From an uncultured Nitrososphaerota archaeon (lineage in GTDB: Archaea; Thermoproteota; Nitrososphaeria; Nitrososphaerales; Gagatemarchaeaceae): a DNA stretch of 64,000 nucleotides. Below, piece by piece: positions 1 to 64,000 of this stretch. A program made the translations under genes and the position numbers. The notes under the pieces are model-generated. The model was not told the DNA's origin. It worked only from the letters and a program-made list of their open reading frames with translations, and did no database searches. The DNA lies in contig CAVRAG010000008.1 in NCBI GenBank assembly GCA_963718895.1, forward strand, positions 1,280,001-1,344,000, given 5' to 3'. The first letter of the stretch is position 1, and each line of letters starts with the position of its first letter.

Positions 1-495
1 TGGAAAAGGAAGGCAAGCCTTGCAAAAATGGGGGATAGGAATCCTATGAGAAACCCGGAGAACGCAAGAAAGATGGCGGCGACCAAGAGAGGTAAGCCGA
101 ATCCCAAGCATAGGGAGTATTGGAGGCTTCACCACGACGAACAACTGAGGAAGATGATGGTTGGAGAGCACAAGAAGCCTAACAAGCTCGAGAAGCGATT
201 GATTGAGCTAATTGACGGGAACAACTTGCCTTTCAAATATGTTGGTAACTGGGAGTTCATTCTGGGTGGGAAGTGCCCCGATTTCTTGAGCACTGACGGC
301 AAGAAGTTGTTGATAGAATTGTTTGGAAACTACTGGCATACAATCAAGGCGAGAGAGACCGTTGAGGAACGGGTTGCTCGATTCAGAGAGCATGGTTTTG
401 AGACTCTGGTTCTTTGGGAGAAAGAGATGGATGACGAACGGCTCATAGTGGACAAGATTCGAAGATTCTGCGGCGAGATTCAGGGAGATCCTTAG
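1..495 (+). CDS. DUF559/Vsr-like endonuclease with basic NUMOD3-like N-terminal repeats (homing-endonuclease-like), 5'-truncated by window edge
   Basis: Frame open from base 1; NPMRNPE..KMA repeat-like N-terminus; PDF...IELFGNYWH...GFETLVLWE Vsr/DUF559 motif; visibly lower GC. Confidence 0.7.
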   Translation, partial: WKRKASLAKMGDRNPMRNPENARKMAATKRGKPNPKHREYWRLHHDEQLRKMMVGEHKKPNKLEKRLIELIDGNNLPFKYVGNWEFILGGKCPDFLSTDGKKLLIELFGNYWHTIKARETVEERVARFREHGFETLVLWEKEMDDERLIVDKIRRFCGEIQGDP

Positions 496-592
496 CATAG
501 TTGGCGTTCAAATGCGCGCCAATTGAAGAAGGAAAGTGGCTCTATAACGTTTATACGGGGATTTGGAGCATACCGCTGGTAAGGCAATAAAT

Positions 593-739
593 TTGGTCAG
601 CGCGTACTGCGTGAAATGCAAAGCAAAAAGAGAGATGAAGACCCCGACGAACATCACCATGAAGAACGGGAAGAAGGCTGTTCAGGGGGTCTGTCCGGTC
701 TGCGGGACGAAGCTCTTCCGCATCGGGGGCAAGGTCTAG
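593..739 (+). CDS. DUF5679-family small zinc-ribbon protein (48 aa), not in ORF track
   Basis: Manual translation TTG..TAG: MVSAYCVKCKAKREMKTPTNITMKNGKKAVQGVCPVCGTKLFRIGGKV; TTTATA promoter upstream. Confidence 0.85.
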   Translation: MVSAYCVKCKAKREMKTPTNITMKNGKKAVQGVCPVCGTKLFRIGGKV

Positions 740-742
740 GAC

Positions 743-1921
743 CTACCCCTCTTCTTTTTTCTCGATCCAAACGGACATGCTCGTCTGGTCCGCGGCCTCC
801 CTCCGGACCTCCGAGACCTTCAGGCCGACGAGCCTCACGGGAGCCTTCCTCTCCTGAAACGCCCTGAGGAGCGAGCGCGCCTCCCTCAGGATGGCCTCGC
901 CGTCGTTCGAGTACGTGGGCAGCCTCGCCTCCCTGGTGTGGGTCTCGAACCCCCTGAAGCGCACCTTGATCCCCACCTTCCGGAAGACCATGTGGGCAGA
1001 CCGCACCCTCTCTCCTAGCTCGGAGGCGAGCCCCTCGACGATCCCCTCCACGAGGGCCCAGTCCTGCGAATCCTCCTCCAGGGTCCTCTCCGTGCTGAGC
1101 GACTTCAGCTCGTGCTCCTTCACCGGCTCGTCCTCCAGCCCGTTCGCCACCGCCCAGATCCAGAGCCCCGAGCCGCCCAGGCGCCTCTTCACGTGGTCGG
1201 AGTCGAGCGCCTGAAGGTCTCCCACCTTCGCGACCCCCAGGTCCTTCAGCAGCACCTCCGTCTTGACGCCGACGCCGGGGATGACGCTCACGGGCAGGGG
1301 TGCCAGGAACTCCTTGGTCCTCCCCGGCTCGACGACGGTTATCCCGTCGGGCTTGTGGAGGTCCGTCGCTATCTTGGCCGCCGACTTGCTCCCCGCCAGC
1401 CCGATGGAGCAGGTCAGGCCCGTCTCCTCACGCAGCGTCTCCTTCAACCTGCCCACCCAGGCCTCGGCCTCGGCCAGGGTCGAGACCACTCCTCTGAGAT
1501 CCACGAAGGCCTCGTCGATGCTGACCTGCTCGAAGTCCCTGACGCGGCTCCTGATCAGTTGCATGACCTGGCTGGAGAGCGTCTCGTAGTACTCGAAGTC
1601 GGGGCGGAGATAGACCCCCTGGGGGCAGAGCCTCCACGCCTCGGAGATGGGCATGGCCGAGCGCAGCCCGAACTTCCTCGCCGGGTAGTTGCAGGAGACG
1701 ACGACGCCCCTCCCCTTCCCGTCCTTTGGGTCGGCGCCGATCACGACCGGCGCGTCCCTGAGCGAGGGGTTCCTCCTCGTCTCTGCCGAAGCGTAGAACG
1801 AGTCCATGTCTATGTGCGCGACGAGCCGGACCTGCCCATCTGGTTCCGGGCCTGTTGGGTCAGACTCGGCCGGGAGTGACGGGTACCCGTGTGGCGCGGC
1901 CGCGGCGGTCATGGACGACAC
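743..1921 (-). CDS. dinB: Y-family DNA polymerase IV (DinB/Dpo4)
   Basis: HIDMDSFYASAE, SCNYPARKFG, SIDEAF, KPDG motifs; true start may be slightly downstream. Confidence 0.95.
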   Translation of the reverse strand: MSSMTAAAAPHGYPSLPAESDPTGPEPDGQVRLVAHIDMDSFYASAETRRNPSLRDAPVVIGADPKDGKGRGVVVSCNYPARKFGLRSAMPISEAWRLCPQGVYLRPDFEYYETLSSQVMQLIRSRVRDFEQVSIDEAFVDLRGVVSTLAEAEAWVGRLKETLREETGLTCSIGLAGSKSAAKIATDLHKPDGITVVEPGRTKEFLAPLPVSVIPGVGVKTEVLLKDLGVAKVGDLQALDSDHVKRRLGGSGLWIWAVANGLEDEPVKEHELKSLSTERTLEEDSQDWALVEGIVEGLASELGERVRSAHMVFRKVGIKVRFRGFETHTREARLPTYSNDGEAILREARSLLRAFQERKAPVRLVGLKVSEVRREAADQTSMSVWIEKKEEG

Positions 1922-1936
1922 TAGACTGCGGCGGGG

Positions 1937-3574
1937 CTAGTTAAGCCCGTGGCGCTTTACCTTCTCGAGGTCCATGCCCCGGTTCTTGCATATGCCCTCG
2001 ATGAAGTGCAGCAGCCCCCAGCCCCCCAGGTTGAGGGTCGCGGACATGGCGGCGCGCCGGACCGCGTCTCCTTTGCTGTCGCGCGTGCCGTCCCTCCTGA
2101 TCATCTTCGCGAGGTGCCTGTAGCAGGCGTAGTAGACCGCAAGCTGCGACTCGTCCAGCATGCGCGAGCTGTACGACTTGGACTTTATCAGCCCCAGGGC
2201 CACGTTCTGCATCGGCGTCGCCGTGAACTCGGTCGGACGGCCGGACGCGAACTCCATCTCGCTCATGCGGTTCACCATCGCGACCGTCTCCCAGTTGTCC
2301 TCCGGGGACTCGTCCGTCTGCCCTACCTGCGCCGTGAAGGCCGGCCTCCAGTAGGCCCGGTTCATCGACCTCAGCCCCTCGCCGACTATCCGCTGCCACG
2401 TCCCGTCTGGGCCGATCCTGAGCGGGAGGGTCTTGTTGGGCATGTGCTCCAGCGCGAGCCTGTCGCTCCCGGTCTCCAGCCCCACCTGGACGCCTATCCA
2501 CTTGTCCGGCCCCGCGCGCACGACCGAGGATATCTGCGCGACGAGATCGGGGTAGCCAGCAGGTATCGATATCCTCCCGTGGGTCGGGTTCACGTAGTTG
2601 ATGCCCCTGACGCTCATCGCGGCTCCGAACAGCTCCACTATCGCGTCGGCGTTCGGTTCGAAGTGGGGGCCGTGCTGGTAGGCGAATATCTCGTCGCTGT
2701 GCAGCCACGCCTGCGTCTTGCCGTGCCTGGCGTTGACCCCCACCTCCTCCTTGACCATCTCGGGCGTGTAGTAGCGGATGGGCCTGAGGGTCACCTCGCA
2801 GAAGTCGCAGCCTATCCCGCACCCGCGCATCACCTCGGTCAGCCCCTTCACGGTGGGCCCCTGTATCAGAGGTATGTCGCCGAGCGTGGGGAACTGTTTG
2901 CCGGTCCTGACCCTCGTTATGAATCGGTCGCGGGCGACCCAGGTCTTGTGGAAGTCGGTGTCGAAGAACTGGTATCCCTGGAAGTATCCTCCGTCGTAGA
3001 TGGTGCCGCTCGAGACGTCCTCCAGGACCTCGTTGATGATGTCGTCGGCCTCACCCTGGAAGGCGTAGTCGATCCCCAGTTCGTCCAGCACCTCGGGCAT
3101 CATCGTCAGCTCCCACACGCCAGGTCCCCCGACGACCAGCTTCGCCTTCTTCCCCTTCCTCGCCGCGCTGAGCCTCCCTATGAGACGCTCGAACTCGACG
3201 CGCACCCAGGCCTTTGTCCGGCCGCCGAATAGGAGCGAGAAGGACATCGTGAGCGGGGCGAGTCCCAGCGGGTCCATGGTATACACGCCGATTATCTCCG
3301 TGTCGTCCTTGATGAAGGAGGCAGCGAAGTCCTCGTGGGCGACGACGACATCTTCCCTCTTGTTCCGGGCCAAGAGCGCCGACTCGAGCTTCCTCAGGGC
3401 GTAGGGCGCGAGCACGGCCCTGCCGTTGTAGTCAGGGGTCCGCCTTCCCTTGAGGAAGGCGTACAGAGGCCCAGGAACGATCTTGGTGGGAGCGCTGGGG
3501 AGGAAGTCCATGAGCGGGACGTTGTTGTACTCGCGGGACAGACTCGGGTCTGCGACGAAGACGTACTTCGCCAT
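1937..3574 (-). CDS. Radical SAM protein with B12-binding-like N-terminal domain
   Basis: EVMRGCGIGCDFC (CxxxCxxC); VVGGPG; GLETGS. Confidence 0.85.
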   Translation of the reverse strand: MAKYVFVADPSLSREYNNVPLMDFLPSAPTKIVPGPLYAFLKGRRTPDYNGRAVLAPYALRKLESALLARNKREDVVVAHEDFAASFIKDDTEIIGVYTMDPLGLAPLTMSFSLLFGGRTKAWVRVEFERLIGRLSAARKGKKAKLVVGGPGVWELTMMPEVLDELGIDYAFQGEADDIINEVLEDVSSGTIYDGGYFQGYQFFDTDFHKTWVARDRFITRVRTGKQFPTLGDIPLIQGPTVKGLTEVMRGCGIGCDFCEVTLRPIRYYTPEMVKEEVGVNARHGKTQAWLHSDEIFAYQHGPHFEPNADAIVELFGAAMSVRGINYVNPTHGRISIPAGYPDLVAQISSVVRAGPDKWIGVQVGLETGSDRLALEHMPNKTLPLRIGPDGTWQRIVGEGLRSMNRAYWRPAFTAQVGQTDESPEDNWETVAMVNRMSEMEFASGRPTEFTATPMQNVALGLIKSKSYSSRMLDESQLAVYYACYRHLAKMIRRDGTRDSKGDAVRRAAMSATLNLGGWGLLHFIEGICKNRGMDLEKVKRHGLN

Positions 3575-3780
3575 CTAGCGGACTTCCTCGCCGGAGAACG
3601 GTCTAGGAAGCGACATCGCTAGGAGGGCTGCCACCACACCCACGGCTCATTCGGCGACATACGCTTCGAAATAATAATCTTTTCGAACTTTGTACTGTTG
3701 CGACCTCGGGTGAGCGGTCTGTCCGGTCGTGTACGCCTGGTCGGTCTAATCCCCTGCGAGAGTGAGCAGAACCGAGCTTT

Positions 3781-6612
3781 CTACTCGAGATAGAAGGCCG
3801 GCTTGAACGGCAGGGCCCCGTTCGCCTTCTTCCCCGGGTCGTGGATGCCCGCCTCACCTGCCTTGAAGACCCGGACCTCGAGCCCCAGCTCGCTCGAGAT
3901 GAACCCGGAGGCCCTGCTCAGGATCTCGAACTCGTCGAAACCCTCCAGGGCCGCCAGCCTCTCGACCAGCTCCTCTCCGAGCTCGTACTGGAGCTTGATG
4001 ACCCTCTCGGGCTTGATGCCTGTAGCGGCGTGTTTCCTTATCACGGAGCCGCGGTCGCCGTGCTCCTTCTGCGCCCTGCGGAGGTCCAGGAAGTACTCCC
4101 TGGCCTCGTCTGAGGTCACGTACAGGGTCAGGCTCTTCTTGCTCTCCCTGATTATCTTCAGGAGGTTCCTGGCGTCCTCCAGGACGCCGTTCACCAGCAT
4201 CTCGGCCGTCTCGGCCGCGGCGTCCTCCGGGAACTCGATCGTCGAGGGCCAGTCAGCCATGGTTATCAGGCCCTTGCCGCCGATCCTCTGGTTCAGCTCC
4301 TCGGCAGCGAACGGGATGAAGGGCGAGAGGAGCCTTATCCACGTCTCGGAGACCAGCTCCAGCGTCTGTCGGCGCGGCCTCTCCTCCCGTCTCAGGTACC
4401 ACCTGATGTCGTTCCAGACGTCGAGGAGGGCGACCGAGAGGGCCTTCCTTATCTTCATCGTCTCGACCGACGCCGTGACGGTCTCTATCCTGTGGCGCAT
4501 CACCGAGGTCAGCCACCGGTCGAGGTGGTCCGGATCCCGCTGCTCGGTGTCCCTGAGGGACTTCTCGATGAAGGGGAAGAGCGAGTCTATCTTGAACTTA
4601 AGGTCCTCGGCGTTCTTGGCCTTCCAGTCGGCGTCATCCATCCCGTCGGCGGCCAGCGCGAGCGTCGCCCTGAGCGCGTCGGCGCCGTACTGCTCGAGCG
4701 CCTGCCGCCAGGTGACGAAGACGGACCTCGACTTTGACATCTTCTGGCCCTCGATCTCTATCATCCCGTTGACGCTGAACCCGACCGGCCAGAGCCTCTC
4801 CTCGAAGAGGGCCACGTGGTGGAACGCGTAGAACGTGAGGTGGTTCGGTATCAGCTCCTTGGCCGAGTTCCGGAGGTCGACCGGGTACCAGTACAGGAAC
4901 TCGTTCCGCATGTTGTTCAGCATCTTGGGGTCTATCCCCGAGAGCTTCGCCACGTGCGCCTCCGAACCCTTCCCCATGAACAGATAGTCGAAGACCTCGG
5001 GCACGAGCTGCTCGAACTTCACCTTCTCGGCGTTCACCAGCTGGTTGATGGTGTAGAACGCCATGTAGATCGTCGAGTCGGAGAGCGTCTCGACTATCCA
5101 CTCCTTGTCCCACGGCAGCTTCGTCCCCATCCCCGACCTCCGCGCGCAGGGCCAGTTTCGCAGCCAGTCTATGGTGGAGAAGTACCACTCGAGCGACTGG
5201 TCCGGATAGACGTTGGCCTTCCTGATGAGCGACTTCGTCCTCTCCTTCCACGCCGGGTCGGAGTAGTTCAGGAACCACTGGTTCTCGAGTATCTTCACGT
5301 AGCAGCGCGTGCCGCACTTGCAGACCACTCTCTGGGGGAGCTCCTGCATCACGGCAGGCGACCCGTCGGACTTCATCGCCTCTACGACCCTGGGCTTGGC
5401 CTCGCTCACCTTCAGCCCGCGGTAACCCTCGCAGTTCTCCTTCATGACTCCCTTGTGGAACTCCGCCTTGTAGAGCTCGGCCGTCGCATCCTCGAGCTTC
5501 GGGTCGTTAGAGTCCCTGATCTCCCGCTTCTTCACCTCATCCCGGGCTGGGACGTCCGAGTACCCCTGAATCGCGATGATCGATATCGGGCTGAGCTTCT
5601 GTGCGGCCTCCCGGACCTCCGGCGCCGCGGCCGTCCTGCCCTCCTGTACGTCTAGCAGGCCGATGTAGTCGTAGGGCGCATGCGCCGGAACGCTGTAGAC
5701 GACGCCGGTCACCAGGTCCGTGTCCACGAAGGTCGCCGGGAGGATGGGCAGCGACGCCCCGGTCACCGGCGCGACCACCGTCGCGCCCATCAGGTCGGAA
5801 CCCTTGAACTCCCTCTCGACCTTCACCCTGTGAAGCTGTTCGGCGAGCCTGTTTGCCGCCGACGAGCTTATGATCCAGGTCTCGCCGTCGACCTCGGCCT
5901 CGCAGTAGGTCCCGTCGGGACGCAGCCAGACGTTGGTTGCTCCGAATATCGTCTCGGGCCTGAGCGTCCCGGCCACCAGCCACTTCTCCCCCATCCTGAA
6001 CTTGACCAGGTTGAACTCCTCCGGTGAGACGCCCTCCCCCTCCATCCTGTCGTGGTCGCCGGTGGGGCTCTCGTCGTGCTTGCACCAAACGACCGGGTGC
6101 GTTCCCTGGACGACGTACCCGAGCTCGCGGAGCCGCAGGTACTGCCACTCGATGAACTTCTTGAAGGCCGGGTCCACCGTCCTGAACTCCCTCCGCCAGT
6201 CGATGGAGAACCCGGTCGCCTTTACCGCCTCCCTCGAGACCCTGGTGTAGTATGACGCAAGGTACTCGGGGTCCACGAAGCGGTCCACCTCCTCCTTCGG
6301 TACCCCGTCTATCTCGGTGAACGCCCTTCTCACGGACTCGTCGCCCTGGGAGAGCCGGTAGCTCATACCCGGGATGCTCTCACCCGTCCAGTGCCACGCC
6401 CACGGGAAGAGGACGTTGTAACCCTGCATCCTCTTGAAGCGGGCGTAGATGTCGACCCTCGTAGCGGTGAAGCAGTGCCCGATGTGCAGGGGCCCGTTCA
6501 TGTACGGGAACGGGAAGGTGACGAACGACTTCTTCTTGCCGAAGAGAGGTTCGGACTCGAAGACCCTCTTCTCATTCCAGACGTTGAGCCAGTGTTTCTC
6601 GTAGGTCGCCAA
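3781..6612 (-). CDS. leuS: Leucine--tRNA ligase (archaeal type)
   Basis: PYMNGPLHIGH (HIGH), TLRPET editing domain, KMSKS. Confidence 0.97.
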   Translation of the reverse strand: MATYEKHWLNVWNEKRVFESEPLFGKKKSFVTFPFPYMNGPLHIGHCFTATRVDIYARFKRMQGYNVLFPWAWHWTGESIPGMSYRLSQGDESVRRAFTEIDGVPKEEVDRFVDPEYLASYYTRVSREAVKATGFSIDWRREFRTVDPAFKKFIEWQYLRLRELGYVVQGTHPVVWCKHDESPTGDHDRMEGEGVSPEEFNLVKFRMGEKWLVAGTLRPETIFGATNVWLRPDGTYCEAEVDGETWIISSSAANRLAEQLHRVKVEREFKGSDLMGATVVAPVTGASLPILPATFVDTDLVTGVVYSVPAHAPYDYIGLLDVQEGRTAAAPEVREAAQKLSPISIIAIQGYSDVPARDEVKKREIRDSNDPKLEDATAELYKAEFHKGVMKENCEGYRGLKVSEAKPRVVEAMKSDGSPAVMQELPQRVVCKCGTRCYVKILENQWFLNYSDPAWKERTKSLIRKANVYPDQSLEWYFSTIDWLRNWPCARRSGMGTKLPWDKEWIVETLSDSTIYMAFYTINQLVNAEKVKFEQLVPEVFDYLFMGKGSEAHVAKLSGIDPKMLNNMRNEFLYWYPVDLRNSAKELIPNHLTFYAFHHVALFEERLWPVGFSVNGMIEIEGQKMSKSRSVFVTWRQALEQYGADALRATLALAADGMDDADWKAKNAEDLKFKIDSLFPFIEKSLRDTEQRDPDHLDRWLTSVMRHRIETVTASVETMKIRKALSVALLDVWNDIRWYLRREERPRRQTLELVSETWIRLLSPFIPFAAEELNQRIGGKGLITMADWPSTIEFPEDAAAETAEMLVNGVLEDARNLLKIIRESKKSLTLYVTSDEAREYFLDLRRAQKEHGDRGSVIRKHAATGIKPERVIKLQYELGEELVERLAALEGFDEFEILSRASGFISSELGLEVRVFKAGEAGIHDPGKKANGALPFKPAFYLE

Positions 6613-6618
6613 GAGGTG

Positions 6619-9351
6619 CTAGCTCCCGATGAGTCCAGAGACCAGGTCGTAGACCGCCTCGGAGGCCTCTCCAATCCTCTCGACCCTCGGACCCCCGCCC
6701 TGGGCGAACTCCTTCGTACCCCCTCCGGAGCCCCCCAGCACCTTGGCGAGGCCCCTGACCACCGAGTCGGCGCCGACGCCTAGGCCCACGGCCGATTTGC
6801 CCACGAAACAGATGATCCTCGCGCTGCTGCCGCGAGGCGACAGACTAACGTAGACGAGAGAGGGGTCCGCCGTTACGCACTTCTGTCCCTGGCTAACAAT
6901 CAGTTCTTCGGTCAGCTCCTGCTCGTCGGCGAAATAAACCTTTACGCCCTTGACCGGTCGCGCCGCTGAAAGCAGGCCGGGGATCGAGGCGGCGACGAGC
7001 TTCTCGCCGAGGCTCTTCTCCCGGCGCGAGGTCTCGTCGAGCTTCTGCTGGAGCTCCCCGAGGACCTTGACCACGTTCTCCCTCTGGGTGTTCAGGGCCG
7101 CCGAGGCTTTCCCTATGGTCGAGTCCATCTCCTGCACGTACTCCACCGCGGGGTACCCGGCGACGAAGTGCAGCCTCTCGACCCCGTCCTGAATCCTCTC
7201 CGTCCTGACTATCTTGATGAAGCCGACCTCGCCCGTGGTCCTGACGTGGGTGCCGCCGCAGGCCTGGACGTCCCAGTCGGCGATGTTCACGATCCTGAGA
7301 GACCTCGAAGGGACGACGCCTCCCTGGAATATCCTGAATCCGAACTTCTCCTCCGCCACCTTTCTCGGGAAGTTGGTGATCGTCACCGGCCAGTTCTTCA
7401 TGACGACGTCGTTCGCGACGTCTTCGATCTTGTGTATCTCCTCCTCGCCGAGGTGTGCGAAGTGCGTAATGTCCAGACGCCCGTAGTCGGCCTCCTTGAA
7501 CGCCGAGTGCTGCCAGACCCAGGGGCCGAGGACCTGGCGCGAGGCCCCGTTCAGTATGTGGGTCGCGGTATGAATGCGCTTGATCCTCTGCCTCCGGACC
7601 GAGTCCACGGCGCCGTGCACCTTGGAACCGACCTTCGGGAGCTCCCCTTCGAGCTTGTGGAGGACGATGGGCCCGTACTTCGTCACGTCGGGGACCTTCT
7701 TCCTGTCTATGGTCCCGTGGTCCGGCTCCTGTCCGCCCCCTCGAGGATAGAAGGCGGTCCTGTCGAGGACCACGAGCCCGCCATCGAAGACCTTCAGGAC
7801 CTCCGCATCGAACTCGATGAGGTCGACGTCCTCGTAGTAGAGCAGCCTCGTGTCCGGCAGGCCGGTTATGTCATACCTCGCTCCCTTCTCCTCAATCTTC
7901 TGCGCTTCGTGTTTGGAGACCACCCGCTGGTAGAAGTCCTCTGGGACCGAGACCTTCGCCCCGGCCGTCACCAGCTGCTCCGGAGTGACCCCGTCCGACT
8001 CGTAGAGTTTGACCACCTCTTCAAGGGTAACTTCCTTCTTGGATGCTGCGATGGAGGCGACGACCTTCGATACCCTCTCGACGGACGAGGCGTACCTCGA
8101 CCGCTCGACGGTGAGCACCTTCGAGACGTCGTCGCGGTGCTGGGCCAGCTCCGGGTACATGCCAGAGAGCGCGTCTATGTGCCAGCCGACGACATCGAGG
8201 ATGTCGAGCTTGAGCTTGTACTGCTGGATGAACGACTGGGCGCGCCTGTAGACAACCCTCAGGTTGTAGCCGCCCCCTACGTTGCTCGGCAGCTGCCCGT
8301 CGGCGATGGCGAACAGGAGGGTCCTTGCGTGGTCGGCGACGGAGTACAGCGCCTGCATCGGGCCGATCTGCTCTGCCAGTGCCGAGGACGAGACGCCGAG
8401 GGTCTTAGCTATCTCGCTCCTCGCCTCGGAGAGGTTCGGGTACTCGTCGAGGTTCATTGATCCGGCGATACGAGAGTAACGGAGGAAGAGGTTCTTGTCG
8501 TAATCGAGCTTGACCTCCTCGTTCATCCTGCTCAAGACGGAGGCGAACGTCACGTCGTAAGACGTCGGTGTGCCTTGGGTTATCCAGGCCAACCTCTCTA
8601 GACCGGCGCCCATGTCGATGACTGGCTCTTTCATCTCGGTATAGTGCGAGACGTCGCCTTCGAACGCCGTGAATACCGCGTTCCCGAGCTCAAGACCACG
8701 GGCGAAATAGTCGAGACAGTATCCGAACGCCCCGTAGCCCATCCACGTGCCCTCGATGAAGGAAAGCTCTTCCTCGGGGATCCCGAGCTGCTTGGTCACG
8801 AGGTCAAAGTCGAGGTCTATGCACTTGTCTTTCCAGTAACCCTCGTTGTTCGCAAGAGCCGTCTGGCCCACCATGCAGAACGATGAGTTGTGTTTTCCGT
8901 TCAGACCCACTGTTGGAAGGTCGTTGAATCGCAGGCACATCTGGGGAACGACCAAAGGGTTCGCCGGGAGTTCGAAGATTACCTTGCCGCCCTCTATTCT
9001 CTGAAAGTCAATTATGGAGGCCACCGTGAAGTACAGGTCCGGCCTCCATCGCGCCACCACGGGGTATCGCGGGATAATGGTGTGACCGTTGCTGCGGAAG
9101 AACTCCTCGATGACCTTCCAGGTTCCTGCGTAGTCGAGCCTCTTCCTAGTGGGAGGGTCCCCGATGAACGAGTAGACTGAGCACGGCGGGTCGTCGCAGA
9201 CCGTCCGCTCGGACTTGAGCGTCCAGAAGTGCTTCCCACACATCACACACTGCTTCCGGACGAACCCTTTGCGCTTGAAGAGGTCGACGAGGTAGTACTT
9301 CTCGTAGTCCTTCGAGAACTTCTCCTGGAGCAGGGCCTTTGCGTTCGCCAT
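6619..9351 (-). CDS. alaS: Alanine--tRNA ligase
   Basis: YPVVARWRPDLYFTVASI, HTATH editing motif, CGGTHV, C-terminal GGSGGG..FAQGGG. Confidence 0.97.
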   Translation of the reverse strand: MANAKALLQEKFSKDYEKYYLVDLFKRKGFVRKQCVMCGKHFWTLKSERTVCDDPPCSVYSFIGDPPTRKRLDYAGTWKVIEEFFRSNGHTIIPRYPVVARWRPDLYFTVASIIDFQRIEGGKVIFELPANPLVVPQMCLRFNDLPTVGLNGKHNSSFCMVGQTALANNEGYWKDKCIDLDFDLVTKQLGIPEEELSFIEGTWMGYGAFGYCLDYFARGLELGNAVFTAFEGDVSHYTEMKEPVIDMGAGLERLAWITQGTPTSYDVTFASVLSRMNEEVKLDYDKNLFLRYSRIAGSMNLDEYPNLSEARSEIAKTLGVSSSALAEQIGPMQALYSVADHARTLLFAIADGQLPSNVGGGYNLRVVYRRAQSFIQQYKLKLDILDVVGWHIDALSGMYPELAQHRDDVSKVLTVERSRYASSVERVSKVVASIAASKKEVTLEEVVKLYESDGVTPEQLVTAGAKVSVPEDFYQRVVSKHEAQKIEEKGARYDITGLPDTRLLYYEDVDLIEFDAEVLKVFDGGLVVLDRTAFYPRGGGQEPDHGTIDRKKVPDVTKYGPIVLHKLEGELPKVGSKVHGAVDSVRRQRIKRIHTATHILNGASRQVLGPWVWQHSAFKEADYGRLDITHFAHLGEEEIHKIEDVANDVVMKNWPVTITNFPRKVAEEKFGFRIFQGGVVPSRSLRIVNIADWDVQACGGTHVRTTGEVGFIKIVRTERIQDGVERLHFVAGYPAVEYVQEMDSTIGKASAALNTQRENVVKVLGELQQKLDETSRREKSLGEKLVAASIPGLLSAARPVKGVKVYFADEQELTEELIVSQGQKCVTADPSLVYVSLSPRGSSARIICFVGKSAVGLGVGADSVVRGLAKVLGGSGGGTKEFAQGGGPRVERIGEASEAVYDLVSGLIGS

Positions 9352-9493
9352 CGGAGCGTCTTGACGCTTCACCCTCTCGAATCGGTAAATAAAGTAAGAG
9401 ATGGGACGACCTAGTGAAAGGTCTGGGGGCCGGCACCTCGCCGGTCGATTCTCGAAAACTATAAATGCGGTTCAAGATTGCCGAGTTTGCAAT

Positions 9494-9802
9494 ATGACTG
9501 ACTCTTACATGTACGCCGCTCTTTTGCTTCACAAGGCCGGCAAACCAGTCAACGAGGATAATCTCACTGGCGTTGTCAAGGCAGCGGGAGTAGAGGTCGA
9601 CCAGGTCAAGGTAAAGGCGCTCGCATCGGCTCTGAGCGAAATCAACATCGACGAGGCTCTGAAGAACGCTTCCGTCATGGCGGTTGCGGCCCCGGCCGCA
9701 GCGGCACCAGCAGCCGGCGCAGCGAAGGCAGAGGAGAAGCCCAAGGAAGAAGAGAAGAAGGAAGAGGAAGCCCTCGCAGGGCTTGCGTCGCTCTTCGGCT
9801 AG
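9494..9802 (+). CDS. rpl12: 50S ribosomal protein L12 (P1/P2 stalk)
   Basis: YMYAALLLH, Ala-rich hinge, acidic tail [13 protein letters not shown]. Confidence 0.95.
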
Positions 9803-9948
9803 GCTCAAAACGGCGTCTCACTTCGGCAAGGCCCTCAACCCAGAGGACTTACTGTCCTGCGTCCGAGGCTGAGGCGGCCCGTCCTGGGGCGCATCCACTA
9901 GGTGGCGGAGATTAAATATCACCCGCTCCAGTAACTCCAGCGAATGAA

Positions 9949-10485
9949 TTGAAGATCTGGGAGTGTTACCGGTGCTCGTACTCGTTCGAGGGCGAGAATC
10001 CACCGGAAGAGTGCCCCAACTGCCATTACTCGGTCACGTTCTGGCTCAGTCACGACGAGAGGGAGCTGACCCTGAAGGACTTTGTCAGGACGAGGGTGCT
10101 GAAGCTGGACTCCGACCAATCTGTGTGGGACGCGGCAAAGCTGATGAGGGAGAACGACACCGAGAACGTCCTGGTCACGGTCAACGGGGAGCCCGTTGGA
10201 ATGATGACCGAGAAGGACATAGTCTACAAGGTCGCCGCCGAGGATCTTCCCGCCTCGAAGATCCTCCTTAGGAAGGTCATGTCTTCGCCGCTTGTGCTCG
10301 CGCCCTCAGACACTCCGATAACCGAAGCGCTGAAGATGATGGCAGAGCGGCACATAAGGCGACTCATCGTGACCGAGGGAGGCAGGCCGATAGGCATCGT
10401 GAGCCACAGATCCATCGTAGGCGGTAGCTTCAGGCTCAAAGACCAATCCTCTTCGGCTCCGAAGAGAACTCCGGAGACATCCTAG
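9949..10485 (+). CDS. Rubredoxin-like zinc ribbon fused to CBS pair
   Basis: WECYRC..PPEECPNC followed by two CBS repeats. Confidence 0.8.
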   Translation: MKIWECYRCSYSFEGENPPEECPNCHYSVTFWLSHDERELTLKDFVRTRVLKLDSDQSVWDAAKLMRENDTENVLVTVNGEPVGMMTEKDIVYKVAAEDLPASKILLRKVMSSPLVLAPSDTPITEALKMMAERHIRRLIVTEGGRPIGIVSHRSIVGGSFRLKDQSSSAPKRTPETS

Positions 10486-10596
10486 GTACCGGAGAACCGG
10501 GCCTCTGGCTAGAAGGCTCGCGCAGTCAGTGAGGAGTAGCTCCGCGAAAGGAGGGTATCCTCGTCTAGGGTGCGGTGCTTCAGTCGCTGGAGGATG

Positions 10597-11472
10597 TCAC
10601 GCGTAGCCTTTTTCTTTGGCCTTCGAGAGGAGAGCGCCGGCCTCTGCTTCCGCTTTTCCGAATATGGCAGGAGCGCTCTCGGGGGTGATCTCGCCGACCT
10701 CGACCGCCAGGGCCATGGCCTCTCTGTACGCCTTCGCAATTATCTCAGGCGCCGTGTCCTTGGTCAGGTAGCCGATGTATACGGCGAACCCATGGGCCGA
10801 GGCGAATCCTGAGATGAGGCTCTGCCTGTACTGTTCCAGGTCTATGGCGACAGCGTCGGCCGCGTAGATCAGGCCGTTGTCGTATGCTAGCGCTATGGAA
10901 AGGCCCGCTCGGATGGGCTTGATGCCGAGCTTCGAGAGCAGGCTCGCGAGCTTCGGCGATATTGAGCTGCCCGCCTTTGCGGCGACCGAGTCCTTCACGA
11001 TCCAGATGCTGCCCGACTCGATCTTGGTCGGGATGCCAGCCTCCCTGAACTCGCTGAGGACAGGCCCGGCAGGCTGCCCGGTGTTGCCCGCAGGCACGAC
11101 GATGTCCGTCGGCGCGATGTCGCCTGCCCTCGCGGCCAGGCTGACGCGGTTCTTCTCGAGCAGGAGGTAGAGCTTGAAGGGGTCGAGGCTCGAGAAGAGG
11201 AGCGCGTTCTGTCCGGTGAAGTGCTTGAGGAGCTCGTCGGCGTTCTTGATTCCGGCCCTCTTCAGCGCTAGCTTCGCCAGGTTGTTCTTGACGACCACGA
11301 TCTCGGCGTTGCCGCGGAGGACCTTCCTCACCGCCATCAGCTGGGCGGAACGGACCTTGGAGAGCTGTGTTACGACGATGACGGGGTACTTGTTCGACAG
11401 CTTCGAGATCTTTTCTACGGTGGCGATCTTCTTCTCGCTGTAATCTCGCTGGGCCTGTACCTGCTGGCTCAT
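10597..11472 (-). CDS. rpl10: 50S ribosomal protein L10 (P0)
   Basis: VVKNNL, ARAGDIAPTDIVVPAGNTG..AGP motifs. Confidence 0.95.
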   Translation of the reverse strand: MSQQVQAQRDYSEKKIATVEKISKLSNKYPVIVVTQLSKVRSAQLMAVRKVLRGNAEIVVVKNNLAKLALKRAGIKNADELLKHFTGQNALLFSSLDPFKLYLLLEKNRVSLAARAGDIAPTDIVVPAGNTGQPAGPVLSEFREAGIPTKIESGSIWIVKDSVAAKAGSSISPKLASLLSKLGIKPIRAGLSIALAYDNGLIYAADAVAIDLEQYRQSLISGFASAHGFAVYIGYLTKDTAPEIIAKAYREAMALAVEVGEITPESAPAIFGKAEAEAGALLSKAKEKGYA

Positions 11473-12122
11473 GACTCGCTTACCTTGCTCTTCACGGGCT
11501 TGCCCATGGTCGTCTTCACTATGACGGTCCTGATGTTCCTGTCACCGTTCGGCAGCTTCTTCTGGACGGCCGCGACCATCGCCAGGATGTTGTCCGCAAG
11601 GTCGGCGTCGGAGAGCTTCCTGTCTCCCACCTTCGCCGCCACGGCGAGCGCGGCCCTGCTGCGGACCCTCACTGCGGTCCTCGTGCGCGTTATCATGGTC
11701 TCGATGGGGGCGTTCGGGGGGACTGGTGTGGGGATCTTGCCCTTCGGGCCCAGAGAGGTTCCGAGAATCTTGCCTATCCTCGGCATGAGCGCCGTGTCGG
11801 CCAGGAAGAAGTCGTACTGCCGTGCGAGCTTCTTCGCCTCTTTCTTGTTTCCCGCGAAGTTCTCGAGCTGCGACGGCTCGAGGGTCCCCTCGACTCCGGC
11901 GTTCTTCGCCCTCAGCAGGAGGTCGCCCGAGCCTATGAAGCAGATCGTGGACTTGTGGGACCCGGGATGCGGCAGATAGACCGTCTCGTTGATGTTCAGG
12001 TCGGTCTTCTTTGGGTCAACGTCCTTGAACGTGATCACAGATTCAACCGTCTCGGGGAACTTCCTCTCCTTGGACTCTTTCCCCCTCTTGACAAGATCCG
12101 CAAGCTGAACGTTCGTAAGCAA
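11469..12122 (-). CDS. rpl1: 50S ribosomal protein L1
   Basis: RKFPETVE, LGPKGKIP, VKTTMG. Confidence 0.95.
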   Translation of the reverse strand: MLTNVQLADLVKRGKESKERKFPETVESVITFKDVDPKKTDLNINETVYLPHPGSHKSTICFIGSGDLLLRAKNAGVEGTLEPSQLENFAGNKKEAKKLARQYDFFLADTALMPRIGKILGTSLGPKGKIPTPVPPNAPIETMITRTRTAVRVRSRAALAVAAKVGDRKLSDADLADNILAMVAAVQKKLPNGDRNIRTVIVKTTMGKPVKSKVSES

Positions 12123-12191
12123 TTCTAATCCCGAAAGCCAGACCGAGCCTCAGGACTCTGATTAAAAGAGTTTCGCTCGATCAGTAGGGCG

Positions 12192-12935
12192 CTAAGCCAG
12201 TTGGACCCGGTCGCCGACCCGCAGGATGCCCTCTGCGATAGCCGTGCACATGACTCCCAAGCTGCCGCCGTGCACCCCCTGGATGGTCTGGAGTATCTGG
12301 GCGTCCTCGACGATTCCAGGCTGACCCATCGTGGTGACCTTGCAGCGCGCGTTCGGCTTCTCGACGCGCAGGCGCAGATCCCCAAGCTCGATGTCCCTGC
12401 CGACCCATCCGTCTTCGACGCAACCCTGCAGATCCTGCTCCGTGGCCACGAGGATGTTCGGGCGGAACCGCCTGACATCGAAGGCTCCTTTGGGATACGC
12501 CCTCGTCATGTGCGCGAGGGACGCCGTCGACAGGAGGTGCAGCGTCCGACCCGCCCGGACCCTTGACTCCACGATCCTCGGGTACCTAACGAGCTCAACA
12601 TCATCGCCCAGCGACGCACTGACCAGCCGGTTCATCTCAGGATCGTTGGTCGTACAGACCGTGGCCCCGGAGGTCTCTATCGTGACTTCGTGCTCTCCTT
12701 CCGGGTCACCAGACAGCCTGGCCGTGAGCTCGAGCATCGCCGGGTGGCCGAGGGACTCTCCCCAGGAGAAGAGGTAGGACTTGGGGTCGAGGATTCTGTT
12801 GGATCTGACCGATCGGAGAGCGTAGAGATGGTCTCCTGGGACACCGGTAGACAGGACCCTGCTCTCTTCGAGCCTCTCGCCCTGCAACCCGTTCACAGGG
12901 TAGCGCCAAATCTCGGCAACCCGTCCGAGGGTCAT
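12192..12935 (-). CDS. MOSC domain protein
   Basis: IWRYPV..LQGE, RRFRPNI, RCKVTT, GVMC...GILRVGD. Confidence 0.88.
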   Translation of the reverse strand: MTLGRVAEIWRYPVNGLQGERLEESRVLSTGVPGDHLYALRSVRSNRILDPKSYLFSWGESLGHPAMLELTARLSGDPEGEHEVTIETSGATVCTTNDPEMNRLVSASLGDDVELVRYPRIVESRVRAGRTLHLLSTASLAHMTRAYPKGAFDVRRFRPNILVATEQDLQGCVEDGWVGRDIELGDLRLRVEKPNARCKVTTMGQPGIVEDAQILQTIQGVHGGSLGVMCTAIAEGILRVGDRVQLA

Positions 12936-12962
12936 CGTGCTTCGTTGTGATGGAGCTCGGCT

Positions 12963-13463
12963 TTACTTCTTTGCCTCGAAGGCAGCTATGGCCGCGTCCC
13001 ACTTGCCCGCTTCGATCTGCTCCGTGAACTGCCGGGGATCCGTGTCCTCGACCTTGAGGCCCATGCTGACGCAGCTGCCGACGACCTCCTTGACCGAGGA
13101 CTTTATCGACTTGGCGTAGGAGTCGTTGATCTTGATCTTCGCTATGCCGAGGACCTTCTCGAAGGTCACGTTCCCGACGAAATCGACGTTGGGTTTGCCG
13201 GAGCCCTTGGGAATGGCCGCCTCCTTGACGAGGAGCGCCGAGGTGGTGGGCGTGCCGACCGAGACGGTGAACTTCTTGGTCTCCTGGTCGACCTCCACCT
13301 TCACAGGGACCTTCATCCCCTTGAAATCGGCCGTGATAGCGTTAATCTCGTTGACGACCTGCAGGACGTTGATCCCGAGCGGTCCGATGGCCGGGCCTAA
13401 CGGAGCCCCGGCAGACGCCTCTCCTCCCGTGACTAGAACCGAGATGATCTTCTTTTCTCCCAT
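12963..13463 (-). CDS. rpl11: 50S ribosomal protein L11
   Basis: GGEASAGAPLGPAIGPLG, PTTSALL, GSCVSMG. Confidence 0.96.
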   Translation of the reverse strand: MGEKKIISVLVTGGEASAGAPLGPAIGPLGINVLQVVNEINAITADFKGMKVPVKVEVDQETKKFTVSVGTPTTSALLVKEAAIPKGSGKPNVDFVGNVTFEKVLGIAKIKINDSYAKSIKSSVKEVVGSCVSMGLKVEDTDPRQFTEQIEAGKWDAAIAAFEAKK

Positions 13464-13632
13464 AACCAGCACTTCTTCGATTGACGGCTCCCGGCAACGT
13501 ATCTAAAGGTTTTCTGATGAGCCGGACGGCAGGTTTCGACGATGTGGGGAAGAGTCCCCCGTTGAGAGGTGCCGGGCGCCCCGGCCCAGAATCAAGCTGC
13601 GGGAAAGCGATTCTCCTGCCGGGAAGCCGAGA

Positions 13633-14115
13633 CTATTCCTTCTTTGGGGCGTCTGGCTTCGCTTTTTCTACGATCTTCAGGTAGGCAGCGTCGACCGTCA
13701 CCGGAAGCTGGTACGGGGTGTCCAGCAGAACGACGGTGACTTCCTGCTTCGCGGTCTCTATGCGGACTATCTTGGCGCGCATGGTCTTGAACGGTCCGGC
13801 CACTATCTCTACGATGTCGCTGTCGGATAGCTCCGCGACCATGGACTTTGTGACCAGGAACTTCTCTATGTCCTGAAACTGCATCATCCCCGGGATCTTG
13901 CTGCGGACGTGCTTGAAACCCTGGATGGACTCGTCGACCACCTGGGAGTTCGGCGCTTCGAAGAGGACGTAGCCCTTCCAGGTGTCGAGCGCCAGGATGG
14001 AGTAGATTGACTTCTTCTTCTGCATCGCCTTGTTGGCGACGAAGGTCGCCACCGTCCTCTCCTGTCCTCCGGTGGTCTTGACCGGGTAAATCGAGCTCTG
14101 TTTCTGTTCTGACAA
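13633..14115 (-). CDS. spt5: Transcription elongation factor Spt5/NusG
   Basis: KTTGGQE, KGYVLFE, KOW motif VEIVAGPFK. Confidence 0.95.
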   Translation of the reverse strand: MSEQKQSSIYPVKTTGGQERTVATFVANKAMQKKKSIYSILALDTWKGYVLFEAPNSQVVDESIQGFKHVRSKIPGMMQFQDIEKFLVTKSMVAELSDSDIVEIVAGPFKTMRAKIVRIETAKQEVTVVLLDTPYQLPVTVDAAYLKIVEKAKPDAPKKE

Positions 14116-14129
14116 GCTTCCACTCTCTC

Positions 14130-14306
14130 CTATCCGAAGATGTTCGGCAGCACGGTGGAGATGAACTTGATCAGGAACCCCATGGTCCCGACGACGGCGA
14201 CGCCCAACAGGACGAGCTTGAGATAGAGCACGAACTGGTCCCTGTCGCTTTTCTTGGACAGTCTAATCACTGACCCCATCGACTTCAGGAAATCACGAAC
14301 GGTCAA
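14130..14306 (-). CDS. secE: Protein translocase subunit SecE/Sec61gamma (58 aa), not in ORF track
   Basis: Manual translation MTVRDFLKSMGSVIRLSKKSDRDQFVLYLKLVLLGVAVVGTMGFLIKFISTVLPNIFG; expected position upstream of spt5. Confidence 0.9.
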   Translation of the reverse strand: MTVRDFLKSMGSVIRLSKKSDRDQFVLYLKLVLLGVAVVGTMGFLIKFISTVLPNIFG

Positions 14307-14460
14307 AGCTGAAAGCTAACCTTGGAACCAGCCAGGGAGACCTCTTTATAAAAGTACCCCGTTTCCCGGGGAGGAAGCTTCCGTGCGACGGGAGGTCCAG
14401 CGTCGTTCCGCCGGTCAAACGTTTTTCTCCCTCTGCGAGACGGGTCCATGAAGGAGACAG

Positions 14461-15288
14461 ATGGCACCCGAAGGCTCACCGGCGACGGTACTGATAACCT
14501 CGACCAAGGACGAGGCTTCCGCCACAATCGCCAAGGGGTTGCTGAAGAACCACGGCTTTGCGTCGACCGAGATAGCGCTGAAGGGGAAGACGGTCTACCA
14601 GAAGGGTTCCTTGCTCCTGGCGACCATCGACGCGGAGATAATCAGTCCGCCAGACCTAGACACCTACTTCAACCCGCAGGCCTACATCTTCCTGTCAAGG
14701 CACTACGCGGAGTCGGGGATTCCCTCGCTCACGGTCCACACGACCGGCAACTTCACCGACAAGCCGGCGCTCGGCGGCAGACCGAAGGAGGTGGGAGGGG
14801 TCAACCCCGACCTGCTGAAGAACTACCTCCTGGCACTGGACAAGCGGAAGGATGACCTGAAGGGGTACGAGGTGACGCTCGAGGCGACCCACCACGGTCC
14901 GACCTCCCTCAAGAAACCGGTGCTGTTCGTGGAGCTGGGCTCCTCAGAGAAGAACTGGGGGGACGAGCGTGCCGGGGAGGTCATCGGGGACGCTCTGATT
15001 GAAGCCCTCACCCAGGGAAGGTCGTGGGACAAGGTGGCCATGGCCTTCGGCGGGACGCACTATCCAGCGAAGTTCAACAAGCTCCTGCTCGAGAGCGACA
15101 TCGCACTCACGACCGTCGTGGCGAAGCACTCCCTCGACGGCGTTGACAGCGAGATGTTCGGCCAGATAATCCAGAAGACGTCGAAGTTCCCCCGTCTCGT
15201 CGCGCTCGACTGGAAGGGGATGGGTCAGCATAAGGAGAAGATCCTGGGCTTCGCCGGGCAGTTCGCGCTCGAGGTCATGAGACTCTGA
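14461..15288 (+). CDS. dtdA: D-aminoacyl-tRNA deacylase (DTD2)
   Basis: FLSRH, LTVHTTGN, EATHHGP, FVELGS, FGGTHY. Confidence 0.93.
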   Translation: MAPEGSPATVLITSTKDEASATIAKGLLKNHGFASTEIALKGKTVYQKGSLLLATIDAEIISPPDLDTYFNPQAYIFLSRHYAESGIPSLTVHTTGNFTDKPALGGRPKEVGGVNPDLLKNYLLALDKRKDDLKGYEVTLEATHHGPTSLKKPVLFVELGSSEKNWGDERAGEVIGDALIEALTQGRSWDKVAMAFGGTHYPAKFNKLLLESDIALTTVVAKHSLDGVDSEMFGQIIQKTSKFPRLVALDWKGMGQHKEKILGFAGQFALEVMRL

Positions 15289-15314
15289 CGGACCTTTGGC
15301 AGGGCCCGCAGTCC

Positions 15315-16220
15315 TCATCCAATGAGTGAGTCGACGAAGGCGACGGCGTCGAACTTCTTCAGGTCCTTGTATTCCTGCCCGACGCCGAGAAAGAGGATGG
15401 GCCGGTTGGTCGTGTAGGCGATGGAGAGCGCTGCGCCTCCCTTGGTGTCGGCGTCAGTTTTGGTCAGTATCGCGCCGTCGAAACCGGTGTACTTGTTGAA
15501 GAGCTGTGCCTGAGAGATCGCGTCGTTGCCGGCCAGCGAGTCGCCTATGAATATCTTGAAGTCGGGGTTGACGACCCTCACGATCTTCCCCATCTCCTCC
15601 ATCAGGTTCTGGTTGGTCTGCATCCTCCCAGCGGTGTCCACGAGGAGGACGTCGACATGGTGGGCCTTTGCGTACAGCGCGCCGTCCCTGGCCACGGCGG
15701 CGGGGTCGGCACCGTACCTCTGCGCAATCACCTTCACGGAGATCCTGTCAGCGTGCTCGGAGAGCTGCTCTATGGCCCCCGCCCTGTGAGTATCTCCCGC
15801 AGCGACCACGACGGAGTAGCCGGCCTGCCTGAGCAGGTATGCGACCTTGGCCACGGTCGTGGTCTTGCCGGTACCGTTGATGCCCAGGAAGAGTATGGTG
15901 AACGGTTCTCCCCTCTTCTTCTTCTCGTCGATGAGCTTGAAGAGATCCACGTTCCCCGCCTTCGTGAAGATGCCGGTCATGGTGGTCCGGAGCCTCTCGC
16001 GCACCAGAGAACCCGCGTCCTTCGAGCGCTCCACGCTGAGCCCGGTCATCTGTGCCTTGAGGGACCCGGCCATGCTCTCTACGACCTCCTGGGCTACGTC
16101 GCTCTCCAGCAGCGTGATCTGGAAGTTCTGGAGAGCCTCGTCGAGGTCCTTCTCCGAGAGCTTCTTCTCGGAGACTACCTTCGTGAGGGAAGAGAAAGCC
16201 TCTCTGAGCTTCTCGAACAA
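15315..16220 (-). CDS. ftsY: Signal recognition particle receptor FtsY
   Basis: GINGTGKTTT, DTHRAGA, DTAGR, TKTDAD.KGG, GVGQ. Confidence 0.96.
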   Translation of the reverse strand: MFEKLREAFSSLTKVVSEKKLSEKDLDEALQNFQITLLESDVAQEVVESMAGSLKAQMTGLSVERSKDAGSLVRERLRTTMTGIFTKAGNVDLFKLIDEKKKRGEPFTILFLGINGTGKTTTVAKVAYLLRQAGYSVVVAAGDTHRAGAIEQLSEHADRISVKVIAQRYGADPAAVARDGALYAKAHHVDVLLVDTAGRMQTNQNLMEEMGKIVRVVNPDFKIFIGDSLAGNDAISQAQLFNKYTGFDGAILTKTDADTKGGAALSIAYTTNRPILFLGVGQEYKDLKKFDAVAFVDSLIG

Positions 16221-16226
16221 GGCGGC

Positions 16227-16647
16227 TTACTGACCTTGTCTGCTCAGGAGCGATTGCAGCGCCCTCTGGTCAGAGTCCAGCCTCTGCGCGATCTGGTTCC
16301 GCTGGGAGGCTATCGAAGAGATGTCCTGCTCTAGGTCGTTGGCCCGGGCCTCCATGAACTTGGTGGCGTCCTCCCTGGTCTTCTCCACGACCACGTTGGC
16401 GCCGATGTTCAGCAGGACCTTGTCGGTCTTCGGGGGGCTCGCGCGGAGGAGTATCCCGCCCCCGACCGGCACCAGCACCTCCTCGGTCGATGACGAGCTG
16501 AGTCCCTTCATCGTTTCGAGGGAGGACCTGCTCTCGATCTAGAATCCTCTCCAGAAGGCTCTGGCGAGATGATAGGTCGTTGTACGTGCTCTCGAGCACC
16601 CTCACCTCCGCCACCAGGTTGTTGACCCTCTCCTCTTCTTTGCTCAA
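16227..16647 (-). CDS. pfdA: Prefoldin alpha subunit, split by a +1 frameshift near 16539
   Basis: N-half in ORF 16270..16647, C-half (EVLVPVGGG..VLLNIGANVVVEK) in ORF 16227..16511; removing one base restores a single frame; conserved position between aIF6 and ftsY. Confidence 0.88.
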
Positions 16648-16737
16648 TGCGAACTCTGGCTCCAGCCCGTTCAGACCCTTTTTAACGTTCCGTGCAGGAT
16701 ATCCGCGAAAGTTGGAGCGTGCCGGGGGCGAAGGCGC

Positions 16738-17403
16738 TCAGACGTTGAGTGCCTTTGTCAGGAACATGAGCTCTGGACCCGTGGTGAGGTTCCCGACAAC
16801 GGCGTTCGACGAGTTGGCTATCAGCCCGGATGTCAGGAAAGGGATGCCCCCGTTGACCGAGGCGGGGTACGCCTCGACCTTGAAGATGCCTCCGACTTCC
16901 TCCACCTCCTTCTCGGTCAGCTTGGGATAGACGGCGGCCCCGCTGTTGGTGGCGACGATCAGCGCGCCGACCTGGACGTAGTGCTCGATGGTCAGCCTGT
17001 GGACCTCCACGTCGAGCACGTCCTTGATCTGGGAAACCGCCACGCCGTCAAGTATCGGGGAGACCACCGCTCCGCTGTCGTTGGCCGCGACGAGATTGCC
17101 CACGGCCGTGAACTTGGAGTCGAATTTCTCCACCCTCAGCCCGGTCTGGGATGCAATCTCCCTCACCTCGTAGTCCTCGACCATGCGGGAGACGACCATC
17201 CCCTTGTTGTTCATGGCAATCAGCGGCCCGAGGAGCCTCGTACCCTCGACCGAGACGAATACGGGCGAGACCCGCAGGTTGTCCGCGAGCATCTTGGACT
17301 TGGTCGAGGCTATGCCCTTCGGCGCCAGGAGGAACTTGTCGTTGGCCCTCATGAAGATTCCGATGTTCGGGCTCCTGTAGACCTCTACTAGGTAGAGACC
17401 CAT
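16738..17403 (-). CDS. eif6: Translation initiation factor aIF6
   Basis: SPNIGIF, AVGNLVAAND, SVNGG, GNLTTGPEL. Confidence 0.95.
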   Translation of the reverse strand: MGLYLVEVYRSPNIGIFMRANDKFLLAPKGIASTKSKMLADNLRVSPVFVSVEGTRLLGPLIAMNNKGMVVSRMVEDYEVREIASQTGLRVEKFDSKFTAVGNLVAANDSGAVVSPILDGVAVSQIKDVLDVEVHRLTIEHYVQVGALIVATNSGAAVYPKLTEKEVEEVGGIFKVEAYPASVNGGIPFLTSGLIANSSNAVVGNLTTGPELMFLTKALNV

Positions 17404-17685
17404 CTAGGAAGACACTGGCTCGGGTGCCAGGCGAACGAAAACGACCCCGTCCTCGTCCCTTTCCATCTCGAGCCTGATCCTCCTCGGAGGGTTCGTTATT
17501 CCGCGGGACCAGAGCAGCTCGTTCACGCCCTTCTCGATCTTCACTTCGGTGGCCTTCATGTGCCTGGTCGTGAACTCTCGAATGATCCTTATCGCCACCT
17601 TCGCTCTCCTATACTTGGGTGCCTCGAAGGCTCTGCGCAGCGGCACCATGTAGACGCGGGTCAGCGGTTCTAGGTTCGATGACAT
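17404..17685 (-). CDS. rpl31e: 50S ribosomal protein L31e
   Basis: YMVPLRR..PKYRRA, LWSRGITNPPRRIR. Confidence 0.95.
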   Translation of the reverse strand: MSSNLEPLTRVYMVPLRRAFEAPKYRRAKVAIRIIREFTTRHMKATEVKIEKGVNELLWSRGITNPPRRIRLEMERDEDGVVFVRLAPEPVSS

Positions 17686-17691
17686 GCGCTA

Positions 17692-17850
17692 TCACTTTTG
17701 CCGGAGCTTTTGTCTCCGCCAGTCCCTCTGCTTCGGGTTGAACCTGACGTTCCTGTTGGTCTTGATCACGACCCAGGTCGGGACAGGCGCGGCCTGCTTC
17801 CTTGCCTTCATGAGGCGGTTCTTCTTTGACTTGTCTTTTACGCTCCCCAT
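17692..17850 (-). CDS. rpl39e: 50S ribosomal protein L39e (52 aa), not in ORF track
   Basis: Manual translation MGSVKDKSKKNRLMKARKQAAPVPTWVVIKTNRNVRFNPKQRDWRRQKLRQK. Confidence 0.93.
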   Translation of the reverse strand: MGSVKDKSKKNRLMKARKQAAPVPTWVVIKTNRNVRFNPKQRDWRRQKLRQK

Positions 17851-17853
17851 AGC

Positions 17854-18138
17854 TCAAATCCTCCTTATCGTGAATTCCCTCTTCTTCCCCTGCATCGAGC
17901 CGAGCAACTCCTTCAGCATGTCGTCATCTATCACCTGCTTGAGCTTCCCCGCCGTCGCCATCTGGATAATGTAGTCCTCGATCGTCTGGGCAATCTGGGG
18001 CTTCACCATCTTGACGTTTGCCAGGCGCTGTCGGGCCTCCGAGGTCAGGGCCATGCGCATTATGTTCTCGCGGAGGGCCCTCTTCTCCTTGTCCTCCTGT
18101 TGGTCCTTTCTCGGTTGACTATCCCTCTGTTCGGACAA
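17854..18138 (-). CDS. PDCD5-like DNA-binding protein
   Basis: LTSEARQRLANVKMVKP motif; conserved location next to S19e. Confidence 0.92.
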   Translation of the reverse strand: MSEQRDSQPRKDQQEDKEKRALRENIMRMALTSEARQRLANVKMVKPQIAQTIEDYIIQMATAGKLKQVIDDDMLKELLGSMQGKKREFTIRRI

Positions 18139-18144
18139 ATCCCA

Positions 18145-18600
18145 TCACCCGTATCTTGCCAGTGCAGGAATATCCTTCGAGAGCTCCTTAAAAACGTCTT
18201 TGCTGACCTTGTCCATCAGCGCCACTCCCTTCGGGGTCAGTACTCTGCCCTTGTTTCCTTGTTTCGTGACCAGATCCGCCTGTTCCATATCCTTCAGCGC
18301 GTTTCTGATGATTGAACCGCCGGAATCTCGGTGATGCTTCGGATAGTACGCCAGCGCCTTGCTGCCTCCGTAGGCGGACTCGAGCTGCTGCAGCCCGACC
18401 GGGCCCTGCAGGTACACCTTCCTTAGCAGGGAGGCGGCCCTCGTGTACCACCAGTCAGCCTGCTGGGGTGGTCTCTCGGCATGGGAGCCGGTCTTCACAT
18501 AGGCGGCCCACTGCGGGGGCTCGAGCTCTGGGACCCTCTTCAGATGCTCCGCTAAGGCCTTGATCAGTTTGTCTGCAGGTACATCATGGACACGGACCAT
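18145..18600 (-). CDS. rps19e: 30S ribosomal protein S19e
   Basis: VKTGSHAERPP, WWYTRAASLLRKVY. Confidence 0.96.
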   Translation of the reverse strand: MVRVHDVPADKLIKALAEHLKRVPELEPPQWAAYVKTGSHAERPPQQADWWYTRAASLLRKVYLQGPVGLQQLESAYGGSKALAYYPKHHRDSGGSIIRNALKDMEQADLVTKQGNKGRVLTPKGVALMDKVSKDVFKELSKDIPALARYG

Positions 18601-18643
18601 CTTTTTCCACGGAGTGAATTGGTCAGCCCTGGCCGCTGTATAT

Positions 18644-18970
18644 TTAAGCGTGACCCGAGATTTTCTTTCGGTTCACGTAGCCGCACTCGCCGCAGGTGAC
18701 CATGAGGAACTTGCCAGGGCCCAGTCTGACCCTGGCGTTGATCCCCGGGTAGAGGAGGCCCTTGCAGCCGTGACAGAAGAAGCGCTTCAGGGACCAGTCG
18801 TACCTGACGTTGAACTTCAGCATGACCCTCCTCGCCAGCGAGGCCTGAGCCTTGGCCAGGGCGACGTCGCCCGGAGCGGTCGCGACTGCCATCTCAATCA
18901 GCGTCGCGGCCGTCTGGGCGGCTTCCTTCTTGGCCTCCCTTCTCTTCACGCTCCTGCCACCCGCAGACAA
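18644..18970 (-). CDS. rnp4: RNase P protein component Rpp21
   Basis: KRFFCHGC..LYPG.NARVR..TCGECG. Confidence 0.88.
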   Translation of the reverse strand: MSAGGRSVKRREAKKEAAQTAATLIEMAVATAPGDVALAKAQASLARRVMLKFNVRYDWSLKRFFCHGCKGLLYPGINARVRLGPGKFLMVTCGECGYVNRKKISGHA

Positions 18971-18999
18971 GCATTAATCGTAGCCGGTTTCTCGTCCGC

Positions 19000-19692
19000 A
19001 TGGTGCTGAACCTAGTCATCGCCGAGGCCGCGCTCGAGCTGGTGCCGAGCGAGATCTCCCGCCACGCCTCTGTCCGGAACGACGCGAGGCGGAGGGAGCT
19101 CGACCCCTCCGGGATACTCTTGGACAGGAGCATCCACCACGGGGCTATGCTCAAGCTGGAGGAGGACTACAAGCGGGGTCGGCCGGACCTGGTGCACCTG
19201 ACGCTCCTGAGCGTCACGAGCACCCCCCTGTATCAGGCGGGCGGGGTGAAGGTCTTCATCCACACCCGGGACGACGTGGTGCTCGATTTCAGGGAGAGGA
19301 CCAGGCCCCCGAAGAGCTACTTCAGGTTCAGGGACCTCATGCAGCACGCGCTGATTGAGAGGCCCGATTCCGGACTGATCTCGGTCCATGAGGCCTCAAT
19401 CTCCACGCTCCTGAAGCGGATCGGTCCGTGCCTAGCGATAGGGCTCTCCGTCCAGGGGACGCCCGTCAAGCTCGAGGACCTGGCACTCCGGCTGTCGGGT
19501 GCCAAGGACCCCGTGGTGCTGGTGGGCGGGTTCCCAAAGGGACACTTCACCCCTGAGACTTCGGAGGTGCTGGACCAGCTAGCGAGAATCGATTCGAGTC
19601 CCATGGACGCTCACGTGGTCGCCGCCCGGCTGGTGTACGAAGTCGAGAAGCTACATGGGGCGACGAATCGGCCGCCGACCTCGCGGGCTTGA
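19000..19692 (+). CDS. nep1: 16S rRNA N1-pseudouridine methyltransferase Nep1
   Basis: EAALELVP, KRGRPDLVH, RPPKSYFRF, VGGFPKG. Confidence 0.93.
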   Translation: MVLNLVIAEAALELVPSEISRHASVRNDARRRELDPSGILLDRSIHHGAMLKLEEDYKRGRPDLVHLTLLSVTSTPLYQAGGVKVFIHTRDDVVLDFRERTRPPKSYFRFRDLMQHALIERPDSGLISVHEASISTLLKRIGPCLAIGLSVQGTPVKLEDLALRLSGAKDPVVLVGGFPKGHFTPETSEVLDQLARIDSSPMDAHVVAARLVYEVEKLHGATNRPPTSRA

Positions 19693-19767
19693 TGGAAGAA
19701 TTCCCTAGAAGAATTCAGCTGTTGGAGCTAAGTAAGCAATCCGATATCTGCCCATCGCGTAGTTATC

Positions 19768-20598
19768 ATGCCAACGATTAAGACAAGGGATGGTACTCAA
19801 ATCTACTACAAGGACTGGGGGGCGGGACAGCCGATCGTCTTCAGTCACGGATGGCCGCTGAGCTCAGACGCCTGGGAGGATCAGATGCTGTTCGTGGCAT
19901 CGCATGGATACCGTTGCGTCGCGCACGATCGCCGAGGCCACGGCCGTTCGGACCAGCCGTGGAACGGGAACGATATGGACACCTACGCTGACGACCTCGC
20001 TGAGCTGGTCAAGCATCTCGACTTGAAGGACGCAGTTCACGTCGGTCATTCCACCGGAGGCGGCGAGGTCGCGCGCTACATAGGACGACACGGCACGAAG
20101 CGCGTCGCCAAGGCGGTGCTCATTGGGGCGGTCCCGCCCATCATGGTGAAGACGACGTCAAACCCGGGCGGTCTTCCGATCGAGATGTTCGATCAGATTC
20201 GCGCCAGCGTCCAGGCCGACCGCTCTCAGTTCTGGAAGGATCTGTCTGCGCCATTCTACGGGGCGAACCGGCCGAACTCTAAGGTCTCGGAGGGGTTGCG
20301 CGACTCTTTCTGGCTCCAGGGCATGATGGCCGGTCACAAGGCGGTCTACGACTGCATCAAGCAGTTCTCCGAGACCGACTTCACTGAAGATCTCAAGAAG
20401 ATCGATGTGCCAACCCTGATTCTGCATGGCGACGACGACCAGATAGTCCCGATCGCGGACTCGGCGATGCTCTCTGCCAAGCTGGTCAAGGGCGCCGTCC
20501 TGAAGGTGATCCCGGGGGCGCCCCACGGCATGTGCTCGACCCTCAAGGATACCGTCAACTCAGAGCTGCTGTCCTTCCTGAAGACAGGCCGTCCGTGA
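19768..20598 (+). CDS. Non-heme haloperoxidase-type alpha/beta hydrolase
   Basis: [32 protein letters not shown]. Confidence 0.92.
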
Positions 20599-20631
20599 GG
20601 GTGGTCGGATGATGTGGAGCTGATCTAGCCG

Positions 20632-21114
20632 ATGACTGACTCCGTCAGCAGAACACCCTCAATCCTGAAACCGGGCTCCAAGGCGCCAAGTTTCACTCTC
20701 AAGAGCACTCCGGACCAGAGCGTATCTCTCAGGGACTTCCTGGGCAGGCCAGTGGTACTCGCATTCTATCCGGCCGATTGGAGTCCGGTCTGCAGCGACC
20801 AGATGGGGCTCTACGCGCAGGTCATGTCAGAGTTCAAGAAGTTCAATGCGGAGGTTCTCGGAATCTCCGTAGACGGGGTCTGGTCTCATCTCGCATTCGC
20901 CAAGGACCGCAAGCTCAACTTCCCGCTTCTGTCCGACTTTGAGCCCAAAGGCGCGGTCTCGAAGATGTATGGGGCGTATGAGGCGCGGGTCGGTGAATCG
21001 GCGAGGGCGCTCTTCGTACTAGACCACAAGGGGATGATCAGATGGAGCATGCTCTCGCCCGACGGAGTCAATCCTGGCGCGGACGGGATACTCTCCGCCT
21101 TGGAGAAGCTTTGA
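20632..21114 (+). CDS. Peroxiredoxin (AhpC/TSA, AhpE-like)
   Basis: FYPADWSPVC, GISVD, FPLLSDF. Confidence 0.9.
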   Translation: MTDSVSRTPSILKPGSKAPSFTLKSTPDQSVSLRDFLGRPVVLAFYPADWSPVCSDQMGLYAQVMSEFKKFNAEVLGISVDGVWSHLAFAKDRKLNFPLLSDFEPKGAVSKMYGAYEARVGESARALFVLDHKGMIRWSMLSPDGVNPGADGILSALEKL

Positions 21115-21124
21115 GTGAGTCGCG

Positions 21125-21685
21125 ATGGCCCAGAACTACAGACCGCCCACGCTCACCCTGCCGATCGGAGAACGCGACCACTCCGAAGGGTCCTCTGATG
21201 CTCCAGTGGTGCTGGTCGAGTACGGAGACTATCAGTGTCCCTACTGCGGGGCGGCGTATCCCATCGTGAAAAGAATACAGAGGCAGCTCGGAACGAGGCT
21301 GCGATTCGTCTTCAGGAACTTCCCGATTACAAACTCCCACCCACAAGCGATGTGGGCGGCGGAGACTGCGGAGGCTGCGGCCGCCCAAGGGAAGTTCTGG
21401 GAGATGCACGATTACCTCTACGAGAATCAGCCATCGCTGGGAGACGTGGCCTTCTTCGCCGACTACGAGAAGAAGCTCAAGCTGGACGTGGCCAAGCTCG
21501 AGCGCGAGATCGCACAGCACACCCATTCGGCACGAATCCAGGAGGACTACATGAGCGGAATTAGGAGCGGCGTCAACGGCACGCCCACGTTCTTCATCAA
21601 CGGCCAGCGATACGACGGATATCCAGAGTTCGGTCCCCTGATCTCGGCCATTGAAGGCGCCGAGAAGTCAGGGAGGCACGAGTGA
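21125..21685 (+). CDS. DsbA-family thiol-disulfide oxidoreductase
   Basis: EYGDYQCPYC, FWEMHD, GVNGTPTFFING. Confidence 0.92.
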   Translation: MAQNYRPPTLTLPIGERDHSEGSSDAPVVLVEYGDYQCPYCGAAYPIVKRIQRQLGTRLRFVFRNFPITNSHPQAMWAAETAEAAAAQGKFWEMHDYLYENQPSLGDVAFFADYEKKLKLDVAKLEREIAQHTHSARIQEDYMSGIRSGVNGTPTFFINGQRYDGYPEFGPLISAIEGAEKSGRHE

Positions 21686-21839
21686 ACCTCGCCACAAGAC
21701 CTCCGCGCAGCCGAGCTGATAGTCTGGGACGGTTCATGGAGGGCCATAGTAGCTCACGAGAGAGACAACTATGACCGCAGCTAGCCGGTGCATTGACCGT
21801 TATCAAAAATAAAAAGGGGCTAATCTGGGTGCAAGCCAA

Positions 21840-21953
21840 GCGGTCGTCGTCCAGATCACACTTGAGGACAATCTGGTCTAGGACATAAGCCCTCCAAGCT
21901 TGTAATCCCGCAAAACGGGACAGGAGACCCGGGTTCAAATCCCGGCGACCGCA
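21840..21953 (+). tRNA. tRNA-Gly(TCC) with two non-canonical introns (15/16 at 21855-21871; 45/46 at 21905-21926)
   Basis: Acceptor GCGGTCG/CGACCGC+A; T-arm CCGGG-TTCAAAT-CCCGG; anticodon stem TAAGC/GCTTG; both inserts form bulge-helix-bulge-like motifs (GTCC/GGAC; CTTG/CAGG); position 33 reads C. Confidence 0.88.
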
Positions 21954-21996
21954 CATCTATCACATGAGACGGTCGGAGTTTGTAAAGACTCGTTGG

Positions 21997-22032
21997 GATT
22001 TGAACCTAAAGTCAGGTGCACAAACACCGCAC
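21997..22032 (+). repeat. att-like site S1
   Basis: GATTTGAACC-TAAAG-N14-ACCGCAC. Confidence 0.7.
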
Positions 22033-22505
22033 ACGACCTACTACAACGCAGCCCGCATATCTCCTCCGCCGAACAAGGAGTGGTTCCTGATGACCTTCTT
22101 CGGATTTCTCGTACTAGGGCTGTACTTCCTTGGGAAAATCGTCCGTAAGAAGCCCCCGAACCAATGAGATTCGGCTGGACATTCCATCGATCTGAAACAA
22201 CAAGAGAAGCGCTCTCCAGTCAATCAAAAAGTAAGTCGATAATCTAGCCCAGTTGAGCTGGGTGCGGTTAGGTGTATCCTCCCACCGGGCACCCATGATA
22301 TTCAACTTCTTCAACTTCTTCAGGGCCGAAAACAAGACAGGCGACGGGAAGATGAATGAGGAGAACGGATATCGGGTCACTATGCCCTTCATGGTGACTG
22401 TCCTTTGCGCACATCTCAACGGCAGGATCTGACTGAGAGCGGGCCCGGAACTGAGGTGATCCGACTCACCTTTCGATTGACTGACAGTCCCTGGAGGGCG
22501 GCGTC

Positions 22506-22554
22506 GTCGAGGCTCTTGATCACGTATCCGATGGTCGAGGCTCTTGACCACGTA
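22506..22554. repeat. Short tandem duplication, period 28 nt
   Basis: GTCGAGGCTCTTGATCACGTA / GTCGAGGCTCTTGACCACGTA. Confidence 0.7.
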
Positions 22555-23311
22555 GCCTGCCCCCCAGCTCATTCTCCGCGTGCTGAAAAGACGCGGTTTC
22601 GGTTCTTGTCTTGAATCCCTTGGCCGCTGATTCCTGATGTTTTGAATCCCTCATGTCTAACAACCATGACCCGACGAATGGGATGCTGATGAAGATGCCG
22701 ACGACCAGTGCGATTATCACCACCACCTCATATTCCCAGCCGGGGATGGAATCACTCGGCTTCGCATCCGCGCTCGTCGCAGTTTGAGGTGCTGTCCAAT
22801 TTGACGTTGTGGTGGATGTGATCGTCGAGACTACTTGGATAGCTATTCCCATCAACAGATTACCCTGCGAGTAAATGGTGAGAACGTAATCGCCCGGAGT
22901 CGTAGGTGCGGTTATCTTGTAGAGCGCGGTGATGTTTCCTGTAACTCCGCTGAGGTTGTATGGGGAGAGAGCAATGACACTCGTGGGGCTGAACGTGAAC
23001 TTGGCGTTGTCGGACTGGTTCGACTCCCACAGCTGGAGTTGCGGGACTACGCCCGTGGAGTGCACGTCCCACGTGCTGACGAGGAGGTGGAACGTGCTTC
23101 CGACCATTATGTGGCTGAAGTAGACCCCGGCTTCACCGTCTCCTGTACGGTTGACGTAGACTTCGATTCCGTTGTTGTGGCAGTAGCAGCCATTGTCCCG
23201 GCTCGGCGTACCGTGCGAGAAGCTGCTCTGGGTCCAGACACCATACGTCGTTACCGTGACGCCCAGGAGCAATACTGTCAGACCAATCGTGTACATCCTT
23301 CGTTTGATCAT
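22520..23311 (-). CDS. Secreted, C-terminally membrane-anchored protein with GCxCH motif (Reeler-like)
   Basis: N-terminal hydrophobic signal, NGCYCHN, Ig-like strand pattern, Thr-rich linker, C-terminal TM. Confidence 0.6.
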   Translation of the reverse strand: MIKRRMYTIGLTVLLLGVTVTTYGVWTQSSFSHGTPSRDNGCYCHNNGIEVYVNRTGDGEAGVYFSHIMVGSTFHLLVSTWDVHSTGVVPQLQLWESNQSDNAKFTFSPTSVIALSPYNLSGVTGNITALYKITAPTTPGDYVLTIYSQGNLLMGIAIQVVSTITSTTTSNWTAPQTATSADAKPSDSIPGWEYEVVVIIALVVGIFISIPFVGSWLLDMRDSKHQESAAKGFKTRTETASFQHAENELGGRLRGQEPRPSDT

Positions 23312-23477
23312 TGCCGGTCGCTCCTCAAGAAGCTAAAGAGACGAAGCGGAACGGCTTCGAGAAGACCCTCGATTGTGTTCGGAGGACTTCGGAGCCTGAT
23401 TCCTGTCTCCTTGTCCGCAGTACCTTCATTGGTTGCAACTCGAAGTTGCGTCTTGAGGTGGCGTATCGCGGAATCAA

Positions 23478-23867
23478 CTATGACACCATGCTCCTAACAA
23501 GATCCGTTACAGGCGAATGGCATAACTTGTAGAACACCCATCTCTCCCTCTTGCTTCTTTGAAGCAGTCCAACTCGTTCAAGGATCCCCAAGTGATGAGA
23601 CATGGTCGGCTGCGTCATCTGTAGAGCAGACTCTAGCTCACAGACGCACATCTCTCTCTTCGACAGTAGCAGGATGATCTTGATTCTGCTGGGCTCGCCT
23701 ATTGCTCTAAGGATTCTCTCAGCCGACCGAATCTTCTCTGCGTACTCTGGCGACAAGATAGCTGCGCCATCAGCCATAGCAATTCTAACGTCTTCAGGTT
23801 GACAAAACCCAACAGCAACCAACCGATTGACAGATTTGTGGTGAGATACCTTCACCAACTCTTGCAC
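23478..23867 (-). CDS. ArsR/SmtB family transcriptional regulator
   Basis: RIKIILLL..EMCVCEL..TQPTMSHHL..L; true start uncertain. Confidence 0.88.
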   Translation of the reverse strand: MQELVKVSHHKSVNRLVAVGFCQPEDVRIAMADGAAILSPEYAEKIRSAERILRAIGEPSRIKIILLLSKREMCVCELESALQMTQPTMSHHLGILERVGLLQRSKRERWVFYKLCHSPVTDLVRSMVS

Positions 23868-24199
23868 CTCCTCGAACCAACCAACTGAATGAGGTCTGCA
23901 AACCCGGTCTCATGCGTCATCATACAGGTCACTTTCATCGAATTGGGTGTCTCCAACCAGACTCGGTTGAGCTGCAAATTCGAATTTAGTTTGTTGCAGG
24001 GCTTGTTGTGGAGAAGCGGCAGAACTAGGCAGGCAATCGTCGAAGTCTCACTCGATAGACTCGAAGGCAACGTTCATGCGTGTGAAGCTCATATTCACGC
24101 ATATAAATACATGGAAGCTCTTTCTCAAAAATGAGAATCCTCCGAATGTTGTGGTGGCAAAACCCCAACGCGTTAGGGATGCCATTTATGCCATACTAG

Positions 24200-24454
24200 A
24201 TGAGACTGGGGACCTCACTGAACACGGTCTTCAGGTACGTCGGTCAGACGCTCGGGTCCCCCACGGCCGGAGCTATCCTTTCGACGTTCGTCGCCGGCTA
24301 CTCGGTCAGTGGTCACGTGCTCAGCCTTCCGACCAGAGCCGCGTTTCATTTCTGCTCTTACGTCCCCGTGGTCGCTTTCCTAGCGGTAGGGCTGCTCTCG
24401 ATATTCGCCAGAGAAGTCATCGGGAAAAATGAGGACAAGGGCCACGCCATCTGA
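24200..24454 (+). pseudogene. C-terminal fragment of an MFS transporter
   Basis: GTSLNTVFRYVGQTLG..AGAIL and a final TM helix, with no upstream domain. Confidence 0.6.
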
Positions 24455-24656
24455 CTCTTCCCCCGGTCCTTGTGCGACTATCTCATGACATCCTTTGGCT
24501 TCGTAGTGGAGAGACTCGTCTCCTCGTCGCTTAGGAAGTTGTAGAAAGGGATGCGCCCTTCTTGTGTTACAAGGATTCCCCGGCCCTATCTTGGCGTTGA
24601 CGATTAACTTCTCCTCGCCGTCGCTGAGGCTGATTGCCTCCTTGAGTTCTGCGTGC

Positions 24657-24692
24657 AATCTGAACCTAAAGTTCAGCTTGCGGCGACCGCAC
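24657..24692 (+). repeat. att-like site S2
   Basis: AATCTGAACC-TAAAG-N14-ACCGCAC; ends CGGCGACCGCAC, identical to the tRNA 3' end. Confidence 0.75.
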
Positions 24693-24775
24693 CTATTCAT
24701 CTGAAATCGGTCCCTTGAGGACGCGTTGCCTTGTTTGCTCTACCAAGTTTGGGTCCTTACTGACGAAATCTTCGG

Positions 24776-26002
24776 TTACTGCAGAGCGCGCTGGGGTGGA
24801 GGAGTAGGAAGTGGCTTCTTGCGCGTCCTAACTAACACTAAGGCTGCGGCAACCGCCACAACGACCACCACCACGCCCACACCCACAATGCTCGATATTG
24901 GAAATGACAGAGGAGTTGGACTCGCAGTGGTGACAGAAGACGTAGGCAGCGGCGTGGTCAAAGCACTAGTTGTGGGAGTTAGGGTAACTGTTGGAGTCGA
25001 GCTTTGAGACGGAGACGCAGTTGAATTTGAAAACGGAGTTGCCAATGGAACGATTTTACTCAAGTCTATCGGCGTTTGGACCGACGGCGTCCACTGTGAG
25101 GGATCATTTGGGTTGGCGTTGGCGGTGTTGCCGACGTAGACTTGCAGCCGACCCGCCAAGGGCGATGATGGGTCAACGTATGCGTATGGATCTACAACCG
25201 CCTGCGCCTCAGAGAGCGGATAACTGACAAATACAACTCCATCTTGAGCTTCAATCTCAGCAGTTACTCTGACATCTACACCAATTGTTAAGAAAAAGAG
25301 TGGGGGAGAGAAACCATTTCCAGAGTATGAGGAGGAAAGTGTTCCCTCAGGAGAGCCGACATTCTGATCCGCGTAGGGACCTATTCCTTCGGCAAACTGC
25401 GCCACCGCCGGGGTACCGATACCCGCAACTGATACCCCGAAGCTGATGAATCCCTGCGCTAATGCATCTCCCCCCGTAGGGGTCATAGAGAAGCTGTAGT
25501 TGAGGTCAACAGGGATATTGACCTCAACCTTTGGAGAATCAAAAGGTCTTCCCGTTGTCTTGTTGAAGATTAGATATTGCCAATTTTCTAATTCCGCGTC
25601 TGCACTGCCCATTACATTGCTACCAAGTGACGGCGCACTTGCAGAGGCGATGGCTGTGGCCATCGGTTCATTCCCGTTGGCATAGATGGCTGCCTCCCCC
25701 ACTAATTGGCCGGGGCCCTGTACATTGCCCACAGAATCGCTGATACCCGAAGGCCACGTCAGGCTACTGGATAGGTCCTCATAGCCGCTTGCATACAAGA
25801 AGTGTTCGGAATTGGCGAGGGTATTGGCGAAGGGGTTGCAGGACCCTACATTTGGATCCAAAGTTACTGTTGCTGGGGGTATTGTTTGGGCATGCGCGCT
25901 ATGAAGTAGAAGGCTACTTGAAATGAAAACCGATATCAAGAGGACAGCCGTAACCGATGTCTTCAACCTCAGGCGAAATCTTCGCCCTGAAATGGTCAAC
26001 AT
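24776..26002 (-). CDS. Hypothetical secreted surface protein with Ser/Thr/Pro linker and C-terminal TM anchor
   Basis: Signal peptide ending AHA-Q, low-complexity linker, hydrophobic helix followed by basic RTRKK. Confidence 0.75.
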   Translation of the reverse strand: MLTISGRRFRLRLKTSVTAVLLISVFISSSLLLHSAHAQTIPPATVTLDPNVGSCNPFANTLANSEHFLYASGYEDLSSSLTWPSGISDSVGNVQGPGQLVGEAAIYANGNEPMATAIASASAPSLGSNVMGSADAELENWQYLIFNKTTGRPFDSPKVEVNIPVDLNYSFSMTPTGGDALAQGFISFGVSVAGIGTPAVAQFAEGIGPYADQNVGSPEGTLSSSYSGNGFSPPLFFLTIGVDVRVTAEIEAQDGVVFVSYPLSEAQAVVDPYAYVDPSSPLAGRLQVYVGNTANANPNDPSQWTPSVQTPIDLSKIVPLATPFSNSTASPSQSSTPTVTLTPTTSALTTPLPTSSVTTASPTPLSFPISSIVGVGVVVVVVAVAAALVLVRTRKKPLPTPPPQRALQ

Positions 26003-26335
26003 GCTTCACCTCGCCCAAGCTGGAATGGCATCCGGGCAATCAGAATCCAAAAAGCGAGGACCAGAATCGAGGCAGAAGTGAAAAGTACCGTTGAGAGGGC
26101 GGATGTCGTCGCCAGAGCCGCGAGCGTCGCGTAGCCGCCAATTCGACAGAGCCTCTTGCGGGCCGAATCTTCAGTTTCGGCCTTGGACTCATCTGTACCG
26201 TGTTGGCCTAGGCCAACCGGCGTGCTCATTGTTCAGAAGCCTGGTTGTGACGAGGCAATTGGAGTATTAAAACCAACACCACGATTCTCAGAATTGGGAA
26301 GCCCAACGCCTGTACCGCTTGGAACCCTCGTGTGC

Positions 26336-26371
26336 GATTTGAACCTAGAGTGTGATGCTCGACGACCGCAC
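26336..26371 (+). repeat. att-like site S3
   Basis: GATTTGAACC-TAGAG-N14-ACCGCAC (CGACCGCAC). Confidence 0.75.
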
Positions 26372-26426
26372 CTATCCCAACCTCCCACGTGCGCGGAAGC
26401 GTGGGCAAGAACGCGCGCAACCGGTA

Positions 26427-26882
26427 ATGCAAGCGACATACTATTATTTGGTGAGAAAGCATACAGCAGAGAGATTGGGAGAGTCGTTAGTCTTGGGAGT
26501 AGAAAATGTGTTCAAAATAGCGACGACCTACGCCGTAGTTCGCGGGTTCCTGACAAGCAACGGTTGGGAACTCCAGGGAAAGGATGAGGAAATGGAGATG
26601 GACTCGTTCAGAAACAAGAAGACAGGGAAGAAGCTGTTCGTCGAGGAGATTTCGGAGGACTTTCCAGTGACCTTTCTTATGGGCGAGCTTAGCATGGCGG
26701 AGTTCGGGAACATCGCTAGTGAACTGACGCCGGAAATCGAGTTACTTGAAGTCGACAGTAGTTGGGAAGGCAAACCGACGACCATCGTGTGCGCGATGAC
26801 AGAAGAGCAAGTTAGGAGCATGTTCGGCAGAAGAACGAGGATGAGAAAGGTTGCGGTTCACCGCACGGCGTCACAGATTTGA
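26427..26882 (+). CDS. Hypothetical protein filling the S3-S4 cassette
   Basis: Single ORF; its TGA stop lies within the GATTTGAACC arm of S4; start uncertain (26352 or 26427). Confidence 0.6.
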   Translation: MQATYYYLVRKHTAERLGESLVLGVENVFKIATTYAVVRGFLTSNGWELQGKDEEMEMDSFRNKKTGKKLFVEEISEDFPVTFLMGELSMAEFGNIASELTPEIELLEVDSSWEGKPTTIVCAMTEEQVRSMFGRRTRMRKVAVHRTASQI

Positions 26883-26913
26883 ACCTGAAGGTCTAAATTC
26901 CCGGCGACCGCAC
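26876..26913 (+). repeat. att-like site S4 (outer attR)
   Basis: GATTTGAACC-TGAAG-GTCTAAATTCCCGGCG-ACCGCAC; 15-nt exact match to the tRNA-Gly 3' end. Confidence 0.85.
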
Positions 26914-27062
26914 TTCTCCTTTCACAATGCAACCTCCCTGGCGTCCAGGATTGCGTGAGAATCCGAACGACCTAGGTTCCTCTGGAGTCCGTCGTCATGT
27001 CCGGCACGCACTCGCATGAAGGCCTAGTGTGGAGTTCGAGCAGATGCAGAGCGGATGCGTCG

Positions 27063-27857
27063 TCAACCTTTCACCAGGCTGAAGACCAAGAAGAACGGGA
27101 GCCTGAAGGCCACCCCGTTCTCTGGATGCTGGACTACCTGCGACCGGGTCGGGCGCGGCTCGTAAATCCGTTGTATCACAAATCCTGCGTGCTCAATCAT
27201 GGAGCTCCAGTCCTCGAGCGTGAACCTGTAGCTCAAGGTACTCCAGTGGTGCTTCAGGCGTTGCATGTTCCACGGAACTACGTATTCTCCCTTCTCAAAA
27301 TAGCGATCTATCTTCAACGCGAGGTACTCACCCTTCTCGTTCGTCTCCCATTCTCTGAAGGCGGTGCTGTTGGTCGGATGAACGATGGAGAAGGCCATTC
27401 TGCCGTCCTTCGCCAGGACTCTGTAGGAGGCTCGAAGGACCATCTCTGGGTCAGCCATGTCATGCAGCGACATGCAGGCCACCGCCAGGTCGAAAGCGCC
27501 CCGCTGCCACGCTTCATCGACCCTGGCCGCGTCCATGACTCGGTATTGAATTCCCAGGGGATGTTTCTTCTCGTGGGCTAGGGCGAGATCGATACTCTTC
27601 TCAGCTATGTCGACGCCGATGACGTTCGCCCCTCTTCCTGAAAGCCTGCGGGAGAAGAACCCCTGGCCGCATCCGAGGTCGAGCACCCTAAGCCCCCTCA
27701 CGCTGCCGCACGCGCGGAGCAAGGCGGGTCCGTGGACCTGCAAGCGGGAGTAGTCCAAGCCACCTTCGATGAACTCATTCCACACGACGGCCACGCGATT
27801 CCAGGTGTCTCGGACGCGTCGAGTGGCCTCCGAATCCCTATCGTCAGGCTTGCGCAA
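27063..27857 (-). CDS. Class I SAM-dependent methyltransferase
   Basis: VLDLGCGQG, GVDIA, FDLAV, L..DGR. Confidence 0.9.
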   Translation of the reverse strand: MRKPDDRDSEATRRVRDTWNRVAVVWNEFIEGGLDYSRLQVHGPALLRACGSVRGLRVLDLGCGQGFFSRRLSGRGANVIGVDIAEKSIDLALAHEKKHPLGIQYRVMDAARVDEAWQRGAFDLAVACMSLHDMADPEMVLRASYRVLAKDGRMAFSIVHPTNSTAFREWETNEKGEYLALKIDRYFEKGEYVVPWNMQRLKHHWSTLSYRFTLEDWSSMIEHAGFVIQRIYEPRPTRSQVVQHPENGVAFRLPFFLVFSLVKG

Positions 27858-28048
27858 TCTCGAACCTGCTGGTTTGCGACCTGGGCAAGATAAGACTTGC
27901 AGATCCGGCTGGCGTGATGGTGGAGGATCGCTCTCTCTGTGGGCCCGTCAGATTCATTAGTCGACCCACGACGGCCGTTGATTGACAGCTGGATGTCGCC
28001 GCAACTATCTTCGTTCGGGATTTCGGGTGGGTCGACGGGTAGTGCGCC

Positions 28049-28963
28049 TTGATTACTACGGAGAACCTGACCAAGAAGTTCGGCGATACTGCCGCTGTCG
28101 AGGGGCTGACCCTCGACGTCAAGGAAGGCGAGGTCTTCGGGTTCCTCGGCCCTAACGGAGCAGGGAAGACGACCACCGTCCGGATGCTTACGTGTCTCGT
28201 GTCGAAGACGAGCGGAGATGCGACGGTAGACGGTTACGATATCAGTAGGAGCGCCGATCTACAGAAGATCAGGAAGATCATAGGGCTGCTGCCCGAGAGC
28301 GTCGGTATGTACGACGACCTCAGCGCGTACAAGAACCTGGACTACTACGGGCGACTCCACGAGTGCCCGGAGAATCAGAGGAAGGAGCGCATCGAGCACT
28401 TCCTCAAGCTCCTCGGGCTCTGGGAGAAGAAGGACCTCGCCGCCGGCACGTTCTCGAAGGGGATGAAGCAGAAGCTTGCCATCGCCCGCGCCCTGATCCA
28501 CGACCCCAAGGTCCTCTTCCTTGACGAGCCGACGGCCAACCTCGATCCAGAGTCTTCAAAGACGGTGAGGGATTTCATCCTCGAGCTGAAGAAGGAGAAG
28601 AGGACCATCTTCATCAACACCCACAACCTCGACGAGGCAGAGAAGGTCTGCGACAGGGTCGGGATCCTGAAGACCAGACTGGTCGCGCTAGGGGGGACCA
28701 AACAGCTGGTCGAGTCGCTCTGGGGGAGGAGGACTGTGGTCCTGCTTACGAAGGTCGAAGACTCGATCGTCGCGGCGGTGAGAAGAGTCGGGCCCAGAAG
28801 CGTCGTGGTGGACGGCAACCGTCTGATCATAGACGTGGTCGACCCGGTCGAGGACAACCCTCGGATGGTCGATGCCATAGTCGCGGCCGGAGGCCGCATC
28901 CAGGGCGTAACCGAGCTTCTGCCGTCGCTCGAAGACGTCTATCTGAGGCTTGTGAGGAGCTGA
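28049..28963 (+). CDS. ABC transporter ATP-binding protein
   Basis: GPNGAGKTT, FSKGMKQK, LFLDEPT, H-loop. Confidence 0.95.
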   Translation: MITTENLTKKFGDTAAVEGLTLDVKEGEVFGFLGPNGAGKTTTVRMLTCLVSKTSGDATVDGYDISRSADLQKIRKIIGLLPESVGMYDDLSAYKNLDYYGRLHECPENQRKERIEHFLKLLGLWEKKDLAAGTFSKGMKQKLAIARALIHDPKVLFLDEPTANLDPESSKTVRDFILELKKEKRTIFINTHNLDEAEKVCDRVGILKTRLVALGGTKQLVESLWGRRTVVLLTKVEDSIVAAVRRVGPRSVVVDGNRLIIDVVDPVEDNPRMVDAIVAAGGRIQGVTELLPSLEDVYLRLVRS

Positions 28964-29703
28964 GGAAGACGAAGCTCGCGAAGGCCTGGGTAGTCGCGAC
29001 GAACGACTTTGAGACGTTCAGGAGGAGGAAGTACACCCTCTACTCCCTGATCGGGCTTCCGTTCGTCCTCTCCTTTGGCCTACCGATTGTGGTCTGGCTC
29101 TGGCTGAAGAACGGCGAGATCCCGACCTCGGAGATCTCGGTCCTTCTGAACGCTTTCTCGTTCTTCTTCATAATCCTGGCGACGCTCCTCCCGACTGTGC
29201 TCGCGTCCTACAGCTTCCTCGGCGAGAAGCTCGAGAAGAGCCTCGAGCCGCTGCTCGCGACACCAATCACCGACGGCGAGCTGCTCCTGGGAAAGGGCCT
29301 CGCGGCGCTCCTGCCTTCTATCGGCGTGTCATACCTGGGCGCAGCGATATTCATGGGCTTCGTGGACGAGCTGACCAGCGGCCGCCTCGGCTACCTCTAC
29401 TTCCCGAACCAGACCATGGCGGTCATACTGCTGATTGCGGTCCCGCTGGCCTGCGTCTTCAGTGTCGAGGTGAACGTCGTCATAGCCTCTCTGGTCGGCG
29501 ACCTTCGGGCCGCCCAGCAGCTGGGAACCCTCGCCTCGGTGCCCTTCGGTGGAGTCTTCGTCCTGGCCGAAATCAACTTCACGTCTCTCAATCTCACCAG
29601 CCTCCTCACAATCTCGGTGCTCCTCCTGGCAATCGATGTGGTCCTGGTGCAGGTGTGCAAGACCACGTTCCGCAGGGAGGAGATTCTCACAAAGTGGAAG
29701 TGA
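28960..29703 (+). CDS. ABC-2 type permease
   Basis: GEKLEKSLEPLLATPITDGELLLGK motif, multiple TMs; frame extends upstream of the tracked ORF to ~28960 without an ATG. Confidence 0.88.
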   Translation: MRKTKLAKAWVVATNDFETFRRRKYTLYSLIGLPFVLSFGLPIVVWLWLKNGEIPTSEISVLLNAFSFFFIILATLLPTVLASYSFLGEKLEKSLEPLLATPITDGELLLGKGLAALLPSIGVSYLGAAIFMGFVDELTSGRLGYLYFPNQTMAVILLIAVPLACVFSVEVNVVIASLVGDLRAAQQLGTLASVPFGGVFVLAEINFTSLNLTSLLTISVLLLAIDVVLVQVCKTTFRREEILTKWK

Positions 29704-29811
29704 AGCAAGTCACCACGCCCTGAGTGGCGAGCTGCAGGGCCGCCGCGAAAGTGGTCTCTCGGGTCGCGAAGCAAGGAAAGCATTTCAAGGCTGGGACACG
29801 GGTTTCGGACG

Positions 29812-30810
29812 ATGGCCAGGCGAGAATTCGGCATCAATCTCCCCGTATCAGGGCGGTCTTACTCCCGGAAGGAGGTTGATCTGGATTTCAGAGTCCTCAG
29901 AGATATTGCGCTAGCGGCGGACCGGCATGGGTTCAGGACGATAGGCGTCCACGACCATCTTCTCAACCCGCAGGGTTCCTCGCCCGGGGGCAAGGAGATG
30001 CCCGAGAAGTTCAGGAACGGGATAGTCGAGGCATGGACGACCCTCTCCGCCCTTTCGACGATCACATCGAGGTCGAGGTTGACCAACGTCGTCCTTTGCA
30101 ACCTCTTCAGGCCTCCGGCGATGCTTGCGAAGATGGCATCGACTCTGGATCTCATCTCGGACGGCAGGGTGGACCTGGCGCTTGGGGCAGGGTGGTTCCG
30201 TGGCGAGTGCCTTGCCTACGGAATACCCTGGAAGCCTTACAAGACGAGGCTGGAGATGCTGAGGGAGAGCGTCCAGCTGATCAAGAGGCTCTGGACAGAA
30301 GATGAGGTGACGTTCATCGGGAAGCACTACCAGATCAGAAAGGGAATCCTAAGCCCGAAGCCCGTCCAGAAGCCGCATCCCCCCATCGTGATAGGAGGGG
30401 CTTCGGAGAACGCGATGAGAATCGCGGTCGAGGAAGCAGACGGCTGGGACGTCGATACCGGGCCGTGCACCTTCGAGCTGTTCCAGGAGAGGCACTCCCA
30501 GCTCGAGAGCTACTGCCGCGAGGTTGGTAGGGACGTGAAGTCCATCAGGGTATCAGTCAACGCGACGCCGATTCTCGCCAGGGACATCCCGGAGGCCAGG
30601 AAGCTTGCGACCATCTGGGCCGAGCGCATCGGCAAGGACCCGCAGGAGTACATATCGAACAAGTCCGTCTTCCTGGGGACGGCCGAGGACATAGCCGCGG
30701 CCGCAGAGAAGTGGTTCGAGTCGGGCGTGAATCAGGTCAACTTCCTGATGCCCCACGACGCGCTGTACGCGCAGACGCTCTGTGCGGAAATTGCCGCGCT
30801 CCCTCGCTGA
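29812..30810 (+). CDS. LLM-class (luciferase-like, probably F420-dependent) oxidoreductase
   Basis: HDH, EAWTTLSAL, RPPAMLAKMASTLD.IS.GR, PKPVQKPHPPI.IGG. Confidence 0.9.
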   Translation: MARREFGINLPVSGRSYSRKEVDLDFRVLRDIALAADRHGFRTIGVHDHLLNPQGSSPGGKEMPEKFRNGIVEAWTTLSALSTITSRSRLTNVVLCNLFRPPAMLAKMASTLDLISDGRVDLALGAGWFRGECLAYGIPWKPYKTRLEMLRESVQLIKRLWTEDEVTFIGKHYQIRKGILSPKPVQKPHPPIVIGGASENAMRIAVEEADGWDVDTGPCTFELFQERHSQLESYCREVGRDVKSIRVSVNATPILARDIPEARKLATIWAERIGKDPQEYISNKSVFLGTAEDIAAAAEKWFESGVNQVNFLMPHDALYAQTLCAEIAALPR

Positions 30811-31040
30811 ACCGTCTGATGTGACCATCGCTAGAATCCGCGAGGCCTTCCGCCGTCCAAGGGAATCAGGACGCGGTTGGGATCGTGATTAGCATCCATC
30901 GACAGGGCGAGTTCTGCTTTCATCGCGGTTCCGTGAGCCCCGCTGGTGGTCTCGGTACTGGTACTCCTACAGTTCAGGCAGATTATCCAAAGCTCGCAAT
31001 CGAGGGACTGCGAGACGGAGCTAACCCGTCGTGTCCGGAC

Positions 31041-32075
31041 TCAGCCGATGGTGATCGCGGTGACCTGGAGCACGTAACTGAAGGTCTCTGTCTGGCCGTT
31101 GTTGATGTCGCTGCCTGCGATGTTCTCGCTGGTCACGAGCGCGGTGTTCGACCCGTGGGGAGTTCCCACTGAGAACGAAAAGGTCGTCAGGGTCGTTGGG
31201 TTGCTGTTGCAGTAGGTCACGGTCTCCGGTAGGTTGTTGGCGGCATAGTTGGTGACGGACACCTGGGTCGATCCGATTGACACGGTCGACGTTCCGGTGG
31301 AGTGGAAGAAGCTCGTCGACGTGTATTCGGTGATCAGTGAGTCAGCCTGAATCTGCAGGGTAAACCCGGCGAACGCACCGACTAGTGCCCCCTGTGCCGA
31401 CGAACCAGTGATGTTGAATCCGGCGACGTCGATCGCCAGGGCAGTCCCGTCCTTAAGGAGCCACACAATCTCCGTGATATTCGTGCTCCCTTCGGAGAGG
31501 GCTATCGTGACCTTGTAGGTGGTGGAGCTCACGTAGTTGGTGGTGTAAGACTCGGTGATACTGTAGGTCGAAGGGGATGAGGACGAGGACCCAGAGGTCG
31601 AGCTGGACCCGCTGGCCTGGACTGTCATGGATGAGTAGGCCTTGAGCAGTGGTATCACGTTCTCTGTCGCCGTGGTGGATGTCGTGGACGTGGAACCAGT
31701 TGAGCAGGAAGTGGTAATCGTCGTTGTAGTGGTGGAGGCCGAAGAGGTCGTGGTCGAACTGGCGGTGGTCGTCTTTGAACTGGTGGTTGTGGTGGTCGAA
31801 GTGGTGCTAGTCGTTGGAGGAATCGTGGAAGTGGTGCTAGTCGTTGGAGGTGTGGTTGAGGTTGTGCTAGTCGTTGGAGGAACGGTAGCGGTAGTGCTAC
31901 TGGTCGTAGTTGTAGGCGGGACCGTACTGACTGAGGACGTTGTGGGTGGAAGACTCGACGATGGACTGGAAGAAGGCGTGAGCGCGACGTAAGCGGCCAC
32001 ACTGGCGACGGCCACAACTATCACAATAATAGCAGCAATGAGAATCGGCGCTATTGCATTCCTCTGTTTGCGCAT
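31041..32075 (-). CDS. Membrane-anchored Ser/Thr-rich surface protein
   Basis: RNAIAP.. class III-like signal with hydrophobic stretch, long Thr/Ser linker, globular C-terminal domain. Confidence 0.75.
   Translation of the reverse strand: MRKQRNAIAPILIAAIIVIVVAVASVAAYVALTPSSSPSSSLPPTTSSVSTVPPTTTTSSTTATVPPTTSTTSTTPPTTSTTSTIPPTTSTTSTTTTTSSKTTTASSTTTSSASTTTTTITTSCSTGSTSTTSTTATENVIPLLKAYSSMTVQASGSSSTSGSSSSSPSTYSITESYTTNYVSSTTYKVTIALSEGSTNITEIVWLLKDGTALAIDVAGFNITGSSAQGALVGAFAGFTLQIQADSLITEYTSTSFFHSTGTSTVSIGSTQVSVTNYAANNLPETVTYCNSNPTTLTTFSFSVGTPHGSNTALVTSENIAGSDINNGQTETFSYVLQVTAITIG
31798..31900. repeat. Coding tandem repeat, 30-nt unit (PPTTSTTS..)
   Basis: GTKGTGCTAGTCGTTGGAGG at 31801, 31831, 31861. 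Confidence 0.8.
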
Positions 32076-32333
32076 CTGGAGGTAGGTATCATAACGTATG
32101 TATTTAAAAATAATGGAGGAAAGTTAGGAATGTCCGCGGAAGCTGAGCGAATCTTTCGGTATCTTTCGTCTCCATTAGGACCCATTGGCGGGGATTCACG
32201 TCTGCAACGGTGGAGGAGGACGATTCAGCTTTGGTTTCGCTGCCTCGCCTCGCATCTAGTGTATGGGTCTGCCGCCCGTCGCGTCCACCTCACGAGGCAA
32301 GTCCAGATTCAGACCTCTCTTGCCGGCGTGGAC

Positions 32334-33977
32334 TTAGTCCATGCCGGGCATTCCGCCCTGGGGCATGGAAGGTCCCTTCTTTCGGCTCGGAATGACGTCG
32401 TCGATCCTTAGCAGCATGCAGGCGCACTCGGTCGCAGAGCTGATGATCTGCTGCTTGACACTCACGGGCTCTATGACCTCCTTCGCGAACATGTCGCGGA
32501 CACCGGTTCCGAGAACATCCACTCCAGACCATTTCTCTTCGTGGCCGTGTCTCTCCCTCAGTGCGACCTGGATGTCGAGCTGGTCGAACCCGGCGTTCGA
32601 CGCCAGCGCCAGGGGGATGGCCTCCAGAGCCTCGGCGTATCTCTCGGCCGCAAGCTGCTCCCTGCCTTCCAGCGACCTGGACCATTTCATCAGCCGATAG
32701 GACAGCTCTGCCTCAACCGCGCCGCCGCCCCCGACTATCCCGGGGTTCTCAAGGACGTCCTTTGTCACCATGATGGCGTCGTGCAGGGACCTCTCTACCT
32801 CGTCGACGACCCGCTGTGTCCCTCCTCTGACGAGGATCGTGACAGCCTTAGGATTCTTGCAGCGCTCGACGTAGGTCCACTTGTCGTCCTCGATCTTGCG
32901 CTCCTCCACGAGACCCGCCAGCCCGAGGTCCTTCTTGGTGATGTCGTCGAGTCCGGAGACGATCCTGGCTCCGGTTGCTTTCGTGAGCCTGGTCATGTCG
33001 CTCTCTTTGACCCTCTTCAGAGTCAGTACGCCGGCCCTAGAGAGGTAGTACTGTGCCATGTCGTCGACTCCCTTCTGGCAGATGAGGACGTTGGCTCCCA
33101 CTTCTGAGATCTTCTCCGCCATCCGCTTCAGCATCTCCGTCTCTCCGTCGAGGAACTCCCGAATCTGGGCGGGATTGGTGATGTTGAGCTTTGAGTCGAA
33201 CTCCGTCTTCTCGATCTCAAGGGCGGAGCTTACAAGCGCGATTCGCGCTCCTTCGATTCTCTTCGGCATCCCGGAGTGGCTGACCTCCTTCTCGAGAGCT
33301 ATCCCCATCACGAGGCGCGTGTCTGTGATGGAACCGCCGACCTTCTTCTCGAGCTTCAGGTTCTCCAGGTCGACCCTGAAGTTCCCGTCGCCCGCGTCCT
33401 CAGCGACGTGGAGGAGCCCATCGACTACGACCTTCCCAAGCACCAGGCTGTCGTTCGAGATCAGCTTGGAGGCCATGCTCGTCCTGGCGATTCGGATGAG
33501 GGTGGTTCTGTCAGTCGGCGTAACGCTGACCGCTATCTTGTCCAAGATTACCTGAGCCTGGTGGGCCGCCTTGCGGTAGCCATTGACAATCACCATTGGG
33601 TGGACGCCCATCTCGATGAGCTCCTCCGCCTTGGCGAGAAGCGCGCCCGCGAAGACAACCGACGACGTCGTCCCGTCGCCGACTTCATCATCCACCGTCT
33701 TTGCTACCTCGATAATCATCTTTGCGGCAGGATGCTGGACATCCATGTCCTTGAGCATGGTCGCGCCGTCGTTGGTTATCGTGACGTCTCCGATCCCATC
33801 GACGAGCATCTTGTCCATCCCCCGCGGACCGAGCGACGTTCTGACGATCTCAGCGATCAACTTGGCCGCAGAGATGTTGTTACTCTGGGCTCTCCTCGCC
33901 CGGTTGCTCGCGCCCCCCTGTCTCACAACGAGGACCTGCTCTCCGCGCGAGCTTGTTACGTATGACGCCTCAGACAC
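32334..33977 (-). CDS. Thermosome (group II chaperonin) subunit, divergent paralog
   Basis: SLGPRGMDKM, TNDGAT, GDGTT, GGGA.E, short GGMPGM tail. Confidence 0.95.
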   Translation of the reverse strand: MSEASYVTSSRGEQVLVVRQGGASNRARRAQSNNISAAKLIAEIVRTSLGPRGMDKMLVDGIGDVTITNDGATMLKDMDVQHPAAKMIIEVAKTVDDEVGDGTTSSVVFAGALLAKAEELIEMGVHPMVIVNGYRKAAHQAQVILDKIAVSVTPTDRTTLIRIARTSMASKLISNDSLVLGKVVVDGLLHVAEDAGDGNFRVDLENLKLEKKVGGSITDTRLVMGIALEKEVSHSGMPKRIEGARIALVSSALEIEKTEFDSKLNITNPAQIREFLDGETEMLKRMAEKISEVGANVLICQKGVDDMAQYYLSRAGVLTLKRVKESDMTRLTKATGARIVSGLDDITKKDLGLAGLVEERKIEDDKWTYVERCKNPKAVTILVRGGTQRVVDEVERSLHDAIMVTKDVLENPGIVGGGGAVEAELSYRLMKWSRSLEGREQLAAERYAEALEAIPLALASNAGFDQLDIQVALRERHGHEEKWSGVDVLGTGVRDMFAKEVIEPVSVKQQIISSATECACMLLRIDDVIPSRKKGPSMPQGGMPGMD

Positions 33978-34098
33978 TCAATTCACCGAAGGCCTGCTGC
34001 AGAGCGCGAGTACCGAGGGTTGAGCTTGGAGGTGCGAAGCGACTGGCTGTCTGTTCTGAAGTTCATTTAGTATGAAATTCAAACGTTTTCCCAATTTT

Positions 34099-34112
34099 GT
34101 AATATCTATTAC
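34099..34112. promoter_or_regulatory. Palindrome GTAATA-TC-TATTAC in an AT-rich divergent promoter region
   Basis: Perfect 6-2-6 inverted repeat between the thermosome paralog and the ACT-domain gene; additional TATTAC half-site near 34148. Confidence 0.4.
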
Positions 34113-34180
34113 TGGCTATATACGTCTATCTGTCCATAACAGTTAAGTATTACAGACACTCCACTTTTGAAGGGCAGAAG

Positions 34181-34969
34181 ATGACGCGAAACTATCAGTC
34201 CATACCGACTGTGGTGGAATCCATAATCACACGGGACCTAGCGCTTTACGAATGCTTCAGGCGCAAGCTTGTGAACTACCACGCGGTTGCTGGGAGCATC
34301 AAGCCCGAGGTTGAGAAACTTGCCGGAAAGACTACGACCATAAACACCATCGTAGTCGCCATCACCAGGTTCTCTGAGACGGTTGAAAGGACGGCCGGTG
34401 AAAAACCGATCCATGCTCTCGGAAGCGCGCGGATATCCCTGGCGAGCGACGTCGTTGACGTGACCATCATGGCCAGAAAGACCGAGCAGTACGAGATTGC
34501 AAAGCGAATAGGCGAGCTCTCCCCCAGTCTCAGCGAGCCCGTCAGGATGTTTCAACTCTCGAATTCAATCAAGCTGATTGCTGACGAGAGGGAGTACGAT
34601 TCTCTGATCAGAGCGTCGCTCGAGAAGTTCGAGATCACCAAGGAGACGACGGCACTGTCGAGGCTAGACATCCGCCTACCGCCTGCGGCCGAAGTCTCTC
34701 CCGAGTTCGGGTTGTTCCTCACCGAGCTCCTCTACAGGAATGGGATCAAGATTCGACAGACGTACATCGGAGAGGAGACCGTCCTGATCATGAGCAGGGC
34801 CGATGGTCCCCGTGCCTATGAGGTCCTGCAGGCGGAGATCGACGAGAGTAGAGCTGCATCAGAGCAAACTAGGAGCCAGTCAGGGAAGAAGAGTGGGGTC
34901 GGGATCGCCGAGCTATTGACCGACGAGCTCAAGGGAACCTTCAACACGCAATCAATAGGCAGGGACTAG
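34181..34969 (+). CDS. Archaeal ACT-domain-containing putative regulator
   Basis: N-terminal VVE.II.RD....C....LVNY.A.A..I pattern and a C-terminal ACT-like region. Confidence 0.65.
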   Translation: MTRNYQSIPTVVESIITRDLALYECFRRKLVNYHAVAGSIKPEVEKLAGKTTTINTIVVAITRFSETVERTAGEKPIHALGSARISLASDVVDVTIMARKTEQYEIAKRIGELSPSLSEPVRMFQLSNSIKLIADEREYDSLIRASLEKFEITKETTALSRLDIRLPPAAEVSPEFGLFLTELLYRNGIKIRQTYIGEETVLIMSRADGPRAYEVLQAEIDESRAASEQTRSQSGKKSGVGIAELLTDELKGTFNTQSIGRD

Positions 34970-34972
34970 TCC

Positions 34973-35614
34973 TCACTCATTTCCTTCCATCTGAGGAGGG
35001 GGAGCTCTCGATGACACGATGCTCAGGTCCTGGATCCTCTTCTGTAGCGAACGCTTGATGCTGTCTCTCCATTCCCCGTCCGTGATCGAGTACATCATGC
35101 TGTCGCCCGTAGTGCCGTCCTGGCGGATTCGGTGGTTTCTCAGCCGTCCCTCGAACTTGGCGCCGAGCTTGAGGATCGCGTTCTGGGAATGAACGTTGTT
35201 GTTGTCGGTCTTCAGCTGCACCCGCACGGCGTTCCAATCCTCGAAGGCGTGTCTCAGGAGGAGGAACTTGGATTCTGGGTTGACAACCGTCCCCCACACC
35301 CTCGAGGTGTACCACGTCCCGCCTATCTCGACGCCCCTCTGAAGAGGGCGGACGTCCATGTACTTCGTGCTTCCGAGGACCTTGTGGTCCTCCTTTCTGA
35401 AGACCGTGAACGGGTATTCGGTCCCGCGTTCCTCGGCCTTCAGAGTCGCCGCAATCCACTCTGCCATTGTCTCCTTCGTCCTTGCGTCCAGCGACATCCA
35501 CGACCAGTCGGAGTCCTGCGCTGCCGAGAGAAGTTCGCTCGCATGCGAAGGGCGCAGGGGTTCGAGGCGGACGTGGTCTCCTTCAAGGACACATGGCCCG
35601 AGCGCGGGTGACAA
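34973..35614 (-). CDS. GNAT N-acetyltransferase (RimJ/RimL-like)
   Basis: VRLEPL, EIGGTW, VNPESK.LLL.HAFE, SQNAILKLGA.FEG. Confidence 0.9.
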   Translation of the reverse strand: MSPALGPCVLEGDHVRLEPLRPSHASELLSAAQDSDWSWMSLDARTKETMAEWIAATLKAEERGTEYPFTVFRKEDHKVLGSTKYMDVRPLQRGVEIGGTWYTSRVWGTVVNPESKFLLLRHAFEDWNAVRVQLKTDNNNVHSQNAILKLGAKFEGRLRNHRIRQDGTTGDSMMYSITDGEWRDSIKRSLQKRIQDLSIVSSRAPPPQMEGNE

Positions 35615-35685
35615 TCGGATGCCCTGGTCGACCCTGGCTCAGATAAAGATGTGGACCCGGCGGACCCTGTGCGTAGGGTTCGACA

Positions 35686-36069
35686 CTACGTCTCTATCAG
35701 TTCAAGCCAGATCCCGTTCGGGTCCTTGATGAACGCGATCCGGCTGGACCCCAGGGAGTAGGGCTCCTTGGCGATCTCGACGGCCTCCCTGCGCATGGTC
35801 TCAATGGCAGCCTGGACGTCCTTCACTCCGAAGGCGATGTGGTCGAGCTGGTCTCCCTCGGCGTAGTCCTTCTTGTCCTTCCACCAGGTCAGCTCTATCC
35901 TGTGGTTCGTGCCCTCGGCCTCTAGGAAGGCGATCTCGGCGTTGTTCTGCTTGATCTCCCTGCGGCTGGCGAGGGTCATACCAAGCTTCTTGGTGTAGAA
36001 CGATATGCTTTCGTCCATGTCCTTGACAGTTATCGACGTGTGGAGCAGCTGCATGCGATACAGGTCCAT
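35686..36069 (-). CDS. VOC family / lactoylglutathione lyase-like protein
   Basis: HTSITVKD..ESI.FY, HIAFGV, FIKDPNG..LELI. Confidence 0.9.
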   Translation of the reverse strand: MDLYRMQLLHTSITVKDMDESISFYTKKLGMTLASRREIKQNNAEIAFLEAEGTNHRIELTWWKDKKDYAEGDQLDHIAFGVKDVQAAIETMRREAVEIAKEPYSLGSSRIAFIKDPNGIWLELIET

Positions 36070-36156
36070 CGTCGACGTATAAAATCAATGCACGCTGTCT
36101 TTGAGGTCGCGAATCGGATGTCCTGGCTAAATAACTGCAGATGACTGGAGGCGCGC

Positions 36157-37335
36157 ATGGGAAGCCGATATGCAGCCCTCCTCGCGGTCTCCCTTCCGTC
36201 CTTTGTCTACGGGCTGTTCAGGTTCTCGATCGGCATCCTCGTCCCCAAGATCGAGGGCGCCTACGGCATCAACGACTCGGTGATGGGCGCAATCGTGTCG
36301 GTCTCGGTCGGGGTGGTGGGGATTGGCGTCTTCGCGTCGGGCAACATCGCGGGAAGGTACGGCAACAGGACGACCATCGTCCTCGGATTGCTCCTCTTCT
36401 CGCTCTCCCTGGGGATCATGGCTGCAGGGGTCAGCCTGACCGCGTTTTCCGCACTCTTTCTCCTGGCCTCGTTCGGCTCGGGCCTGATCATCCCCACGAG
36501 CTTCGCAGTCGTGGCCTCGATACTCCCGCAGAGGAGAGGGATAGGCGCGGCCCTCGTCACCTCAGCGTACAACGTGGGGGGGCTCGTGGGACCGGCCATC
36601 GTCGGCTATCTTCTCTTGTACTACGTCTGGAACCTCTCATTTCTGATAATCCCCGCGGCCGGCTTCGCCGCAGTCGTGATGTTCCTCGCTGCCATACCGG
36701 GCACGGCCGGCAACACTCCCCCTGGACCGAAGGGTCAGTTCAGGCGTCTTCTGGGCAACAGGTCCGTTCTGCTCCTGGCGACCGGGGGGTTCCTCGGTGA
36801 CGCCGCCTTCGTGACCTACCTGTCATGGACGCCGAAGTTCCTGCTTACGTCCTTCGAGGTCTCCGGCAGCACCACGGCGCTGGTCGACCTCCTCTTCGGC
36901 GTCGGCATCGGGCTGGGCGGACTCGGGATATTCGTCTCGGGATTCCTCTACGATAGGATAGGGGGGAGGACGAGCGCCATCATTGGCGGAGTCGCGGCCA
37001 CCGGGGCGACGCTGGGAGTGTATCTCTCAAGCTCCCTGCTGATGGCCATGGCGCTCGTCATAACAGGGAGCTTCTTCTTCAACTGGTTCTGGTCTCTGCT
37101 GACCCTCATGTCCCAGACCAGCGTTCCCAAAGAGAGCCGGTCGGCTTCGACCAGCCTCGTCCAGACCTCGGCATTCCTGGGGGCGTTCGTGGGACCGGGA
37201 CTCGTCGGGATCCTGGGAGGAGCCGAGACAGTTCCCCTGTTGATCGCCGTCGTCGTCCCCAATGCCCTCTACACCGTGGTCATGGTCTTCTTCTACAAGG
37301 AGAAGACCTCCGGCACCTCCGTCGACTCCGGCTAG
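36157..37335 (+). CDS. MFS transporter
   Basis: About 12 TMs, G.IAGRYGNR and G.LYDRIGGR loop motifs. Confidence 0.9.
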   Translation: MGSRYAALLAVSLPSFVYGLFRFSIGILVPKIEGAYGINDSVMGAIVSVSVGVVGIGVFASGNIAGRYGNRTTIVLGLLLFSLSLGIMAAGVSLTAFSALFLLASFGSGLIIPTSFAVVASILPQRRGIGAALVTSAYNVGGLVGPAIVGYLLLYYVWNLSFLIIPAAGFAAVVMFLAAIPGTAGNTPPGPKGQFRRLLGNRSVLLLATGGFLGDAAFVTYLSWTPKFLLTSFEVSGSTTALVDLLFGVGIGLGGLGIFVSGFLYDRIGGRTSAIIGGVAATGATLGVYLSSSLLMAMALVITGSFFFNWFWSLLTLMSQTSVPKESRSASTSLVQTSAFLGAFVGPGLVGILGGAETVPLLIAVVVPNALYTVVMVFFYKEKTSGTSVDSG

Positions 37336-37337
37336 AA

Positions 37338-38279
37338 TCATTCGGGGAAGATGTCGTTGGAGATGAGGGTCCCGACGACCCAGTTGGGTCGATCAACTAT
37401 CTCGTGGATCCTGACGTCGGCTGCGACGCTGCAGAGCACGTACGCCTCGTCAGGGGTAAGGTAGTGGGTCCTCGTCAGGTAGCGAATCATGTTCCGGACT
37501 GACTCTTTCGTCGCATCCATCAAGCGGGGTCCGATGCCGGTGGCCGCGCAGTAGCCCCTCTTGGACCTCCAATCTCCCGGAGTAAAGAATTCCGGATAGG
37601 TCAGCCCGGCCCTCTTCTCTATCCCGAACCGGATTGTGGCGGTTCCGGCGCATTCGATGGCAGTGCCACAGACCTCAGCATCGCCCATGGCGGCGTGCAC
37701 GTCCCCGGTCGAGAAGAGCGCGCCGTCCACCCACACGGGAATCTTGACCCAGGTTCCTGCCGTAAGATGCCTGATGTCCATGTTGCCGCCGTGCCTTCCA
37801 GGAGGGCCGACCTCGGAGAAGCCCTTCGCCCGCGGGGCCACCCCCAGGACCCCGCAGAACGGCTTGAGAGGTATCCTGATCCCCTTCTCGAAGGCGGCCA
37901 GTTTCTTGTTCTTCAGGTCCCACTTGTAGAGAAACGGCCTCTTGAACTCGTCGAGCAGACCAAACCCAGGCTGGATGTACGACCAGCCGAAGTCTGCCAC
38001 TTTGACATCGAGCACTTCGACCATCAGGGCGTCGCCGGGCTCCGCCTCTTCGATGAAGACCGGGCCAGCCAGAGGGTACAGCTTCTCCGGGTCGACGCGA
38101 AGCACGTCCTCTGAAGTCGAGTCCTTGTTCAGCTGCCAGCTCCCCACGTCGTTTATCTCGAAGGTTACGGTATCGCCCGCCTTCACCGAGAGCACAGGCT
38201 TGTGAGACCGCGACCACTTGTAGTGGAAGGTCTCCAGCGGCACGCGGTAGTGACGGGGCAGCCCTGTCACCTCACCCAT
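37338..38279 (-). CDS. Acetamidase/formamidase family protein
   Basis: PLAGPVFIE.AEPGD, GGNMD, GALFSTGDVHAAMGDAEVCGTAIE. Confidence 0.92.
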   Translation of the reverse strand: MGEVTGLPRHYRVPLETFHYKWSRSHKPVLSVKAGDTVTFEINDVGSWQLNKDSTSEDVLRVDPEKLYPLAGPVFIEEAEPGDALMVEVLDVKVADFGWSYIQPGFGLLDEFKRPFLYKWDLKNKKLAAFEKGIRIPLKPFCGVLGVAPRAKGFSEVGPPGRHGGNMDIRHLTAGTWVKIPVWVDGALFSTGDVHAAMGDAEVCGTAIECAGTATIRFGIEKRAGLTYPEFFTPGDWRSKRGYCAATGIGPRLMDATKESVRNMIRYLTRTHYLTPDEAYVLCSVAADVRIHEIVDRPNWVVGTLISNDIFPE

Positions 38280-38505
38280 CGGCTTGGAGTCGGCATGTAG
38301 GCGTCCCACGCTCCCGCATCTCTCTTCTCCCACTCGCCCTTCCGGCGAATGGCCATCGCGCAGCAAGCAGGGCCGCGAGTCTGCGGCGCATTCCTGGTCT
38401 CTGCCGAGTTCTCCCTCAAGACTCACCTGTGGCGACCGCGAAACTCTTTAAGCTTTGGCGGAAAGAAATTCTTAAGTGAGGTCGGCTTGGAGCTTGCACT
38501 GCGGT

Positions 38506-38644
38506 GCCAGGGTAGCTCAGAAGCGCCAATCTCGCTGGGAAACCTGGGAGAGAGAACAGCCTCTAACACTCGGCTGAAGACCGAGAGCAATTATCGCGTG
38601 ATGATTGCCGGGAGCTGTCGTCGGTTCAAATCCGGCCCCTGGCA
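38506..38644 (+). tRNA. tRNA-Phe(GAA) with three non-canonical introns (15/16 at 38521-38542; 24/25 at ~38553-38566; 43/44 at 38586-38614)
   Basis: Removing the three BHB-like inserts gives GCCAGGGTAGCTCAGCCTGGGAGAGCACTCGGCTGAAGACCGAGCTGTCGTCGGTTCAAATCCGGCCCCTGGCA, a canonical cloverleaf. Confidence 0.9.
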
Positions 38645-38715
38645 TCCCCCGCCTCTCCTTGTCGCGCCGAATGTGGGGGATCTCGGTCGGAGGTCCCCCA
38701 GGATTGTGAAACCAA

Positions 38716-39879
38716 TCAGTACAACCGCAGGCTAGGGTCGACCTCGAGCGTCCAGGCCCTGATTCCGCCTTCCAGATTCCGGACCTTCTTGAACCCGAGT
38801 CCGCCGAGCAGCTTCACCGCCTGCGCGCTTCGTCCCCCCGTGTGGCAGTAGACGACTATGTCGTCGGACGGGTCAAGTTCATTGACGCGTTGCCTCAGCT
38901 GTTCAAGCGGGATCAGCTTCGAACCTTCAATGTGGCAGATCTGGTATTCGAACGGGCCCCTTACGTCGAGAAGTACGACCCTCCCGTTCCCCTCCAGGAC
39001 CTGCTTGAGTGCGCGGGGCTGGATTTCACGCTCGGGGTCTTGCTCCTCCTTTATCCCGCAGAACACCTCGTAGTCGATGAGGCCCTTCACGGTGGGATTC
39101 TCACCGCAGATAGAGCAGCGTGGGTTCTTCCTGAGCTTGACCTCCTTGAACCTCATGTCCAGGGCGTTGAAGAGCAGTAGCCTGCCGATCAGCGGTGTGC
39201 CCTTGCCCAGTATCATGTCTATCGCCTCGGCCGCCTGGATGCTTCCCACTATTCCTGGCAGGACGCCCAGGACCCCCGCCTCGGCGCAGTTGGGGATCAG
39301 ACCAGGGGGAGGAGGCTCTGGGTAGAGGCACCTGTAGCAGGGGCCCTCCTTGGCGTAGAAGACCGAGACCTGTCCCTCGAACCTGAAGAGGCTCGCGTAG
39401 ACGTTGGGTTTTCCCAAGAAGACGCAGGCGTCGTTGACCAGGTAGCGGGTGGGGAAGTTGTCGGTCCCGTCGATGATGACGTCGTAGTCTTTCAGGATGC
39501 TCAGGGCGTTGGAAGAGTCGAGGCGGACCTTGTGCAACTCTACGGTGACGTTCGGATTGATCTCGAGCAGCCTCTCCTTGGTGACCTCGGCCTTGCTCCT
39601 CCCGATGTCCTTCTCGGAGAACAACACCTGCCTGTGGAGGTTGCTCTTCTCTATGACGTCGAAGTCGACTATCCCTATCTTGCCTACCCCCGCGGCTGCA
39701 AGGTAAATTCCCGAGGGTGCTCCGAGGCCTCCCGCACCCACTATCAGGACGCTTGAGGCTTTGAGCGACCTCTGGCCCTCAAGACCGACCTCGGGCATTA
39801 TGAGGTGCCTGTTGTACCTGTCCAGTTCGCTGTCGGAGAAGCCGATGTGTGGCTTGGGGTCAACGGACACGGAAATCAC
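38716..39879 (-). CDS. moeB: E1-like ThiF/MoeB adenylyltransferase fused to rhodanese (MoeZ-like)
   Basis: VGAGGLG, SNLHRQ, DGTDNF, PCYRC, C-terminal YCHTGGRS..LEGGI. Confidence 0.93.
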   Translation of the reverse strand: MISVSVDPKPHIGFSDSELDRYNRHLIMPEVGLEGQRSLKASSVLIVGAGGLGAPSGIYLAAAGVGKIGIVDFDVIEKSNLHRQVLFSEKDIGRSKAEVTKERLLEINPNVTVELHKVRLDSSNALSILKDYDVIIDGTDNFPTRYLVNDACVFLGKPNVYASLFRFEGQVSVFYAKEGPCYRCLYPEPPPPGLIPNCAEAGVLGVLPGIVGSIQAAEAIDMILGKGTPLIGRLLLFNALDMRFKEVKLRKNPRCSICGENPTVKGLIDYEVFCGIKEEQDPEREIQPRALKQVLEGNGRVVLLDVRGPFEYQICHIEGSKLIPLEQLRQRVNELDPSDDIVVYCHTGGRSAQAVKLLGGLGFKKVRNLEGGIRAWTLEVDPSLRLY

Positions 39880-40292
39880 TTGTCGACCTCTATCTCGTCC
39901 TCGGAGGCAGTCCTGGGGTCTCCGCCCGGTATCCATGACTTCGTCTCTCCCGCCCTCCCCGCCGGGACCGAGACGACGATGTAAGCGTACGATGGAAGTG
40001 AGTGCTTCAGGTCGAACGCCGAGAGCGTGGCCGGGTGGTCCGGGTGAGAGTGATAGACGCCGGCGATGGTCAGACCCCTCTTCGCGACCAGCCCGTGGGC
40101 CTGGAGGAGTTCGAGGGGATCGATGTCATATCGGTCGTGCCTTGTTCCGGGGTATGCGTTTGCCATTCTTATCGACTCGATTACTCTCTTGTTCTCGTCC
40201 GCGATGAGCAGACCGCAGCACTCCTCCGGATACGTCGACTCGGCGTGGGCATGAATCTCATCGAGAACCTGCTTTGCGATGCGCGTGGTCAT
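39876..40292 (-). CDS. JAB/MPN+ (M67) metallopeptidase
   Basis: YPEECCG and YHSHPDHPATLS.FD JAMM motif; overlaps the E1 start. Confidence 0.92.
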   Translation of the reverse strand: MTTRIAKQVLDEIHAHAESTYPEECCGLLIADENKRVIESIRMANAYPGTRHDRYDIDPLELLQAHGLVAKRGLTIAGVYHSHPDHPATLSAFDLKHSLPSYAYIVVSVPAGRAGETKSWIPGGDPRTASEDEIEVDK

Positions 40293-40424
40293 CCCCGTTC
40301 AAGCTGGTATCGGGACCGCCCCGAATCGAGAGTGTCATCCTCTTATCGTTGCCGCGGGGCGGCCGGTCCCCCATAAAGTTGGCGGAAGGTCGTCAGTGGA
40401 AGAATAGGCCAGGGATCGGGCGGC

Positions 40425-42068
40425 TCACATGCCACCCATGCCGCCCATTCCTCCCATGCCGCCTGGGCCTCCCGCTCCGCCTGGAGGCTCCTTGGACTTG
40501 GTGGAGGCTATGACGTCGTCGATGCGGAGTATCATGCACGCAGACTCCGTGGCGGCCTTGAGAATCTGCAACTTGACCGCCGTCGGTTCTACCACCCCCC
40601 TGTTCCACATGTTGGCCACCTTCCCTGACAGCGCGTCGACTCCGGCCCACTTCTCGCCCTTGCCGTGCCTTGCCCTGAGGTCGACCTGGGTGTCGATCGG
40701 GTCCATTCCTGCGTTCTCAGCGAGTATCGTCGCGATTGTCTCGATTGCCTCTGCGTACCTGAGCGCCGCGAGCTGCTCCCTTCCGGAGAGCTTCTGGGCC
40801 CACGCCCTGACCTGGCTCGCTACCTCGACCTCTGGGGCTCCCCCACCGGCGACGATCGACGGCATCTCAACGACGTCCTTCGTCACCATGATGGCGTCGT
40901 GAAGGGCGCGCTCGGCCTCGTCCACGACCCTCTGCGATCCTCCCCTCACGAGGATTGTGACCGCCTTGGGGTTCTTGCATCCCTCGATGAAGACCCACTT
41001 GTCCTCCTCGATCTTCCTCTCCTCTGCGAGCTTGGCCTGTCCGAGGTCCTTCGCGCTGAGGTCGTCCAGGTTCGTCACGATCCTCGCGCCGGTGGCCTTG
41101 GCGAGCTTGCTCATGTCGCTCTCCTTCACCCTTCTTACCGCCATGATGCCTGCCCTTGCTAGGTAGTGCTGGGCGACGTCGTCGATGCCCTTCTGGCAGA
41201 TTACCAGGTTGGCTCCAGCATTCTCGATCTTCTCCACCATCCCCTTCAGGATGCTGTTCTCCTCGTCTAGGAACTTCTGCATCTGGTCGGGGTCGTTGAT
41301 CCTGATCTCAGCGCTGAACTCCGTCTTCTCGATCTCCAGCGGAGAGTTGATGAGTGCTATCTTGGCGCCCTCGACCTTCTTGGGCATGGCCGAGTGGACT
41401 ATCTCCTTGTCGAGCGCGATTCCGGAGATGAGCTTGGTGTCGACCATCGAGCCGCCTGCCTTCTTCTCCACCTTCACGTTGTCGATGTCGACCTTGTACC
41501 CGGTCTCGGTCTTCTCGGCGACCTGTGTCACCGCGTCTACGACAAGCGAAGCGAGATGCGGTGCGTCGTCAGAGACCAGCTTGGTCATCATGCTGGTGGT
41601 CGCGATTTTGAGCAGGTCGGCCTTTGACGCGGGATCGACCTTCTCCGCGATGCTCTCCAGGACCTGCTGCGCCTTCTCTAGCGCCTTCATGTAACCGTCA
41701 ACGACCACCGTCGGGTGGACGTCTTTGCTGATCAGTTCCTCGGCCTTCTCGAGCAGCGCTCCGGCGAGTATTACGGCGGAGGTCGTGCCATCACCGACCT
41801 CGTTGTCGGTCGCCTTCGAGACCTCGACGAGCATCTTTGCCGCCGGGTGCTGGACGTCGATCTCCTTGAGCATGGTCGCGCCGTCGTTGGTGATCGTGAC
41901 GTCGCCGAGCGAGTCGACGAGCATCTTGTCCATGCCGCGGGGGCCCAGAGAACTCCTTACGATCTCCGAAATCAGCTTGGCAGCCTGGATGTTGTTCCTC
42001 TGAGCTTCCCTTCCCTTGGTCTCGCCTGTCCCTTCCTTTAGAATAATGTACTGTGGACTACTGGACAT
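40425..42068 (-). CDS. ths: Thermosome (group II chaperonin) subunit
   Basis: SLGPRGMDKM, GDGTT, C-terminal GGM repeats. Confidence 0.96.
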   Translation of the reverse strand: MSSSPQYIILKEGTGETKGREAQRNNIQAAKLISEIVRSSLGPRGMDKMLVDSLGDVTITNDGATMLKEIDVQHPAAKMLVEVSKATDNEVGDGTTSAVILAGALLEKAEELISKDVHPTVVVDGYMKALEKAQQVLESIAEKVDPASKADLLKIATTSMMTKLVSDDAPHLASLVVDAVTQVAEKTETGYKVDIDNVKVEKKAGGSMVDTKLISGIALDKEIVHSAMPKKVEGAKIALINSPLEIEKTEFSAEIRINDPDQMQKFLDEENSILKGMVEKIENAGANLVICQKGIDDVAQHYLARAGIMAVRRVKESDMSKLAKATGARIVTNLDDLSAKDLGQAKLAEERKIEEDKWVFIEGCKNPKAVTILVRGGSQRVVDEAERALHDAIMVTKDVVEMPSIVAGGGAPEVEVASQVRAWAQKLSGREQLAALRYAEAIETIATILAENAGMDPIDTQVDLRARHGKGEKWAGVDALSGKVANMWNRGVVEPTAVKLQILKAATESACMILRIDDVIASTKSKEPPGGAGGPGGMGGMGGMGGM

Positions 42069-42085
42069 ATAGAATTCGCATCAGC

Positions 42086-42106
42086 TATACAACTTCGAGT
42101 TGTATA
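42086..42106. promoter_or_regulatory. Perfect palindrome TATACAACT-TCG-AGTTGTATA overlapping the thermosome TATA box
   Basis: 9-3-9 inverted repeat 18 nt upstream of the ATG at 42068; TATATA at 42103-42108. Confidence 0.6.
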
Positions 42107-42114
42107 TATGATTT

Positions 42115-43116
42115 TTGTTCTCGCCAGAGCGGAAGAACGACGGGAACTCCCGGGCACGATTATATCCCTCGCCTCCGGACCGGAGAGCCTTGGATTTCAT
42201 CAGGAACTGCGGCGTGATGGTCGAGCCCCAGGAGGGCATGGCCGTCGAGGAGCTTCTGGATGTTGCGAGATTCGCAGAGAAGAGCGGCTACGGCTACTTC
42301 TTCCGCTCCGATCACATTCTCCCGACCACCCGCACGAAGGGCCTGGACTCGCCCGAGTGCTGGACCACCCTCGGCGCGATCGCTGTGCACACAAGGAGGA
42401 TCAAGTTCGGGCCGATGGTCTCGCCGATTGGCTTCAGGAACCCCGCGCTTCTCGCGAGGATGGCGTGCACGGTCAACTCGCTCGCCCACGGCAGGCTCCA
42501 GCTGGGAGTGGGCGCGGGGTGGTACGAGGACGAATACCGGGCACATGGAATTGAATTCCCGGATGTGAAGGTCCGCATGAAACAGTTCAGGGAAGCCCTC
42601 AGGATAATCCGGCCGCTGACGCAGGAGAGAAGGGTAGACTTCGACGGGAAGTTCTTCTCGGCGCACCTGGGCGGCCTTCCGAAGCTGAAGGAGAAGATCC
42701 ATCTGATCATCGGAGGGAGGGCCAGGTCCGCCGTCCGGAACACGGTTGACTACGGCGACGAATGGAACTACTTCTCGGCTGTTCCAGAGGATTTCGATAT
42801 GCTGAAGAGCACCCTCGATGGGAGTGAGAGGCACCTCGAGATCTCGCGGATGGGCTCGTTCGTGGTCGCCGAAAGCGCCTCCCAGCTCAAGGCCAGGCTG
42901 CGCAGGGAGATGCGCAAGAAGGGCGTGAGCAAGGACGAAGACGCGTACGCCCGCGACCTCAGGAAGAGCGGCTGGCTGGTAGGTACAAGGGCCGACTTCC
43001 CTGAGAGCGTCAACAAGCTCAGGGAACGGGGCGTCGAGAAGTTCTACTTTCAGACCTGGGAGACCAAGGACAGGGGACAGCTGGGGCTCCTGGCCCGAGT
43101 GCTCAAGGGCATGTAG
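42115..43116 (+). CDS. LLM-class flavin/F420-dependent oxidoreductase
   Basis: FFRSDH, ECWTTLGAIA, FRNPALLARMA, LGVGAGW; start uncertain. Confidence 0.88.
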   Translation: MFSPERKNDGNSRARLYPSPPDRRALDFIRNCGVMVEPQEGMAVEELLDVARFAEKSGYGYFFRSDHILPTTRTKGLDSPECWTTLGAIAVHTRRIKFGPMVSPIGFRNPALLARMACTVNSLAHGRLQLGVGAGWYEDEYRAHGIEFPDVKVRMKQFREALRIIRPLTQERRVDFDGKFFSAHLGGLPKLKEKIHLIIGGRARSAVRNTVDYGDEWNYFSAVPEDFDMLKSTLDGSERHLEISRMGSFVVAESASQLKARLRREMRKKGVSKDEDAYARDLRKSGWLVGTRADFPESVNKLRERGVEKFYFQTWETKDRGQLGLLARVLKGM

Positions 43117-43161
43117 ACTCTACCAGAAGGTTTTAAGCCGATAACGTGCTAGTTCCTCAAG

Positions 43162-43629
43162 ATGCTCCAAGTTGGAATGAAGGCTGAGGAGTTCACCCTC
43201 TACGACGCGGACAAGAAGGAACGCAAGCTCTCCGAGTTCCTGACCAAGGGCAAGCGGACGATCTTGGCGTTCTATCCGGGAGCGTTCACCGGGGTCTGCG
43301 ACAAAGAGATGTGCACCTTCCGCGACATGTTCTCCGAGCTCGAGAGGCTGAACGCCAACCTCGTCGGGATCTCCGTCGACGCGCCCTGGGCGCAGAAGGC
43401 CTTCGTCGAGAAGTATGGCCTGAAGTTCCCCCTGCTCTGCGACTTCAATCTGGCAGTGATCCAGAAGTTCGGCGTGATGTGGAAGGGCCTTGGAGGCGTG
43501 AACGGCTACGAGTCATCAAACAGGGCAGTATTCGTCCTCGACGACGGCGGCAAGGTGCTGTACTCGTGGGCGGCCCCGAACCCCGGGGTCCTGCCCGACT
43601 TCGAGGAGATTAAGAAGAACCTGGTGTGA
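43162..43629 (+). CDS. Peroxiredoxin (BCP/AhpE-like)
   Basis: FYPGAFTGVCDKEMC, GISVD, RAVFVLD. Confidence 0.9.
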   Translation: MLQVGMKAEEFTLYDADKKERKLSEFLTKGKRTILAFYPGAFTGVCDKEMCTFRDMFSELERLNANLVGISVDAPWAQKAFVEKYGLKFPLLCDFNLAVIQKFGVMWKGLGGVNGYESSNRAVFVLDDGGKVLYSWAAPNPGVLPDFEEIKKNLV

Positions 43630-43666
43630 GTCCCGACCTAGGCGCGCACCCGAATCGCGCCAAGCG

Positions 43667-44152
43667 TTAACTGGATTCTTCTTCCTCGGTAGGTTCTGCT
43701 GCTCCGGCGGGTTGCCTCTTTCGCGTCGAGTGGAGGACGAACTTCAAGAGGGGTTCGCTGATGCTCATCGCGTCCCTCATCGAGATCATTCCGAGAGGCA
43801 CCCCTTCCTTGCTGACGACCGGGAGGTGGCGGACATTCGCCTTTGTCATCCTGTCCACGGCGGTGACTATGTTCTCGTTCGGGCTCGCCTTCAGGGATGT
43901 CTTCGACATGATGCTCGAGACTGGGATGCCCTTCCCCGTGAGAGACTTGGTGACCGAGAAGAGCACGTCGCGCTCGGTCACGATTCCAACCATTACCCCC
44001 GCCTTGTCGACGACTATGACGCTCCCTATGTTCCCCTCCCACATTGCCGATGCCGCCTCGTCTATCGTGGTATCCTCTGGGACCACCGAGGGCGGAACTT
44101 CCATCAGGTCCTTGGTCTTCATGCCCACCTGTCTGGATTTTGGTCTTGGCAA
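43667..44152 (-). CDS. CBS domain protein
   Basis: Two CBS repeats (IGSVIVVD..GIVTERD; VRHLPVV..GMISMRD). Confidence 0.88.
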   Translation of the reverse strand: MPRPKSRQVGMKTKDLMEVPPSVVPEDTTIDEAASAMWEGNIGSVIVVDKAGVMVGIVTERDVLFSVTKSLTGKGIPVSSIMSKTSLKASPNENIVTAVDRMTKANVRHLPVVSKEGVPLGMISMRDAMSISEPLLKFVLHSTRKRQPAGAAEPTEEEESS

Positions 44153-44255
44153 GGTTTTCGCCGCTGTCGATTGCGTGCCGCCTATTAATCATTCGGCGTG
44201 AACCGGGAGGGTCCGCGAAGCTCGGCTGCCGGGTTGGTCCTCCCGGGTCCTGGCA

Positions 44256-44588
44256 CTATCGCTTCTTGATGTTCGTCACGAGGAGCTTGAACTGGAGGGT
44301 CTTCCCCACCATGGGGTGGCTCCCGACCTTGCCGTATGCCTTCTCCGGTGGAAGGGTGACCTCCTTCGTCTCGTTCACCTTCATCCCTAGCAGCGCTTCC
44401 TCGAAGCCGCTGATCACCTGGTGCGCCCCCAGAACGACCACGAGCGGCTTGTAGTCGCGCGCGGGGCTGAACAGGCCGGCCTTCTCAGCCTCGGACCTCA
44501 TGCTGGTGTCGAAGACCTTGCCGCCCGGGAACTTGCCGACGTAGTGGACCGATACCGTGTCTCCGTTCTGCGCAACCTGTTCGCTCAT
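44256..44588 (-). CDS. Short FKBP-type peptidyl-prolyl isomerase
   Basis: GDTVSVHYVG, VFDTS, VISGFEEAL.GM, PPEKAYG. Confidence 0.92.
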   Translation of the reverse strand: MSEQVAQNGDTVSVHYVGKFPGGKVFDTSMRSEAEKAGLFSPARDYKPLVVVLGAHQVISGFEEALLGMKVNETKEVTLPPEKAYGKVGSHPMVGKTLQFKLLVTNIKKR

Positions 44589-44717
44589 TCGAAACTCCAA
44601 GGGATTCCGTTCCTTCGATGGTCTTTAATGATTTTGCTTTCCTAAGGGAGCGGGAACCGATGACTAATGATAGATCTCCGCGAAATGGTATATACTGCGG
44701 AACCCGGTCGATGGTCG

Positions 44718-45197
44718 TTGCCCTTCTGCGCAAATTGCGGCAGGGAGCTCGCCGTTGATATCGCGTTCTGTCCGGAGTGTGGTTCCCAAATCCAGACTCA
44801 AGCGCAAGGCTCTGCCATGGCAGAGCCGGAAGCCTACAGGAGGGTAAATGTCTGGGCGGCCGTGGTGTTCTCGGTGGTGTTTCCAGGGCTGGGCCAGCTC
44901 TACCTGGGGGAGAGGAGGAGAGGGGCCTTGTTCGCGACAGTGGGCCTTGCGGTGCTTGGAACCATCCTCATCGAGATCGGTGTCATCGTCTATCCTCTCT
45001 TGCTGCTTGTCAGCGCTTTGGATGCACGCAGGTCTGGAGGGAGGTTCAACAGTGAAAGTGGCATGGCCGTCGGCGGTTCCACCTGGAAACGCGCCTCGAC
45101 TCTCCCGAATTATCCCTCCGTTGGTGTCCAGGAGGATGGGAAAGCTGATTCGTACGCGGTTGGAGCGTGTTCACAGGTGGGTGGTTCAGCGTGGTAG
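44718..45197 (+). CDS. Zinc-ribbon plus TM2-like membrane protein
   Basis: FCANCG..FCPECG, then PGLGQLYLG..RG and TMs. Confidence 0.7.
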   Translation: MPFCANCGRELAVDIAFCPECGSQIQTQAQGSAMAEPEAYRRVNVWAAVVFSVVFPGLGQLYLGERRRGALFATVGLAVLGTILIEIGVIVYPLLLLVSALDARRSGGRFNSESGMAVGGSTWKRASTLPNYPSVGVQEDGKADSYAVGACSQVGGSAW

Positions 45198-45688
45198 AGA
45201 TCGCCCTCGGTTCCGTCGTCTCTCTCTGGCTACTCTTTGGTCTGGCCACGGGCATCATACTCGCGATAATCGTCCTGGTGACCGTTCTCTTCTCTCGCGA
45301 CCTGAACAGGGGCATAACGACGACGATCAGCGAGGTCATCCTTACAGGTCTCGGGGATAGGAAAGAGTCCTTTCTTGCAAACCTCGAGAAAGAACTGAAG
45401 AGGAGAGGCCTGATCCCCCGGGTCCCCCTTGAGAAGGAGGCCGATCTCATATACAGAGATTTCTTCAATGAGGTCAGGATCTACGCAACTCAGGAAGGCA
45501 CGGCCTTGAGGTTCGGCTTCCGCACCTCCGCGACATCGAGCGCCGTCACTCTCGGTGTCATTCTCCTGATACCTTTCGTCGTCGGCTCGGTGGTGCTCTT
45601 CGCCCTGGCCATCCTGAGGCGGAACAACACCCAGACGACCCTGCGCGAGGCGGGTCAGGCCGCTGAGCTACTCACACTCGGGACCTAG
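45167..45688 (+). CDS. Hypothetical membrane protein (start uncertain, possible frameshift near 45165)
   Basis: Hydrophobic helices at both ends. Confidence 0.55.
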   Translation: MFTGGWFSVVEIALGSVVSLWLLFGLATGIILAIIVLVTVLFSRDLNRGITTTISEVILTGLGDRKESFLANLEKELKRRGLIPRVPLEKEADLIYRDFFNEVRIYATQEGTALRFGFRTSATSSAVTLGVILLIPFVVGSVVLFALAILRRNNTQTTLREAGQAAELLTLGT

Positions 45689-45699
45689 GCCGAGGAAGG

Positions 45700-46092
45700 T
45701 CATGTTTGGGACCTTCCGCATACGGGACAGTACGTCTTGCTGCCCTTCAGGTCCGCGCCGCAGAACTTGCAGGACCCCGGCGGCCGGGGCGGTGGCGGTG
45801 GAGGCGTCTCGTCCTCGGCTTGCTTGGGCTCCTTGGGCTCCTTCGGCCTCCCATCTCCTCCGATCAGGACCAGGAGGACGCCGATGATTATCAAGATTGA
45901 CCCCGACGCGAGGTACCAGTCGGTGTTGCTGATCTGATTCACGAGGCCGGGAATGAAAGGGAGCGCGTTGACGAGGCTGTTGAGCGCACCCAGTTCGCTC
46001 TTCATCCAGACCTGTGCTCCGGAGACGTAGCCGATCAAGTATCCACCGGCCAGACAGAGAAGTCCTCCTATCAGGTGCGACTTCCGGGACAA
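45700..46092 (-). CDS. Two-TM membrane protein with C-terminal zinc ribbon
   Basis: Two TMs, poly-Pro linker, CKFCG..CPVCG. Confidence 0.7.
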   Translation of the reverse strand: MSRKSHLIGGLLCLAGGYLIGYVSGAQVWMKSELGALNSLVNALPFIPGLVNQISNTDWYLASGSILIIIGVLLVLIGGDGRPKEPKEPKQAEDETPPPPPPRPPGSCKFCGADLKGSKTYCPVCGRSQT

Positions 46093-46299
46093 GATGGAAC
46101 GCCCCCTCTGTAACCCTATTTAAGCCGCTGCAGGGGCTGGACCGAAGAAGCGGAGCGCCGGTCGATTGCAAATGAAGCACCCTTGGAAGCGCAGAGTTGA
46201 GGCCGGGGCCGCAGGTTCGGTGCCCAGCCAGCGGTTAGGACGCAAGATTCCGACAAAACGGCTTTTAGCACACCATGGTAACGATTCCTTCGAGAGCGA

Positions 46300-47397
46300 A
46301 TGGAGAGTCGCGCCTACTTCGGACAGAGCAATCTCGTCGGCAACGGACGAGAGTATCTCAGGGCGGTCATGAATCGGGACAGGTCGTTCGACGGCGCGTT
46401 CGTCTTCGGCGTGAGCTCGACCGGAATCTATTGCCGCCCCTCCTGCCCTGCGCGAAGACCCCGCGCGGACAGGGTGCTTCTCTTCCCGAGCCCGGACGCC
46501 GCCGAGAGCTCGGGGTTCCGCGCATGCATGAGATGCAAGCCCAAGCAGGCGTCGCAGCGCGCGGAGCTGGTCGGGCGGGTCTGCGCACACATCCAGGCCA
46601 ACCTGAACGGGGACCTTGGACTTGCGGCCCTCGGGAAGAGGTTCTCGATGAGCCCCTATCACCTGCAACGAATCTTCAGCGAGGTCGTCGGCATGTCGCC
46701 TCGAAGGTACACGGAAGAGTGCCGCATAGTCAGGCTCAAGGAGCATCTAGGCGAGGGAGAGTCCGTCACCGGCGCCCTGCGGAAGGTCGGCTACAGTTCT
46801 CAGAGCTGGCTCTATGGCGACTCCACCGCCAAGCTGGGAATGACTCCCGGCGTCTACCGGAGAGGAGGAGATGGGATGAGGATAGTCTACCACATTGGGA
46901 GCTCCCCCCTTGGCAGGATGCTGGTGGCGACCACCGAACACGGAATCTGCATGGTGGACCTAGGAGAGAGCGACGCTAATCTGGTGAAGGCCCTACACAG
47001 GGAGTATCCCAAGGCAATCGTCGCAGAATCGAAGGAAGCGCGGGAATCCTTTGACGCGGTCCTGGGATACTTCAGCGGGCACGAGACGAAGACGCCACTC
47101 GACCTCCGCGGAACCGAGTTCCAGAGAAAGGTCTGGACGGCCCTGCAGACGATCCCCGAAGGGAGCGTCTGTTCCTACAGCGACCTCGCCGCTCTGATTG
47201 GGCAGCCGAAGGCCGTGAGGGCGGTGGCGAATGCCTGCGGAGAGAATCCCGTTCCCGTCATCGTCCCCTGCCACAGGGCGGTACGCAAGGACGGCGGTCT
47301 CGGCGGCTACGGGCTCGGACTCTGGCGAAAGAGGGCGCTGCTGGCAGAGGAGAAGAATCGGACGGGCCTCGCAGCCGCGTCCGCCGAAGACGCGTAG
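46300..47397 (+). CDS. ada: Ada-type bifunctional regulator / O6-methylguanine-DNA methyltransferase
   Basis: GIYCRPSC and GFRACMRC Zn domain, AraC-like HTH (MSPYHLQRIF), C-terminal PCHR. Confidence 0.93.
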   Translation: MESRAYFGQSNLVGNGREYLRAVMNRDRSFDGAFVFGVSSTGIYCRPSCPARRPRADRVLLFPSPDAAESSGFRACMRCKPKQASQRAELVGRVCAHIQANLNGDLGLAALGKRFSMSPYHLQRIFSEVVGMSPRRYTEECRIVRLKEHLGEGESVTGALRKVGYSSQSWLYGDSTAKLGMTPGVYRRGGDGMRIVYHIGSSPLGRMLVATTEHGICMVDLGESDANLVKALHREYPKAIVAESKEARESFDAVLGYFSGHETKTPLDLRGTEFQRKVWTALQTIPEGSVCSYSDLAALIGQPKAVRAVANACGENPVPVIVPCHRAVRKDGGLGGYGLGLWRKRALLAEEKNRTGLAAASAEDA

Positions 47398-47446
47398 CAT
47401 CGCGCGTGGGCCCTTTGGTGCCGGAGGGCCCTCAAGCGGACCTCCG

Positions 47447-47866
47447 CTATCGCCTGTCCCCCACCCGCCGGACAAACTTGAGGCCTGACCATGTTTCGTC
47501 GATGGCAGCTACTTTGACATCGACCAGACGATTGCCTAGCCCTGCCTCTCTGACGGCGACATCATCAAGATCGGTCTTGACCCCCGAGGAACGCTTCGGC
47601 CAGCAGACCCAGAGCACGCCTGATCGGGCCAGTTTCCCCTCGAGCGCCGGAAACTCGTCCTCCAGTTCCTCCTTGTCTGCAACGAACAGGAGAATCAGGT
47701 CTAGGAGGTAACCTGGGAGAGCTTCAGTGACGACGATTGACGGGGAATCGTACAGTTTCTCGTCGAAACCAGAGGGCGCGTTAAGGACGGCGACCCTTGA
47801 TCCTGCCTTGACCCCGAGCTTTTCTGAAAGAGGCTTCTTGGAGTAACGTTCAGCGTCGTGGGCCAA
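47447..47866 (-). CDS. DUF3052-like protein
   Basis: YS.KPL.EKLG.K, LWVCWPKRSSG..TDL, LVDVKVAAIDETWSGLKF. Confidence 0.8.
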   Translation of the reverse strand: MAHDAERYSKKPLSEKLGVKAGSRVAVLNAPSGFDEKLYDSPSIVVTEALPGYLLDLILLFVADKEELEDEFPALEGKLARSGVLWVCWPKRSSGVKTDLDDVAVREAGLGNRLVDVKVAAIDETWSGLKFVRRVGDRR

Positions 47867-47996
47867 GAGACGTCGTTGAGAAGGGATCGATATCAGCCTA
47901 TCTCCAGGGTATTGGCCCGCGGGCCTACGCGGCTTCGCCGGGGCAGGACTAGACTTCCGCCCCGGTGTCCGGCGAACACCCGAATCTGCCCCGAGA

Positions 47997-49353
47997 CTAG
48001 CTGGACAGGGGGATTATCATTTCGGCGTAGTTGTCGCAGAGGACGAGCACTTCGTTGTCCGCGGGGTCGAAGATCGAGGCGACTGGGAAATCGCTCGTAG
48101 CGCTGGATGTGATGATGGCGAGGTGAATCGTCTGGATCAAGCTCGCGGTGCTGGACACGATGTACGCGTACTGCCCCGGGCCCGATACGTAGACATCCTG
48201 GTTCGCGGAGTCGTAGGTCAGGCACGCAACGTCATAGCATCCGCTCTGGGTACAGTCGGCGGGGAGAATCTACGCTCCCGACTACCGTGTTGGTGGAGCT
48301 GCTTATCTCGGTAACGACGTTGGGACCAGTTGTACCCGGGTCGGTCCCCACGAACACATTGTTGTTGCTGGAGTCTAAGACCAATGCCCCCCCACTCTCC
48401 GTCCCGGGAAAGCCAATCCCACTCACCACGATTTCAGAGACGACTTGGTTGGAGGTATTGATGACGTACACCTCGGCCGTCTGTACTCCTGATACGAAGG
48501 CCGTGACTGTGACGTAGACGTCCTGGTTCGCGGGGTCGTAGACGGCGTTGCCCGCCTCACCCTGGATGGTGGTGATGAGAGAGTTGGTGACTCCGTTGAT
48601 GACCGTTATCCCGTACGGGTAGGTCGAATCGATGACGTATAGGTCCTTGTTCGCAGGGTCGTAGGTGATCCACATGGGCTGTTGTCCTGAAGCTATCGTC
48701 GCGACGACACCGTTGGTCGCGCTGCTGATCACCGAGACGGTGTTAGAGTCGTAGTTCGAGGCATAGACGTCCTGGCTCGCCGGGTCGTACGCCAAAATCC
48801 AAGGCCCTGAGCCCGCGGTTACTGTTGTGACCACGCTATCAGTCGTGGGATTGACCACAGCGACATAGCCGGGGTTGGTGCAGGAGACGTAGAGGTAGCC
48901 GTTCGCGGGGTCGTAGGCGAGATACTCCGGGTCGTTGCTCCCCCCTGTGCAGACGGGGAAGGTCTTGGACCAATTAGACCCGTTGATAGCGGTCACACCC
49001 TCCAGGTTGTTGAAGTAGGGGCTGTTCGCGTCGGCGACGTACACTAGTTTGTTTGAGGGATCATACGCCGCCTGGTTGGGTTGCAAAGGCCCAACGAGGA
49101 TGGGGGCGAACTGCGAGATCGGACCGGCACTGCTGGAAGTAGAGGTTGTCGTGGTCGTGCTGGATGTCGTTGACGTAGTCGATGTCGTGGAGGAGGTCGA
49201 GGACGAACTGGAGGTTCGGCGTGCCTGCCCGATGCCTGAACCTGTCTGACCGAATGAAACCTGGGCGACAAGTATTCCGATCATCAGGACGGCAATTATC
49301 GCGGTTGAGGCGGCCATTCCCCTTCGATTCTTGTTAGCCATCATAACGAGCAA
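47997..49353 (-). CDS. Secreted YncE/YVTN beta-propeller protein, frameshifted near 48270
   Basis: Repeated AYDPAN..LYV and VSVI motifs; these repeats continue in the +1 frame to TAG at 47997. Confidence 0.8.
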
Positions 49354-49524
49354 TACGAAGGAGCCGGCCCAAATTATTTATTCTTATTTCAAGATTCGTT
49401 CCAATTTGTTATGAATGTCAGAATGGTCGGCCGCAGCAGGCTCCCTCACGGGCTCTCGCGCGTAACAATCCTCCTATCGGGTTAAGTAACATCACCTGTT
49501 TCTAAGTGGGGTGCCGGTGGGGAT

Positions 49525-51358
49525 TTGGCGAACGAGTCTGCCGAACGCACAGAGGTGCTGACAGACCAGAGGCTAGTCATGGACAGGGCTCTCCGCATCT
49601 TTTCAAACGCAAAGGAAGGGCTTGACATACTTGCGGAGACGATGGCTCCGCCGCAATCAGACCAGTCTCAAGATGTTAAGAACGCGGCCGAGGCATACTT
49701 CGACATAAAGAAGCGGGGAGGGCACCTGCGGATACTCACCAAGATTGACGAGAAGAACGTTGCGTACTGTAAGGAGCTAATGAAGAGCCTAGAACTTCGC
49801 CATTTTGACGACGTAAAGGGTAGCCTTGCCATCAGCGAGAGCGAGTACATGTCGTCCCCGGGGAGTACAACATTTCAGCCTAATGCCATGGTCACGGTCA
49901 TCTATAGCAATGCCAGACCTCTGGTCGAACAGAACAGAGTCAACTTCGAAAGGCTCTGGAATATATCTACGTCTGCAGAGGAAAGAATCAAGGAAATTGA
50001 GGAAGGGGTCATTCAGCCCAAGATTGAGATACTACGCGACCCCTACCAGATTCAAAGGCTGTATGTCGACCTGGTCAGGCAAGCCAAAGAAGAGATTCTG
50101 ATAATCTTGCCGACTTCCAACGCATTCCGTCGCGACGAGAGAGTCGGGGTGATCGAGGCCCTGCAGGCCGCTGCATCAGAACGAGGGGTAAAGGCCAGCA
50201 TAGTCGCTCCAGATTCCTTGATTGGGGAGACTCTTGGAGCGTTGAACAGAAAGATCGACGCAAAGGTCGGCGAGAAGACTGGTAAACCACAGGCGTATCC
50301 TTGAAGCCACCACTCCGAATACTGTGGCTGTCCTCGTGGTCGACAGGAATGCCTCTCTCGTCATCGAGCAGAAGGACGATTCGCAACCGGATTTTGTTAA
50401 GGCAGTAGGCGTCGCCACCTACTCGACCAGGAACTCCACTGTGCTGGCAAACATTCGGTTCTTCGAGAGGATGTGGGAGGAGGTTGAACTCAGAGAGAGG
50501 GAAGAGGTTGTCCTGGAAAGGGAGAGACGCGCCAGAAAAGCAGCGGAGCTGTTGCAGGACATCCTGGCGCACGACATCAGGAACTATAACCAGATTTCCC
50601 TGACCAACGCCGAGCTGCTCAGGGGTAACCTTGAAGGCAGCGCCGAGGTAATGAGCAAGGCCACTACGCTCATCGACTCTGTCATCGATGAAACGGGCCT
50701 GTCCAGCGAGCTCACCGCGGTGGCACAGAAGCTGGGAAGGGATCTGAGCGGGAATATCAAGGTCCTGAGCGACGCAGATGCTCTCGTCGATAGCATCATC
50801 AGCGCCATAAAAGGCTCCAGCAACCTGATCGATAGAGCGAAGAAATTGGGAAGGATAATCTCCCAAGCCGAAATCGAGCTCCATCCTGTCGACCTCGAAG
50901 AATCGCTGCAAACATCGGTGGCCCTGATAATAAAGTCCCATCCTCAAAGGTCAATAAATCTCTCCGCCTCTGTGAAGTCGGGGGCACGTGTGCTCGCGGA
51001 CAACCTGTTGGAGGAAGCGTTCACGAACATACTGTCCAACTCGGTCAACTACACCGAGACGGATGAGGTCCCCGTTGAGGTCCAAGTGGAAGAAACCGAA
51101 GAAGCGATCCTTGATGCAAAAGGGGCGCCCTGCTGGAGGATTACGTTCACAGACCACGGAAGGGGCATACCGGACAAGGTTAAGGATAAGATATTCACGC
51201 GCTATCTTAACACCGCAACTGGAGCGGGCCTCGGGCTCTCGATAGTCTACGCGCTCGTAGTGGACAGGTATTCTGGGAAGGTGGCGATCACGGACAGGGT
51301 GAAAGGAGACTTCACGAAAGGGACGAAGGTGGAAGTGTGGTTACCGAAGGCGTCTTGA
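49525..51358 (+). CDS. Sensor histidine kinase with TrmB-like sensory domains, frameshifted near 50278
   Basis: LAHDIRN H-box, N-box NILSNSVNY, DHGRGI, GAGLGL; the two tracked ORFs join by a 1-nt shift. Confidence 0.85.
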
Positions 51359-51435
51359 CCGTTCGACAGGTCTACCTGTCGAGTTTCGTCACCTCGACAA
51401 GGTCGGCCGGAGATTCTTCGGGAGAATCGAATCTG

Positions 51436-51849
51436 ATGGGACTGAACACCCATCCTTCGAACGACCAACAGGAGATAGGCGAGCAGAGCGTCAAGAGCAT
51501 AGCGATAGTCGATGATGAGGAGGAGCTGTGCTCGCTGCTAGCAATGTTGGTCAAGAGCCTAGGATACCACGCGGCGTGTGTTGCCTTTGACGGGGATGAG
51601 ATTGTTCAGCTTGTGCTGGATGATAGCATCCATCCGGATCTGATACTCATGGACTACCGCATGCCTACGATGAACGGCATGCAGGCGGCTGAAAGGATTC
51701 TGCGCGCCAAGCCCGAGATGAAGATAATCATCGCCACAGCCGACGACTCGGTCAGACAAGATGCGACTTCTGCAGGACTCTTCTTCATACAGAAGCCTTT
51801 CTCGACATCGGCGCTCGCCAAGACTATAGAAGAGGCACTAGGCGATTGA
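51436..51849 (+). CDS. Single-domain response regulator
   Basis: IVDDE, DLILMDYRMP.MNG, TAD, KPF. Confidence 0.92.
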   Translation: MGLNTHPSNDQQEIGEQSVKSIAIVDDEEELCSLLAMLVKSLGYHAACVAFDGDEIVQLVLDDSIHPDLILMDYRMPTMNGMQAAERILRAKPEMKIIIATADDSVRQDATSAGLFFIQKPFSTSALAKTIEEALGD

Positions 51850-52088
51850 TAGTGAACTGACTTGACATTGGAAAACGGCTCGTTAGGATCCCGTCCTGAT
51901 CTTCCAGCAGGGATGGACAAGGAAGTTTTGCAAGAAGATTAGCCCCCCAGAAGACATGGCTCGGCAGTCGGCCGCGGTTGAACCGATGCTCCTGGCACCA
52001 TTTCGGTTGAACTTGAAGCTTGGCCGCTGCTTGAAAAGCACTGGCAATCTACGCTTCCAGTTGCCGGCAAGCTGCCTCATCTTTATAA

Positions 52089-52577
52089 TTGAACAAGCAT
52101 ATCATTTTGGTGAGGAACACGGCCAAGTCACAGTCACCCAAGCCTAATCCCGCACTCAAGCCTCTTGAGGTCCTTGTTGGAGATTGGGACATGGAGTTGT
52201 CAGAAGCTTCATTTCTTCCAGGCCCACGATCCAAAGTGCATGGTCCCGCATCTCTCAAGTGGATTGAGAACGGTGCGTTTCTGGTCATGTATCAAGGGGA
52301 GAAGCAAGCTCCGCAGGCGATATGGCTGATGAGCCGTGACGAATCAACCGCGCCATTCAAAGTCCTCTACTTTGATGCCCGAAGGGTCTCAAGAGTATAT
52401 GAGATGAGCTTCAACAACGGCGTCTGGAAGATGTGGCGGAATGCTCCAGGTTTCTCACAACGCTTCAAGGGTGTTCTCGGGAAGAGCGGCAATACAATAG
52501 TCGCGGAGTGGGAAAAGTCAAATGACGGACGGAAATGGGAACACGACTTCAACGTAAGGTACACCAAAAGAGAATAG
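52089..52577 (+). CDS. Hypothetical beta-barrel protein (DUF1579-like)
   Basis: L..LVG.W, YFD.R.VSRVY, FSQRF.G, WEKS.DG..WEHDF. Confidence 0.65.
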   Translation: MNKHIILVRNTAKSQSPKPNPALKPLEVLVGDWDMELSEASFLPGPRSKVHGPASLKWIENGAFLVMYQGEKQAPQAIWLMSRDESTAPFKVLYFDARRVSRVYEMSFNNGVWKMWRNAPGFSQRFKGVLGKSGNTIVAEWEKSNDGRKWEHDFNVRYTKRE

Positions 52578-52658
52578 ACATCAGTTTCACAGAACCATCC
52601 TGGCCAGATTTTAAGTTGGAGTGGAGACTTAAGTAGCCAACTCCGTTCAAATGCACGC

Positions 52659-53360
52659 TTGACAAGATTCGTACTAGTTCCAGGAGCTTGGCTGGGGGCT
52701 TGGGCCTGGAAGGAAGTGACTCCAATTCTCGAGAAGAAGGGCGACCAGGCCTACCCAGTCACATTGACTGGAATGGGCGAAAGGGTTCATCTTGCCACAT
52801 ATGATGTTGGCATGGAGACCGCAATCCAGGATGTCCTTAATGTAATCAAGTACAACAATCTCGACGATTTTGTACTGTTGGGGCACAGTTTCGCCGGTAA
52901 GGTGGCGGCTGCAGTGGCAGACCGCGCCCACGATAAAGTACAGAAGGTCATCTATGTCGATGCATTCCGGCCGGAGATCGTGAAGGACCCCCAGGGTGGA
53001 TTCGACCCGACCCGTGAGTTCGGGCCCCCGCCTCAAGGTGGCAATGGGATTCCCCTCACCGAGAAGATCGTAGACCGCATTGGGAAGGACGTTGTAGGCT
53101 CGAAGCGGAAATGGATGATGTCATTGGCGACACCCTGGCCAATCAAACTTGCGAAAGACCCAATCACTCTGTCAGAGAACTATGACCCGAGGAAGGAAGC
53201 GTATGTCTTTTGCAATCTAAGCGGCGACCCAGTGGACGAAATCATCTCCGGGAAGTGGGGAAAGCTCAATGGTCCATACAAGGTCATAGAGGCGGGCCAT
53301 TGGCCGATGATTACGAAACCTGAGGAGCTGGCAGAGGATCTTGTGTCCTTAGCCAACTGA
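52659..53360 (+). CDS. Alpha/beta hydrolase (esterase)
   Basis: FVLVPGAWLGAWAW, GHSFAG, GHWPM. Confidence 0.9.
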   Translation: MTRFVLVPGAWLGAWAWKEVTPILEKKGDQAYPVTLTGMGERVHLATYDVGMETAIQDVLNVIKYNNLDDFVLLGHSFAGKVAAAVADRAHDKVQKVIYVDAFRPEIVKDPQGGFDPTREFGPPPQGGNGIPLTEKIVDRIGKDVVGSKRKWMMSLATPWPIKLAKDPITLSENYDPRKEAYVFCNLSGDPVDEIISGKWGKLNGPYKVIEAGHWPMITKPEELAEDLVSLAN

Positions 53361-53421
53361 CGCGCTCCCGAAGCCCACGCGACGAAATTGCCAGAGCGCT
53401 CAGATTCAGGCTAGTTTGTAT

Positions 53422-53460
53422 GGTGCGGGGGGTGAGAATTTATCCCTTCGGGTTCGAATC
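53422..53460 (-). repeat. att-like site S5 (attR of the Leu island)
   Basis: Minus strand GATTCGAACC-CGAAG-GGATAAATTCT-CACCCCCCGCACC. Confidence 0.85.
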
Positions 53461-54287
53461 GGCATCCGGCCTTGACTGTCACAACCTCGAAGCAGCGTGA
53501 GCATCTCTAAACGACCGCAAAAATGCATATTCTGAGGCGGTCGGAATAGTTGCTCGACTCCAATTCATTAAGACAGCCCACTTTTGTCACTAACCGTCGT
53601 GTCCGCATACATTTCAGTAATGTCGCCCTTCGGTAATGAAGTTCAGTTAGCAGGTCCCAGAGTATATTGCGGTGAATGTTTGGTCGCTTTGAGTTGCTGT
53701 GACCGTCCTCTCAGGATTAGTACTTCCTGTATCTTGCCATTTCTCGAAGGTACAAGAGCCATAGTTATGCGAGTCCACAGTGTAGCTATAGCCTGAAGTA
53801 AGGCCAGTGAAGGTCACTGGCGTATATCCTGATTGTACTACGACCCCACCATAGTAAAGAGTGGTGTAGTATCCTGTGATCGGGTCGCCGCTCGTATTTA
53901 CCGAATTTACTGTGATGCCCGAACAATCGTATACTGCAGTATACAGCTGTGGGTCTTCAGTTGCTACAACCGTGAGTGGATTGCTTGCACTTCCACCAAC
54001 CCAGTTTTCGAAAACACAACTTCCGTAATTGTCAGCTTGGAGTGTGTATATGTTCAAACCCGTGACGAAGAATTGCGGTGTGAATCCAGTTGATACTATG
54101 GTCCCACTCTGGCGGAGAACGACATAATATCCCGTAATTGGAGTCCCAGCCACATTCTGGGAGTTCACTAGAATATTCGAGTACGAAAAGAGTTGATACT
54201 GCTTACCTGAAGCTGCGTAAAGAGGTGAGTACCCCATGTTAGAGGCTTCACCTGTAGATACTCCGTTATAGCAAGTGGATGATCCTC

Positions 54288-55323
54288 AGGTGTGTCGAAT
54301 AACTAACTCCTCTGTCAACCTTCTTTCATTCGTTCCCTGATGGGATTGAGAAGATCTCGCTCTCTCGTGCCCGAGAAGAAGAAGCGGAACTGGAAGGAGT
54401 ACAACGAGTCGCTGGTGAGGAGGGGAGAACTCCTCTTCGATACCGATTTTTTATCTGGTTGGAGCAGAGAACTAGAGAGTCTCAACGAGGAGAAGGAAGG
54501 AGCGAGGTATCGCTATCCAGACTCGTTAATGAGTATGCTCGCAGCCATCCACGTGTACCTGCTCCCGTACAGGGAGCTGGAAGGGTTCCTCAGGATGTTC
54601 TCGGGGCACGTAGAAGGGTTGAGAGTCCCAGACTACACCACGATGTGGTGGAGGATATCAAGGGTGAAGGTGGAGCTCGACCCAAGTGTGGATCCAAAGG
54701 AAGACGTGACCATAGCGGTTGACTCGACTGGCATCAAGGTCTCCAACCACGGGGACTGGATGAGGCACGTCTGGAAGGTGAAGCGGCCCTTCATCAAGGT
54801 ACATCTCGCAGTGGACGTCAGGACCGGGAAGATACTGTCGATGGAGGTGACGAAGGAAGAGGTAAGAGACGCAGAGATGCTCGTCCCGCTGGTCGAGCGA
54901 GCGTCCTCGAGCGCGAAGGTGGCGAGGCTGATGGGCGACGGGGGATACGATTCGAGAGCCAACTTCAGGTACCTCCACGATAACGGGATTGAGCCCGTCA
55001 TCAAGGTAAGGAAAAATGCCTCGTCGCACGCACACGGGTGCATGCCGAGGAAGCTCGTCGCGATGGAGCAGCTGAGAGACTACGAGAGATGGAAGACGAG
55101 GCACGGGTACGGCCAGAGAGCGAGGGTCGAGTCGGCGATATCGTCGTTCAAGAGGACGTTCGGGGAGCACGTAACCTCGGTGAGGTGGAGGAGCGTGGTC
55201 AACGAGCTGCTCGTCAAGGCGTCGGTCTACAACCTGTTCGTCGGGAAGAACCTGTAGCAATGGCTAGGAGTCGGCGAAACCACGAGCAAGAAGTGACGCA
55301 CCGTCAAGTTATTCGACACACCT
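54288..55323 (+). mobile_element. IS5-family (IS903/ISH1-like) insertion sequence
   Basis: Perfect 17-bp TIR AGGTGTGTCGAATAACT; near-perfect 9-bp target duplication ATGATCCTC / ATGATCACTC. Confidence 0.93.
54340..55257 (+). CDS. IS5-family DDE transposase
   Basis: RNWKEYNESLVRRG, PDYTT, AVDSTG, KVHLAVD, GDGGYD, YGQRARVES. Confidence 0.95.
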   Translation: MGLRRSRSLVPEKKKRNWKEYNESLVRRGELLFDTDFLSGWSRELESLNEEKEGARYRYPDSLMSMLAAIHVYLLPYRELEGFLRMFSGHVEGLRVPDYTTMWWRISRVKVELDPSVDPKEDVTIAVDSTGIKVSNHGDWMRHVWKVKRPFIKVHLAVDVRTGKILSMEVTKEEVRDAEMLVPLVERASSSAKVARLMGDGGYDSRANFRYLHDNGIEPVIKVRKNASSHAHGCMPRKLVAMEQLRDYERWKTRHGYGQRARVESAISSFKRTFGEHVTSVRWRSVVNELLVKASVYNLFVGKNL

Positions 55324-56070
55324 ATGATCACTCCCAAAGCATATTGAGTGATGGAGTATCCACTAGGATAGGTAAACTCACCGTTACCTCCGATAAAAGT
55401 CACATTGGAATCACCCGACCCGACCAATGCCGCAGCTTTAGTGGCATATTGGAATACCTGGGCTACAATCGCGTTTGTTTGTGACACTAGCTGTTCATAG
55501 TTTCCGCCGGTAAGAATTGGCACATATTTTGCATATACGGAGTCATTATCGGCATAATTGGCGTTGCTGGTATAAATGAAGTACTTGGCTCCTATGGCCT
55601 GATTTTCCGCGTTCAGTACCACTTGTATCCTATTCACGTATCCACCGAGACCGATGTAATAGTCCACGTTCGCTTGAGCATTATCGTAAAAGTGGTTATA
55701 TGGAATCTGAAGGTCTATGCCGGTCTGACTGCCATTATCAGTGGGGTGCATTACGAACTGATACCAGTCATAGTAAGAAGCGGTCGATGCTGTACCAGCG
55801 TTAAGCTGCCATCCCCAACTATCAGCATTCGCATAGCCTGTGTACTGCGCGTAACTTTCAGACAGTATGGTCTGATTTACGAACATTGTTACGGTTGGGT
55901 CAATCGGAGGGCAAGTAGAATTGGCAGCCATGACCAGGGTATCGCCTCCCTTGTACGGGCCTAGGTAAGACGCGCCGGCACTAGACAGTCCACCAAGACC
56001 TGTTAGAATAAGAAGAATCATTGCCAAAGCCGAATAAATTCCGCGGCATGTAATCATTTTCAAGAACCTT

Positions 56071-56934
56071 CTAAGCTGGATTAATCGTCTCACAGATGAT
56101 CGAACTCTCGAATGAGAAAGTTAATCCGGCTTGGGGTAGAGCATCAGGAAGAGCCGTATACGAGCCAGATGCCTCGTAAGTGTTAGGGAGCTGAAACGAA
56201 GACTGTCCGTAAGCCGGGCCAGTTCCCATCGATCGATCTGAAGCCGACCAACCGCTCACCCATAGTGAATGATCCGCGATAAAGGCCACCGAGAAAAGGC
56301 TGTCTTGGGACATGGTCAAATTGTATCCGAGAGCACTGAATCCCGCAATCATCGTATGGTTAGATATCGCGATTATCTGATTGGCGGTTCCATTTGGATC
56401 CTTAGTAAGAGACGTACAATCGTTTGGCTGGCAAAGGTCAGGCAGATTCTCGCTAGTGCTCGTCAATCGGTCATGGTTTGAATCGTAAAGCCCAAGCGTC
56501 AGATTTATGTTGCTGTCATCGGCGAAAACGTAGAAATTAAATTCTCCTGAAATGTAGTTGGAGATGCTCTCCGGATAGACGAAATTGACCCATACTAGCG
56601 TATTTGCCGGAACTAACATACCTGAGGGGCCATTTCCTCCGTTGCCAAACGTAACAACCGCGTGCTCATATTCCGTAGTGGTACTTAGACTGGTCGAAAA
56701 GATGGAAGTTGTAGTAGTAGTTGTAGGGCTTGTTGATGTAATGGAAGTAGACCCAGAGGACGTCGACAGTGTTTGACCCGAAGTCGCCGCGGGACTATTG
56801 GTAGCGACGAAGAATGCGCCTGCTCCCACAGATGCAATGACCAGAATGGAAACAAAAGCGACTGCGGCAGAGATAGCCGCACGACTCGACCTGTACCTGA
56901 TCGAATGCTTCTTGTCGCGCATCTGATGAGCCAA
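56071..56934 (-). CDS. Hypothetical membrane-anchored secreted protein
   Basis: RAAIS.. signal/anchor helix, Ser/Thr linker, globular domain. Confidence 0.7.
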   Translation of the reverse strand: MAHQMRDKKHSIRYRSSRAAISAAVAFVSILVIASVGAGAFFVATNSPAATSGQTLSTSSGSTSITSTSPTTTTTTSIFSTSLSTTTEYEHAVVTFGNGGNGPSGMLVPANTLVWVNFVYPESISNYISGEFNFYVFADDSNINLTLGLYDSNHDRLTSTSENLPDLCQPNDCTSLTKDPNGTANQIIAISNHTMIAGFSALGYNLTMSQDSLFSVAFIADHSLWVSGWSASDRSMGTGPAYGQSSFQLPNTYEASGSYTALPDALPQAGLTFSFESSIICETINPA

Positions 56935-57329
56935 TATCCTCCATTATCCTAATTCTTAGCGGTCAGACATGGTCTTAAGCTCTACGCAGTGATGTTATGT
57001 ATCGTAGTTACATGATACGCCTTTCTGGTCAAGGCCGCCAAACATGTAGAGAGAAGTACTGCTTATCCAACGCCCTATAGCATGTTGCAGCTATGGCGAT
57101 TGATACGAGTATGGCATGTTTCGTGGCTAGCATTGGTCAACTTTTGCGTAAAGGGATGATAGAGCGAACCGCTCTCGATAGTAGAGTTCTCACTCTCGCT
57201 CGCTACGGCGGAATTCACCCCCTGCCCCCTCTTCCGCCTCCGCTCGTTCGACCCTCCGCTAGCGCTCCGGGGTTCGCCCTCCTACCGTCGGGCTCCGTGA
57301 GCCCTCTACTATCGAAGCGGTGAGGGCAC

Positions 57330-58882
57330 TTACGTTCCCTCCCCGACCCTACGGGTCGGCTCCCCTCCCTCCTTCAGGGGGCGTGAGGGGGCTCGGCTTT
57401 GCTCTCGTTTGCTGCGGCTCCTGCTGCTCCAATGGCTTCCTTTAGCTCCGGCAGGGTTGCTATCTTGACTCTCTCCGCGGCGTAGCGCGAGTATCTCCCC
57501 GCTTCCTCGTAGTTCGGCGCCAGGATCGATCATCCGCTTGGCGCTCTTGGAAAGGCGCTCCTGCAAGTCCGCTTTTGAGTGCTTCAAGCCCGTCTCTATC
57601 TCTAAGTCGAACTCTGGCGTCTCTATGTCTGGAACCGACCCGTCGCCTGTGGAATTCGTCTTCGATACGGTCACACCGCTAGCCGTGAGTATGCTCACCG
57701 CCTCCTTCTGCATGTAGTCGTGGATGGGAGAGAGGTTCGGGTCCCTGACATAGTAGAGAACCTTTCCCTTTCCCATCGAGTCGAGGTATCGTATGCGCCC
57801 TATCCCCGTCTGGTGGAGCGGTTCCTTCCTCAGGATATTCAGTATCTCGTTCTCGTAGTCTGTGGTATCGGCCCTCTTCGGCTGGAGGGGAGCGACATTG
57901 GCGGGCTCGTCGTACTGCACCTGCCGCTCTGGAAGCTCGGCCCTGTCCGCCCTGAAGATGGGGACTATGCCACCGTTCCCCACCCGAAAGGTGAGGTCGA
58001 TGAACTGATGCGGTCGAAGCTCCTTCACTATCCAGACGTAGGCGGAATCAATCTTACGTATCGCCTCCAGATCCATCTCTGACGTAGTGTTGAAAGTGAG
58101 TTGGGTAGCGAACTGGTTCCTTAGCGCGCGTCTGGGATATCCGAATAGTTCTGTGTAGCTGTGTAGAGAGCACCGAACTGCCTCACCTGCCTCATCAACG
58201 TGTCAACGATCGTCCTCGCCTCAGTCTCGTAGAGCTGGGTCAGCCTGTGAACCTCGTCTATCACGATGATGGTCTTCTTCTGCTTCTCTTGGACGCTAAT
58301 GCTACTGGTGAGTGAGCTCCATATCTGCCTGAGCGCAATCTCTGCGTAGAACGTCTTCGCGCTCTCGTCGAGATGAGAGAAGTCGAGGACGGCGTCCGTG
58401 GCGAGGTCTACGCTGAAGGAACCTTCCCCAACGACTAGACCCCCAATCTGAGCCTCTATCAGCGCCAGCGCCTCCTTCTGTATGTCCGTGCCCTTCCTCT
58501 CGGCGTGCTTGAGGTTGTCCCTGAACTCGCTCCAGTTCTTACTTTGGCGAGCGGTGCTCTTGACTAACGCCCGGACCTGCGAGAATGTGATTCCTCTTAC
58601 GTTCGCGGGGAAGGCGAGAGCGTTTGCTATCGCGAACGCATCAGCATCCTGGAACGGGTCGGGTATGTGTCTTGAGACGTCTACCACCTGGCACGGCATC
58701 CGAAGGTAAGCGTCGTTTGGCTTGAACGAGAAGACGGTCTTCGGTTCCTTCGCCGAGAGCAGGAGGACGTTCATCAGCTCGCTCTTGTCCATTCCAGAGC
58801 GGCCGCAGATCATCACGGACGGGTTCCCCTTCCGTCCAATGTATTCGTCAAAGTTCACGTAGCAGATTCTTGCCATAATCAA
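57330..58882 (-). pseudogene. HerA/VirB4-like ATPase with C-terminal PD-(D/E)xK-like domain, split by frameshifts
   Basis: Walker A GRSGMDKS (expected GK), Walker B IVIDEVH, ATQ; frame continues (LRNQFATQLTF) after a CG duplication near 58125; PDI...LEIETG; further shift near 57527; end approximate. Confidence 0.7.
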
Positions 58883-60069
58883 GAGGTTGGAGCGCCAGAT
58901 AGGTACTTCTCGACGACCTTCCTGAGCCTGGCTAGCTCTTCCCTTGTGCTTTCGTCCTCGACCTGCATCCTGCTCCTTGCACCTTCATCGAGGGGAGAGG
59001 CGCACCGTGGACAGTAGACCATGCCTCTGGATGCCTTCTCGTTGCAGCGCGGGCAGATAATCGGTGCAAACTCTGGCTTGGTCGGTTCCACCTTCTCACC
59101 CGAATATAGGGCAGTTAGCTTGTCATCCAGGTCTCTCCCCGAAAGGTGGACGTAGACGGCGGGCATCTTGCTACTCATAGACCATCCATACATCAGCTTG
59201 AGTTCAGAATCCGTGAGGAACTTCGCGTTTCTGGTCGCCGAGCCGTGTCTCAGCATGTGGTTGAAGACCCTCTTCTTCACTCCCGCACGTAGCGCTAGCT
59301 GCTTCAGGCAGCGGTTCCACCTGACCCAGCTTAGCCGTTGGTTCTTGTAGTTTGTGCTCTCCGTGAGCCATAATGGAGAGGAAGGCTCGTTCCTGAACGG
59401 GTGAACCTCCAGGTATCGAGCGAGCAGGCTCACAGAGGTTATCAGCCTCACGACCCTGCTTCCTGTCTTCCCCCTCTCGATGTGAAGCCTCGCCCCTCTA
59501 TCGTCAAAGACGACGCTCCCGATGTTGAGGGTGAGCAACTCGGTAGCTCTCAGCCCTGCCTCGTAGCCGACTGCCAACATAGCCTTGTCCCTCAGACTGG
59601 TCGCCGCCTTGATCATGACCTCGATTTCCTCGCTGGTGAAGAAGAGAGGCTCCTTGCGCTCGTTCGCCTTTATGGCGGTCTTGATCCATCTTACCTCCTC
59701 TGGGTAGGGCGTCTCTCTGTCCACGTTCCCAGTTCTTGCGAACTTGAAGAACCTCTTCACAGCAAAGAGATAGTCCGAAATCGTGTGCGGCGTATAGCCG
59801 GAGTCGCTCTGCAACCATGCGACTAGTCCCTCGATGTCTCCCCTCTTTGCTTGCTGGGTGCTTGTCCCGAGGCGTTCGATTGCGTTCTTCAGGTGATAGG
59901 TGTACTTGGCAAGCCTTCCAGTGGATACGCCCTGAGCCTTCAGATGTTGAACGAACCTGCGAATCACCTCCTTGTCCTCATTGCAGATTCGCGCTGATTC
60001 GTCCAGGCGCTTCTGAGCGTTCGCGAGTCGCGATTCGTAATCATACACCTCCTCGATTACGTCCTTCAT
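58879..60069 (-). CDS. Tyrosine recombinase/integrase with C-terminal zinc ribbon
   Basis: RDKA..YEAGLRATE, GKTG, HMLRHG, YGWS, VYVH; CPRC..CPRC. Confidence 0.95.
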   Translation of the reverse strand: MKDVIEEVYDYESRLANAQKRLDESARICNEDKEVIRRFVQHLKAQGVSTGRLAKYTYHLKNAIERLGTSTQQAKRGDIEGLVAWLQSDSGYTPHTISDYLFAVKRFFKFARTGNVDRETPYPEEVRWIKTAIKANERKEPLFFTSEEIEVMIKAATSLRDKAMLAVGYEAGLRATELLTLNIGSVVFDDRGARLHIERGKTGSRVVRLITSVSLLARYLEVHPFRNEPSSPLWLTESTNYKNQRLSWVRWNRCLKQLALRAGVKKRVFNHMLRHGSATRNAKFLTDSELKLMYGWSMSSKMPAVYVHLSGRDLDDKLTALYSGEKVEPTKPEFAPIICPRCNEKASRGMVYCPRCASPLDEGARSRMQVEDESTREELARLRKVVEKYLSGAPTS

Positions 60070-60126
60070 GCCATACCGGAGAACGTCTGCTTTTAACGGA
60101 GAGAGATTTGCACTCATGGCGTAAGG

Positions 60127-60211
60127 TGCGGGGGGTGGGATTCGAACCCACGAACCCCTAAGGGATTGGAGCCTCAGTCCAACGCCGTTGGCCATGCTGG
60201 GCGACCCCCGC
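60127..60211 (-). tRNA. tRNA-Leu(GAG), intronless, long variable arm
   Basis: GCGGGGG/CCCCCGC acceptor, TTGGA-CTGAGGC-TCCAA anticodon arm, GTGGG-TTCGAAT-CCCAC. Confidence 0.95.
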
Positions 60212-60380
60212 ACAAGCGCCGCCTTGCTAGCCGCGCTTCTAAAACTCTTCCGAGTCGCTGTCCTCGTTCATCCGACGTGAGCAGGGGCCCGGGCCGAACG
60301 TGCCCCTGTCAGGACACCCCCGGTCGCAACTTGAAAGCGGTCATATCTTAAATGCGTGTCAAAACGAGCGGAGGGGACGT

Positions 60381-60491
60381 GCCGGCGTAGCTCAGACATC
60401 CTAAGAGATGGAGAAGTCTGGCAGAGCACTCCAATAGGGGCTCAGACGCCTCGTAAGCGTGCGGCCGTGGGTTCAACTCCCACCGCCGGCT
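60381..60491 (+). tRNA. tRNA-Thr(CGT) with two non-canonical introns (15/16 at 60396-60416; 27/28 at 60430-60445)
   Basis: Spliced product GCCGGCGTAGCTCAGTCTGGCAGAGCACACGCCTCGTAAGCGTGCGGCCGTGGGTTCAACTCCCACCGCCGGCT; BHB-like helices GCTC/GAGA and GAGC/GCTC. Confidence 0.9.
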
Positions 60492-60733
60492 CATTCAATT
60501 TCTACATCCGCAGTTTTTTTGGCGCGACTTCGTGCCATTTAGTACCTCTAACAATATGGTACTAATCACGCCATTGAAATCAAGGAAAGAGATGATTGCG
60601 TAGCCACAAGTTACGCTACTATTCCATCGAAAATCCTGTCTCAACTTCTTGGCAAGGTCAAGAAGCTCGGACAATGCTAAGCTCGAAATCTTCTCTATTC
60701 CGTGTCGAAATCATTCGTGCCTGTATCGAGGTT

Positions 60734-61873
60734 CTATTGTCGAGCGTGTATAGATTCCTTGCCACCTTTCGAAGGTTCCTCAATAACCAGGTTTCGCAAA
60801 CCCAGGCATTTCACTCCACATAGATATGCTATCTCTGAGCCAATTCTTCCTTGATCATAGATGGAACCCATTTTAAGCATCGTCCGTTCAAGCGTTCTCT
60901 TGACTTTGATGTCATCGATTATCAACGCTTTTGAGTACACTCCTTGCACTAGGTTTAGGTATCTCCCGGAATAATTTCTGGTCTGACCTATTCCATACAC
61001 TTCCTCGGAAGGGGGTCGGATATAGCATGTCGACATTGCCCCTTGTCGTCCATAACGAAATGTGAGCCTAAATCCGTCAAAGGATATCAGATTCACGCTT
61101 TCACACCCGGCACCCCTGTCAATTTGAAACTGCGGCAGCTTCAACCCATCATGACGGATTCTCAGCTTCCACTTTCTGCCGATGTAATCGACGAGACTAA
61201 ACTGAAGGTAGACACCCTTATTCTGGTTACTCGGTCCGGGGTATCTATCCACAGAACCTCTCACAACGAAATCCGCGACATCAACAAGAGGATGATCCTG
61301 AACGAATTCAATTTGTAACTCACCATCATCATGAGCTGATACAGATTTGGCCACCACTCTATCAGCTACCCATCTCGTGAAATCTAGATTTGCAAGTTCG
61401 AAGCTTGGAATACCAGCAATGAACGACTTAAGCGGCAGAAGTTCGAGGGATATCCTCGCTTGCTGTCCTGGACTTAGACGATTCCTCGAGAGCACCGGTC
61501 TGAACTCACGACCTCCTCTGTACAAATGATAACTGGAGAAGGAGCCGTCTTGGAGGTATGTAGTAATCTTGAAGGCGAGTATCTGATTTGACGGTGTGAC
61601 GATATGGTCCACACTCTCTGATTTGAAGTAAAGGCCAAGTTCTTGCGCTGAAATGTAGGTTCTGCCATCACGGCCTATTCTTATGGACTTGCATTTCGCA
61701 TAGGTGCTATCATCTTGGGATCCAGTCTCGCCTTGAGCCAGAAAATGAGACTCTACAGGAGGTTCTGGAGCAGTCGGAACCGGGGCATGTATTCCATTCT
61801 TAAGTGCCTCAGGTATGAGCGAAGAATCTTCGTTCATCGTAACATCAAAAGTGAAATCGTATAGAAGGACCAA
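60734..61873 (-). CDS. Hypothetical protein, low GC, probably continuing via frameshift(s) toward ~60495 into a PD-(D/E)xK-like tail
   Basis: 379-aa ORF; GRIGSEIAY..EPSKGGK, then shifted DLYT....SIQAR. Confidence 0.55.
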   Translation of the reverse strand: MVLLYDFTFDVTMNEDSSLIPEALKNGIHAPVPTAPEPPVESHFLAQGETGSQDDSTYAKCKSIRIGRDGRTYISAQELGLYFKSESVDHIVTPSNQILAFKITTYLQDGSFSSYHLYRGGREFRPVLSRNRLSPGQQARISLELLPLKSFIAGIPSFELANLDFTRWVADRVVAKSVSAHDDGELQIEFVQDHPLVDVADFVVRGSVDRYPGPSNQNKGVYLQFSLVDYIGRKWKLRIRHDGLKLPQFQIDRGAGCESVNLISFDGFRLTFRYGRQGAMSTCYIRPPSEEVYGIGQTRNYSGRYLNLVQGVYSKALIIDDIKVKRTLERTMLKMGSIYDQGRIGSEIAYLCGVKCLGLRNLVIEEPSKGGKESIHARQ

Positions 61874-62726
61874 CTACGAACGGCGACATCGATGGCAGAA
61901 GGCGATTAGGAGCGTTAGAGGGAAGGCAATGCGGAGGCCAGATGGATTGAAAGAAGAGCGGGGGACATGAGACAGATGGCGAACCTCGCGAAGTGTCCTC
62001 TAGGTGTGTCAGATACTGAGATTACCAGTCAGAAACTATTGAGCGTGAACTGGTACGTTTCTTTTCGAATAAATACCTGCGCGTCTTGCCAGAATCGAAC
62101 GCGCGTCCTGGAATGCCAAGACATTCGACCGTCTCATCGCGTCCGGTTTTGGCAGGACATTTCTCCTTTCATGTCTTGTGTTTTCAAGACATCTAGGTTT
62201 TTCTCCAAATGAAAAGAATTACAAGTCCACCCAAATAATTATGGGATTATTTGTTTAATTGACGCAACTTTTGAACTGCCGAAACTATGCTCTGTTTGGG
62301 AGGGGGTCACGCGTCCGAATCGCGTCACCGACTCTCATCACTCGATACCTCGCTGGTCATTCCCGTACAACTCACGGCGGGTCCTGGTGTTCGATGCTTT
62401 CGGGAAACCTTTCTCACCCGGCGAGAGCTCAGACGTTTGGTGATTCCTCCAAGTTGTCACCGAGCCACTTTCCCATGTAATCCACAGTTGTCCAACCTTT
62501 ACCATTCCTTACAAACTCGGGCAAAAATCTGCAGATGGGGGCTAGCGCGAAGAGCTCCCAGCTGGGAACCAGACTCCGTTCGGACAAAACTATTAATCAT
62601 AAAAATCGGGCCTCCGGTCGTGATGTAGGTGGACCACCCTGTGAAGCCCCGGAGGCTGAGCGCCATAGAGGACTCTATGGCTAGGCATTCTGGGTTCGTC
62701 CCATCAGGCAAGAACGAAAAAGGGTC

Positions 62727-64000
62727 ATGCCAGTTCTAGCACGCCTGACACTCGTCAGGTCACGGTTCACGGCGGGGCTGATGATATTCCTCTTAGCGTT
62801 TCTCTTCTACCTGCTGACGTTGAACTCTGTCTGGGCCACAGACCACGCGACCAGCTTTCTGCAGCTGGACTGGTCAATCTGGACCAATCATATCCTTGTG
62901 CTGGGGAGCGGTAGCGGCTTCCAGCCGAACTCCGTGGACGACTTCCTCTTCAAGGGGAACTACTACAGCGCCCTGGCCCCGGGTACGGCCATCCTCGCGC
63001 TTCCGTTCGCCGGCGTGGGCTTCATGCTGGACGGCCACTTCACGGTCTTCGGATACGCGCTGGAGTCCTCCGAGGTCTTCGTCGCCCTGGTCAACGCACT
63101 GGCCGCCTACCTTGTCTACGCCGTTGGGAGGCTCTTCTTCAGCAAGAAGACCTCGGCCTTCCTCGCGTTCGTCTACGCATTCTCGACCATCAGCTGGCCC
63201 TTCGCCACGTACTTCTTCCAGAGCGACGTCACGGCCATGTTCGACCTGCTCGCGGTCTACTTCACGATCCGCGTCACTCGAAGCACCGAGGGGAGGCTTC
63301 GCGACGCCATCCTCTCAGGTATCTCGGTGGCCGCGGCGCTGACGACGGACTACGTGAGCGCCATACTCATTCCAATCCTCGCTGGATACTTCATCTTCTC
63401 GCTTCGTGGGGGAGGGCGACCGTTCGCGAGAATCGCCGTCGGCTTCCTCCTGGCCTCCCTCTTCGGGATCCTGCTCCTGGGGCTGTACAACGAGGCGATC
63501 TTCGGCACCGCCTTCCACACGACGGAGCAGGTCTACCTCAACAGCTCGACGCCGTTCGGAGAGTTCTCCACCCCCATCTACCAGGGTGTCTTCCTGAACC
63601 TGTTCTCCCCGCTCAGGGGATTGTTCGTCTACTCGATCTTCCTTATCCTCGGGGTCTTCGGACTGGCTGGGATGCTGGAGGAGAAGAGACACAGACCTGA
63701 GGCGGTCCTGCTGCTGGCGTGCTTTCTCGGCATCTTCCTCCCCTACTCGGCCTGGTACGACCCCGTGGGTGGTGCGGCGTTTGGTCCCCGCTTCCTCGTA
63801 TCGGCAATCCCGTTCTTGTTGATTCCCGCCGGGCTGGTCATGGAAGAAGGAAGCCGGAGGACCCGCATAGCCGCGTTCCATCTCTACGCGGCGGGAGTCA
63901 TCATCAACGGAATCGCGGGCGTGACTGAGGCGATCTCCCCCACGACAAACTGGGGGCTGTCACCCTTCCTGAGCTTCACACTTCCTAACTTTCTGCAGGG
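62727..64000 (+). CDS. Polytopic membrane protein, GT-C/ArnT-PMT-like glycosyltransferase, 3'-truncated by window edge
   Basis: Manual translation from ATG 62727: many TMs, YYSALAPGTAILALP, RGLFVYS, W...GGAAFGPRFL. Confidence 0.7.
   Translation, partial: MPVLARLTLVRSRFTAGLMIFLLAFLFYLLTLNSVWATDHATSFLQLDWSIWTNHILVLGSGSGFQPNSVDDFLFKGNYYSALAPGTAILALPFAGVGFMLDGHFTVFGYALESSEVFVALVNALAAYLVYAVGRLFFSKKTSAFLAFVYAFSTISWPFATYFFQSDVTAMFDLLAVYFTIRVTRSTEGRLRDAILSGISVAAALTTDYVSAILIPILAGYFIFSLRGGGRPFARIAVGFLLASLFGILLLGLYNEAIFGTAFHTTEQVYLNSSTPFGEFSTPIYQGVFLNLFSPLRGLFVYSIFLILGVFGLAGMLEEKRHRPEAVLLLACFLGIFLPYSAWYDPVGGAAFGPRFLVSAIPFLLIPAGLVMEEGSRRTRIAAFHLYAAGVIINGIAGVTEAISPTTNWGLSPFLSFTLPNFLQ

Follow-up and report, generated by a model that had tools for sequence, protein, structure and literature searches.

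Integrase-less segments between tRNA-derived att sites downstream of an archaeal tRNA-Gly gene: a probable case of tandem accretion

The closest described counterparts of the locus analyzed here are the CIMEs (cis-mobilizable elements), whose definition and accretion model are set out in passages of the review PMC5704250, with the ICESt1 family of Streptococcus thermophilus as an example. In the parts of that account concerned with arrays, one tRNA 3' end is re-used by a tyrosine integrase and older elements, having lost their integration and transfer genes, retain attL and attR, giving rise to att-flanked, integrase-less arrays whose segments could be moved by a related integrase, as is also the case here. 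The present locus differs in being archaeal, in its identity segments of 9-14 nt, in its far smaller units (79 nt, 0.55 kb) and in att sites that carry a 15-mer resembling an inverted T-loop, and mobilisation is only putative here. Within the same phylum, passages of the survey by Krupovic et al. (2019, PMC6563490) describe short thaumarchaeal att sites (8-26 bp, with a median of 17) located at tRNA 3' ends, arrays that arise by re-use of one site, and cryptic elements most of which have no recognisable virus or plasmid genes. Integration at tRNA 3' ends, intron-bearing tRNAs included, is common to those elements and to the present ones. However, the surveyed elements were located via their integrases, whereas most units here have none; the family analyzed here lies outside that survey, and neither an inverted T-loop arm nor arrays lacking an integrase are mentioned in its main-text passages. 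The ssrA (tmRNA)-anchored genomic islands of Dehalococcoides, as presented in part of PMC3146451, likewise bring accessory metabolic genes to a specific integration site, the end of a gene for a small stable RNA, although in a bacterium and at another target gene.

Two further systems were considered as candidates and rejected. Integrons, including the archaeal ones (sections of 10.1101/2022.02.06.479319), have in common with this locus co-oriented sites, short accessory segments, a fixed acceptor and a variable order. However, no IntI, attI or Pc lies beside the array, the nearest integrase being 32 kb off at another tRNA. The sites are tRNA-derived att junctions and not attC, with an arm hairpin predicted in just 6 of 16 sites, all of them alpha-type, and the segments differ from integron cassettes in holding several genes, fragments and both orientations. 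In SSV-type ('suicidal') elements the att lies within the integrase ORF, which is split upon integration; here the integrases, of 396 aa at tRNA-Leu and 400 aa at tRNA-Gly, are intact, with their start past the att core.

The window is a stretch of 64,000 nucleotides from an uncultured soil archaeon of the Nitrososphaerota (GCA_963718895.1 CAVRAG010000008.1:1280001-1344000). The array and its anchor comprise the following features:

21840-21953, plus strand: tRNA-Gly-like gene, intron-bearing (Rfam, predicted fold, orthologues)
21954-21996, plus strand: element left-end stub of 43 nt (N8-CATGAGA...GTTGG), shared with relatives
21997-22032, plus strand: S1, GATTTGAACC + TAAAG + N14 + ACCGCAC
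22033-24656, both strands: segment 1, a patchwork of four ORFs or fragments
22520-23311, minus strand: secreted/membrane-like ORF of 263 aa, no Pfam family
23478-23867, minus strand: ArsR-type regulator (Pfam HTH_5, E 4e-15)
24200-24454, plus strand: MFS transporter gene fragment (3' part), the full gene being present in relative G010
about 24486-24646, minus strand: C-terminal fragment of a ~240-aa ORF family, truncated ~10 nt short of S2
24657-24692, plus strand: S2, alpha-type, AATCTGAACC + TAAAG + TTCAGCT + TGCGG + CGACCGC + AC
24693-26335: segment 2, with two minus-strand ORFs
24776-26002, minus strand: Thr/Ser-rich surface-type protein of 408 aa, no Pfam family
25996-26229, minus strand: membrane-like ORF of 77 aa, no Pfam family
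26336-26371, plus strand: S3, beta-type, GATTTGAACC + TAGAG + TGTGATG + CTCGA + CGACCGC + AC
26372-26875, plus strand: segment 3, the 0.55-kb cassette, one ORF, no family match
26876-26913, plus strand: S4, gamma-type, attR at the far end of the island, GATTTGAACC + TGAAG + GTCTAAATT + CCCGG + CGACCGC + AC

The array is anchored at a genuine tRNA-like gene. ARAGORN misses it and in Rfam it gives a tRNA-clan (tmRNA) match only (21840-21956, E 1.1e-5); its minimum free energy fold is cloverleaf-like with two extra segments (z -4.2), and it carries a 17-nt segment in the D-loop and a hairpin of ~23 nt in the variable region. The anticodon loop is CCUCCAA, the anticodon UCC being assigned by eye. 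Upstream of the array lie Nep1, hydrolase, peroxiredoxin and DsbA-like genes, and Nep1 also adjoins the tRNA-Gly orthologues of relatives G007 and G010. The tRNA's 3' end (3' strand of the T-stem, acceptor CGACCGC and A) constitutes the attL core.

The preliminary description of this DNA had reported four co-oriented sites downstream of the tRNA, each joining an inverted T-loop arm to the tRNA 3' end over a spacer of fixed length, and all four were recovered at the positions given, with a length of 36 nt in S1-S3 and of 38 nt in S4. In each, an inverted T-loop 10-mer leads into YRRAG, which a stretch of 12-14 nt separates from the tRNA 3' end. The arms of S1-S4 are the reverse complement of the tRNA-Gly T-loop 10-mer GGTTCAAATC (21932-21941), and ACCGCAC, which is the tRNA-Gly 3' end at 21948-21954, closes the four of them. 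The tRNA 3' end is directly repeated: CCCGGCGACCGCAC is found at 21941-21954 and in S4, and CGACCGCAC in S2 and S3, whereas S1 has ACCGCAC and belongs to an 'S1-like' subfamily whose right part retains only CCGCA. As ssDNA, S2 is predicted to form a hairpin (fold z -3.1), with z values of -0.7 to +0.6 for S1, S3 and S4. A site 95% identical to S2 over 41 nt is present in G024, of another genus. Site S4 shares its type with the attR found in integrase-bearing elements, and the chromosomal flank restarts past 26913. Att-type sites border all four segments on both sides (tRNA/S1, S1/S2, S2/S3 and S3/S4).

The nature of these sites is best understood from integrase-bearing relatives, one of which is located in the window itself:

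60125-60211, minus strand: tRNA-Leu(GAG), attL of the sister element (ARAGORN; Rfam 49.8 bits)
58879-60069, minus strand: tyrosine integrase Int-Leu, 396 aa (Pfam PF00589, E 1.4e-16; PF02899, E 1.5e-6)
53422-53460, minus strand: attR of the tRNA-Leu element, GATTCGAACC + CGAAG + GGATAAATT + CTCAC + CCCCCGC + ACC

Int-Leu is composed of a SAM-like N domain, a catalytic domain and a C-terminal zinc ribbon, and genome-wide searches detected it as the sole integrase of its family in the assembly. The layout and spacing of the tRNA-Leu attR are those of S4, and this attR is also present in three other genomes whose integrases are 83-92% identical. At the orthologous tRNA-Gly, the congener G020 harbors an 18.8-kb element with a PF00589-positive integrase 53% identical to Int-Leu. 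Altogether, both ends were available for 5 integrase-bearing elements, and all 5 have the order arm, N19 and acceptor at their attR (at tRNA-Leu in the window, G021, G007 and G001; at tRNA-Gly in G020), and sequence conservation 5' of attR begins exactly at the arm. S1-S4 are thus recombination sites of the att type, as had been proposed, and no new kind of signal. In the integrase-bearing tRNA-Gly element of G021, GTTCAAATCGCACAC, the exact inverse of the S3 arm and flank, lies 12 nt right of the core.

The segments between the sites are foreign and free of integrase or replication genes, in line with the preliminary description. GC content is 0.52-0.54 in 22000-27000 and 0.58-0.62 on both sides, and no integrase or replication domain, PF00589 included, was found by Pfam in the ORFs enclosed by 21954-26913. 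The segments also resemble CIMEs in carrying no transfer genes. From the tRNA end outward the segments measure 43, 2660, 1679 and 540 nt and carry 0-4 ORFs on both strands, plus gene fragments. The stub and S1 make up a 79-nt 'empty' att-flanked unit; the same 43-nt stub recurs downstream of tRNA-Leu and of beta sites (G008, G017) and downstream of tRNA-Gly (G010), and the offset of CATGAG is identical in stubs and in the attL flanks of integrase-bearing elements. In segment 1, 22459-23753 has an 86% paralogue at C8:543168-544433, and homologues of the minus-strand fragment before S2 are full-length elsewhere, their family showing a weak, below cut-off similarity to the TraG P-loop (E 0.005). 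Segment 2 opens with a decayed left-end stub (CTATTCATCTGAAATCGG...GCGTTGCC); it is missing between homologous flanks in G010 and has a 74% homologue in G012. The ORF of segment 3 spans 151 aa (ATG 26427) or 176 aa (GTG 26352), its stop overlaps S4, and it has neither a Pfam family nor an Atlas match. Copies of this segment, 80-88% identical, occur in 6 other genomes, directly 3' of the tRNA in G024 and G011. Decay is visible in the MFS fragment, the truncated ORF by S2, the stubs and the degenerate gamma sites.

Taken together, the array is probably the product of tandem accretion of integrase-less, att-flanked remnants, CIME-like, at a tRNA-Gly hot spot; the process itself is a variant of known tRNA-targeting integration and not a new gene-capture machine. 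In this model, tRNA-targeting tyrosine integrases (Int-Leu, and Int-Gly of the congener) would recombine the tRNA 3' end with an attP carried by the element, the identity between attP and tRNA being limited to 9-14 nt of the acceptor 3' strand. Left of the core, attP would bring conserved element sequence opening with the 15-mer GATTYGAACCYRRAG, the 'inverted T-loop', and the stretch from arm to core would retain tRNA geometry (7 nt standing in for the loop, then a T-stem part of 5 nt and an acceptor part of 7 nt), which would explain the fixed spacing. Each integration would restore the tRNA and shift the older junction outward, leaving co-oriented arm-core sites among which S4 would be the oldest attR and S1-S3 internal junctions, while resident segments would have shed their integrase and most of their content, down to the 79-nt empty unit. 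We infer that the crossover takes place within CGACCGCAC, and the arm would be a putative protein-binding site, namely the outer inverted repeat of attP whose partner is left at attL. In agreement with accretion, the full motif is restricted to the tRNA-Gly locus, as the proposed motif scan of the 3.1-Mb genome revealed, GC is low from the tRNA to S4, and G007 offers an empty site, with an ABC-transporter gene within ~120 nt after tRNA-Gly. The left end of the 0.55-kb cassette, too, abuts CGACCGCA both after the tRNA (G024, G011) and after S3 in the window; the preceding 5 nt differ (CCCGG vs CTCGA), so that the joint falls within the acceptor 9-mer. An origin of the segments by deletion is compatible with the gene fragments, the left-end stubs and a decayed promoter-like box; no integrase pseudogene was found.

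The preliminary description had preferred an integron-like platform, with decayed tandem islands as its fallback. An active platform of this sort, in which the tRNA 3' end would be a standing acceptor and cassettes of 79 bp to 8 kb would move in trans, excised as circles and re-inserted by a family integrase encoded elsewhere, so that arrays are reshuffled and exchanged between lineages, is unlikely on present evidence, but several observations speak for it or against accretion. Cassette content and order vary between relatives, as the proposed comparison found: the site in front of the 0.55-kb cassette is S3 in this genome and an S2-like one in G010, and in G024 and G011 the tRNA itself takes that place; the 408-aa segment with one site is present in the window and absent from G010 precisely between sites. 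In G024, of another genus, the cassette is 87% identical vs 67-69% for core DNA, arguing for recent transfer of an integrase-less unit. Arrays recur at three tRNAs in at least three genera and a second family. The cargo of their units, which range from 79 bp to 8 kb, serves accessory metabolism and transport and is not of plasmid or virus type; it includes transporters, metal pumps, dehydrogenase operons, toxin-antitoxin pairs and regulators. PF00589 was found at E<=1e-5 in 0 of the 98 ORFs of at least 110 aa from 8 arrays in 7 relatives, although some pseudogenes would be expected if the arrays had formed by decay alone. Likewise, tblastn with Int-Leu and Int-Gly detected no integrase remnant in the island at E<=1e-3. 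S2-type sites in other metagenome contigs have unrelated DNA on both sides, and foreign contigs have loose ends at 24654-24661 and 24692, around S2. Arms and cores are far better preserved than neighboring sequence, and the attL partner of the arm is weak in most elements (3-6 of 15 mismatches; 10 elements, of few independent lineages), both of which also count against accretion.

The preliminary description had named full integrase-bearing elements in relatives as an observation that would refute its platform, and such elements were found: four tRNA-Leu elements and that of G020 at tRNA-Gly have the same far-end site. The integrase singled out earlier does belong to the right family and lies in the same window; the platform of a new kind was not supported, and the fallback is the better reading. 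No array is adjoined by an integrase, and G008, G010 and G014 bear arrays without a PF00589 match in assemblies 77-88% complete, an absence that counts against both readings. The segments hold fragments, left-end stubs and both-strand genes instead of single promoterless ORFs, the three copies of the pre-S2 segment in G001 are just 82-85% alike, so that their duplication is not recent, and sites are degenerate in some lineages, as is the gamma site of the 0.55-kb cassette in G010 and G024. Moreover, serial tRNA integration and direct-repeat deletion could yield all differences in order, and no circular junctions were seen among the public-run contigs compared with the locus. It is far less probable still that the arm is coding or RNA sequence and not a recombination signal, whether as minus-strand N-terminal codons (..RFK/RFR..), plus-strand D-L-N-L-K or part of a structured small RNA or of a tRNA pseudogene. 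Read in the plus frame, three variants of the arm differ only synonymously (TTG/CTG, CTA/CTG, CTA/TTA) and a minus-strand ORF begins just right of S2 and runs through it, but this ORF is a truncated fragment whose homology begins past the site, no ORF is common to the sites, and stops occur 3 codons upstream in the L024 attR and as an in-frame TAG in S3 (minus strand, translated by eye). Counting against an RNA are 0 compensatory pairs among the 14 predicted pairs of the 80-nt unit, the lack of an Rfam family match and a T-arm that is unpaired on the minus strand. Chance resemblance or an assembly artefact has a negligible probability. The genome is metagenome-assembled (80.5% complete, 5.4% contamination); however, 4 of 4 matches to the full motif in both strands of the 3,127,762-base assembly fall at the tRNA-Gly locus, against ~0.01 expected by our arithmetic, and a search of 23 genomes of the genus gives 37 matches for the 15-mer vs 5 for its reversed control. 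Contigs of public runs, perhaps including the source sample, span S2 (X2 record 13), S3 (X1 record 8) and S4 (X3 record 24) with 0 differences, and X2 record 9 spans the stretch from tRNA to S1.

Were the active platform nevertheless true, Gagatemarchaeaceae-like archaea would use tRNA genes as open-ended gene-capture platforms, passing units between genera. In that case, arm 15-mer and acceptor core would together act as a portable recombination signal of a T-loop-recognising integrase family, and the system as a whole would constitute a tRNA-anchored functional analogue of the integron, independently evolved in archaea.

Four co-oriented sites, S1 to S4, follow a tRNA-Gly gene and bound segments without an integrase; the preliminary description had located all four to the exact base. 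The window corresponds to G000:C8:1280001-1344000.

Anchor gene and sites
21840-21953: tRNA-like gene, 114 nt; acceptor stem GCGGTCG/CGACCGC, T-arm CCGGG-TTCAAAT-CCCGG
21997-22032: S1
24657-24692: S2
26336-26371: S3
26876-26913: S4

When the whole motif was sought by regex over the source genome (a metagenome assembly, as are all genomes compared, of 3.13 Mb and 80.5% completeness), only S1-S4 were matched and none elsewhere, against an estimated ~0.01 matches expected by chance. The stretch from the tRNA to S4 has a GC of 0.52-0.54 vs 0.58-0.62 outside, and contigs of public runs span S2, S3, S4 and the tRNA-to-S1 stretch with 0 differences. ARAGORN did not call the tRNA-Gly at 21840-21953, and its intron mode proposed numerous implausible introns and missed the gene again. 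The gene gives an Rfam tRNA-clan match (E 1.1e-5) and a cloverleaf fold (z -4.2), and its orthologues lie 3' of the Nep1 gene in two relatives, G007 and G010, as in the window. Anticodons, like some alignments, were read by eye; the loop CCUCCAA gives Gly-UCC, and the base before the anticodon is C instead of U. The window gene is lengthened by 17 nt in the D-loop and by a ~23-nt hairpin in the variable region. The hairpin, between anticodon arm and T-arm, reads UCCCG-CAAAA-CGGGA; in the G024 gene (L040, 3079-3190) the hairpin in this position is altered on both sides (UCUC-AAC-GAGA), and those of G007 (L018) and G010 (L016) are without it and have a canonical 37/38 intron instead. The hairpin may stem from an element that brought its own copy of the tRNA 3' part when it integrated. 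The D-loop insert is present in the window, G007 and G010 and absent only in G024. The reverse complement of S3 (26336-26371, minus strand) and the tRNA-Gly 5' part (21840-21873, a stretch that includes the D-loop insert) have in common the 10-mer GCGGTCGTCG and the 8-mer ATCACACT, in the same order; the 8-mer is missing from the G007 orthologue, and the likeness may be chance or the trace of an old inversion.

The anatomy of the sites was derived from an alignment of 24 sites, drawn from the window and from 13 loci in relatives (25 regex matches, from which L021:3342 was left out by eye as not site-like). Their order is the arm GATT(T/C)GAACC, YRRAG, 7 nt, 5 nt corresponding to the T-stem 3' strand, the 7-nt acceptor 3' strand and the discriminator base. 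The fixed spacing of variable sequence is therefore tRNA geometry. Three subtypes of site are common across genomes, and S1 belongs to a fourth group in which only CCGCA is kept.

Site subtypes
alpha: TTCAGCT (S2)
beta: TGYGATG (S3)
gamma: 9 nt with TAAATT, 2 bases longer (S4)

One layout is found on three tRNA 3' ends, CGACCGC (Gly), CCCCCGC (Leu) and CCGGGGC (Glu-UUC, by eye). Covariation of the arm with the T-loop of its anchor was considered and rejected: four Gly and four Leu gamma sites agree, but G017 (T-loop TTCGAAT vs arms GATTTGAACC) and the Glu-type arrays do not. Since the T/C position of the arm is independent of the anchor T-loop, the arm is a family-wide feature of the elements and not a copy of the target. 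Other candidate explanations were also discarded. A general single-stranded DNA hairpin is seen in alpha sites only, a structured RNA of the 80-nt unit has compensatory changes in 0 of 14 predicted pairs, and no ORF common to the sites fits a coding arm (plus-frame DLNLK or minus-frame N-terminus). That Glu-type sites are tRNA genes with T-arm introns is ruled out by the anchor tRNA and the common layout, and the idea that the gamma-site TAAATT is an integrase TATA box in the circular form was dropped. The left end of the elements has a conserved GCGTTAAATGC box ~22-30 nt before the start codon.

The nature of the sites is manifested by relatives that still carry an integrase, one of them intact within the window.

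The tRNA-Leu element
60125-60211 (-): tRNA-Leu(GAG), anchor of the intact relative
58879-60069, directly after tRNA-Leu: tyrosine integrase, 396 aa, PF00589 E 1.4e-16
53422-53460 (-): attR, GATTCGAACC-CGAAG-GGATAAATT-CTCAC-CCCCCGC-ACC, 6.7 kb on

Three other genomes have tRNA-Leu integrases 83-92% identical to this one, with the same attR 7.7-8.0 kb away. In the congener G020, the orthologous tRNA-Gly by Nep1 is followed by a 400-aa integrase (PF00589 E 2e-17; 53% identity to the window integrase) and, 18.8 kb beyond, by GATTCGAACT-N19-CGACCGCAC, with the spacing of S4. The combination of inverted T-loop and tRNA 3' end is the attR in 5/5 integrase-bearing elements with both ends available, and conservation among the five starts precisely at the arm. 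Full integrase-bearing elements with the same site as their attR are what the preliminary description had named as refuting its integron-like reading of the array.

Several further observations concern this family and its surroundings. The tRNA-Leu element includes a DDE_Tnp_1 transposase (54340-55257, E 2.8e-28), and GC is also low beyond tRNA-Leu, at 60.2-63 kb, possibly another foreign segment. A third island of the source genome (G000:C8:625000-629200, L023) follows a tRNA with acceptor GCCCCGG; its first ORF (394 aa), itself without a Pfam match, shares 30% identity (tblastn E 3e-29) with a PF00589-positive ORF at C8:1191328. An arm+core-type site, GATTCGAACC-TAGGC-TTGGATG-CTCGC-CCGGGCC, lies ~3.9 kb on, so that the arm is also used by elements with a second, very divergent recombinase. 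At four Nitrososphaerales integrases (L056-L059, 48-50% identical) the upstream order is reversed, a T-loop-like GTTCAAATC being followed after 4 nt by GTGCGGTGGCC, which resembles a tRNA 5' end; this hints that the branch may use a tRNA gene's 5' part or be oriented the other way. A query with the window integrase matched no relative in G024, G023, G098 and G078, an empty answer that is not proof of absence, and no relative was found in viral_contigs.

The array is probably the product of serial integration at the tRNA, with older junctions displaced outward, which would yield co-oriented sites with the oldest (S4) beside the chromosome. G007 represents the empty site, with an ABC-transporter gene ~120 nt after the tRNA; in other congeners the distance is 4.4 to 11.6 kb. 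The array segments are decayed. The S1-S2 segment holds, ahead of S2, the final 84 codons of an MFS gene found whole in G010 and, on the opposite strand, the C-terminal part of a ~240-aa ORF, truncated ~10 nt before S2 and complete in at least five other genomes; its family has a weak TraG P-loop match below cut-off (E 0.005). A conserved stub of an element's left end makes up the 43 nt from tRNA to S1. It is found also after tRNA-Leu and beta sites (G008, G017) and after tRNA-Gly (G010), and its CATGAG has the offset seen in attL flanks of integrase-bearing elements; stub and S1 form a 79-nt unit, a left end joined to a right end with nothing between. Within the array, 22459-23753 (a 263-aa surface-type ORF and an ArsR regulator) has a second copy, 86% identical, on the same contig (G000:C8:543168-544433).

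The joint itself can be narrowed with the 0.55-kb cassette (S3 to S4, 26372-26875, one ORF of 151 aa). Its left end (CTATCCCAACC...) adjoins CGACCGCA both after the tRNA (G024, G011) and after S3 in the window, and the five bases preceding this common joint are CCCGG vs CTCGA, from which we infer a crossover within the acceptor 9-mer. Such a crossover would be consistent with the short att repeats of Thaumarchaeota (8-26 bp, median 17, in the available passages of PMC6563490). Two fragments of the cassette lie elsewhere. At L030 (G014:C19, ~127-205) ~60 nt of its ORF stop at GTGTTCAAA and run directly into TCCCGGCGACCGCAC, the joint being a T-loop-like GTTCAAA within the ORF, which suggests recombination or microhomology joining at a pseudo-site. 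At L019 (G007:C1:1205185-1205253) an orphan gamma Gly-type site stands with the last 69 nt of the cassette (93% identical), 215 kb from the G007 tRNA-Gly, with no tRNA-like gene closer than 7 kb in a T-arm/acceptor scan.

The arm may be the left of two outer inverted repeats in attP, a reading drawn from three kinds of box. An integrase-bearing tRNA-Gly element (G021) has GTTCAAATCGCACAC 12 nt right of the core, the exact reverse complement of the S3 arm and its 5' flank. A weaker CAAATC box (3-6 mismatches of 15) occupies the same offset in 10/10 integrase-bearing attL flanks, which represent only ~4 independent lineages; in 27 control tRNAs of the source genome the best match has 4-8 mismatches and its offset is scattered. 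Palindromes of type TTGAACCTAAGGTTCAA separate the tRNA end from the integrase gene in more distant members of the family, which are 29-37% identical and come from other archaeal phyla. Near-palindromes TTGAACC-TAA-GGTTCAA directly between the two occur at L076, L077, L080, L081, L083 and L061, the hosts of this type being Methanomassiliicoccales, Thermoplasmatota and other MAGs, some labelled bacteria. The integrase, or a partner, would bind the outer repeats as T-loop-like sites; on integration the left repeat would pass to attR and the right one remain at attL, the genuine T-loop offering a similar box in attB.

Arrays of this type are widespread. The conserved 15-mer arm occurs 37 times in the genus (23 genomes) vs 5 for a reversed control, and 38 times vs 10 in a sample of the order (151 genomes), 25 of these 38 falling within the 25 sampled genomes of the source genome's own family. 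Arrays were found at tRNA-Leu (G008, 5 sites; G017, 4 sites), at the Glu-type tRNA (two, in G007) and at tRNA-Gly (G010, G014, G024, G098), as well as in a second family (G078). An integrase domain (E<=1e-5) is absent from all 98 ORFs of at least 110 aa in eight arrays, and PF00589 is without matches in G008, G010 and G014 (assemblies 77-88% complete). The cargo comprises MFS and sugar transporters, P-type metal ATPases, a CoxSLM-type dehydrogenase operon, aquaporin, PIN/AbrB, SDRs, regulators and a TFIIB homologue. In the L017 array (G001:C21) a TFIIB-repeat protein (10179-10862, E 1.8e-25) and two response-regulator genes lie among S-type sites. The 151-aa cassette protein has no usable match in the ESM Atlas.

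Whether such units move is a separate matter. Copies of the 0.55-kb cassette in six genomes are 80-88% identical; the one in G024, of a different genus, lies directly 3' of the tRNA and is 87% identical vs 67-69% for core DNA over 19.7 kb, which fits the recent transfer of an integrase-less unit on at least one occasion. Contigs of other organisms from four soil/peat runs have S2 in common with the window (at least 90% alike) and diverge from it on either flank, exactly at 24654-24661 and 24692; further contigs diverge at 21954 and 26913. These limits fit a site-specific joining of different DNAs. The same patterns would also result from independent integrations, co-transfer with a complete element or deletion between direct repeats, so self-movement of the units is not implied. 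Active use of the arrays as a capture platform is unlikely: the three copies of the pre-S2 segment within G001 are only 82-85% alike, a divergence that also led us to reject recent intragenomic copying, and the cassette's gamma site has degenerated in both G010 and G024. A free attP (arm side, core and left end) had 0 matches in metagenome_contigs and viral_contigs, and contigs of the four public runs, which leave many parts without cover, contain no joints and hence give no direct sign of excision or deletion.

The known system most like the array is tandem accretion with CIMEs, att-flanked elements without integration or transfer genes, as defined from streptococcal ICEs in the passages of PMC5704250, followed by the cryptic integrated elements of Thaumarchaeota (PMC6563490, in part). 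Tandem integration is mentioned in the available passages of archaeal tyrosine recombinase reviews; 'T-loop', 'T-arm' and 'arm-type' have 0 occurrences in those of PMC8371274, and a full-text literature search returned no paper on a T-loop-like arm site. SSV-type organisation is excluded because the integrases here are intact. The array fails each defining feature of integrons tested. The sites of the preliminary description are confirmed, and its interpretation is supported in part. The feature is a variant of a known process, distinguished by its att grammar and by integrase-less units of unusually small size.

This grammar, consisting of a conserved 15-mer arm, a tRNA-shaped spacer and a 9-nt acceptor core, belongs to an undescribed archaeal integrase family and gives base-exact borders to islands without an integrase in these archaea, which are abundant in acid soils. 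Arrays at a few tRNA genes hold a sizeable share of the accessory genes, and the main text of the genome paper that defined the archaeal family (PMC10640624) mentions neither integrase nor mobile genetic element nor genomic island. If the units are mobile in trans, they would constitute a route of gene flow in a lineage whose mobile elements have not been discussed. The T-loop mimicry of the arm suggests how one integrase family may retarget among tRNAs.

Follow-up and report, generated by a model that had tools for sequence, protein, structure and literature searches.

The question raised by this locus is whether a box at the far end of a small archaeal genomic island, which repeats in inverted orientation the T-loop of the tRNA gene at its other end, takes part in the choice of the integration target. 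The analyzed DNA belongs to an uncultured Nitrososphaerota archaeon (Gagatemarchaeaceae; assembly GCA_963718895.1, contig CAVRAG010000008.1, positions 1,280,001-1,344,000 of the forward strand); this 64,000-nucleotide stretch is referred to below as the window, and its features are collected in Table 1.

The tRNA-Leu(GAG) gene is the integration target; it is intact and retains its half of attB. The 13-bp direct repeat GGTGCGGGGGGTG is found exactly at 53422-53434 and 60125-60137 and nowhere else in the window (a search allowing up to two mismatches yields five matches, two of them exact), and can be extended to 29 nt at 79% identity. Measured from repeat to repeat, the island has 6,703 bp (6.7 kb). 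Thus, the far end of an integrase-carrying island repeats the 3' end of a tRNA gene, the hallmark of tRNA-targeting integrative elements. The repeat search also yields the 11-nt inverted repeat GGGTTCGAATC / GATTCGAACCC at 53450-60 and 60139-49. The sequence-only reading, in which a 13-bp direct and an 11-bp inverted repeat bracket the Leu island, is therefore correct in both parts. Within the same 7 kb there are five exact inverted pairs of exactly 11 nt, and a single such pair is not rare; the arm is considered more than a chance match because the same offset from the core recurs in ten islands of homologous integrases. On the minus strand the distal site reads GATTCGAACC-CGAAG-GGATAAATTCTCAC-CCCCCGC-ACC, with 38 nt from the arm start to the end of CCGCAC, as noted earlier from the sequence. 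Homologous islands occupy the same tRNA in two relatives (L002 and L003).

Table 1. Coordinates of the tRNA-Leu island, its attachment-site elements and cargo, and the Gly-type sites of the window
Feature	Position	Strand	Basis or remark
tRNA-Leu(GAG)	60125/60127-60211	minus	ARAGORN; Rfam RF00005, 49.8 bits
T-loop of tRNA-Leu, GGGTTCGAATC in tRNA sense	60139-60149	minus	one arm of the 11-bp inverted repeat
Core repeat, tRNA-proximal copy	60125-60137	minus	last 3 nt of T-stem, 7-nt acceptor 3' strand, discriminator A, CC
Right arm (P') box AGTGCAAATC	60105-60114	minus	13 nt past acceptor strand; same offset in homologs of at least 49% identity
TATA-like box CCGTTAAAAGCA	60088-60099	minus	about 24 nt upstream of ATG 60069
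Tyrosine integrase	58879-60117	minus	intact frame, 412 aa from ATG 60117 or 396 aa from ATG 60069
ATPase-like fragment, 253 aa	58121-58882	minus	resembles C-terminal part of VirB4/TraC/HerA type; weak matches far below cut-offs
Three ORFs (57330-58076, 56071-56934, 55227-56093)	55227-58076	minus	no family match
IS5-family insertion sequence	54285-55330	plus	NCBIfam transpos_IS5_2, 249 bits
ORF, 196 aa	53647-54237	minus	no family match
Left arm (P) box GATTCGAACC, minus-strand reading	53451-53460	minus	outer limit of conserved attP sequence
Spacer CGAAGGGATAAATTCT between left arm and core	53435-53450	minus	AT-rich, TATA-like; occupies the place of the T-loop in attP
Core repeat, distal copy (island end)	53422-53434	minus	repeat search
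Gly-type att remnant, arm GATTTGAACC, 36-nt class	21997-22032	plus	42 nt past tRNA-Gly
Gly-type att remnant, 36-nt class	26336-26371	plus	pattern search
Gly-type att remnant, 38-nt class, spacing of the Leu site	26876-26913	plus	15-nt identity to tRNA-Gly 3' end

The sequence-only reading had placed an intact zinc-ribbon tyrosine integrase next to the tRNA, and the gene corresponds to this description. The protein combines a SAM-like core-binding domain, a catalytic domain and a C-terminal CxxC...CxxC zinc ribbon. Residues 160-326 match Pfam Phage_integrase (PF00589) with 61.1 bits against a cut-off of 27.1, which places it in the tyrosine recombinase superfamily. The catalytic residues R190, K217, R290, W312 and Y322 are invariant across 37 aligned homologs, as are the zinc-ribbon cysteines C355/358/369/372; H287 is found in the window protein. 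The best NCBIfam match is recomb_XerA_Arch (NF040815), with 100.1 bits against an equivalog cut-off of 220, so the protein falls short of an archaeal XerA. Beside the tRNA-proximal repeat the frame is unbroken and the att core lies outside the gene, that is, the integrase stays intact on integration, a property that we take to define the pNOB8-type, or type II, integrases. A tblastn search of the 3.1-Mb assembly found no second copy of the gene. Its start is more likely ATG 60069 than ATG 60117, and the database copy has 396 aa. The TATA-like box CCGTTAAAAGCA, at which relatives keep CGTTAAA[AT]GC or CCTTAAAAAG, is the probable integrase promoter. A promoter rebuilt at attP, with the AT-rich replacement of the T-loop driving the integrase only in the circle, was dropped as the main reading because the conserved TATA-like box is situated between the right arm and ATG 60069.

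The remaining genes of the island are few. The ATPase-like fragment is probably a truncated gene. The IS5 transposase (54340-55257) is flanked by 17-bp terminal inverted repeats at 54288-54304 and 55307-55323, and in one sequencing run (X1) a contig connects 54284 directly to 55331. No winged-helix or MarR-like gene was found among the island ORFs scanned. In total, seven sequencing runs matched, each with at most 25% of the sampled words and only with short assembled contigs. Four of these short-contig, low-depth runs, when aligned, contained neither a 53434-60138 joint nor a circle junction and are uninformative on mobility. Loose contig ends at 60125/60126 do not continue into the flank left of 53422 and are most simply tRNA-Leu genes from other organisms.

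Joining the two ends gives a reconstructed attP that reads, in the tRNA sense, GATTCGAACC, 19 nt, CCCCCGC, 13 nt and AGTGCAAATC, beyond which lie the promoter and gene of the integrase. Left and right arm form an imperfect inverted repeat centred on the junction of the T-stem and the acceptor strand; the right arm is T-loop-like in direct orientation and remains with the integrase upon integration. Ten Nitrososphaerota-type islands from eight lineages, with integrases of 44-90% identity, were compared, and all ten share one spacing: left arm 10, 19 nt, acceptor strand 7, 13 nt, right arm 10. This fixed geometry supports the integrase family as the catalyst, as the sequence-only reading had supposed, and also supports a functional role of the arm within attP. 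The same conclusion is favoured by the genomic context, since the integrase homolog directly follows a same-strand tRNA end in 33 of 79 genome loci and the arm lies at the same offset wherever the far end was found. ARAGORN names the tRNAs at family sites as Leu, Gly, Thr, Ser, Arg, Phe, Met, Asn and Pro, and integration is always at the 3' end. Direct-repeat cores are short (11-17 nt), and in the integrated state the left arm is 6.7-37 kb from the integrase.

Far ends were identified within the 10-kb flanks in L002, L003 and L004, in seven of ten extended loci (L008, L012, L014, L018, L054, L064 and L073; none was found in L015, L069 and L071), in one of 80 metagenome loci (L163), and in one of three further genomes (L245). 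Only 14 of the 401 genomes of the class that were searched contain a close homolog. A scan of viral contigs yielded eight distant relatives (22-37% identity), which were left out of the comparison. The arm + 19 + 7 + 13 + arm pattern has 12 matches in 11.2 Mb on both strands, none of them beside an integrase or with a tRNA core; attP is described here as a reconstruction because the sequence searched contained no free, unintegrated copy.

Between the window island, L002 and L003, identity on the island side begins 2 nt outside the left arm (38 of 40 positions) and the sequences are unrelated beyond it. A subfamily from Bathyarchaeia (35% identity; L073 and L064) has retained inverted arms whose offsets are almost unchanged, with the sequences GCYTTTAYAC / GTATAAAAGC, which are not T-loop-like. 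In an unbiased search, the best inverted repeat falls at the arm position (inner distance 37-43 nt) in five of 11 reconstructed attPs, and not in those of the window, L002, L003, L014, L018 and L054. In the Leu lineage the arm-arm repeat is weak, with seven matches out of ten, and is not the best inverted repeat of the reconstructed attP. The right arm varies among close relatives (AGTGCAAATC versus AGTCAGAATC). In L010 and L037 the integrase follows only a 3' fragment of a tRNA, and the left arm is absent from the expected place.

The window also contains Gly-type sites of the form GATTTGAACC-YNRAG-...-CCGCAC, downstream of an intron-containing tRNA-Gly with T-loop TTCAAAT, and GGTTCRAATC occurs in the window seven times versus 0.30 expected. 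These sites can be tied to the integrase family, since the integrase of L004 (74% identical) is located at tRNA-Gly and has the arm GATTTGAACC. In another genome (G004), the orphan arm sites L081, L086, L087 and L088 have neither a family integrase nor a suitable tRNA within about 10 kb, and a degenerate pattern for tRNAs with acceptor strands matching the orphan sites found none there. The core of L088 has 14-nt identity to a tRNA with T-loop TTCAAAT, and its arm reads GATTCG; it was left out of the count because the site lies upstream of the matching tRNA copy. Two arm-like sites of the studied genome itself (C8:462700 and C4:237715) were dropped, having no matching tRNA 3' end. The pattern GATTYGAACCYNRA has one match in each of the whole genomes of L008, L009 and L011, none of them att-like; the true L008 arm is GATTTGAATC, which this pattern misses.

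What, then, do the arms do? According to the sequence-only reading, the arm covaries with the T-loop of its target, and base pairing between them, with the T-loop as single-stranded DNA or the tRNA itself, helps to choose the target, so that the arm must match. Within the window all matches are indeed perfect (Leu GATTCGAACC against TTCGAAT and the three Gly GATTTGAACC against TTCAAAT), and L002, L003, L004 and site 1 of L012 also match at ten of ten positions. The comparison of homologous integrases had been set beforehand as the check, with absence of covariation as the outcome speaking against the claim, and this is the outcome it gave. At the flagged C/T position the arm agrees with its target T-loop in four of eight lineages and disagrees in L163 (arm T, loop G), L014 (arm T, loop G; five of ten positions overall), L018 (arm C, loop A) and L245 (arm A, loop A). 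Left arms match their own target T-loops at 68 of 80 positions versus 66.4 expected from permutation across the eight lineages (p=0.24), and their own right arms at 65 of 80 versus 57.4 in permuted pairings (p=0.011), the eight lineages being a small and interrelated sample. The left arm of L245 is an exact inverted copy of its right arm (10/10) and agrees with the T-loop at eight of ten positions, and in L008 both arms have ATTCAAATC versus GTTCAAATC in the T-loop. One integrase clade targets tRNA-Leu with either TTCGAAT (four loci) or TTCAAAT (two loci), and both T-loop-variant loci carry the same right-hand attP sequence. Moreover, att single strands fold no better than shuffled ones (six strands, z from -0.96 to +1.01), and an inverted repeat in duplex DNA requires no explanation by pairing. 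Target choice through base pairing is thus very improbable. Judged by the homologs compared, it is a feature of one lineage and not a rule that the left arm reproduces the Leu T-loop exactly, with C instead of T; the T-loop-like box at the far end is conserved within the attachment site and varies with its partner box, not with the target tRNA. Averaged over the eight lineages, left arms agree slightly better with the T-loop (68/80) than with the right arm (65/80); this remaining link to the T-loop, which concerns the subfamily as a whole, is unexplained and counts against a pure arm-arm reading.

In an alternative explanation, a single integrase module, perhaps the zinc ribbon, would recognize GTTCRAATC in attB, as the T-loop of whichever tRNA gene is used, and again in both attP arms, which would then be general T-loop mimics and not copies of the target. 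Left arms are T-loop-like at eight or more of ten positions in seven of eight lineages, NGTNCAAATC at a fixed offset is the right arm of most homologs of at least 49% identity, and the diversity of target tRNAs and the shortness of the cores fit as well. However, the T-loop in attB is directly oriented and 5 nt away from the centre, which is not equivalent to either arm in position or orientation, and attP has a degenerate AT-rich box in its place. In addition, the right arms of one clade (L028, L030, L032, L167 and L168) are AGTATGGTTC or GGTATGGTGY, with only three to four of ten positions T-loop-like, and the Bathyarchaeia arms are not T-loop-like. We regard this explanation as unlikely, albeit the strongest of the alternatives. 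Less probable still is a role of the arms in regulation of the integrase gene, with a repressor or activator dimer on half-sites around promoter-like AT-rich boxes. The right arm does immediately precede the conserved TATA-like box, with about 35-45 nt between the arm and the probable leaderless start ATG 60069, and in most lineages a BRE/TATA-like spacer (CGAAGG GATAAATT) follows the left arm. But the arms are symmetric about the crossover core and fixed in distance to it, not to the start codon, and on integration the left arm is separated from the integrase by many kilobases. Operator and recombination roles of the arms can coexist.

The arms are most likely symmetric protein-binding boxes. 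The explanation that we favour as a whole, and consider probable though far from certain, is that the island is a decayed cryptic integrated element inserted into tRNA-Leu by its integrase, with the arms as such boxes and with the target chosen by the core and protein readout. The XerC/D-like tyrosine integrase of the element would have catalyzed its site-specific recombination into the 3' end of tRNA-Leu(GAG). Strand exchange would have to fall inside the 13-bp identity, where the symmetry centre of the arms lies and where the cut positions are placed by deduction. The arms would be bound symmetrically by the integrase or a partner, a purely inferred binder; candidates are the invariant C-terminal zinc ribbon and a second pair of integrase subunits. 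Such boxes would set attP apart from attB, and integration would split them: the left arm would end up at the far junction, the right one beside the tRNA with the integrase. Target choice would then depend on short core identity and protein readout.

Parts of this scheme resemble known systems. In lambda-type heterobivalent integrases, attP is larger than attB and has extra protein-binding boxes outside the core that are divided between the junctions; there are several arm sites, at distances of up to about 100 bp, whose sequences are unlike those of the core sites and which an N-terminal domain recognizes. The Leu-type attP likewise has extra boxes outside the core, separated on integration, but only one per side, inverted, at 20-29 bp from the centre, and the extra domain of the integrase is a C-terminal zinc ribbon. 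For pairing-dependent recombination (integron attC, IS200/IS605, IS110-type) one expects covariation of site and target, in contrast to the mismatch in half of the lineages observed here.

The closest likeness in hosts is to the cryptic integrated elements of Thaumarchaeota with XerC/XerD-family integrases, which have direct repeats of 8-26 bp (median 17) and for which 57% of integrations are in tRNA genes, including intron-containing ones (Krupovic et al., 2019; PMC6563490). The hosts belong to the same phylum, and in the sections of that survey consulted the elements are likewise small and gene-poor, with an intact integrase and short direct repeats; the same sections describe the direct repeats and do not mention inverted arm boxes conserved at a fixed spacing. 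SNJ2-type integrases of haloarchaeal pleolipoviruses use a 14-bp core overlapping the tRNA 3' end, with conserved P/P' and B arms and an integrase-core distance fixed within each integrase subgroup, and integration requires the accessory proteins Orf2 and Orf3 (Wang et al., 2018; PMC5861418). By this description, consulted in part, the short core at a tRNA 3' end, the conserved arms and the fixed distances are shared. However, counterparts of Orf2 and Orf3 were not identified in the Leu island, the SNJ2 core is located past the 3' end of its integrase gene whereas that of the Leu island is upstream of its 5' end, and the sections consulted do not describe inverted-repeat or T-loop-like arms. 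With archaeal XerA/dif the island shares the best NCBIfam match and inverted repeats around a central spacer, but the 11-nt arms of dif directly flank a 6-nt spacer (Badel et al., 2021; PMC8371274, in the part consulted), whereas the Leu-island arms are 39 nt apart and the integrase is encoded in a mobile island beside a tRNA.

Genome surveys are the sole source of knowledge about integrases of Nitrososphaerota, and direct repeats as short as 8 bp (PMC6563490, sections consulted) make island borders difficult to call. The layout of arm, 19 nt, acceptor strand, 13 nt and arm provides a practical signature by which to recognize the ends of islands as well as att remnants like the three orphan Gly sites of the window. 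The negative result is useful as well: target choice guided by pairing or by the tRNA fails the comparison across homologs. If recognition of the T-loop by an integrase module were true, any tRNA gene would offer the family a universal anchor, and retargeting would require changing only the core of about 11-17 nt. The attP layout also sets what the first biochemical work on this integrase family should test.

The tRNA-Leu(GAG) gene is the only window tRNA reported by ARAGORN (default) and Rfam. Its last 13 nt (GGTGCGGGGGGTG, plus strand) have one further exact copy in the window, 53422-53434, and a repeat search lengthens this match to 29 nt (79% identity). The sequence GGGTTCGAATC at 53450-60, 16 nt inward of the distal copy, matches the T-loop segment 60139-49 in reverse complement. 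By itself this repeat is unremarkable, since the repeat search lists five exact inverted pairs of exactly 11 nt in these 7 kb; the arm is counted as real because its fixed offset recurs across related islands. The coordinates of repeats, arm and tRNA in the sequence-only reading and its 38-nt spacing are all correct, and the att layout at the Leu island is confirmed.

The source assembly comprises 3.1 Mb at 59% G+C, and the closest relatives of the window integrase come from Nitrososphaerota MAGs. Residues R190, K217, R290, W312 and Y322 and cysteines C355/358/369/372 are invariant in the alignment of 37 homologs; tblastn revealed no second integrase copy in the whole assembly. Translation of the integrase probably does not begin at ATG 60117. 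At this position relatives carry ACG, TAG or ACA, and the database copy of the protein has 396 aa. Therefore, the right arm, located beside the integrase at 60105-60114, is most likely non-coding. A conserved TATA-like box, CCGTTAAAAGCA, is positioned ~24 nt ahead of ATG 60069, a spacing that suggests a leaderless transcript.

Features of the window and orphan att-like sites in other genomes
Feature	Position	Strand	Description
tRNA-Gly(UCC)-like gene	21840-21955	+	Unreported by ARAGORN (default) and Rfam
Gly att remnants	21997-22032, 26336-26371, 26876-26913	+	Serial, downstream of tRNA-Gly
Intron-containing tRNA	38505-38647	+	Found only by whole-genome ARAGORN with introns allowed
IS5-family element	54285-55330		Perfect 17-bp terminal inverted repeats
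Tyrosine-recombinase frame, 412 aa	58879-60117	-	SAM-like domain, catalytic domain, C-terminal zinc ribbon
tRNA-Leu(GAG)	60125-60211	-	Target of the island
253-aa piece	Island		Weak similarity to VirB4/TraC-type ATPases
Four ORFs	Island		Without family matches
Orphan site L085	Genome G004		7.2 kb downstream of tRNA-Gly, arm matching
Orphan site L080	Genome G005		

A profile built from the 37 homologs matched 79 loci in species-representative genomes and 80 in metagenomes. A same-strand tRNA ends just upstream of the integrase at 33 of the 79 genome loci, named by ARAGORN as Leu, Gly, Thr, Ser, Arg, Phe, Met, Asn or Pro. A looser regular expression found a T-arm and acceptor strand upstream of 77 integrases among 160 sequences, 7 of these matches being spurious by eye. 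The far end of the element was located inside the 10-kb flanks of L002 and L003 (Leu, 84-90% identity) and L004 (Gly, 74%). Extension by 12-50 kb located it in seven of ten further loci (L008, L012, L014, L018, L054, L064 and L073; not in L015, L069 or L071), and it was also located in one metagenome locus, L163, and in one of three further genomes (L245). L004 connects the integrase family to the Gly-type sites.

In all ten islands of the Nitrososphaerota-type set (eight lineages, window included) we observed one layout: a left arm of 10 nt, 19 nt, the 7-nt acceptor 3' strand, 13 nt, and a right arm of 10 nt. Its centre is the first acceptor-strand nucleotide, which every direct repeat (11-17 nt) covers. 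When the window is compared with L002 and L003, identity on the island side sets in 2 nt outside the arm (38/40 positions), and past that boundary the three sequences are unrelated. The arm is therefore the outer edge of the conserved attP half-site, and the comparison indicates that it is a functional, conserved part of attP. Fixed geometry and conservation boundary in the homolog islands also support the proposal that this integrase family made the junctions.

Target T-loop and attP arm 10-mers in eight lineages
Lineage	T-loop	Left arm (reverse complement)	Right arm
Window, L002, L003	GGTTCGAATC	GGTTCGAATC	AGTGCAAATC
L004	GGTTCAAATC	GGTTCAAATC	CGTTCAAATC
L008	GGTTCAAATC	GATTCAAATC	CATTCAAATC
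L012	GGTTCAAATC	GGTTCAAATC	GGTGCAAATC
L163	GGTTCGAATC	CGTTCAAATC	GGGACAAATC
L014	GGTCCGAATC	CAATCAAATC	ATGTCTAATC
L018	GGTTCAAATC	AGTTCGAATC	AGTCCTAATC
L245	GGTCCAAATC	GGTCTTAATC	GGTCTTAATC

The sequence-only reading had proposed that the arm covaries with the T-loop of the target tRNA and that base pairing between them may take part in target choice. At the position it flagged, arm and T-loop agree in four of the eight lineages and differ in four; the discordant tRNA sequences of L163, L014 and L018 were confirmed by eye, and L245 was also checked. We compared the three 10-mers of each lineage by permutation over all pairings of the eight lineages, a small sample of related lineages. The left arm matches its own T-loop at 68 of 80 positions, where permuted pairings average 66.4 and a fraction of 0.24 do at least as well, and the right arm at 60 versus 59.9 (0.60). 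The left arm matches its own right arm at 65 versus 57.4 (0.011). In one clade (L015, L026, L161-L164), a single right-hand attP sequence stands beside tRNA-Leu with either TTCGAAT (4 loci) or TTCAAAT (2 loci). The set of homologs whose right-hand attP sequences were compared for this includes L009 (genome G002, unpublished), on which no conclusion rests. Thus the arms appear to follow each other and not the target, a direction that is clear despite the small, related sample. The discordant lineages, the left-arm permutation result and the clade with both T-loop variants speak against arm/T-loop covariation, and without it across homologs target choice by base pairing is not supported. Single-strand folding of three att sites (six strands) was no better than that of dinucleotide shuffles (z from -0.96 to +1.01).

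The most economical reading of the arms is that of paired symmetric, putative protein-binding boxes around the crossover region, for which the invariant zinc ribbon would be a candidate binder. Other integrases with attP larger than attB likewise have binding boxes flanking the crossover. The Bathyarchaeia subfamily (35% identity; L073, L064) has the same plan of inverted boxes: the left box, GCCTTTATAC or GCTTTTACAC, is an inverted copy of the right box GTATAAAAGC just downstream of the tRNA. Its arm offsets are at most 1-2 nt from the Nitrososphaerota layout, and its box sequence is not T-loop-like. When the two halves of each reconstructed attP were scanned without bias for their best inverted 10-mer, the arm geometry emerged in 5 of 11 (L004, L008, L012, L073 and L064, each 9/10, equalled by 9-24 of 200 shuffles); it was not recovered in the window, L002, L003, L014, L018 or L054. 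The main rival, a 'T-box anchor' model, builds on the resemblance of the arms to a generic T-loop. Both boxes are T-loop-like in the Nitrososphaerota subfamily, with left arms at least 8/10 alike in seven of eight lineages, a resemblance that the symmetric-box reading leaves unexplained. We nevertheless consider the rival unlikely, given that the attB T-loop is directly oriented and sits 5 nt off the centre, where attP has an AT-rich box (GGATAAATT for GGTTCGAAT), and that the right arms of one clade are only 3-4/10 T-loop-like.

The attP stretch that replaces the T-loop (window 53435-53450; same columns in L002-L018) is AT-rich and BRE/TATA-like, for example CGAAGG GATAAATT, CGAAAG TTATTAAA and TGTAAAG GTTTAAA. 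This stretch may serve as a promoter that exists only once the element is excised as a circle; alternatively, it may be bound as a core-type site. The Bathyarchaeia arms GCYTTTAYAC / GTATAAAAGC flank a 12-nt core at the tRNA 3' end, and the box is TATA-like (L073:19650-19711; extended L064 near +23.1 kb).

Arm-like orphan sites also occur without a nearby integrase of the same family, and look like remnants of earlier integrations. The three Gly remnants follow in series at 42 nt, 4.3 kb and 0.5 kb, with no such integrase beside them within the window. They fall into 36-nt and 38-nt spacing classes, the 36-nt class being conserved in the window (26336), L085 and L012 (+30.2 kb downstream). Their tRNA-Gly(UCC)-like gene, with acceptor strands 5' GCGGTCG and 3' CGACCGC and anticodon loop CT-TCC-AA, looks like one with two non-canonical introns, in the D-arm and variable region. 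The GGTTCAAATC match at 38623 is explained by its position within the intron-containing tRNA. The G004 orphans L081, L086, L087 and L088 are arm-plus-core sites (GATTCGAACC-TARAG-TCCAACTCCC... and others); their target tRNA could not be assigned, and no same-family integrase lies within ~10 kb. A 7-bp hairpin (TCCCTTC / GAAGGGA) lies directly against the arm of L088. In L089/L090 (G004:C2:~193818, minus strand), two arm-like boxes 12 nt apart (GATTTGAACCCGAAAAGCTGGGGACTTGAACCCGAAG) represent either a tRNA with duplicated T-arm or stacked att remnants. At L099 (G004:C2:167568-170642), a tRNA's final 10 nt and ~30 nt of similar downstream flank repeat 1.2 kb downstream, which looks like the scar of a different element type. 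Two integrases (L010:9890-9960 and L037:9890-9960) lie behind a tRNA 3' fragment only, of 11 nt (Gly) and 21 nt (Leu), where the remainder of the tRNA is missing, as is a left arm at the offset expected for one; tandem elements or a rearrangement may have given rise to these junctions.

An island copy without the IS5 element exists in a peat metagenome, where a contig of run X1 joins 54284 to 55331. No more than a quarter of the words sampled from the island occurs in public runs, in short contigs that show no excision or circle junction; no unintegrated attP was found in the 11.2 Mb of sequence examined.

Among 74 integrated elements of Thaumarchaeota, att sites span 8-26 bp with a median of 17, and tRNA genes receive 57% of the integrations (Krupovic et al., 2019, PMC6563490); no mention of flanking inverted boxes was seen in the passages of that study examined. 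A term search found no 'arm-type', 'arm sites' or 'T-loop' in a review of 2021 (Badel et al., PMC8371274), and none of the listed titles or abstracts on integrase attP arms at tRNA genes concerns T-loop-like arms. The nearest published parallel to this att layout, in the part of the literature covered, is SNJ2, for which Wang et al. (2018, PMC5861418) describe accessory proteins and a 14-bp core with conserved P/P' arms. We found no printed description of the arm-core-arm layout in the literature examined. In summary, the island is an ordinary decayed integrative element, and its att architecture is well-defined and modestly new.
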